A stretch of DNA of 57,294 bases, the filler included, from Dugesia japonica (Eukaryota): the NCBI GenBank assembly GCA_001938525.1. It is 4 parts of 4 records of this genome, joined end to end, with 100 filler letters (N's around TTAATTAATTAA, not from the genome) between each part and the next. Parts side by side here need not be neighbours in the genome. Positions count along the whole stretch, not along the records: positions 9,118 to 25,370 come from MQRL01607603.1; 3 more parts are not named here. One strand, given 5' to 3'. Under the pieces are notes generated by a model. That model did no database searches, was not told the origin of the DNA, and saw only the letters and a list, made by a program, of their open reading frames with translations. The translations under genes were made by a program, and so were the position numbers. Positions 1-57,294 of the stretch are shown here, one piece after another. Position 1 is the first letter of the stretch. Each line of letters begins with the position of its first letter.

Positions 1-10496: not shown

Positions 10497-13400
10497 CTCT
10501 TTGCTTTTATAAAGTTACATTTAACTATTTCATTATTTGGTTTTTCGTCTTTCATTTGGAATAAATTATTTCCTAAAAGATTTGTTAACTTATTTAAATT
10601 CTTTTGCCCAATTATTTCTACAAAAAGACTATTCGTATCACTGTAATGAATTTTATATTTATTGGGAATTGCTTTATCCATCTAATTATAAATGAAATCA
10701 TAAATAACTTCCTTTGCGTATTCTAAAATAGTGAAACCAATATATGAGAATTTATTATGGTTTAATTTAGTTTTGTAAAGATGAATTGCTGCTGTTTTAT
10801 CCTCACTTGGATTAAATTCTCCTATAAATATTTTACTAGATTTAAAGTTTATTTTACTAGCAAATTTCTAGTAATCTTTATCATTATCTACTATTTCAAG
10901 ATTACACCTATTTCTAATGTTTTCTAAAGTTTTTCCATAGAAAACGTTATTTAATAATTTAAAGAAGACATCGCCAAAAACATCATTATTTCTTTTGGCC
11001 TCATTTCTTTTATCGAAATTAAATTAAATGTAATCTTTTAACCAAGGTTTTTTGGCATTTTATATTTAGTATGAATTTTCTTAATTTTCATTCCTAGAGA
11101 TAAATATAAATCTAAAGTACTTACTAAAACTATATAACTTTGTTTATCAAATTGATTTAGTGTTAATTTAGTATTTTTCTTGGATAATTTCTTGGCGATC
11201 TTAATTGATAAGGAGATAACATTTCTTTTTTAATATTTAAAGGTTCAGAAGCTAATGGAAAGTATTTAGTTTTTTCATGAATCTCTTTTGGATATTCTAA
11301 ATCAACTTCATAAACATAATTAATTTTATCTGACGATTTAGTATATTCTAAACCCTTACATTCATAAATTTCTCCTGTTGGTAAAAGCTTTATCATACAA
11401 CTTGCGTAAAGACTGTTTTCATCTAGATATTTAATATGTGACTTCTTTTCAATTTTCTGGTATAGTTTTATTTTTAATAAATGAAAATAATATATCTCCA
11501 ACTTGTGCTTTGTTTAGTTGTCTAGTTTTTCCAAATTTAGTATTTGACTTTTGGTTATTTGAAAAGACTTGTCTCTCTCCGCAAACTCCTGAATAACCTC
11601 CTCTAACTTTTCTTTCAATTTTAATAAATCTATCGTAACTTTTTTTCTGGGCATATTTTAATTTCACTTGAGTAAATTTCATTCCTGCTTTCCAAGTTAA
11701 TCCTGGTGCAGAATAACAATAACTAGGATCTATTTGATAATTATTTAAACAGGTTTCTCTAAAATCTTTAAAATAATCAGCTAAAATAATTACATCTAAT
11801 TTCATATAAAACATCATGCATTCAAATAAATTATTGAATTGATTAAAGTCTAATAAAAATTCTTTATATTCTTGGTCGGTTATTTCTTTTTGTTTTAATG
11901 TATTAAAGAAATCTTTTTTTGTCGGAATGTTACTACTTCAATTACTAATTCAATTACTTCATTAATATTATTACCTTTAACATAATCATAAGAAAATGGT
12001 ATTTTCTTTGGACAAAGATTAAACGATCTTAAATGGATATAATTATTAGATTCATTTAATGTTTCTTCCTTTTTCTCTACTGAAGTTTGAGTACACATTC
12101 TTGCATAGTCTAAAAATCTAATTGAAAGTTCTTTTGGATTACCATATTCAAAGGAAATGTAAACTTCTTCACTATGAGGAATTATTTTTCTAACTTTACC
12201 TGGATATTTAATAATTAATTCTTTAAAAAACCAATGATTTTCATATCCAGATCCATTGTGAAAATAAAAAGGTATAAATAATTTTTTTATCAATTTATCT
12301 TGTAAATTACATTTGCTGTGAGAATATCCTCTAAATTCTCCATTAAAATGATCGTGATCGATTACTGGAATTTCAGTTATTGTTTTATCACAATATCGAC
12401 AATTTAAGTGAGCTTGCTCACTTTCCTCAAGTTTTGGTTTCTCGCCCATATAAATAAGAATTAATTTATTTTCTTTAATATCTTTTAATTTATTATTTAA
12501 TTCTTCTAAAAATTCAAAGAACTGTTCATGAATGTTTTCTTCATAAAATTCTTTATATTCATGTTGAATTAAATGTTGATACTTACTTACAATATAAGTT
12601 CCTAGTGATAAAAGTTTTTGTTTCTTTGTTCTAACGTTTGTCCAACTTTCAAAGTCACCATAAATTACAAAAGGTAATTTTTCTTTGTAATAATAATTTG
12701 GATAATAATAACTATATTGTTTTGGAAAAACTACATTATTAATTTCATGATTAATACATTCTTTTTGATGGTTAATTAATAAATCTTTACTTCTATATGA
12801 ATTCATACATCAAATACACAAATGATTTTGATGTCTATTTATTGTAAAAAATACTTGTAAATCTCTACATAAAATAAAATGATTATTAAAAACTAATAGA
12901 TTACATTTATTTTCGGTTGATTTTGGTTTAGTCTCATAATGTGAAATAAATAAAGGTTCAAGTTGTTTAACATTATTTACAGTAAATACATTTATTTTGA
13001 AATCATTTAAATTTTCAAATTTTTTAATATAATCTATATGAANAGGAAATTTAATTCAAATTGTTTTCAATTCATCTAAATAAGGAATATAATTACTAAC
13101 TCTAGTTGGATGATTTACAAATACGTGTTTATGGGCTAAAATCGAATATAAAAAACATTTATCATCATTATTTTTAATATTAATTACTCCTCGTTTTGAA
13201 AACAGTAATTTTATATAACTTGCTTTAGCTAAAGATTGATATTTAGAAAGTTCAATTTTAAAATCTACGATATAATTTAAATTCCATCCACTTTCATTTC
13301 GATCTTCATCTTCGATAAATCTTTGAAGTTAATTTAAAATATCAACAACACCTTCATCAATTTCACTTGCTAATATAAATTGTCTATTTTGAGAATATGA

Positions 13401-13574
13401 ATTAAAAATTTTTTCAACATTTCTCCATTCACATCTTTATTATATTTACAATTGACACTCATTCGAACAACAATCTTTTTCCCATAATTGAAATACTTGG
13501 TAATTATTTCTAAGATTTCAGATTGAAATTTGTTTATCATTTTTACTTGTCGCTCTAAACTTTCTACATTTCTA
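10493..13574 (-). pseudogene. Polinton/Maverick protein-primed DNA polymerase B with EndoVII/HNH insertion (copy 1)
   Basis: KNDDKCFLYSILAH (vOTU-like), PFVIYGDFES (ExoI), CRYC..DHDHFNGEFRGYSHSKCNL (EndoVII), FHNGSGYENH, YMKLDVIILAD (ExoIII), RGGYS, YLDENSLY (motif A), KLLNNVFYGK (B), YSDTNS (C). Frameshifted. Confidence 0.95.
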
Positions 13575-14144
13575 TTTTTTCTACATATATATTTTTTAAA
13601 TAATGAAATATTAGCACTTATTTCTTTTAAATTAATAAAAAAATATCTTTAAAATTAAAAGAATCATAAAAATATAAATAAAAGTAAAATATATTTTCAA
13701 AAATCATAGAATTCTTTAAAAGCAAATAGAAAAAAAATATTAATGAAATAATAAAAAANNNNNNNNNNNNNNNNNNNNNNNNNNNNNNNNNNNNNNNNNN
13801 NNNNNNNNNNNNNNNNNNNNNNNNNNNNNNNNNNNNNNNNNNNNNNNNNACACCAAATTAATAACTCTTGAACTTGTGTATTATCACTTATGCCATTTGC
13901 CGAATTCGGAGTCACATACTCGGCGCTATTCGCCATTTCCTTACTACTGACGAAATTCTGCATTACTAGAAATTTCATCAAAAGAAATTAACACAAAACA
14001 ATTCACTCAAACTATGAAGAAATAATTATTATTTAATAATTTTGAGGCAATAGAAATCTAGTTAATTCTGGATAATGATTTTTAAAATACTATTCAATAA
14101 TCATTTCTAATATTAAGATATAGTTTGTAGTAGTAAAATAGAAA

Positions 14145-16045
14145 ATGTCTAAAATTTTGAATTCTGATTTGCAAAATGAATTAACAATTGAAAATTTACC
14201 TAACATCGTGGCAGAGGTAAATACCGATTCTATTACTAAGAGGTTATCACCAAAAATATTCTGCAGAGAAGATGATATTGAGAAATTTATCAAAAGATGT
14301 GAATTGTATTTTGAAGGTAAAAACTTCACTCATGTGAAACAACAGGAGAGAATAGTCTCTTGTTTGTTAGATGAAGATTTTTTGGAAGAATATGCAAAGA
14401 CGTTGAAAAATGTTTAATGTTTTCAGGCTCGTTTACGTATGGAATTTGAGAAAGAGAAAGATTTTATCAAAGATTTTCAAAATTTGATTAGGTCCAGGTG
14501 TGGAAATGAAGAGATTCAAGTTTATTTTAAAAACGTAAAAGATTTAGTAAAAGATTATTTACATATAAAGATAACAAAAAAGTTGAAGAAGAAGTGACTT
14601 TGCGAAAATTAGAGAATATAGAAGAAATTAAAGAAACGATGACGTTAGTAAATCGAGTAGAGAAAACAGAAATCAAGTTGATGCAGTTAGAAGTTACGCG
14701 AGAGTTACAAATCGAAATTATCAGAAACCTGTAAATCATACAGTGAAAATATATGTGGAGCAAAGAAAGAAAAAACAAAATACCGAATGTTGGTTATGTC
14801 ATCAGATCGGTCATACTAAAGCAAATTGTCCGAAAAAAAAGTAGTAGAGTGCTGGAGTTGTCTTAAAACAGGACATATAAGTCGAGATTGTCTAAACAAA
14901 AAGTCAAAAAAATGTTTTGGTTGTGGAAAGGTTGGCCACATTAGAAGGTTATGTCAAGAAGTGAGATGTAAACGATGTGGTAATGGTGGACATAGAGCAG
15001 AAGAGTGCTTCACATATTTGAAAGCGAAAAAAACAAGTGAGAAATTTATGACTGCAGAAAGATCAAGAAACCAATATAATCGAGTACATGCAATTGAAGA
15101 TGAAGAAGTCAGTACAAACTATGGATATGAGGAAGCATATAAAAGTGATTCTGAAAGACAGGGCTCACCCAGTAGAGGAGTTGATTGGAGCCATCCATTG
15201 TTAAATGAAGTTATTAGTTATCCTCAAGGGTTCAAAAAGTGGGATGATATAGAAAATATTACAGAGAAAGTATACAGATTCTTAAAGAGGGAAAATTTTG
15301 CAGATGATAGAAAAGTAGAATGGGTTGTAACAGTTGAAGCAGAAAAGAAAACAAATATTTCTTACCATAAATTACAAGGCAGACCAAGGGTTACGGTATC
15401 AATTCAAGGAAAAAAATAGAATATCTATTAGATACAGATGCTCGAATTAACGTGATGAGTTTGAGTTGTTTTAATTAATTACGATAAGGAAATTTAGAAA
15501 TGAGTGATGAAAGATTGCATTGTGCAAATAATAGTACACTTGAAATTGTTGGAAAAGTAAGAACCAGAGTGAAAATTGATGAAGTTTGCAAAGAGATTAC
15601 TTTCTTAGTCGCTGAAAGAGTAACACCAGATCTGATAGGAAGAATAGATATGCAGAAAATATTTGAATATCAGCAAAAGGTTGATAGCAAAACGGATGAA
15701 AAGGTCGAAAATTACATTTGTAATATTGAAGCGAAATTCGGAAGACAAATTAAAAATGGAGAGCGATTGACAAGAGCTTTAAATATTTTGAAGATTAAAT
15801 AGGATCAACGGTTATTGAAAATAATTGAAAGCAAAGAAGATGCTTTTATGGCAGATAAATTAAATGTTGGACGCGCACATCTGACAAGACACAAAATAAC
15901 CACAAGTGGTGAACCAATGAATGAAAAACCGTAAAGACAACCAATGAACTTAGAATCTAAAATTGAAGAAGCTATCCAAAACCTTTTCGAGAATAATATT
16001 ATCCGAAAATGCAACTCTCCATAAAATACCCCACTGATATGTGTA
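14145..16045 (+). pseudogene. Ty3/Gypsy gag-protease-RT start (family A, copy 2)
   Basis: Four CCHC knuckles (CWLCHQIGHTKANC, CWSCLKTGHISRDC, CFGCGKVGHIRRLC, CKRCGNGGHRAEEC), protease YLLDTDARINV, RT start HKITTSGEP..IIRKCNSP*NTPLICV. Confidence 0.93.
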
Positions 16046-16374
16046 CAAATTCGCATATGTCCTTCCATATTAATAATCGCACTCTCAAATAATCATGTTT
16101 CTTCTTGACATTTTATTACTACATTTGATATTTCTTTATTTACTCTAAAATCAATATGATTATTCGATATCAACTCATCTTTGCAATCTTCAGTTTTTTC
16201 TGGACAATTCTCTACCTCAATAATCAGCATTTCATTCACACACTCACAACAATATGAACATCCACAAGGAACACAATATGCATTAATTAGAATATTTCTA
16301 CATTTTCCACATTTTAGATTATCTGGAAGATTTTTATTGATTTCATATTTATTTTGAGAAACAAATTTAAACAT
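16040..16374 (-). pseudogene. TRAF-like RING + first TRAF zinc finger, truncated
   Basis: CGKCRNILINAYCVPCGCSYCCECV..CP..C..DFRVNKEISNVVIKCQEET*LFESAIINMEGHMRIC. The frame continues through a TGA that replaces the zinc-finger Cys. Confidence 0.8.
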
Positions 16375-16609
16375 TTAATCAAATTTAAATGAACTCATTT
16401 TTAAAATAATATATTAAAGTTTACTTTTAAGAATATTGTTTTTAATTTAATTTCAATTTGCTTAGTTTATAGAACTTATTTAAACAAAAAATAATATATT
16501 TTATAATTTGGTAGTTAAAAATTAGAATGTCTAATAAGCTCACATTACTAATTAGTGTTCAACAAGGGCCAGGAAACTGATGTAATCCAATACATGCGAT
16601 TTAAGAGGA

Positions 16610-16800
16610 ATAAACTAGTACAAACGAAGGTTTTTAGAAACATATGAAAGTGATTTCGGAAGACAATACTGAAAATATATGATACGTTAGAGAAGTTGGT
16701 TCACGTCATTCTTAAATGAAGTGATTGGTTATTCTCACGAGGTAGTGAATTGTATGATATCTGGAACGTTAAAGGTTATGTATATACATAAGAAAACATA
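16610..16800 (+). pseudogene. Small Gypsy family-A gag/pol junction relic
   Basis: ttaaatgaagtgattggttattctc resembles ttaaatgaagttattagttatcctc at ~15202. Confidence 0.45.
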
Positions 16801-17269
16801 ACTTTTGCCAATTTTAGAAATTAAAAATAACCAAAAAAATCTAGTTGTTATTCTAAGCTAAGTATAAGCGAAGTTGAGTCCTATATAAACTCATGTAAAA
16901 TCACGATTAAAGTATTATTGATTGAAAATTATTTGGGAATTTTTCATGGAATTAATTACAATAAATTTAGAAAAGTTTTGTGGAAATTATTTAGCAGGAG
17001 TTTATTACAATAAGTAATATTTTATTTTATTCTTTGTTAACTAATTTAAAAGGTTTAAACCTAGTTGATTCTCATTGATGGAAAATTTCAAGACTAATCA
17101 TTTAGTATATTTAATTTTGATTAGTGGATTATTTCAATGTCGAAGAAATATAGAACAAGATAATTACCATTACAACCATTTGTAGGTCAAAGTTAACTAT
17201 CATCCGGCTAGACTTTTCCGAGTAGACTTTAATTAAATTTCCTGCGCAAAATGAATATTAATATTTTTT

Positions 17270-17800
17270 TTCTTAATGTTTCAATTTTTTAATCGAACAT
17301 TAAGAGACTCTTTGAAAAAATACTTTGTTCATACTGGTAATAAAACCTTGTCAAAATTGATTATTAGTTAAAATCATTCAAGTCATAAAGGTTTAAATGG
17401 AGCAAGATCGATCCATGTAAGTTCAAACAATCAATTAAAATTATGGTTATCACGTGATCAAAGTAAATCAAATAAGATATCAAAATATAAAGTCGATGAA
17501 CCTGTTAGAATCTCAAAAATGCATTAAAACTTTGATAGTAATTGGAGCGATGAAGTGTTTCAAATAATGAAATTCAATACTTAACAAAATCCAGGCATGT
17601 ATGTAATTAAAGATTATAAAAATAATATCATACAAAGAAAGTTTTATGACCAAGAATTTCAAGTCATTCTACCTCTTACTATATATAGAATCGAAAAATA
17701 ATAAAATCGAAAGGAACAAAAAATAATAAACAATATTTTGTAAAATGGCATGGATATCAAAAACCTACTTGGATAATAGCATCACAGTTAGTTAATAATG
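17270..17800 (+). pseudogene. Polinton integrase C-terminal half with chromodomain
   Basis: NRTLRDSLKKYF..KYKVDEPVRISK..NWSDEVFQI..KFYDQEFQ..YRIEK..QYFVKWHGYQKPTWI. Confidence 0.88.
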
Positions 17801-18220
17801 ACATCGAATAATTTCTGTGAACTTTTACGTAGTAATATCTGTCCTCTTATTTATCCGAATAATAATGCTAGTTAATTCATTGTTGAGCTTCAAAATCCGA
17901 TTTATATGTATGGTCAGTGAGAAGGAGCATTGTTTGAGTTTACCCTTGTTTATCAAATATTTTTATTATATAGCAAGTCTAAAATTCAATTAATGTCTAA
18001 AATAAATATATCAAATAATCAAAATTTATCACAAAGAACAATCCTTGAGTTTAAGTAAAAATGAAAATGACAATGTCTATATAGCGTATAATGGTTATTT
18101 AACTATTACATGTGAATATACATATGTTGCCATGTTTGAAAGTGAATCAAGCGCAATTAGATTTAGATTCTCATATCAGATTAATCAAATGGATCCTGTG
18201 TGTTTTTCTAGTAGGTGTAT
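17798..18220 (+). pseudogene. Polinton minor capsid (penton-like) protein, N-terminal part
   Basis: MTSNNFCELLRSN..YPNNNAS*FIVELQNPIYMYGQ*EGAL matches the LPSN..YP.N..S.F...L..PI.L.G.WEVAL pattern. Directly follows the integrase. Confidence 0.75.
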
Positions 18221-18462
18221 ATATTTAAAAAAGATTTTGATCCAGAAAAAACGATGAGTCACCCTGATGAGTCATCGATGCTACATTGTCTTTGTTTCAG
18301 TCATAGATGAGTCATACATACGACTCTGCCTTTTTCTAAATGTTCTTTGTCTAGGAAGTGTGATCTAGTGCACCAGTATCTACCTACTTTTAACCTTACT
18401 AAAAATATTTCTTATATTATGAAATTAATTTTTACATATTACGAGATAGTTAAATTGGAGTA

Positions 18463-18788
18463 TATTGACCAAAATATCACAATGAAAAACCTAAGTAAGA
18501 AGTCTAGTATTTCAATTGATGAATGGAAGTAGTGGGATAAATACGACTTTAACGCAAGGAAGTGCACTCCAATACAACATATGGCATTAGCATAAGCGGT
18601 TAGCATTCATGGTTAGTAATTGTGAATAATATTTTGCTAGTGTTTATGCTAGTGTGCTACTGCGAAGCCAATGCACATTGGAATAAACATTCCTTGCGTT
18701 AAAGTCGTATTTATCCCACTACTTCCATTCATCAATTGAAATACTAGACTTCTTACTTAGGTTTTTCATTGTGATATTTTGGTCAATA
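18463..18788. mobile_element. Foldback MITE with 99-bp perfect inverted repeats
   Basis: 18463-18561 is the exact reverse complement of 18690-18788. TA at both outer ends. Confidence 0.9.
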
Positions 18789-18843
18789 ATTAAGTTTAAT
18801 TAATGATTAAGTTTTTGGGTTTATTAATTTTTATCTTAGAAAA

Positions 18844-19813
18844 ATGGAAGAGATAATAGAAGATATTAAACATAATCCTAAATTTATGAGTGANNNNNNN
18901 NNNNNNNNNNNNNNNNNNNNNNNNNNNNNNNNNNNNNNNNNNNAAATTATATTAAAGTTTTTAATTCTTAATATTTAACAAAACTTAATATTAAAAGATG
19001 TTGAAACTTTAAAACTAGAATTAGATGTATTGAAATGAGAATTAGAAAAGGAAAATTTTATTGAAAACCTTTTTTCAAGTTTTTGTAAACAAAATAATGT
19101 AAATGAAAAAACAGTAACTAAATATTTAAGAGAATTTAATATTCCTTATAATAGAAAAAAACATTAACTTTTCAGAAGCAGAGGTTAATAGTGAATATTA
19201 ATCTTTAATACAACGATTTGAGTTAACAAAAATAAAGAGTGAGCTAAAGCAAACGAAGAGCAAAAATAAAAATTTGAAAGAAAAATTAGAAAAAATAAAA
19301 AATATAATATCTGAATAAAACAGTAGTTTTTATTATTTCAGTATGGAATAAAAGTTTGGAATTAAAGTATAGAATTAAAGTATGGTATTATTGAAAAGCA
19401 GAATAGACTTAAGTAAAAACAGTCTGGAGAAATAGTATAGAATTATAGTATGGTGTTAAAGTTTTTATTTATAAAATGGCTTCTAATAAAAATACTAATA
19501 CAAATAAATTAGATACAACTAAAGAAGAATATTATAAACTGTTAAAAAGTCATAATTTTATGGAAAATTTAGTTTTGGGATTTTCAAAACAAAATAATTT
19601 AAGTGAAAAAACAGTAAGAAAATTTATAAAATAATGTAATATTCCTTATAATAGAAGAGCAAAGATTAAAACTTTAAAAAGAGATGTTAATGGTAAATAT
19701 GAATCTTTAAAACAAAGATTTGAACGGTTGCGAATGCTAATGAAAAATCAAATTCCCAAACCACTTCAAAAATCCCAAAGGGTCCCATCAAAACTAACAA
19801 ACACAAAAACCTA
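18844..19813 (+). pseudogene. Two tandem paralogous small ORFs (HTH-like + coiled coil) upstream of pPolB
   Basis: NFIENLFSSFCKQNNVNEKTVTKYLREFNIPYNRK (~19055-19160) vs NFMENLVLGFSKQNNLSEKTVRKFIK*CNIPYNRR (ORF from 19476). Confidence 0.6.
19340..19459 (+). repeat. 13-bp direct repeats AGTATRGAATTAA (4 + 3 units)
   Basis: Units start at 19340, 19353, 19366, 19379 and 19421, 19434, 19447. Confidence 0.8.
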
Positions 19814-19910
19814 AGATAGATTATCCTAAAATGGATAACAAAAATATTATAAAATTTAATCAAATACTGTGCAAAGAAAATTATAATGTTTCATTTTTTC
19901 ACTAAAGAAA

Positions 19911-22462
19911 ATGGGTAGTAAAAAGGTAGTTATTCCAACAAATCCCATCTTAAAGGGTTCCATTAATTATTCAAAACCACAAAAAGTTTTGAATTTAAAC
20001 AGTTTATATAATAGTATAGATAATTGTGAAAAACCTGAAAATTTTAGTTTTGAAGAAATTAATAATTTTGCTAAATGTGAAATTACAAAGATAACAGTAA
20101 ATAAATATTTAATTATTTTAAAAGATATGTATTCCCAAGTAGAGAATTTTAAAGAAAGTGAAAAGTTTCAAACATTATTAACTATAATGATTTCTAAATT
20201 TTGTGAATCTTAATGTAAAGGAGAAATAATAAATACTTTATCTAAAAAACAAAAACAAAATATAGAAAATATAAAACAATTAGAAAGGGATTATCAAAAA
20301 GAAAGGGGTGAACATATTAAATTAAGAGAACAATATAATTTTGAACAAAAACCTAAATTTATTGAACACCCATGTTAGATCTTGATGTTGTCTTTTAGAC
20401 AGAACAAGATTTAATTGTCCAAAATATTTTAAAACGTTTCAATCTATGAGTGATTTAACGAAACATTTGAATTCTACTAATTGTATTGTTAAATTTGTAA
20501 TAAAAGGTTTACAAGACAAAATCATGCTAAAGCCCATTTCAATTCAAAGTCACATAAAGAAATGTTTAATAAAATATTATTTGAAAAATTACCTGGAGAA
20601 GAAGTAATTGATTATGATCCTGAAATTAGAGATATTTTTAGAATGTATAAAAATTATGAAATAGAATATTTTAAAGAAAGTAAAGTTGAATTAACTAGAA
20701 ATTTTGAAAAACTACAAAGACCAGTAAAAATGATCAATGAATTTCAAACTGAAATCCTTGAAATTATTACAAAGTATTTCAATTATGGGAAAAAGATTAT
20801 TGCTCGAATGAGTGTTACTTGTAATTATAATAAAGAAGTAAACGGTGAGAATATTGAAAGAATTTTTAANNNNNNNNNNNNNNNNNNNNNNNNNNNNNNN
20901 NNNNNNNNNNNNNNNNNNNNNNNNNNNNNNNNNNNNNNNNNNNNNNNNNNNNNNNNNNNNNNNNNNNNNNNNNNNNNNNNNNNNNNNNNNNAAATTACAT
21001 AGTTGATTATAACATTGAACTTTCTAAATATCAATCTTTGGCTGGAGGGAAATCATCATACCAAAAATAACCATTTTCAAAACCAGGAGTGAATAATATT
21101 CAAAATAAAGATGAAAAATGTTTTTTATATTCTATTTTAGCACATAAACATGTATTTAGTGATCCAACTAGAGTTGAAAAATATATTTCATATTTAGATG
21201 AATTGAAAACAACCAGAATTAAATTCCCTGTTCATATTTGTGAGGTAAAAAATTTTGAAAAATTCAATGATTTTAAAGTAAATGAATTTGTTGTAACTGA
21301 GTCTTTATATAACTTGAACCTTTATATATTAATCATTATGAAACTAAACCTAAACCAGAAACCAATAAATGTAATCTATTATTTTAAAAAAACCATTTTA
21401 TTTTGTGTAGAGATTAATTAGTATTTTTTACAACAAAAAGATACCAGAATCATTTTTGCATTAGATGTATGAATTTTTATTAAAGTAAAGATTTATTAAT
21501 AATTCACTAAAAGGAATGTATTAATCATGAAATTAGTAATAAAGTATTTTCAAAACATTATATTTATTATTATCAAAATTACTATTATAAAAATAAATTA
21601 CCTTTTGTGGTTTATGGTTATTTTTAAAGTTGGACCAGTGTTAGTACAACGAAACAAAAAACTTTATCACTTGGAATTTATGTAGTAAGTAAATATCAAC
21701 ATTTAATTCAAAATGAATACAAAGAATTTTCAGGTGAGAGTATCCATGAACAGTTCTTTGAATTTTTAAATGAATTAAATAATAAATTAAAAAATATAAA
21801 AGAAAATAAATTAATCCTCAAATATTTAGGTGAAGTAGTTAATCTTNNNNNNNNNNNNNNNNNNNNNNNNNNNNNNNNNNNNNNNNNNNNNNNNNNNNNN
21901 NNNNNNNNNNNNNNNNNNNNNNNNNNNNNNNNNNNNNNNNNNNNNNNNNNNNNNNNNNNNNNNNNNNNNNATTCTCATTCAAAATTTAATTTACAAGACA
22001 AATCTATAAAGAATTTATTTATACCTTTTTATTTTCACAATGCTTCAGGTTATGATAATCATTTATTTTTAAAGAATTAATTAGTAAATATCCTGGGAAA
22101 GGTAAAAAGATAATTCCTCATTCACATGAAGTTTATATATCTTTTCAATATGAACATACTTAGGGGGTTCCCATTAAATTTTTAGACTCAGCAAGAATGT
22201 GCCCATTTACTTCAATCGAGAAAATGGGAGAAACGTTAAATTATTCTGGAAAATATAATCATTTGAAAGCATTTAATCTAAAACCAAAGAAATTATCATT
22301 TCCATATGAATCTGTAAAAGAAGAAAATATTAATCAAGTTATTGAATTATTAAAAAGTAGTAACATACTTTCAAGAGAAGAATATAATAATATATTAAGA
22401 CAAAAAAAAATATCAGAAAGTTATTATAATGAATTTTTAAATGATTTTAGTAACTTTAATAT
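19911..22462 (+). pseudogene. Polinton pPolB N-terminal half (copy 2, same family as 10493-13574)
   Basis: Decayed zinc fingers (..NHAKAHFNSKSH), QNKDEKCFLYSILAHKH, LPFVVYG, FHNASGYDNH, FLDSARMC. Collinear with copy 1 and stops just before ExoIII. The 5' limit is uncertain. Confidence 0.9.
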
Positions 22463-22475
22463 GTGTTCTTTCTTT

Positions 22476-22688
22476 TTAAAGCAGCTTGATCAATCTCCTT
22501 TTTTGCGCTGCCGCTAACTGGCCATAACTAACTGTCCTAATATCGTTGTTAATCTGTTTTGTTGATAGAGCATCGGATTGGATGCAGATGTCTTGGAAAT
22601 CGCTAATAGGGTTGCAACAACTAGGGACATTTATCTGCTGAATTACAGGGGTAAGATGAGCAAAGCGTTTGCTGTTATTATATGGCAT
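22476..22688 (-). CDS. Small hypothetical ORF (70 aa), last of the minus-strand cassette
   Basis: ATG 14 nt after the RING ORF stop, same composition. No recognised motif. Confidence 0.3.
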   Translation of the reverse strand: MPYNNSKRFAHLTPVIQQINVPSCCNPISDFQDICIQSDALSTKQINNDIRTVSYGQLAAAQKRRLIKLL

Positions 22689-22702
22689 TTTAATCAGGAG
22701 GG

Positions 22703-23050
22703 TTAATGGAATGAATTGTTCGACATGAGGTCTATTAATGTAACAAAAACTGGCACGTTTGAGTTAAGTGTTCTACAAGAAGAGCAAGGTACATTATCAG
22801 AGTTGGTGACATGAAAGTATTGGGTTATGCAAGCGAAGCAAAAGAAGTGTCCACAGGGTGCTATTCGGGGTAATATAGGCTGATCATAACATAAGGGATA
22901 TACGGGGTTTTCTTTGGTGAACAAGGTAATTACTGTCATGTCTTGCCACCAGTATTTGTAAGGATTTGTGAGGCTTCTGTGTTTTTCATATAGTGTTATG
23001 CGTGCTTTGTCTAATAAAAATAGTAGCTGAGATTGAAAATTGGAATTCAT
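22703..23050 (-). CDS. C3HC4 RING-finger protein (first Cys replaced by Tyr)
   Basis: YPLCYDQPILPRIAPCGHFFCFACITQYF..CSSC. ATG preceded by a pyrimidine-rich TTTTAG acceptor-like tract. Confidence 0.8.
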   Translation of the reverse strand: MNSNFQSQLLFLLDKARITLYEKHRSLTNPYKYWWQDMTVITLFTKENPVYPLCYDQPILPRIAPCGHFFCFACITQYFHVTNSDNVPCSSCRTLNSNVPVFVTLIDLMSNNSFH

Positions 23051-23128
23051 TCTAAAATATATAATATCAATAATAAGTATAAAGAGAGAAACTATAATAA
23101 CAATAACTAAATATAGATAATACGTATT

Positions 23129-25199
23129 TTAATCATTGTTAACGGACAGTGTAAATGTGGCACCCTTTTCTGTGACCGCAATGGTGTTAAGCAAAACATT
23201 TTCAACAATACACGTTAAGGCCTTCTTACTATCTTCTTTAATGGTTGTTAATCTAATGCGTTTCCTTCCAAATTGTAGTTGCATGTCTTTACTCGATATC
23301 CTTTTCAAAGTTATTTTTGCATTGCTAATATTTCCATCCCACTTATCTATTTTGAGGGCTCTATTCAAATTGATTGTGTCCGTACTATATATCAATTTGT
23401 GGTTCAGGACCGAGGTCATCACTGTCGCTATCCGTATGATACGATATTCCCTCGCAATCCCCTCGTACTTGATCTAAACTAAGATCTTCCACCTCCTCAC
23501 CTGACCAGTATTCAGTTTCACTTTCAGACTCCCTTTGTTCTCTTTGTGACATTGCCCGTTCTGGAATATCGTCATCCTCAGATGCGTCCATATCCGTTTG
23601 TACTACTCTACGATTTCGTAGTATCATATCATCAATCAGTCTCTGCTGCTCACCAGTGTCGTTATGCAGTCTAAGTTCTTCTGTTAAGTCTTCCTCGTCC
23701 CACTCTGTATCTATGTCATTATTCCAATTGTATTTACTATCTGTGCTTCCATCCGTCTCTTCTCCATTCTCTTCCATATCTGAATCTTGCTCAGAGTCTA
23801 ATATCCATACCACAGTATCTGGTTTCTCCTTTTCTCTAATCATGACTTCTTGCAATATTGGCACATTATTTTCTTTACATTGCATACCCGGATTACTACC
23901 AGAGTATATAGAATCTTTCCATGGTTGCTAAGTAATTATTTGTTTGTATGTAATCTTTATGAATGTTATCCGTTTGGCTGTCGATTCTTGCGCTTTTTCT
24001 CTCGCTGTTTTCAACATATCTCTGATGACTCTATCCTGCCCTATGGGTTTAAATATTGCTTCCATAAGGTTGATCAATTTTAACTTCTTTATATTTGGAG
24101 TATACATCTTACGCCACCTGCCTTCCGCAAGATCCCTGATACCAATAACATGTATGTGGTCAATGTGTAAACTCATTAGTTTATTTCCTAATTCAAAGCC
24201 AACTAGTATTTTAACGTACAGCAACTGTCGTGCCTTCAAAATTATAGGGTATGCATCTTTACATTTCTTTATCTTTTCATGGGTATACCCTGTACTTGGC
24301 GTGTCAAAATGCTTTATCCTTTCNCGTGTACATAGGGTTTCATCCAATATAATTTCTCCTTTATTGTTCAATATAGTCAACTCTACCACTTGCAAATTGA
24401 AATATGAATCCTTGACTGTTATCATATCTACATATACTATTAATTGGTCAATATCAGCTTCTGTTAAAATTGCATATTTTGGGAACGATGTGTGGTTAAT
24501 TAGGTCTATATAATTCACTGCGTAATGTCCTTTTATAGCAATATATGTAGGGAAAGGTACAAGAATACGATCATGATAAATAAACTCTACAAAAAGAACG
24601 GCTGGAACATCCTGTATTGCTGTTTTCATTTTGTTCACTCCTGGATCTATTTTTCTTTCTAATAGCAATGTGTTGTTTGCAAGCATATCTATCTCTCGTT
24701 TTTGGTATGAGAATCTAATAGGAGTTTTTGTAACATGTAATCTAATTTCCTTAAGTACTCGTTTTTCATTTATTAGTGCCGCTTGTGGATCTCTCTCTAT
24801 TTCTATATATCCAATTAATTGTTGTAGTGAGTATCTCTGAGCTTTCTGAAAGCGTATCATAATGATATCTTTATCAAAATTGTTGTTCTTTAAGACATTC
24901 GGGATTGTATTTACACACTTAAAAACGTCTATCCTAGGTTCACTATCTTTATCCTTGAACACAAAAGTTTGTATATGATTATAAAAATGTGCGACACCTT
25001 TTGTGACTAAGGATGAGGATGAAGGAATGTTTGTTGAATGTATTGATTTATTATGCATTGATTGTGCTAATTCGCTGTTTTTGTTATTTTGTCTTGTTAT
25101 GTTATGTTCTGCTTGCTTTTATTGATGTGTTTTCTGTTGTTGTAGCCGTATATTATCGTTTGATTGTCGAGTGTTCATATCATGTTGTTGTGACTGCAT
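23129..25199 (-). pseudogene. Multi-domain ORF: Q/N-rich region, unknown domain, inactive DEDDh (REX/ISG20-like) exonuclease fold, acidic tract, basic C-terminal region
   Basis: ORFs 23928-25058 and 23385-23885 share a frame and are separated by one TAG. The frame extends upstream to an ATG at ~25199 through one TAA. 23129-23422 overlaps in another frame (probable frameshift). Motifs VYVDMITV..VVELTILNNKGEIILD..TPSTGYT..ILVGFEL..IRDLA. Confidence 0.7.
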
Positions 25200-25370
25200 T
25201 ATTTACTGTGTAAACTAATGATGTTTTGTGATTAGTCTGTTTTATATTATGATTTGTTGATTGATCTGGCTTGTTTCTGATATCTTTTGTTGAAAGGTTA
25301 TTTCTAAAAGAATGGAATAATTAATGTTTGATTTTAAGGACTGACTAGTCCTATATACTGCTACATCTAC

Positions 25371-25470
25371 NNNNNNNNNNNNNNNNNNNNNNNNNNNNNN
25401 NNNNNNNNNNNNNNTTAATTAATTAANNNNNNNNNNNNNNNNNNNNNNNNNNNNNNNNNNNNNNNNNNNN
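25371..25470. other. Artificial contig linker
   Basis: N44-TTAATTAATTAA-N44. Confidence 0.95.
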
Positions 25471-26310
25471 ATCCGAAAGAATCAAAAAAAATGAATTTCT
25501 TGATGAAATATTTGGTAAAGTTCTTTAACCAAAATCCTCCAGCAGCAGCAATCGAGATTTATAAAGAAAAGAAAATAAAGATTGCAAATAGATTCGACTT
25601 TAATTACTGATATGAAAAACCTGAAGTAAATAATATTAAAGAATTCAACATGAAGGTGTAGGCTTTATCAATCACATTAGAAAATCAACGGCAATGTCGT
25701 GTTGAAAGAAATAAAAATAATGATATATTTTTTTATTAATTATTTTTAGTTTAGATGCAGTTTCTTAAGAGAAAAGTCCGATAGATCATCAAGTGTTATG
25801 GCTATAAAAACAATATATTTTCTTTGTATTTGATGTTGCTATTAAATAAAATTTATTTATTAAAATTGTATTTTTTATTTTTATCATATTATATTTAATT
25901 TAAACATGTTATTTTTATTAATTTGATTGAGTTCTGAAACATGACAATTAAACTCAAAATTTTCAATCATTTATTCTATTATTGAATCTAGGTTCATAGG
26001 TAATTATAAAAAATGAAACATAAAATTTAACTTTGTTTATACACATAAAATATGATTATGTTATAAAAATAAATAAAAAATAACAATAATAAAAAATTCT
26101 ATCTTTTTTGGTCCTAAAAGAGAACCTAAAAAAATAAACAATCACAATTTTGTGGCCCTAATGAAGACCGGTTTGAAGATACATTTTCTTTCTTTCTAAA
26201 ATAGAAATGATTAAATAATTAACATCATAAAATAAATACATATCTCTGCTTTAGCTATTATTCTTAATGATGCCGGATCAAACTGATGGTCTTATGAGAA
26301 AAGGTAATTT

Positions 26311-27010
26311 TTATTTGATTTTATAGTGCCTATAAAGTACACTTTCATTTTCCTCTAACCAGTACTTCTTATCATCACTGTTACTTAATGCTATTTTCTT
26401 TGATTTTGTACTAAACTGTTGATGATTTTTCGAGACAATTCTAAATTGTTCGACTGATATTTTTTATTTATTATTATAACAGTCAGCATATATCTGATGG
26501 TTGATGCTGTAATTTTTCTGTGTTACACCTTTTTCTTTCAATGTTTCTTTCTCACTCAGCAGGATGTAGCCCTTTGGTCTTGAAAATATTCATACTATAC
26601 TTCATACTATACTTCTGCACCTTAATTTTGTCTTTGAATTTTCCAATGATGGAATTCAGATGATTTCTATAGAGGGGATGTTCTTTACTGTGATTTTATT
26701 TATCAAGTAATCCGTCTTTCTTTATTAATCCGGTAGGTTTTTCTAGGCTTTTATTTATTAATTCTAGAAAAAAAGCTGTCAGTATTGCAAGCTTTAATAT
26801 TAATTTTACAGTTTTCTTCTTTTTTGTACTTCTCGAGCTCAATATTCTGGAGCTGGTAAATCCGTAATTTACTCAAGTCCAGTACAAATACACTAATATA
26901 ACTTAGGCGATTAAAACACACTGAATCTTTATTCATTAAAACCGCTATTAGGTCTTCATCAATATTGAAACATTTCTGGAAGCTGGGTTTGTATGCTTTT
27001 CGAGATTTTT
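26311..27010 (-). pseudogene. Polinton pPolB C-terminal remnant
   Basis: YISVFVLDLSKLRIY..CNTDSFF..GKFKD..KIALSNSDDKKYWLEENESVLYRHYKIK*. Resembles the C-terminus of 52348-55850. Confidence 0.85.
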
Positions 27011-27747
27011 GTTTATATTTTTTAGGTTAGGTCGAACGCAATAAGTGGTTGAGACTTAATTAATTTCTTTATGTGAAATAATTATATTAAATTATGTCAC
27101 ATTTATATTGTATTCCTAATTGGGAATTAATTTTTATTATTTTGTTAAGTTTTGTTTATTATTTTAATGATTATTTTATTTGTGTGTAGGAAATTATGTA
27201 GGCCCAAAGAGAGTCACCAAAAAAGATTTGTAGGGACACTTTGGGTGTAGGATGTAAAATATATGTCAACTAGAAAAGAAATTATATATAAACTTTACTA
27301 ACAAATTTTTTACTAAAATAGGAAGATAAAAATAAGTGAAAGAAAAGTTAACTGAAATAAACTTTAAACAAATTTTATTAACAAGATAAAATATTTACTA
27401 TTTTTAATTAATTGTTAATCGATTCTTCTTTTATCAATTCTCCTTATTCAATTTATTCTTTTCTGGTAGCTGCCAAGAACTTTTAATTTAAATTCTCTAA
27501 ATTTTAAATTCCAAACTTTTTATTCAATTTATTCTTTTCTGTTGGAAGCCAAAATTTCAATTTGATTATTCCTATTAAAATTTTATTGGAAATTACCGAG
27601 TTTTTTTAATTCAAAATTTTCATTTAACATTTTAAATTCTGCATTTTGGCCGTTGCCAAGATTTTTAATTTAATTTTTGTAATAACATTTAAAATTCTGC
27701 AATCCATATTTATTACTGACATTTTTATTCATTTCATATTTTTAATC

Positions 27748-27753
<6 letters not shown>

Positions 27754-27816
<63 letters not shown>

Positions 27817-27866
27817 NNNNNNNNNNNNNNNNNNNNNNNNNNNNNNNNNNNNNNNNNNNNNNNNNN

Positions 27867-27935
<69 letters not shown>
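27754..27935. repeat. (AAT)n microsatellite
   Basis: Direct read, spans an N gap. Confidence 0.97.
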
Positions 27936-27936
<1 letters not shown>

Positions 27937-28039
27937 AAAAAATTTACAATTACATATAATAATAAAGAAAATAAATAAAAGTACATAACAATATTGATAT
28001 CTATATTGTTTATATTTGATGTAGAAATCAGTAAATACA

Positions 28040-28991
28040 TTGAATACTAAATAATTATTTGAACTACTTCATTAGTTCATTAGTATCATGTTCTTCTATC
28101 CATACCAATTTCAGTAGTAGAAAATTAGCATCTTCTACAACAATAGGTTCAGCAATTCTAATATAAATGAACATTTGATTATAACACTTTAATATTCTAA
28201 GTTTCTTATTACTTTTATATTGCAGTTCTTGATACATCAACGCGTATTCGAGTATATTTTGATTTTTTTAATCGTAATGACTTTGCTAAGATTTTTTCTA
28301 ATTTAACACGTTTAGTTCTACTTGATAATATAAATTCAAAAAGTTGATGTTGTTTTAATATAAAAGTGTTAAATAGCTTTGAAAGGCCTTTATTTACATA
28401 TTTATTTAGTTAATTTATATATTTTGTATACAATTCGGATTCCAATTAGATGTAAAGTTTAGTTATAGAGACATAATAATACTTAATTTTTATTTTTCCA
28501 ACAGAATTATTCTTTTTAAAATACTCAAAGAGAATAGAAACCTTTTTCTCAACCAAATTTACACTATTATCCAATGTCATTCTTTGTGTTTTACTAAATG
28601 CAAATCTTTTCAAGTTTTGAAAAATTTCAAACGTTAATTTGTTCATTCTAATATAACTAGAAAAAAATAAAGCATTATTTTTTATTGTTATATCTTATTC
28701 ATTATAATGTTTATATTCTTCCTTACTAGTCACATTAAAAAACATTGTTTTTTCTATGTTATTAACATAAATTAAATTCTCAATGGGTTTAAATAATTCA
28801 TAATCAATCTTTGATTGACTGAAAATTGGTATGAATGAATACACAAAGTTGAAATTCATCATGGCTACTTCCCAACTACCATACATGTAAATTGAATTTT
28901 GTAGGTCAACAATGTAATTACTACCAGTGCTATTCGAATGAACAAGCTGATTACTATTGATTGGTAAAAGTTTATTGAAATTATTTCTCAT
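28040..28991 (-). pseudogene. Polinton minor capsid (penton-like) protein
   Basis: MRNNFNKLLPINSN..SNYIVDLQNSIYMYGSWEVAMMNF and later HLYIRIAEPIVVEDANFLLL. Paralog of 17798-18220. Confidence 0.78.
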
Positions 28992-29990
28992 TTAACTAAT
29001 TACGAAGCTAATATCCAAGTAAGATTTTCATACCCATGTCACTTTACATAATATTGTTTATTCTATTTTATTCCTTTCGATTTTAGAATTTTTTATATTC
29101 TAAATATTGTAGGTGGCGCAATCCTTTGCCATTCTTGCTCATAATACTTTCCTTGAATGATATTATTCACATGATTTTTAATGACATACATGACTGGGTT
29201 TTGTTTCGTATTTGTTTTTGTTATTTGAAAGACCTCATCACTCAAATTAATATCAAAATTCTTAATGAATGGAGAAACTGTTATCTTTGAGACTCTAACA
29301 TGATCACTAACTTTATCTTTTGGTTTTTTAAATGTATTTTGTTGTTGTTATGTTAACAACAACTTTGCCTGACTATTTAAGCCTACATCCATAGGTTTTC
29401 CTCTTTTTAAGTCTTTATGACTTGAATAATTATAACTATGAATAAGTTTTGGTAAAACATTTATTCAGGTTTTATTTCCAGTGAGAGCAAATTACTTTAT
29501 TAAAGCTTCACGTAATGTACGATTAAATCTCATTACATGTGCAACTTTATATTGTGAAAATACAATGGTCTATGTTTAAATGTTTAAGAAGATTTTTAAC
29601 TTTATAATAGCAAAACTCCCGTGTCTTTTAGTAAATTATCATAATTTACATCTTTCCAGGATAACTTGATTACAGTTTCCATATCAGCAGCTGATTTTGT
29701 CTTGACTGGAACAGCTCTCACAAATCTGTTAAATACATGATTGCATGTTAAAATTTATTTGAACCCTTTATTAATTTTCGAATATGGAATTATTTCCATC
29801 AAATCCATTTGCCATAAATCATCAATACCAAAGGTTTTATACGTTCTTGTTGAAAATTCTTTCAACATTGGTTTGTTCAAACTGTAAGCTTATTGGCTCG
29901 ATAACCATTTTTGGATCTGCTTTTTGATATTTGTGCTACCTTTCAGTGCTACATATTCTGTAGATTTTCCTTTACAACAACTGGATAAAA
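28990..29990 (-). pseudogene. Polinton retroviral-like integrase with chromodomain
   Basis: KWLSSQ*AYSLNKP..GIDDLWQMDL..FNRTLRE..GDHVRVSK-like..EVFQI..GKYYEQE..QYYVK*HGY. Confidence 0.9.
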
Positions 29991-30419
29991 ATTTTAAATT
30001 AAAATCAGGCAATGATAATAAAAAATTATGGAAATGATTGTAAACTCTTCATTTTCAAAGACTTTGAAGCCTTAACCAATCAATTAAAAAACAGAATACT
30101 TTGTTGTAATTTCATTTTTATTAAATATTAATAATACATACCTATCTTTGTTTATAATGATATCCATTTTCCGTTTACTTTCGAAATTTTTTTTCTATAC
30201 ATTTTGGATTGCTTTTTAAACTGGTTAATACCGATCAATTTTTTAAAACATATTTTTAAACTGAACTTTTGGGTTTCAAACTTGTATCATGTTTCAAACA
30301 TTGTTCGGTTTTTGAACTTTATTTGGTTTTTGACCTTTGTTCAGCCTTGAAACTAGATTTCAGTTGATGAACTATTACTTTTTTAAATTGCAACATTTTA
30401 TATAAAATAATTAATTAAT

Positions 30420-31028
30420 TTGTTTATACACTATAATACCATTAGTATTGAAAATTTCAGTTTGCACTTAAATTTCTCTGGACATTGTTGTGTAAAGTTG
30501 AGAAAAAGATATTCGTGAGTATTTACTGTTGCATTTTGAAATAGCTCAATAAGAAGTTGTCTATTATAAGAGTGTGTTTGTCTTGCTAGTAAATCAACGA
30601 CTCTTTAGTCCTTTGGAATTTTAAATGGAACCAAGTATTGCAAATTTAAATTACGTGTTTGATGATTTCCTCTTTGATGAAAATAAATTCTGAGTAATAA
30701 ATGTTATAGTCACATTACAATATCTAGATATATTTGTGAATAAATTAAGAAACTCTTATTCCTTATTTGCTTTATAATACAGATTATCTATTTTAATTAC
30801 ATCACCAGTTTTACATCTCTTGCTCTAATTAGAAACGAACACATTTGTGATTCTCATTTTATATTGCAGAATTCAGATTTTGTTATCTTCATCTCCACAT
30901 CTATGCCAGTATATTTTGTTGAAATTTGATTTAAATAACTTTGATTTTAATAATTCACAGACATTTAAGGTTTTTCCACTGCAGATAGAACCAAAGATTT
31001 GAAAAACAGCATCATTTTTCAACTCCAT
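30420..31028 (-). pseudogene. Polinton A32/FtsK-like packaging ATPase
   Basis: Walker A GSICSGKT, degenerate Walker B (VIKIDN), SRYCNVTITFITQNLF, RNLNLQY. Confidence 0.88.
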
Positions 31029-31699
31029 GTTTTATATTAGTTGTGCGTATTACTATTATTTATATTAATATCTTTATATTACTTCATTAACACAAAATAA
31101 ATCGATTCTAGTCCTTCAGATAATGTATTGTCGGTTTTGACTTTTCTATCGACTAGTATCAAAAAATAAATAGCTGTAATGGGAAAATTTCTCTGTATAG
31201 GGTTTTGACAATTATCGATTTTGATATTGATTTATCCATGTTTTAAATATCATACCAAAATACGTCATCTATTACTAAGTTGACCTAATCAGATAAATAT
31301 TACATATACTGAAGGAATTTCTCGTGAAATATATATTTAATGAGTTAATTAAAACAGTAAAATAGCAAAGATATGTAAAATTAGAAATTTTAAAATTATG
31401 ACATAAAAACAAACAAGATCGATACTAGTCCTATTGGCAAAAAAGTGGTTTTATGAATATCGATTAGCACATTTGGCATATTTAAACGAAAAAAAACACC
31501 CATATGTTGCATGTGTACAATCCGCGTGCATAGATACCAAAATTGATTGAATCAGAAAAATTACTACCTGTTTTTAAAAATTTTAAAAACTTTTTAAAAT
31601 TTATCGATCTGATTTTAACAATTTTTTACCCATTAAAACAAAAATTATTTTCCAACACAAAAAATATATAAATATTGGCATCACCAGGTATCTGTTGTT

Positions 31700-32047
31700 A
31701 AAGAGGGTGTGGTGTCATGCGCTACTATATGCCTATTGTTATTTTGTTAGTCTTATATCCACATCCAAAGTTGTGCGCAATAAATATAAGATATATATAA
31801 ATATAAGATAATATGGAAAATCGCCATTTAAGGCTATACGTATATCAAGGTTATAAATATATCAACATATTTATTTTCATTAACATAAATGTTTTGATCA
31901 AAATTGGTTTTTTATGTTTTAGGAATTGACTTTTACAAAGTCGACGAAAAAAAAGTTGAAAAATAGAATAATTATCAATAACAAAATAAAACAAATCAAT
32001 TTTTATTTTAATGAATTCTGAAAAACGATCAATGGTTACGTCTAACA
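31700..32047 (+). mobile_element. Candidate polypurine tract + LTR (31713-32047)
   Basis: AAAGAGGGTGTGG followed by TGTCA..., TATAAATA (~31852), AATAAA (~31985), ends TAACA. Confidence 0.45.
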
Positions 32048-32434
32048 ATTATTCTCGCAATAATTGCAATTGTAAAACAATATTTATTTTGTTTGACACT
32101 CGACGATTTTTCTTTGTTATTAATTGTAATATTTAAATCATTTAATATATTGCTCTGTGTCATAAAAGGAATTTTTGATTTGCTATACGCTGGAAATGAA
32201 AAATATACAGAGATAAAATATTGCAATGCTACTTCCCACTGATCATCTAAATAAATCGGGTTTTAAAGCTCAACAATTAATTTATTAGCTGTTTAAGTGT
32301 ACAACTATAACTCGGTACAATTGTATGGAAATTATGTGATATTATCTGATCTTTTTTCTTCATCTTCCTCTTGATTAACTATCTGCAATGCTTATATTCA
32401 GCTAGGATTTTCCTATCCACGCCACTTTACATAG

Positions 32435-34091
32435 TGTAGTATTAAATTGAGAAAATAATTTATTAAATATATTAAAATATTTCCTGAATCCAATCAATTG
32501 GTTCACACAAGTAGATGCAGCATTCGAACTTTCCAACATTCGCAATTTCAAAACAAAGTATTTTCATCTGCTCACCAGTTTGCCTCCAGATATTTTGGAA
32601 ATAGTGTCATATGATTTGAATCCACATTGCAATGATCCTTATGAAAATCTAAAACAAGCCATATTAGCGAAAACGTCATTGTCAATGACTCAGATAATCG
32701 ATCGGCTTACAAATTCAAAAAGAATTATATAAGCGTCCATCTCAAACTTTATTGGAGCTTACACAATGCTTCAAAATTTTGCACTCTGGTGAAAATCCAG
32801 AAACATCAAACCTTCTCAGACACAGATTTATGTAGTCAGTGCCAATCAATATTCGACATCATTTGGTATAATACCAAACTAAAAGAAATTAAACATATTT
32901 CACTCTCGGACCTTGTCAAAAGCCAGAAAGACAATCAATTTCTCAAAGACATAAAAAGTCACTCTAAGAAACTGAAAATATCTAAGGAAGGTGTTCTGAT
33001 TGATACTTTGAAGGCTAGCACGAGAATCGTTCTGCCGGAGTGTTTTCGCTTTAATGAATTCGAAAGACTCCATAATATGTGTCATCCAAAATCAAATGCA
33101 ACAATCAGATTACTAACAAGTCAATATGTTTGGCCTGGTATGAAATTCCAAATTTGTAAATGGTGCAGATATTCTCAGATATGTCAAGCTAATAAAATTA
33201 CTAGGCACACAAAAGCACCGTTAAGATCTATTCCGAATCTAGGGAAATTCAAAGTATTGCACATAGATTTGGTTGGTCCTTTACCAATCATTAAAAACAA
33301 AAGGTTTATACTAACAATTATTGATCGTTATACTTAATGGGGACAGGTCGTGACTCTGAATGAAATTACATCCGAATCCGTGCTAAAAGCCTTAACAAAG
33401 AATGGATATCTCGCTTTGGAGTACCAGAGATTATAGTAAACGACAATGGTAGACTATTTATAACTGAAAAATTTAACGATTTCGGCACTAATTTTGGATT
33501 TGAACATAGGCATACAACACCATATCACCCACAGTTCAATGGGAAAATAGTTCTCTAAAGAATGCTCTCCAAACTCAAGGAACTAATGCTAAACGTAGTT
33601 GCTTAGAAAATCTTCCATTAACAATGTTAGGAATCCGTAAGGCAGTGGATGAAGATTCAGAGTTATCACCATACCAAACAGTTTTTAGGACGAATATCTG
33701 TTTACCAGGTGATATTGTTGTACCATCATGCTCTGACAGACAAACAATGGTTCCAACAGAATTTCGAAACAGCTGTTTCAGATCACATGGAGTCACCAAA
33801 ACTTTCATGACACAAGGAATTGATAAATGTAAATTTGTATGGATCAAACGCAAATTAAGAGGACCACTACAGCTAGTATACGAAGGTCTATATCTGGTGA
33901 CTTGGAGAAATTAGGATGGGAATGTTATTGAAGTAATGCGATGATGACAAGCAGAGCGCATTTCCGCAGACAAAATTCGTCCAGCCTTTATCTTAAATGC
34001 TCCTCCATCTGACTGGTGGAGTGATGTAGTATTAAATTCAGAAAATAATTAATTAAATATATTAAATATTTAATTAATTTTGTTTATATCA
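32435..34091 (+). mobile_element. Internally deleted Ty3/Gypsy element (family B, CsRn1-like): LTR stub, gag, integrase, PPT, 3' LTR
   Basis: LTR start TGTAGTATTAAATT at 32435 and 34025, PPT CTGGTGGAGTGA, gag WFTQVDAAF..KYFHLLTSLPPD..PYENLKQAIL, integrase LHNMCHP..WPGMK..CQ, HIDLVGPLP, IIDRYT. PR/RT/RNase H are absent. Confidence 0.92.
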
Positions 34092-34191
34092 NNNNNNNNN
34101 NNNNNNNNNNNNNNNNNNNNNNNNNNNNNNNNNNNTTAATTAATTAANNNNNNNNNNNNNNNNNNNNNNNNNNNNNNNNNNNNNNNNNNNN
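34092..34191. other. Artificial contig linker
   Basis: N44-TTAATTAATTAA-N44. Confidence 0.95.
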
Positions 34192-34610
34192 ATATATCCT
34201 TTAAAGTCACTAAAAATCAAAAAGAACCATATACTATATACAATAAACCATATATAGCCACTAAATACATACACATTAAACCCTATTAAGTTAAAAATTA
34301 CACACAATAAACCATAACGCGTCATATAATACACTCAATAATAGAGTCTTATACACACATGAAAACAATAAGTCTTATGCAAAATAAATCGACTGATTTT
34401 TATACATAAAATAAACCCCATAAAGTCTCTTAATTACACGCACTAAACCTAATAAAAGTATATAATGCACTCACTAAGCCTTATTTAAGTTTCTTAGGTA
34501 CACATAGTAAATCGAAGAAGGTCTTACACACACACAAGAAACTAATTGGTATTGTAAACACTATAAACTCAATAAAGTCTCTTAATTACACATAGTAAAC
34601 CCAATAATAT
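34192..34610. repeat. Degenerate ~35-45 bp tandem repeat (TAAACCCAATAAAGTCTCTTAATTACAC-like)
   Basis: Recurrent taaacc/aagtct/tacac motifs. Similar units resume at ~35640-35690 after the mariner. Confidence 0.65.
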
Positions 34611-34624
34611 ATATATATATATAT

Positions 34625-35585
34625 TGTTATAAAGTTTTGAAAATGAAAAGGTTAATTTAACAATATAACAAAAAGTTAGAAGTCATTTTAATATTTTATC
34701 TTTAATACTAACATATTTATAATAGCATTACCATATGTAAAGGCATTTCTTTAAATTACTTATTTTTATTTGACTGGCCGACATTAATTTTAAAATGGAA
34801 AAAATCGAATATAGAACGATCATAAAATTCTTTGTCCTGGAAGAATTATTCACAATGGAAATTCATATAAAGATGGTCAGAGTATTAAAAGAAGGTGCTC
34901 CTTCTTTTTCAACAGTTTACCGATGGGTTTTGAATTTTCAACGTGGTCATACGATGATTGAAGATGATCTTCGCAGTGGACGTTTAAAAAGCAGGACAAC
35001 ACCAGAAATCATTCAAGAAATACATGATATTGTGTTGGATGATTGACGAATAAAGGTTGGAGAAATAGCTTCTACCACAGACATTTCAAATGAATGAGTT
35101 TGGCGTATTTTGTATAAAGATTTGATTATGAAAAAGCCTNGTGCAAGATGGGCGCTGCATCTGCTAACAATCGATGAAAAGCACATTCAAATGCAATTCT
35201 ATCTATCATGCCTAGATAGATTTAATCATAATAAAAAGGATTTTTTGAGTAGTCCTGTAACTATGGATGTAACCTGAATTCACCACTACACACCAGAGAC
35301 AAAAGCACAATCCAAACAGTGGATGGAAGCTGGTTTGAATGAGCTAAAGAAGGCCAAATTCTTATCTGAAAAGCGTTTTCGTGACAACAAATAAGCGATT
35401 GATGCTATAGACAGCTACTTTGCAAGCCTTGATGAAAGTTATTACAACCAAGGAATCCAGTTGCTAGAAAAACGTTGGACTAAATGTGTTCAGTTAAAGG
35501 AAATTTTGTAGAAAACGAATGTAATTTTTGAAAAATAAATGTTGTTTAATTCTTTTCATTTTCAAAATCTTTTAAACAGCTCTCG
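34625..35585 (+). mobile_element. Mariner transposon, defective and internally deleted
   Basis: Transposase from 34795 (MEKIEYRTIIKFF..TVYRW..DDLRSGR; WALHLLT; MDVT*IHHYTPE; GIQLLEKRWTKC). TIR ttttgaaaatgaaaag / cttttcattttcaaaa..cagctctcg|TA, inserted in (TA)n. Confidence 0.93.
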
Positions 35586-38407
35586 TATATAATATATATA
35601 ATACATATCTATATATATATATATATATATATATAATACGCATACTGAACCTTTTAAAGTATATTAATTACAAACAATAAACCAAATAGGTTAGTTTTTT
35701 AAAATTCCTTTGTTCTTCTTTATGTGATTTTCTCGTAAACCATACATTTCTTTGATAAAGATTCTTTAGACAACGTATAGGTAGTTTTATAATTGCTTAT
35801 TCAATAGTATCAAATTGAGATCTAGATAATAAAAGTCAGTCTACTTTCATCTTTTAAATTTTAAAATATCAAATCCTCTATCGCCACTAATGCGTCAGAT
35901 TGATATTCCGAGATAGAAGTTATGTTCATTTAGCAATTTCGAGTCTAATCATATCAATTCTGTCATTTTAAGTGGTGTCATGCTGAAATGTCTCACTACT
36001 CTACTGTCTATCATTTGTTTTTGACTATATGTTCTTTAGATTATGTATGGATGGTTTTCGATATTCATAACGATAATAATGGTTTCAACGCAAAAACTTT
36101 GAATCTCCCACTGTAGAGCCGAATGTTTTGTTTTATCGATATATTCTTTAGAAAATCATTTGTATTTAAAATTTTATAAGTGAGATTTGTTACAGATCTT
36201 TAGGATGGACGTGGAATTACGACTGATTTTTACACTAAAAAGTTAGAAAAAATGTATCGTATTCTGTCAAACGCTAAGTTTCTATAGTCAACCGTGATAA
36301 GTACTTCAGCAACAAGACAACGCACAACAACATATCACTCGTACCACTCATCAGAAAGTTGAAGACCTAATTGGCGCTAAATGGATACTTTATCCAGCCT
36401 ACAAAACGTATAGTATATAGTATAATTACAGTATAATAATAATAGTATAATAATATAATTATATAGGATTATAATTATAGTATAATTACTATATGTCTAG
36501 GTTTATGGTGCATTTCTTTCCAGTTTGTCAGTTCAATAATACCCATCAGGTTGAAACTAGGGTTTCAGACTTTTTGGCTTCTAAGGAACCCGTATATAAT
36601 CTCCATGGAATTTTAGAATTGACTGAAATATAGAAAAATTCCATGTACCATTGTATTTTGAATACTAATTAATTTTGCATTTTTTATACGATTTTATTTT
36701 AATTTTGTTAAGAAAGTGTCCATGAAATTTATTTGTAATTAAATTAAATAAATTATTGAATTATTAAATTAAAATTCTTTTAAAATAATTTTATTTAATG
36801 TTTGTCAAAAACTAATTTAATAACAAATATTTNATTTCAAATATTATATATTACTGAAAAATTGAACTGATTATTTTGACATTCATGTACGATTTGAACT
36901 TACTCGATTTACCCAGTCTCAATAGATCTGATTTTATCAGACTTCTTTTATTTGTATAATTAATATTTTTAAAGATTATAATTTCATATCTGATTGAATA
37001 TTGTTAAATTCATTTTCATGGTTTCGTTTGTCTGATATAATTTATGAAAATTTATTAATAAAATTAAAATTTTAACTAAAGTTTGTAAAGAATTCATTAA
37101 AGTTGTAATATTGTAAAGTCAGCAAAATGGTTGGTTTTTGGTTTAGAATTTTCAGACTTTTATTGGTCGAAAATATGGGTATAAACATTTTCGATTTAGA
37201 ATCTGATTGGTCAAATATTTGCTCTGAAAAATCAAAATTTTGAATTGAAATTGTTACAGTCAATTTTTATTGTTTGATTTTAAATTTTGTATTGTTGAAA
37301 TCAGAATTAAATTCTCTATAAGGATGTCACGTTACTTTTGTCAAAACATTATTGGTTCTCTGTGAAAGGGTGTGCAGCACTAAATCCCTTTGAAATTTAT
37401 CAGTCAGTTATGATCGTATGAGTTTGAATTTGGTATCATTGGACTAAGAATCAAACATTACCTAGACATATATAATTAATTATAAATTATAATTAAAATA
37501 ATAATAATTCCTAAAATACTTTCATACTATTCAAATCAAAATTAAAATTAGGAATAAAAATTGCTTGGTTCTAATACTTTGAATATGCTTTTGTTTAAAA
37601 ATTTTATGTTATTTAAAATTTTACAAGCTAATTTTAATTCATAATTTTTAAGATAAAATTTTAATTTGATTTTAGAATATAAATTTATATTTACTTTTAA
37701 AATAACAGTTAAACGATTTACCAATTATTGAAAATTTATTTTGACTGATAAAATTTAAAATAATAAAATTACATTGATAAAAATTGAAAGAATATTAAAA
37801 TATCACTATTTGTAACGAAAACACACAAAATTCAAATTTAAAAAAAGTTTACAAAATTAAAACATCAAATGAAAATATGATTTATAAAATAGAAACCCAC
37901 AATAAATAAAAATATTGTTAATATAAAAAACACGCAAATTTAAATTATAAGATTTATTTCAAATCATTATATCTTTCGTTGATCATACTAGATATGGATT
38001 AACAGTGTAAAATTAAATACTAAAATTTTCTTTAATTTACTGATTCGATCAGGTATTGTCATAAAATACTACATGTTATATAATATGTGCAATATAATTC
38101 ATTTATATACTCTATTCATTAGCTTTAATGCATCACATGAGCTTACTGTGTCACATTGTCTTTACTGTTTACAGTTGCTTACTCTACACATTGGCTTTTT
38201 GTAAGTATTTCCTTACTATATTCATTGGTATTACTGTGTCACTTTAATTTTACTATGATACTTTTTATTATAGTGCCCATTATCTTATTGGTTTCTACTG
38301 TGCATATACAACCACTGCATTCTGTGAAACAAAAACAACAAAGTGTATCTTTACAGAATACTATAAATATATTAAACTTATTATATTACATGAATTTTTG
38401 TAAGATT

Positions 38408-40235
38408 AATATTAATATTAGATTTTCCCTGGACAATATTAATATTATTATTAGATTCTCACCCAGACAATATTAATATTAACATGAGATTCTCCACGAT
38501 GTTAATATCTCCCGGGATCCGATATGAAAAGTTAAAAGCATGCAAAAGATAGATTAGATTTGTTATTTTAATAAATAATTAAATTTGTACATGTCTTTTA
38601 GTTATTACTAATGTATTTTTTTATTTTTGTCTTATTAATTTTATATATAAAACAAGTAATAGTACAAAAACAATGAAAAACCAGATTTATTAACAAAGAT
38701 TTATTTAATAAATTGTTTGATAATTTTCTGAGTATTATTAGTTGAGAACATGTGCCAGAATACAATCAATTGATTGGCTCATCAAAGTATATATGCCCAT
38801 AACTCTGGCATGTCCAACACTGTGATTCTATTCTTTTTTTAACTCTATCAATATTTTGCCTCTTTTCTCCGAAACGTTCTCCACGTGTTACACCATTGCA
38901 ACTCTTTACTGCAATAATAGGTTCTCTTCTTTCTATTTTTTCAACTAATGATAAAGTTTCTTTTATTTCCACTACTTTCTCTTATTTTCACATGATAATC
39001 TCTTCTTCTGCTTTTTTACTATTTGCACAAATTATCAGCATTTTTGATAATAGTTTTTCTTTCGTCAATTCTCTATTTGCTAAAAATTTATCGACTAAAT
39101 CTTCCACTTTTTTAAAATACACCTCAAGTTCTTCATCACCACGTTGATAGCTNACAAGATTCTGTAAATCTTTTATTATGTCTCTCTTGCTCTCAAAAGC
39201 TAATCATAATCTCTCTCGATATCCATCAGTTTTCTTCAATGTCTTTACACATGCTTTAATTAAATTTTCATGAAGCATACGCCTTACCCAACGTTCCTGA
39301 TCTTTCTTAACGATGATCTTAGCCTCAAAGTATATTTCACACCGTTTGATAAACTTTTCTAGCTCTTCGCCTCTGCAAAATACTTTTAGCAAACAATCTT
39401 TCTGTAATTGCATCGGTGTTTATCGCTGCCACCATGTTAGTTGAGTTCTGAAAATTCATCGTATCATCAATATCAAAATTCAAATTCATTACAACACTTT
39501 ATTTAAACCAAAATTTTAACCAACAATATTTGCTAAACAAACAAATCAAAATCCCGTGTTTCATTGGTGATCATTTTTCAAAATCTAAAACTGTAATTTA
39601 TTTATTTAAAATTTAATTTAATTTATTTCAAACATTTTATTTATTTATGTAAAATTTAAAGCAATTTCTTTCACCTTAAAAATTTACTTTATTATCCAAT
39701 CACCATTTTTGAATTTTTTAAATGGAAACTTAATTTATTTAATCTAATTTTAATTCAAAAAAATATCTGATTCTGTATACTGGGTTCCTGAGATATATTG
39801 GTATCGTGTTAAAATGGATACCAGTGTTGACATAAAAGAAACCATCAAAATATACTTTGAGGAACCAATCAGTTGCTTGTATTCTTGCACATGTTCTCAA
39901 CTAATAATACTCAGAAAATTATCAAACAATTTATTAAATAAATCTTTGTTAATAAATCTGGTTTTTCATTGTTTTTGTACTATTACTTGTTTTATATATA
40001 AAATTAATAAGACAAAAATAAAAAAATACATTAGTAATAACTAAAAGACATGTACAAATTTAATTATTTATTAAAATAACAAATCTAATCTATCTTTTGC
40101 ATGCTTTTAACTTTTCATATCGGATCCCGGGAGATATTAACATCGTGGAGAATCTCATGATAATATTAATATTGTCTGGGTGAGAATCTAATAATAATAT
40201 TAATATTGTCGGGTGGAAAATCTAATATTAATATT
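38408..40235. repeat. ~385-bp near-identical inverted repeat pair (38408-38792 / 39850-40235)
   Basis: Direct reverse-complement reading of both arms. Confidence 0.92.
38797..39489 (-). pseudogene. Gypsy family-A-like gag fragment (copy 3)
   Basis: VFCRGEELEKFIKRCEIYFEAK..CWTCQSYGHI. Confidence 0.85.
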
Positions 40236-41039
40236 GTCCGGAGGAGAATCTAACGTTAACATTAATATTGTCTCGGGAGCATTAAATATTTTATGTCAAT
40301 ATTCTTTGGAGAAAATTAATTTGAATATTGCCCGGCGCAGCTAATATTAATAAAAATATTGCCCAGCACCACTAATACTAATATTACCGATGTGGGTCTA
40401 AGACATTGAAATTAAAATATTTATTAACATAACAAATCTACTCTATCTTTTGCATGCTTTTAATTTTCCATATAAAACCCTTTATATTTTAACATTAACA
40501 TTAATATTGCCCGGTGGAGTATCAATGTTAACATTAATATTGTTCAAGGGAGAATTTAATGTTAATATTATGTATGTTAATATTATGCAAAAAAATAAAA
40601 TAAATTCATTAAAAATACTTTGCACACACTAAAAATACGAGCAAGTGTTACGTAATCAAATCGTTCCCGCTAAATACATGTAAAAATCTTAAGACGCAAA
40701 TACGTAATCACGTGCACACATCTTATCTCTTTTAATCGTACCGCTAAATACACATAAAATTCATACACCATTATTGCGTATACACATACACACATATTAT
40801 CTAAATACATGTAAATTCTTTCACCGCAAAAAATATTCTATCCCTAGGGGGGTTGCGTCAATGCTGACCTATCTACTTACTCACCAAATATCAATATATT
40901 CGATAAATTATTGTAAACAGCTAACATATTTACTCTCTCTAGATTCGATGTATTACAATTTTTTTACAAGGTTTTATTTACTGAAAGATTATGTAATGGA
41001 TAGACACCTAGCTATGATGGTTCAAGCCACTTTGACTCA

Positions 41040-42430
41040 ATCCAATTTGTCTGAATAAAATTAATAAACTAAAACCATTAATGCAATAAAACTTAATTCA
41101 TTAAATGTATCAATTATACAAAATGTAGTTTAAACTAATAATGTTTCGTTGGAATTAATTTTAATTTTTTTTTCAAATATTCCATAAATTATAACATATA
41201 TTGGTGCAGTTAAAGGCTTTGCAAACTTTATATCTAATCTTTATGTCTATCTTTAAATATTGTCTTCATTGATAATTCAATTTCATAAGTCATAGCTCTC
41301 GCAAATCTAGTAAATACATCATCACATTTGAAACAATACTCATAACATTTAATAAATTCTCAAATAAAGTATCATCTCAATCAAATCTATTTGCCACAAA
41401 TCATCAATACTAAAAATCGTATAGAGTCTTGTTGGAAATATTTTCAACATTGGCTTGTTCAGACAGTACGCTAACGGGTTCATTTTTACGCGTTTTTGTC
41501 TCACTTTTCAAATTATGTGCTGCTTTCACAGGTTTCTAATCATTTGAACCCTTCTGGAGTTTTAAAGTCTGTTCATATAGTTTCGATTTTGTCTATTACA
41601 ATAATTTGATACAAATATGAAATTAATTTGTGACTATTAGATAAGTCCTTTAAAGATAAATTATTTTCTAAATCACAACTATTTATTTAATATATGTTCT
41701 AACTTTATTTCATAATTTATAGCTAAATATATTTAATTAAATAAAATCGAATAGAAACAACACAATTAATTAAAATAATTTTAATCAATCTACATAGGTT
41801 AAAATTCTTCCAAATTCTTTCATTATAGTAACAATGATTCTAAATTACTTAATTTTTATGTAAAATATGTTAGTCCTAATGCTAGTAATGCGATTGATCG
41901 AAGCAGCAATAAATCAATCTTTTTATTAATATTTTATTTTTAATGTCTCCTATCTTAATATTTACAAGTGAAAGCAACGACCTCTTATGAAATTGTAATA
42001 CAAACTTTCTCTTTTTGCATGAAATGACATTATCACGGACAAAATTTACAATAATGTCTAATAAATCATCAATAAAAATTTTTGAAATACCTGAAACATT
42101 TTCATTGTTTACTCTTTTGGAGCCTTAAGCAGTACATTAAAAAAATGGAAACTTTTTAAAAATAATTTTTATTTTTATATTTTAAAAACATACGAGTTGT
42201 TTGCTTATAACTTTATCCTTTTCCCATTTACATTTGAATGTTTCTTGCCAAAGCTTTCTGGTAGTTTTTTGAACTCATTAAACTGTTTCTTCTTGTATGG
42301 TTGGTTTATTGTTTGCTTTTGAATGCTTTTATTTATCTTGTGTTTCTAATTTTGTAAATCGTTCTGCTAGTTTTTTTGTAATGTGTTTGTTAGTTTTTCG
42401 ATGTAAATTTAAATATTTTAAGTCTTATCT
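41040..42430 (-). pseudogene. Highly decayed Polinton integrase region
   Basis: AYCLNKPMLKIFPTRLYTIFSIDDLWQIDL (~41380-41475). 42090-42260 resembles 30050-30200. Confidence 0.7.
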
Positions 42431-43248
42431 GTGTAAGGAGCTTTAAATTTTAAATGGTGAATAGTTTGTAAAATTTTTAACTATTTGTAAAAGTAAATCT
42501 TTACTCTAAATTTTACTCTAAAAATCATGAATTCAAATTATACATGAAATTTTAAACTTAAAATTAACACGTGAAATTTATTCAAGATACATAATGAAAT
42601 AAAATTTTGAGAACGAAGCATTTTTCTATACTAGTACTTTAGACAATGTATAAGTAATTTTTTATTCTGATTTTAATGTTACCCAATTTGAAGCCATATG
42701 ATTATGTTTGTAATAGAAAATTCTAAACCAAGTTCAAGGTGATCCAGTACGCACTTACCTTTATCTTGAGAAAGAAGCATATTTATATAGCAAATTTTAT
42801 GCAATATATAATCAATTTTTAATTTTAAGTCTAATGACACTAAATTTATCATAATACGATACTTTTTGACCGAAATATTAAATATCAAAATTTTAAATTC
42901 AAACTGTCCAACTCGAATTTCATAGGGAAGAAGCATTTTTCTATACTTTTCATTTATACAATCCTATTCTACTTTTTAATTTCCTTTTCAAAGATGTGTG
43001 TTTTGATTTGAAATTTTCTAGGTCATAATGGAAGAGGTCTGAGTCAACGAGAATGCAGCATTTTTAGATAGTTGTCTTTTAGATAATGTATTAACAGTTT
43101 TTTTTATTTCTAGTTGAATGATACCAAAATATTTTAAAAATTATTATTTATAGTTTTAATCTATAATTAAAAATGTAATTATATATTTTTTCCAGAAAGA
43201 AAATGATTCAGTTTTTAAATATTTTCCATGATTTTTTATGGTTGAAAG

Positions 43249-43989
43249 CACGAGTTCCCAACCTGGGGTGCGAAAAAAAATTAAAAATAAGAAATTTTAA
43301 AAAAATATTTTAATGAAATTATGTAACAATCCATTGATAATTTTTAAAATAATTTTGAAAAGAAACTGAAATTTCATTATGTTATTAAATAAATAAATAA
43401 ATATTTCATTTTTGGAGAGTAAAAATCTTCAGAAGAATGGATTATAAACCATTTTTTGTACAATTTGGAAAGAATTTCAGATGATGACCATATAAAAGAT
43501 GAACTAATTTATTAAAGGGCTAATCGTAATCTCAAAAATAAAATTCAAAAATTAAACTGTTGAAGAGTTCTGGTGTTCATCTTTAAATTTGTACCCAAAA
43601 GATTGGGAAGAAATCACTATCTCACCTTTTCCATTCACCTTCCATTTGTCACAACTTACTTGTGCAAATCTTGATTTAGTTCCCTTCTATCAGAAAAGGC
43701 TAAGCATAGAAATCGCTTGAATCCACATTCAGATCTGTGAATTGCAATTAGCAAAAAAAATCCACAATTCAAAAAATTAATAAACTTAAAACAAGAACAA
43801 AAAAGTCATTAAATATAATTTCATAATATGTTTAATAAAATTTTTAATAATTTTGTTTGATTTGCAATTTTTTAACCTATTAACTATCTTTTAGCATAAA
43901 ATGCATACCATGAAATAATATTTTTTAATGGAGGTGGTTAAATAATACTTTTTAGGGGTGCGAAATACAAAAAAGGTTGGGGACTTCTG
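43249..43989 (+). mobile_element. hAT Buster-family deletion derivative
   Basis: TIRs CACGAGTTCCCAACCT / AGGTTGGGGACTTCTG, 8-bp flanks gttgaaag / atttaaag, C-terminal remnant EEFW..PFVTTYLC..HRNRL..KQEQKSH*. Confidence 0.9.
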
Positions 43990-45987
43990 ATTTAAAGGAT
44001 TTTTCATGATTTTAAGAGATTTCTAGTATTTTCTATGAAGATTTATGAATTATATTAATACTTTTGAAATGTAATTTTTTTGTTTCAAGTATACATATTT
44101 ATTAGTGTATATCTATTGAAATTGTATGTAAAATAACGAAATTGATAAAGTACTTATTGAAATTAATGTATGCATTATTGCACATAATGCATATTTTATT
44201 GCTAATGGCACAAATCCTAATAAAACATATGCATGACTTATTCGATTTATTTATGTCTTCAAGAAACCATAAAAACCATAGAAAACAATGAAAAACGCTA
44301 AAAAACATAGAAAATCATGAAAAATCCTTGAAACTGAATAATGGTTTTTGTAACCATTTACTATTATTGAAATCTTTTCAACACTATAAAAACAATATAA
44401 TATCTTTATAAAACCATAAAATACATTTATACAAGTCTATTTAACCCTTTAAACCTAGAAGATCTTTTTTGAATATGAAAAGAAAGATGCAAATGCATTG
44501 AAACAAAAACAAAGAAAAGAGAAGAAACAATTAATAGAATCAAGATTGTAGGTAGCCAGTCCGGTGCAAGCAGCAACTGCACCCACGAAGTCAGTTTAAG
44601 GTTGGCATGGACATGTTAAGCTGTGTTGTATTGTTTAAATAAATGTTATATTTTGACTTCTTTTTTAATTTCTTTTTAAAATTAACCTCAATTTCCATAG
44701 GGAAGGAAACATTTTACGAAAAAATTAACTTTTAATTCTGAATCAAATGTTATATTTCCAAACGATGTGACTAAAATTGACGGATTTAAAGACATTTTTA
44801 AATTTTGCATTTGACCTTTCAAATCGTTAATAATTCATTTTATATGTAATTTTGTAGAAATGAATTTTTTGACAACGTTGGGTGTTCCGATGCGCACGAA
44901 CATTTTAAACGACAACTAAACATATTACGACAGTTTGCAAGTCCTATTTCAGAAATACCATATTTTCTTCAAAAATACTGAAAATGTTTGCTTGTACAGA
45001 GATTTTGAGGTTTTTGTGAATATTGGTCCACGGATTCAAAAAGTTAAAATAATACCAAAATGTACAGTTTAATTTGCCACGTGTATGGATGCCATATTTG
45101 ATCCTATTGGCTTTTTAAAACGTTTATAAGCATTTTTTACTATTAAAACAAGAAAATCTTATCTATAATTAATTTAAAGCTGTAAATTGATTTAAATTTG
45201 AAAAAAATAATTAAACTATTAATAAATGATAGTTAATAATAATTAATGAGTTGCATTGGTATTTTGTTTCCAATAGTGTTTTAAAAGTACCCTAATTTCA
45301 AATTTATCCATATTTCAAATAAACAATAATTTGCAATAATTTATAGATATGAATTTACCATCTGATAAAGGATTTAAATTTCTTCAAAATGATATATAAT
45401 TATATTGATTCAAATATTTAAATCAATTACAAAAATTACTTGGAAATAATAAAACAAAAATACGAAAAGACTTATGGGACCCCCTAATAAAAATTAATTA
45501 TTAATAATGAATTGCTTAGTATTAAAACGCAAGTATTAATAACCCCAGCAAATATGAGGAGGCAATATAATGAAAGTAGTGATCAAAAAAGATTAAGCAA
45601 AATAAAATGAATTATTTTATTGTAATATACTTTATAATATTAGAATAAAAATATCTAATTAAAATTAATAATTTGGAAATGTAGTATTCAAATACAATAC
45701 TTTATTATTAATATATATTAGATTAAATATAAAGCAAATAACTGAAGTCAGATCCTATAAACTCAATTTTAGAATTCAAATTCCATTAAATTCACGAGGG
45801 GATTTAAGAAGAAACCCACATAAATAGAAACACGATTTTTATGATAAATATTTCGCTTTCATTTGATTTTTTTGTATAATAATAGTTATTTATTTATTAT
45901 TATAATTAATATTATTATTATTTTGGTTATTATTATTAATAAAAATATTATTATATTATTATTAGACATTATATAAAAAAATAACAC

Positions 45988-45994
45988 TAATAAC

Positions 45995-46054
<60 letters not shown>

Positions 46055-46147
46055 NNNNNNNNNNNNNNNNNNNNNNNNNNNNNNNNNNNNNNNNNNNNNN
46101 NNNNNNNNNNNNNNNNNNNNNNNNNNNNNNNNNNNAATAATAATAAT
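45988..46147. repeat. (AAT)n microsatellite
   Basis: Direct read. Confidence 0.95.
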
Positions 46148-48277
46148 GTTGGGCTGAAACAGCTAATTTAGAAAACAATTTTGAGTAAAACTGAGAAAAT
46201 TAGAGATAAAGAACCCTGAATGCGTTAGAAAAGGATATTAAAATTGGAAATAAAAAGAATTGAAATAGGATAGAAATAAACATTAATAAATCATTAATGT
46301 ATTAATTGGTAAATAATAAAAAGAAATATTATTAAACGAACTTACAAATTGAAACCGAAATTAGAACACGAGAAGTGATATAATAATTCCGAATAAAACA
46401 AAGGCTCATTCATGGAATAAAGTTGTAATTAGAACAACGATGCTCTAAGAAATACTTATTAAAACCAATAAACAATTAAATAAAATGATTGTAAGAGATG
46501 TTAATTCGATAATTATCAGAAAATGAAGAAGTGATTAAAAGTTAGAAGAACCAAATAAATTAAAGACGAACAAATTGTTAAATTAAAATGATATTAGAAG
46601 AATTAAATAAAGTAAAGATGAACGAATGGTTAAATTAAAATAATAATTGAAGAATCAAGTAAATTGAAGACGAACAAATTGCTAAAATAAACTGTCAAAG
46701 AAAGGTGAATAAATCTTTATGTTCAAGAAAATAATATAAATTGAATTAAATCTCAAAAACCATTGCAATAAAAGTCAGAAATAAGAAAGTTTAAATTAAA
46801 TAATAATTTATCGAAATGAAGAATTGAATGAAATGTCAAATGAAAAAGAATATATATTATTCACAATTCATATAATTGCTATACCAGTGTAAATATAAAG
46901 AAATAATTATTATAATATAATATAATAATTAAGTTAAGAAAGTATAGTTAAAACAAAAGTATTTTTATTAAAAGATTTTATTAAAATTGAACGGAAAATG
47001 TAGAAAAGAGATATGTAATAAATTAGTATCATTATTATAATTAAAAATGTTAATAAAATTATTATAATATAAGTAGAAAAAATCATATTAGTAAAATAAA
47101 GTATTAAATATTTAAAATGTAAAAATATTATTACCTTGTAATTATTAATTTTATTGTTATTAGTTAAATATTATTATTTGTAAAGAAGAGATCGGAATTT
47201 TGTGAAGAAAGTGATATATAGTGAAAAGGATTAAAAATTAAACTGGAATTAAATATTTCTAGTGAATTATTTATATTTATTTATGGAAATATTGATAATT
47301 ATATCGGAAAAACAGAGTTTCCAAAATTATTAGTTTAAGCGATAAATATTATTAAATTTATTAAAATAAGTAGAGTTTGGTAATAGAAATTATATGTAAA
47401 GAAATAGAAAGAAATTTAAATTAAAATTAAATAATAATATTAAGTTATTTATAAAGGATCATATAATTATGCATATTTATAAGCAGAATGCAAAGATTAC
47501 AAAAATTATTATTATTATCAATAAATATTATTTTTGATTCGTGTAGTGCACGTTTGAGCTATCAAGTAATTTTTGACATTTACAATTGTCTATGAAATGA
47601 AAATTATGTGTCCGGTGAGCACCGGGTGAAAATAAAATTGTATACAAAAGAGCGAGCATCAAATGAAAAAATAATAATGACTAAATATAGTCATTTATGT
47701 AGAATCTGATGGTAAGCACCGCACGATTCAGTATATATTGAAGTGAACACCTACCCAGCTGTCAAAAAGTGACGATAAAAAATTAGTATAAAAGCATTGT
47801 GAAAATTACAATAGTAGCAATCTTTTAAAAATTGTAACTCTTGCTAATTTATAGTTAAAAAATATCAAGTAGTATTTACGACAACTTATCAGAAAACGGA
47901 AAGTAATTTTGCTTTTCTTTATTAAAATTTTATGATCGTAAGACTGGGACGATGTTTATCGTTGACTAACAACGCTAGGAACGATGGGCATCATTGCTCA
48001 GAGATCCGAATAATGCGAAATCTACCATTGATTATGACTATGTTACGTGAGTTATGAAAGATGTTAATGAATAAAAGATGATATTATGTTAGCAAGGTCC
48101 ATAGATGTTAGGAGAGTTGTTGTTGATAGTATGAAAGAGATGTTGATGGTTAATACGGAAGGAATGTTGGTCAGTGAGAATAATTGTTGGAGAGATGCAG
48201 TGTTCATGATAATGATGTTGACAATGGTTAATAGAGATGTGAGGATGGATAATGTTGCTGGTCGATAATGAGAGATG

Positions 48278-49147
48278 CGATTTAAAATGAAGCCCTGCCT
48301 TTCTGGTACTGTCTTTCGGAATCACTTTCATATACTTCCGCATTAAATTTTCATTCTCAATCGCATGTATTTGAATATATTTGTTTCTTGGTCTTCAGGA
48401 AGTCATAAAGTTTTCAATTTTTTTTCTTTTCATTTTCAGATTTGTGTATCACTCTTTTATTTTTTATCTACCCTTTCCAAATATATTACACCTCACTTCT
48501 TGACATAACCTTCTCAAATGACCAATTTTTACACAACCAAAGCATTTTATTGGTTTTGTATCTGGAAACTTTTGCATAACTTCTAACTGCATTGACTTGA
48601 TCTCTACTCGATCGAATATCATCGTTGTTTCTTCAAATAGTTCTATATTCTGTCGTTTCCACAAAGTCACCTCTTCTTCAACTTTTTTGTTATCTGAATA
48701 ATATACTAGCATCTTAGCTACCATTTTATCCTCTGTAAAATCTTTTTTTAAAAATAATCTTTTCACTAAATTCTTTTCATTTTTAAAATAATCTTGAATC
48801 TTTTCATTTGAACGACTGTAGTTTATCAAATTTTAAAAATCTTTGATAACATCTTTCTCTTTCTCAAATGCCATGCGTAAATGTGACAGAAATCATTCCA
48901 CTTTTTTCAACATTCTTACATATTCTTCCAACAAATTATAATCTAACAAACAAGACACTAATCTCTTCTGCTGTTTCACCTGGGTGATGTTTTTAGCTTT
49001 AAAATACAATTCGCACCGCTTGATGAATTTCTCAATATCATTTTCTCTGCAGAAAAAATTCTGTAATAGAATCATTATTTACCACTGCCATCATATTAGG
49101 TAAATCTTCAATTGATAATTGGTTTTTCAACTAATATTTTTAGACAC
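48278..49147 (-). pseudogene. Gypsy family-A gag (copy 4)
   Basis: FCRENDIEKFIKRCELYFKAK..CFGCVKIGHLRRLCQEVRC. Confidence 0.9.
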
Positions 49148-50160
49148 AATTTATTTCACAACTAAAACAGATATTTGATAAGATAATTTTAAGTGATTAG
49201 AATTAATTAAATATTAATATTCAATTAAATCACTTTCTATGGGCTGGAAGTTTTAAATAATAATTATTCCCTTAAATAAGTTGTCAATTTTAACTCTTTA
49301 TTGATACAAATATGATTAAAATTACAATTATGCGTTAATGCTATCTCTGCTCATATTATTATTGTCGTTAGCATTTGGATGGTCCTTTTCTGGTCAATTT
49401 TAATATCAAGTATATTTGATTCCTCGATACTATATTGTCATCAAGAATCGTTACATTACTATTATTTTATTATCATGATTACTATATCCATAGGACTTTC
49501 ATCCTAATTTATTAAAATCTTCGTTAGATTCCAATGCAACATATTTCATTATCGAATGACGAAATTCAGATTAAAAATAAATTAATCTGATACATTTAGA
49601 CATGGACGAGAACGCCCCTCAAATCTGTCGAAACTTCAAATTTTGCACAAACCTGCCAATCTCTACAGGAAAAGATAGCCATATTGGTTGGGAGATGTCA
49701 CATCTGAGTTAGCAAAATATCGAATATACTTCGGAGAGACGAGTTTCAAGGTATGAAAATTTGGTAATTAAAATCGGATGTTGAATGGCTCCGACAGGAA
49801 AATACAGGCTTATGGAGACTACAATTGTATCTTCCCTCCACATCAACAGCAATCCCTCCACCGAAGCAGATCCGAAAGATCAAAATTGACCTGTGTAAAG
49901 AAAATAAGTGACATAGTTGACAATGATTTGTATATTTAATTAAAATATGAAAATTTTGCTCTTTGACATATTTTATCAATATGGCTTCTATCGCCGTTTT
50001 ATGGACCTGAATAACATGCAGATAGTGCGCTCAAGCACTCTTAACGTTGTCCAAGAGTCACCGTAGCTGCCATTAACTCAGCTACATGGCAGTTAAATTA
50101 AATCCTCGTTTCCGGGTTATGGAGTGATTTTTGAACGAGACATACCACTCATACCACCAC

Positions 50161-50162
<2 letters not shown>

Positions 50163-50229
<67 letters not shown>

Positions 50230-50290
50230 ATTANNNNNNNNNNNNNNNNNNNNNNNNNNNNNNNNNNNNNNNNNNNNNNNNNNNNNNNNN

Positions 50291-50348
<58 letters not shown>
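50163..50348. repeat. (ATT)n microsatellite
   Basis: Direct read. Confidence 0.97.
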
Positions 50349-50350
<2 letters not shown>

Positions 50351-52347
50351 TATTAAAATAAATTTTCAATAAGTTTCTGAAAATAGATTTTTTTCGAACT
50401 CTCCCGACTGACATTTCATATTTTACTAATTTCCTAATTCAGATGTCGTGCGGAGAATATTTTCCAGTTGTATATATTTTTGTGAAATATTCTCAAAACA
50501 AAATATTCTGAATTATAAATGTATGATAATCAGTTTAGCTAGTGAATTTTCTCTAAATCAAAAAGAAATACAGCGGCATGAAATTTCAAATTTAGTTTAA
50601 CTCTAATGAAAATGATTGCATCTCAGTAATGTAGATACATGAATCATTTTATGTTGTATTTTTGTTTTAATTTTAAATAATAAATTTTTTCTAGTATTTC
50701 AATTATTTTTTTTATTGTTAACCAATAATGAAATCTTTTAAAAAAAAAGTTATTTAATTACATAAAACGATATTCGAAAAAGAAAAAAATAAAAAAATAA
50801 GTTTCTGATTTTTCATTATTATATACGAAACTGATTGAATTTCAACTGCTTAAGAGATAAAAATGACAAATTGTCAAAAGTGGAGATTTTTGTTTTTAAA
50901 TAAAACTATTTCGCAGAAACTACTTAATTTAGGAGATTTATGAAAGAAATTCTTTTAGAAATTGCATTGATAAAATTTATTTAAAACATATTTATTTATT
51001 AATTATTATTAAAAAAATAATATCGTTTTTAAAACTTTAGCTTTAAACTCAAGCAACTGAAATCTGAATAAAATCTTTTAATTAAAATTAGTAATAATAT
51101 TTTAGAAGCTTGTAAAAATTATTTTTCGCTGTATTTGTTTTAATATTAACTGATAAACATATATTTTAACTAAAGTATTCAATAACGGAAACAATACAAT
51201 GACGTAGAATCTATCTGTAAGAGTTGAAACCAGTTATTTGAAGTCTCTAAATTTTGTAACAATTCCAACTCTGACTAATTGTTTATAAACAAAATATTGA
51301 TGTTTTGAAGGGTGCTCGTAACTAGGAAACTAGAGAATCAAACCATGGCAGACTGGTACCCCCCCGTGACCAATCCCTTTTCATTTTGACTGATGTGCTA
51401 CCATTTTTGACTAGAATGGTGCCAATTTTGACCTGCTTTTAAAGGTTTTGACTGCAGGTTACCTTTGACCGTTGGTTCATAAATTCTGACGGTTGGTTCA
51501 ATATCTTTAATTGCTTATTTTGACTGCCGTCCAATTTATGACTGTTGTTTCATTATTTTTGATTGATGGCTGTTGTTTTGCTAAAGTATCTATGGACTAA
51601 ATGGTAAGCACAGCTTTACTGTGGTAAGATTGAGCCACTGCCGCTACAGTTTCACTGTGGCATGTTCAGACTAACTGGCACAGCAAAACTGTGCTCTATT
51701 TTACTGTTGATCATTTCTATCATACTTAATCAACCTTATTGTGAACCATTCAAAACCCTTTAAAATTTATTGCAACCAAATCAATATGGGTATCGTTCAA
51801 ACCGTAATTTGATGGTCATTTCTTACATGCTAGATTAACCCTATGGTCAACCATTGAATACATGAAACCATTCAAGATCCTTCAAATTTTATTTTTATAC
51901 GTCTAAATGAGTAAAGCACAATGAGATGACAAATATTTCTAGTATTACAAAACCTTGTGATGGACCAATGGAAACCCTTAAAACCATTTAAATCTTTTAA
52001 AATGTATTTTTATACATCGATGTAGATATCGTTAAAACCATAATGAGTTGACAAACATTTGTAGCATATCTTTAAATTTGTACAACAAAAATCTATTAAT
52101 TTAATTTATTTAATTACTAATAAAGTATACTCAGAAATTAAAACAATAAAAATACAACATTATTCACATCAATAAAATTTATTATTCACAACATTTTTAA
52201 AATATTATTTGAGTTGTATTGTTCTGAGAATGTCTGAAAAATTTGTTTTACTAAAGAATAATACAAATAATTATTTCTAAGCAAAATTTATTACCTGTTA
52301 GTCAGTAATCTGGTTTCTTTAAGCCACAATAGTTTACGGAATAAATA

Positions 52348-55300
52348 CTACATGTCATCCTCAAATATTGTGTTATTAAAATGTCCATATGGTATGCTTT
52401 CCTTTTCACTTATCCAAACTCGCTTATCATCATTGCTCGTTAATGCAATTTTTTACCCTTAAAAGTTAATAATTGATGGTTCTTCGTCCCTATTCTTATT
52501 TGTTCTACTGAAATATTTTCATTGTTATTATAAAAATCAAGATACGACTGATGTGTCATGTCAGTATACTTCAATGTTTCTCTTTTTGCTTTCATTGTTT
52601 TTTTCACTAAGGAGACTATAACATTTGTGTCTCAGAAATATTCACTCAGTATATGTTTCCTTTTGACTCATCTTTAAATTTTCCCACCACAGAGTTCAAA
52701 TTGTTAGTATATATAGTATGACTTTCACTATAATTTGATGTGTTCAGTAACTGATCCTTCACCATCAATTCCAATAGTTTTTCCAATTTCATGTTTTTAA
52801 CTTCAAGAAAAAAGCTATCTGTCTTTATTAATCACACAATTTTCTTCTTTACAATATTTCTCCAACTTGATGTATTTTAACTGATACATTCTCAACTTTG
52901 ACAAATCAATTACAGTTTGTCCAATGTAGCTTGGACAATCAAAACATATTATTTCCTTATTTAATAATACACCAATTAAATTATCATCGATTTTTATAGA
53001 CCTCTTGAACCTAGGTTTTGATGTTTAAGTTAATAATATTTTAGCTGAATTACAGATCCTAAGATTTATTCTCTTCATTAAAGTTTTCACGGACTTTCCA
53101 TACAAACTATAATTCATTAACTTGTAATAATTTGTATCCAACTTTGATTTACTTTCGGATCTTAATTTAGTATTTACATATTTATAGCTCTTAAAAATAT
53201 TAGCCCGAGTAAACTTTACTTCTCTATGAATGTTTTCTACTTGCGCACCTAAATGTAGATACATTTTTAACAGTCTTTATTGTGTCCTACATAATTTTCT
53301 TTTGGATAATGTGTTAACAATAGTTTCTTAACAATTAATCGTGGATAACATTGATGTTCCGCTGCTACCAGGAAATCACTAAGTTAATAATTTAATCCAT
53401 CAGAAATTATCATATCAACTTCTAATACATAACCATACTGTAATGAATCTAAATTTCCTGACTTGCATTCTTCCAATATCTTATCTAAATCTAAATATAC
53501 CTACTGAAAATCTTTGTAGGGTAATGTTTGGCCTAAAGCCCATTCATATAAGTTATTGATGTCTGTGTGCAAGAGCTCAGTGTTTTCATCAGTCTGCACA
53601 TAATGCTTTTTAACAAATGTCAGTCCTCATCGGATTTCACCCTCAAAAAATGTATACATGTCATTATCCGTAAGCAATTGAATGGGTTCATCTAGAGTCA
53701 TCAATTCAGATGCCCATGACATAATAGGGATACCAAAAAATGTCAAGGGTTCTAGATTATTATGAGCAATTGACTTGCTTAGAACTGTTGGAAAAAGTCT
53801 GCTAATAAAAACACATCTAACTTGAAATATAGCATCATATAGTCAAGTAGGTTATTACATCCAATAATTTCATACATTTCAATCGCTTTGTTGTATTCAT
53901 CATCAGTAACTTCATTCCATTTTGGTGGCATACTTGTAGTTTCCTGCAGCACCTGTAAACTGGTGGCATAATTGTACGAGAAAAATCCTTTTGTTGTGAT
54001 TATTGATGGATTGTTGCACTTTCTTGTTGTCAACGGTGTTGATTTGATTGATTTGACTGCAGCAGCTAGTGAAGAATTGATGAATTGGTAAGAATCAATA
54101 ATCTTTATTGTTGTTTTTGTTTGATGAAGAATGAGACATAAAAACATTTCAGTGGTTGTTGGAAAGCAAGATATCCCAATCTGAAAATTGGTTGAGACCA
54201 TACTTGGGAATATGATGCAGGTCGTATCCTCTTAAATTATGAAATACTACAGGTATTCAAACCGGATCTGTCTTGATAAATTGCATTTGTTGCATGCTGT
54301 GCCTTTGAATTCGCCAGTAAAGTGTTCATGATCTCGAACTGGTTGCACAATTGATTTTTACATAAATAATTGAAACAAATTGAACAAAGTTACTTGGGCC
54401 GCAGTTATCTTCATTTTCTTTTTTCCATGTTCAATATAATATGGATAAACGATATTCTTATTGATTTCTTCAATTTTATTCAGGAGTTCAAAAATGCAGT
54501 GATCTCTAATAAACTGATTATATTTGACTTCATTTGAATAATTGTTTACCAGTAATAGTCCGGCTAAAATGGATAAATGTTTTCGATGATAAATCGGATC
54601 TTAAGGTAAAACTGATTCCAAATCAGCAAATATAACAAAAGGAGGAGATTTTGTTTTTGAGTAATTTTTAAACGCCAGGTTAGGATATGATGGCATGTTT
54701 TACAAGTTTGTACCAGTTTAAGTTTTGTTACATATAGGTACATGTTTCTCAAAAGTATTTTTACTATAAAATCCATTAAGACAGTTTGGACACCAGATTG
54801 ATTGGATTCTGACACCATTTCTTTAACCGTCCCTATTCATTAGCCTATTTAAATTTAATACTGCTGTATAATGGTATTTATCACCATCTTCTGATAATAA
54901 GAGATTTATTCTTTATCCATCTTCTACTTTAGATCTGTGGATGATATCTAAATTTAGGTGCTTCAACATCACATCATCTTCATCTTCTATTGATTTTTCG
55001 TCCCAGGATAGGACATTAATTGACAATCCAGGATGTTCTTTTTCAAACTTGTGGATGTTTGTTAGTTTTATTGGTAAATTGTTTTCATCATATAGGAGAT
55101 CTGACATGAATTCTTCATAATTTACTAACCGATTCATATGTTTTTTATCAACTTCATCCTTTTTGAAATTTCAAGAACACTATATATAAAGCAATTTTTA
55201 TCATTGTTCTTGATATTAACAATGGCATTTTTTCTTTTAAGGTTTTCAGGAGTCGAGATGTAGCTTTTACCGAAAAGCCTACTGATATTTAAAATCTTAG

Positions 55301-55850
55301 TAATTTTAAAATTGATTTCTAAAATCCTACTAAGATCCAGCTTCAACCCAACTCACTTCTTACTACTATCTTTTCATTTAACCTTTTAATATCATCTTCA
55401 AAAAAGTTATTGGTTAAAGGAATAGCGCTTTTTGAAAGTCTACTAGTCTTCACCTCTTCCTTCTTCATAAATACCACCTTTATTCCGAATTAAATTATGA
55501 TTTGCTTGAAATCCTCTATTATTTTGAATAATCTTTATAATAAAGACCGCAGTAAAGTGATTTCTTGTGTAATCCATCGAGATACATCCAGTTTTAAAAT
55601 CTGGAGGCAACGGTATAGATCAGTTTCTATCAATGCTTCATCCACCAAATTGATCCATTATTTGATTGCTATTTTCATATTCCATTTCCCATTTCTCGTG
55701 TTTTGTTATTTTTGCTGGAGGTCCGTTTAATATTTCCATCAATAATTCCTTTTTACTTGTAGTGTATTGTGCCATATGTACTGCGTGCAATTTATAAAAA
55801 TTTCAATATGTACCTAATTCTAATGTTTTACATGAAAGACAAACATAGTA
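52348..55850 (-). pseudogene. Near full-length Polinton pPolB with EndoVII/HNH insertion (second family)
   Basis: KNNDKNCFIYSV, PPFVIFADLE, VRDHEHFTGEFKGTACNKCNL, FHNLRGYDLH, IIDSYQF, YFKLDVFLLAD, DINNLY, YYKLMNYSLYGK, GKFKDE, NDDKR..PYGH. Many frameshifts. Confidence 0.95.
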
Positions 55851-56305
55851 ATTTATCACGTTATATCTGATTTTAAAGTATTCTTCCATCACAGTGTGGC
55901 AGCGACCTTTGTGAATGGAGCTGGGACCGTAGTTTTGATACGAATGTCAAGATTCTAAAATAATATTTAAGAATCAATATCATGAAATTATTATTATGAT
56001 TATTATAGCAAGCAATTATGGCTTCTATAATAATATTATTACTAGTAGTGATATCGGTATTAATAATTTAAAATATTATAAAAACTATTTAATATTTTGA
56101 TAAAAAACATCAATAAGTCAAAGATGGTAAATTAATTATTTTATTTAAAATATATTTACATATTAATTTAAGTTAATGATATAAATATGATACAAATATT
56201 AATAACATGTTATTATTATTACACAAATGATGTTAAATGATTTTTGTTATTATAATAATAAAAAAAATAATAATAACAAAAAAAACAAAAATAATAAAAA
56301 TAATG

Positions 56306-56343
<38 letters not shown>

Positions 56344-56667
56344 ACAGAACAATAATNNNNNNNNNNNNNNNNNNNNNNNNNNNNNNNNNNNNNNNNNNNN
56401 NNNNNNNNNNNNNNNNNNNNNNNNNNNNNNNNNNNNNNNNNNNNNNNNNNNNNNNNNNNNNNNNNNNNNNNNNNNNNNNNNNNNNNNNNNNNNNNNNNNN
56501 NNNNNNNNNNNNNNNNNNNNNNNNNNNNNNNNNNNNNNNNNNNNNNNNNNNNNNNNNNNNNNNNNNNNNNNNNNNNNNNNNNNNNNNNNNNNNNNNNNNN
56601 NNNNNNNNNNNNNNNNNNNNNNNNNNNNNNNNNNNNNNNNNNNNNNNNNNNNNNNNNNNNNNNNNNT

Positions 56668-56752
56668 TCTGTCTAGCATTACATTGATTCAGATTGAAAT
56701 TCATTCCATTTTGTCTAGCATTTGATTGAACCCGATTGAATTTCATTCCATT
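56668..56752. repeat. ~42-bp tandem repeat (2 visible units next to a gap)
   Basis: tgtctagcatt...gattgaa(a/t)ttcattccatt occurs twice. Confidence 0.7.
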
Positions 56753-57222
56753 CTCTTTGAACTTCGTTTCAAATTGGTTGAAATGTGTTTCGCTCTGATT
56801 TATATTAACTTAATTTTTATGCATATTTGACATATTTTCATCATTCTATAATTCAGTCTGAACATGCCACAGCGAAGCTGTGCTTACCATTTAGTCCATA
56901 GATACTTAAGCAAAGCTGTAGCCATTGGTAAAAAATAGTGATCCAACAGTCACAAATATTGAACCAACAGTCAAAATTGGACAGCAGTCAAAATAAGCAA
57001 TCAAAACCTTTAAAACCAGGTAAAGAAAATGGTACCATACTAGTCAAAAATGGTAACATATCAGTCAAAAATCATAAAAAAAACCAGTCAAAATTAATAA
57101 ACCAAGCAGTTAGCCAAAGGTGGCTCACCGCTGGAGGAGGGTATCAGTCAGTGATGGTTCGATGCGCTAGTTTCTCCCTACTCTCGTCGCTTCTTTTGGG
57201 GAACATAAATTATTCATTTAAA

Positions 57223-57294
57223 TTAAATAATAAATAATAAATAATAAATAATAAATAATAAATAATAAATAATAAATAATAAATAATAAATAAT
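57223..57294. repeat. (TAAATAA)n 7-mer satellite
   Basis: Direct read to the window end. Confidence 0.95.

Follow-up and report, generated by a model that had tools for sequence, protein, structure and literature searches.

A decayed gene cassette of Dugesia japonica with a predicted barrel–pseudonuclease protein, probably the accessory region of a giant Ty3/Gypsy retrotransposon

What kind of element carried the compact, virus-like block of genes that lies in decay beside a Polinton-type DNA polymerase gene of Dugesia japonica, and what was its main protein for? The stretch of DNA analysed here (the window, 57,294 nucleotides) is AT-rich (GC 26.2%), animal-type and full of transposon remains. 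The cassette occupies its minus strand (25199→22476) and consists of a long frame, ORF1, followed by a C3HC4 RING ORF and a 70-aa ORF (Table 1). An earlier note, made from the sequence alone, had described some 2.7 kb of same-strand coding with raised GC and a reconstructed protein of about 690 residues, and both descriptions hold. The longest stop-free run in ORF1 measures 396 codons; 1000 shuffles never reached that length, their maximum being 193. The GC content of the cassette is 35.3%, compared with 22.4% in the adjoining pPolB. The main frame (25199-23385, minus strand) contributes 605 codons and a tail in another frame a further 85, giving 690 in total; in-frame stops lie at 25119-25121 and 23928-23930, and the frame breaks near 23385.

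The Q/N-rich start and the D/E-rich tract that had been described are both present, in the proportions given in Table 1. In the leader region, the pLDDT is below 50 over a large part of residues 1-35 of the model. The motif at the end of the acidic tract is shared with a relative, P0002 (E 8e-4). The tail proved basic to a mild degree and no further, and its frame gave no significant match to relative P0018. ORF1 had also been called a polyprotein, a description that we reject, as nothing points to processing. An Rfam search gave no match.

Table 1. Features of the cassette and its surroundings, in window positions
Feature	Position	Strand	Remark
Decayed Polinton-type pPolB copy 2	20693..22461	+	truncated at junction
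Sharp junction, cassette vs pPolB copy 2	22461..22462		end of copy 1 homology
70-aa ORF, putative	22476..22688	-	open frame
C3HC4 RING ORF, 115 aa	22703..23050	-	Pfam zf-C3HC4 28.4 bits, cut-off 21
ORF1, about 690 codons	23129..25199	-	two stops, one frame break in window copy
ORF1 C-terminal tail, shifted frame	23129..23385	-	K/R 18%, D/E 11%, mildly basic
Acidic tract of ORF1	23385..23927	-	D/E 30%; GPEP-I motif at its end
Predicted ISG20/ISG20L2/SDN1/REX4-like DEDDh exonuclease fold	23931..24443	-	1/5 catalytic residues kept
Predicted cupin/AlkB-type double-stranded beta-helix (DSBH) domain	24564..25022	-	model matches; HxD..H triad absent
Q/N-rich, low-confidence ORF1 leader	25023..25199	-	Q/N 33% of first 60 positions
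Very high-copy stretch upstream of ORF1	25277..25370		summed contig depth 12,000-13,500
Spacer N44-TTAATTAATTAA-N44	25371..25470		cuts off 5' flank of cassette

The unbroken 396-aa piece of ORF1, modelled with AlphaFold (pLDDT 82.6), contains two domains. Residues 226-396 of the model match ISG20 (1wlj; Z 17.8, rmsd 2.1, 155 residues aligned), and the family profile matches ISG20L2 (1e-23), SDN1 (7e-20) and ISG20 (3e-15), so the REX/ISG20-like fold read earlier from the sequence is upheld by both structure comparison and profile. The structure of Exuperantia (Z 10.3) and viral exonucleases are also among the fold matches of the model. Direct searches with the nuclease piece of the window gave no match to Pfam or PDB sequences and none in a word-indexed protein search.

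Replacement of the catalytic positions, also proposed earlier, applies to four of the five; the first Asp of the DEDDh set is kept (codon 24426-24428). The ExoI D-x-E, present in 21 intact relatives, reads D-M-I in the window copy. The ExoII Asp column holds Lys313, and the H-x4-D columns of ExoIII hold Glu and Arg in two alignments, in a local register that is somewhat unsure; the ExoIII segment has no His anywhere. None of the 40 displayed differences between copies, of 963, falls in a catalytic codon. The predicted domain is of a DnaQ-like, ISG20/REX-like fold that has lost four of its five catalytic residues.

The N-terminal part of the protein, previously listed as an unknown domain, is indeed distinct, and the model makes it identifiable as a cupin/AlkB-type DSBH fold. 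Model residues from about 33 to 185 match DSBH proteins, with the AlkB group best: Ofd2 (Z 11.4, rmsd 2.8, 126 residues aligned), ALKBH6 (Z 11.1) and ALKBH7 (Z 10.6). ALKBH6/7/1/5/8 and Ofd2 all fall within Z 10.1-11.4, simple cupins are nearly tied at Z 9.7, and the Foldseek matches also include cupins and viral AlkB-type entries. An intact relative that was modelled separately likewise gives DSBH matches (MPnS, MINA53, the CENP-C cupin and HppE). Since these fall in other classes, we regard the modelled fold as secure and its subclass, AlkB or cupin, as not secure.

The sequence motifs of such enzymes are missing. HxD/E is absent from the N-domain of the window protein and, at any one column, occurs in at most 3 of 28 family rows; for the R-x5-R 2OG-binding motif, no Arg column is conserved in at least 55% of these rows. 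The residues that the 28 rows do conserve are a Tyr (24/28), a Pro-Asn pair (27/28 and 24/28), a Ser/Thr position, a His (27/28) and a Glu (27/28), the lone row without the Glu having Asp there. The conserved residues may line one pocket.

The window protein belongs to a family in which catalytic loss recurs. A full HMMER scan found 25 related proteins, and a profile search gave 17 matches, 11 of them new. The resulting alignment has 39 rows; five fragments (P0006, P0008, P0010, P0024 and P0035) were excluded from tree and counts, and four rows are cellular REX-like proteins, so that 30 non-cellular rows remain for class counts. All five catalytic residues are kept in 21 of the 30 (the intact class), with Asp or Glu accepted at ExoII; many of these proteins have Glu at the third acidic position. 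The other nine, the window protein included, keep none or one (the dead class). The acidic metal ligands of the dead class are mostly swapped for Lys, Arg or Gln: in eight of the nine rows, Lys or Arg stands in place of the ExoI Glu, the window copy having Ile, and eight of the nine have Lys or Gln at the position of the ExoII Asp. The barrel His and Glu are kept in both classes, and the two subfamilies align over both domains (probability 99.1). Within the dead class, the genes of P0009, P0015 and the metagenome contig L001 are 45-72% identical to one another. Pairs of intact-class relatives are under purifying selection (dN/dS 0.40/4.4 and 0.19/1.09).

In the family tree, in which the cellular REX4-like rows form the outgroup, the window protein sits on a long branch, at only 18-24% identity to its relatives (25% at most). 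Its three nearest relatives are all dead, which supports, at the level of sequence, a loss of catalysis that predates the window copy. The stops, the frame break and the missing RING ligand of the window copy would also fit neutral decay with a functionless dead class, and the data neither establish nor reject that this class arose once (p-AU 0.095). However, dead-class genes stay open over 417-660 codons in several unrelated records, the same positions have been swapped to basic residues, and the barrel His and Glu persist; we consider neutral decay extremely improbable as an explanation for the class.

The state of the window copy can be set against that of other copies in this species. Four DNA-type runs gave 1956-3227 contigs each on 21971-25370, mostly less than 95% alike; this range includes flanks, all 30 bins are covered, and contigs should not be counted as copies. 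This species has multiple copies of the cassette, which agrees with the earlier description of a mobile-element accessory module. Pieces of other copies, roughly 80% identical, span the stretch from the ORF1 tail into the RING ORF and that from the RING ORF into the region of the 70-aa ORF, which indicates that the gene order is common to copies. Within the second stop codon, nearly all covering contigs depart from the window copy, as some do at the frame break. Among the 40 displayed differences, which were chosen by the tool (923 more are hidden), 27 fall in the ORF1 main frame and 22 of these at codon positions 1-2, a distribution that fits private decay of the window copy against a constrained family.

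Matching RNA reads are few. Four RNA runs, of each of which 6-25% was read (46.7 million records), yielded 23 matching reads, some of them on flanks, and none of these reads was at least 95% alike to the window copy. No RNA run among those indexed is listed as containing the cassette. The window copy was not seen expressed, and diverged relatives give a trace of RNA.

The second gene was correctly assigned to the C3HC4 RING class, as it passes the Pfam cut-off; seven of the eight zinc ligands are left in the window copy, in which the first, a Cys, has become Tyr. Its best PDB match is the RNF123 RING (E 2.4e-6), and it may also resemble RNF10/Mag2. By its sequence, the protein may have had E3 activity. 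In a homologue search restricted to proteins of 63-202 aa, neither of two candidates held up. The 70-aa ORF follows on the minus strand where it had been described and matches no Pfam family.

As to the carrier, the earlier note had left the choice between a Polinton and a giant LTR element. Relatives of the cassette lie downstream of an ankyrin-bearing Gypsy pol, and none was seen beside pPolB. Of 61 candidate stretches from a metagenome scan, 7 were confirmed, namely five family members and two of cellular type; the latter (L006 and L007) are REX-like matches and were left out as element context. The most informative relative is L001, an 11.5 kb contig that represents the same element as L002. 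It starts just before the protease, and its 2368-codon frame encodes protease, RT, RNase H and integrase, followed by a second protease and ankyrin repeats (Ank_2, E 4e-12). After this pol come a dead-class gene, an intact gene and a ubiquitin-like ORF (a weak match, E 0.04). The two tandem paralogues are only 19% identical. L003 repeats the dead-then-intact order: the tail of a dead-class gene (43% identical to P0009, E 2e-17) precedes an intact gene 50% identical to that of L001. The tandem occurrence of intact (5/5) and dead classes had been overlooked in the earlier note.

Read from its sequence, the domain order of L001 is that of Ty3/Gypsy elements, and its ankyrins and ubiquitin-like domain recall Burro, which makes it Burro-like by analogy. 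Burro/GYPSM1, a giant Gypsy element of planarians, is described with a similarly long polyprotein, ankyrin, accessory ORFs and a ubiquitin-like domain, and in an alike setting, an AT-rich host with Polintons (PMC6431247). Two differences stand out, in that L001 has a second protease after the integrase and no Pfam dUTPase match, and the section describing Burro lists no exonuclease or cupin/AlkB ORF for it (PMC6431247). Further domains that mark Burro are env, BIR, BCL2 and MATH.

On this evidence, the cassette is probably the accessory region of a giant, Burro-like Ty3/Gypsy retrotransposon. The linkage to Gypsy is that of the relatives, among which a single independent element (L001=L002) reaches pol, and we infer it for the window copy, which has no gag, pol or LTR linked to it and whose 5' flank ends in a spacer. 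Because of the low identity and long branch noted above, the carrier of the window copy may differ from that of L001. The gene content also differs: L001-L005 have no RING after their nuclease genes, and in the window the dead gene precedes the RING ORF, not an intact paralogue. An arenavirus-like NP+Z insert, which would likewise combine an exonuclease with a RING, was considered and rejected, as the folds are of ISG20/REX type and DSBH and the relatives are Gypsy-linked.

The same observations bear on a role outside the element, in which the genes benefit the host or counter competing viruses (an ISG20-like antiviral function or superinfection exclusion), or form an amplified host gene family. 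The closest structure is that of the antiviral RNase ISG20, and an antiviral role has been proposed for retrotransposon accessory domains (PMC6338049). Yet the cassette is intronless, exists in many diverged copies, is decayed in the window and yields next to no poly(A) RNA, and its relatives adjoin pol, all of which makes a host or antiviral role quite improbable. The single-copy, intron-containing host gene that had been named earlier as a refuting finding is not what we see in this intronless, multi-copy cassette.

The flanks of the window copy bear on the Polinton. The cassette had been described as joined to pPolB. It does abut pPolB copy 2 at a sharp junction; pPolB lies on the plus strand and the cassette on the minus, so that the two are convergent, and a fusion was rejected on the grounds of opposite strands. 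Copy 2 is 75-83% identical to copy 1 at 11832-13577 on the minus strand, and an adjacent piece of copy 1 matches DNA_pol_B_2 (E 3.5e-5, under the curated cut-off). At 22461, agreement between the copies drops from 29/40 positions before to 13/40 after, and copy 1 continues past the corresponding point without a cassette. The cassette side of the junction starts with TG on the plus strand (a CA end on the minus), which is LTR-like and no more than suggestive of an element end at 22462. No PPT was found before the junction, and contig depth does not rise there, unlike what is expected for an LTR. Upstream of ORF1, the very high-copy stretch stands out against a summed depth inside the cassette of about 200-10,000, mostly below 3,000; it may be an LTR/promoter or another repeat. 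The layout of the spacer beyond it (N44-12-N44) occurs again at 9018-9117 and 34092-34191.

These data can be weighed against the possibility that the cassette is cargo of a Polinton, or of another DNA virus-like element, that includes the adjoining pPolB. Direct contact with pPolB would agree with this, as would the occurrence of RING and DEDDh genes in DNA viruses and the viral exonucleases among the fold matches. Several features disagree: the opposite strands, a pPolB cut mid-gene, a GC of 35% vs 22%, a pPolB copy 1 without cassette, and a summed depth over pPolB bins mostly several-fold above that of the cassette. In addition, scans of IMG/VR found no relative of the family and none of the L001 RT region, a search of GTDB genomes found none, and Gypsy linkage is seen in the one relative whose context is long. 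We consider Polinton cargo very improbable. Opposite in strand and broken off at the junction, pPolB is more likely to be a neighbour of the cassette, or the target of its insertion, than its carrier.

Our preferred reading is that of a decayed Gypsy accessory cassette whose main protein was an RNA-binding pseudonuclease that helped the element counter host RNA silencing. We give this reading as a whole an even chance, and put forward its counter-silencing mechanism as a tentative proposal. The family would have arisen when a REX4/ISG20-like 3'-5' RNase was joined to a barrel, and the His/Glu pocket of the barrel may recognise an RNA feature such as a modified base or an end. Intact paralogues would act on RNA 3' ends by trimming or destroying them, as SDN1 does, with host small RNAs as the most plausible target. 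Dead paralogues would grip RNA ends without cutting, via the basic residues that replace the metal ligands. The dead form could thereby shield the element's own RNA or steer an intact paralogue. As the dead gene of the window is followed by the RING ORF, such pairing would need an upstream or trans partner. The RING protein, in turn, would attach ubiquitin to a host factor of silencing or RNA decay. Insertion or deletion would have brought the element, or part of it, up against the Polinton pPolB, after which the window copy would have decayed. Planarian LTR elements and Polintons are reported to be piRNA targets (PMC8532177).

The main rival to counter-silencing keeps the same Gypsy carrier and gives the proteins no part in opposing host silencing. 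They would instead serve the element's own replication by processing the 3' ends of its genomic RNA or cDNA, or by packaging or chaperoning these, and the dead form would be a structural RNP component. ISG20L2 and REX4, the closest folds, mature structured RNA, and ORF1 has an acidic tail of the kind typical of nucleic-acid chaperones. Moreover, 3'-end processing has been proposed for the DEDDy ORF3s of rotifers (PMC5408684). Against this, ordinary Gypsy elements replicate without such genes, and the presence of RING and ubiquitin-like ORFs alongside suggests that host proteins are the targets. We regard a role in replication as possible and as the less probable of the two.

Several known systems share parts of this architecture. 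The rotifer parallel drawn in the earlier note stands as far as DEDD accessory ORFs go: bdelloid Juno/Vesta LTR retrotransposons and Terminons have a DEDD-superfamily exonuclease ORF3 downstream of pol, likewise accessory, and a DEED motif variant is reported for it, matching the Glu that many intact members of our family have at that position (PMC5408684). It does not extend to the nuclease family, since the rotifer ORF3s are described as RNase D-like DEDDy enzymes with intact residues, whereas the proteins here are REX4/ISG20-like DEDDh domains fused to a DSBH and, unlike the ORF3s, comprise dead and intact classes that occur in tandem (PMC5408684). An AlkB-type extra ORF, read as counter-surveillance, is described in a giant Ty3/Gypsy element of orchids; this AlkB (2-ODD) m6A demethylase is active and keeps HxD/E..H and RxxxxxR, whereas in our family the motifs are absent throughout and the barrel is fused to an exonuclease (PMC9289625). 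The cellular DEDDh RNases ISG20, ISG20L2, REX4 and SDN1 are the best structural and profile matches of the family; they are without a cupin/AlkB domain, and the window protein differs from them in the four lost catalytic residues. Maelstrom and EXD1 are described as catalytically dead DEDD folds that bind RNA (PMC5408684). These two and Exuperantia are host genes of other DEDD branches, whereas the family here is element-borne and has intact siblings.

The cassette is thus of a known kind, a retrotransposon accessory ORF, and what our literature searches did not turn up is the cupin/AlkB-DEDDh fusion, the division of the family into intact and dead members, and the occurrence of both in tandem. 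Nor did the literature yield an exonuclease ORF of Burro; Repbase or supplements may already annotate such ORFs. Animal retrotransposons have rarely been documented to encode proteins that suppress small-RNA silencing. It is conceivable, if unlikely, that the family represents an undescribed counter-defence system of giant invertebrate Gypsy elements, in which a mark-reading barrel is joined to an exonuclease, enzyme and pseudoenzyme form a pair, and a RING protein removes silencing proteins.

The window copy itself is a decayed fossil, and its value is as a pointer to the family, which offers natural, intact, soluble candidates for direct assay. A DSBH barrel whose conserved His/Glu pocket is non-canonical might represent a new type of reader of RNA marks. 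If the proposed system is real, the pair would selectively destroy host piRNAs or siRNAs, or would shield the RNA of the element.

Two diverged elements recovered from metagenomes, L001 and L003, both carry a tandem of cupin-exonuclease paralogues (the family of ORF1 in the window), in which a dead copy (0-1 of the five DEDDh catalytic residues) precedes an intact one (5/5). The L001 tandem is positioned immediately behind a giant Gypsy pol. Past its integrase, the L001 polyprotein contains a second aspartic protease and ankyrin repeats, as well as a long segment that carries no annotation and in which two hydrophobic stretches look transmembrane-like.

With respect to the remaining ORFs, the N-terminal part of the ~200-aa ORF, found in L001 and in L002 (the same element), may resemble a TFIIS N-terminal domain. 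The small acidic ORFs of L003 and L005, two diverged elements, share a similar motif at their C-terminal end, P-x-W-M...V-N. The two UniParc relatives of ORF1, P0002 and P0018, look like chimeric gene models; in both, a large part of the barrel is missing from the element ORF, which has been joined to unrelated sequence, in P0002 a biotin carboxylase domain.

Features of the window and of the metagenome relatives
Feature	Location	Strand	Remark
Inverted repeat pair, 386-bp	window 38408-38792 and 39850-40235		97.7% identical
Inverted fragment pair	window 17288-17928 and 28864-29527		72% identical; by eye, resembles Polinton-type integrase
Decayed Gypsy-like gag(-pol) fragments	window 3148-5269, 14119-16025, 38769-39440, 48309-49268		mutually related
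Integrase	window 32645-33914		separate from gag(-pol) fragments
Cys-rich frame	window 16096-16374	(-)	by eye, resembles TRAF-type RING + zinc finger
Gypsy polyprotein	L001 3-7106		extends beyond integrase
Dead-intact tandem	L001 7286-10371		
Dead-intact tandem	L003 2-1888		
~200-aa ORF	L001 10906-11517; L002 5956-6573		C-terminal ubiquitin-like match, weak (E 0.04)
Small acidic ORFs	L003 2068-2322; L005 2264-2557		3' of nuclease gene

Within the window, the Cys-rich frame gave no match in a Pfam search; it adjoins a decayed Gypsy gag-pol. One of the four Gypsy-like fragments retains three CCHC knuckles, and a gag fragment is enclosed by the 386-bp inverted repeats.
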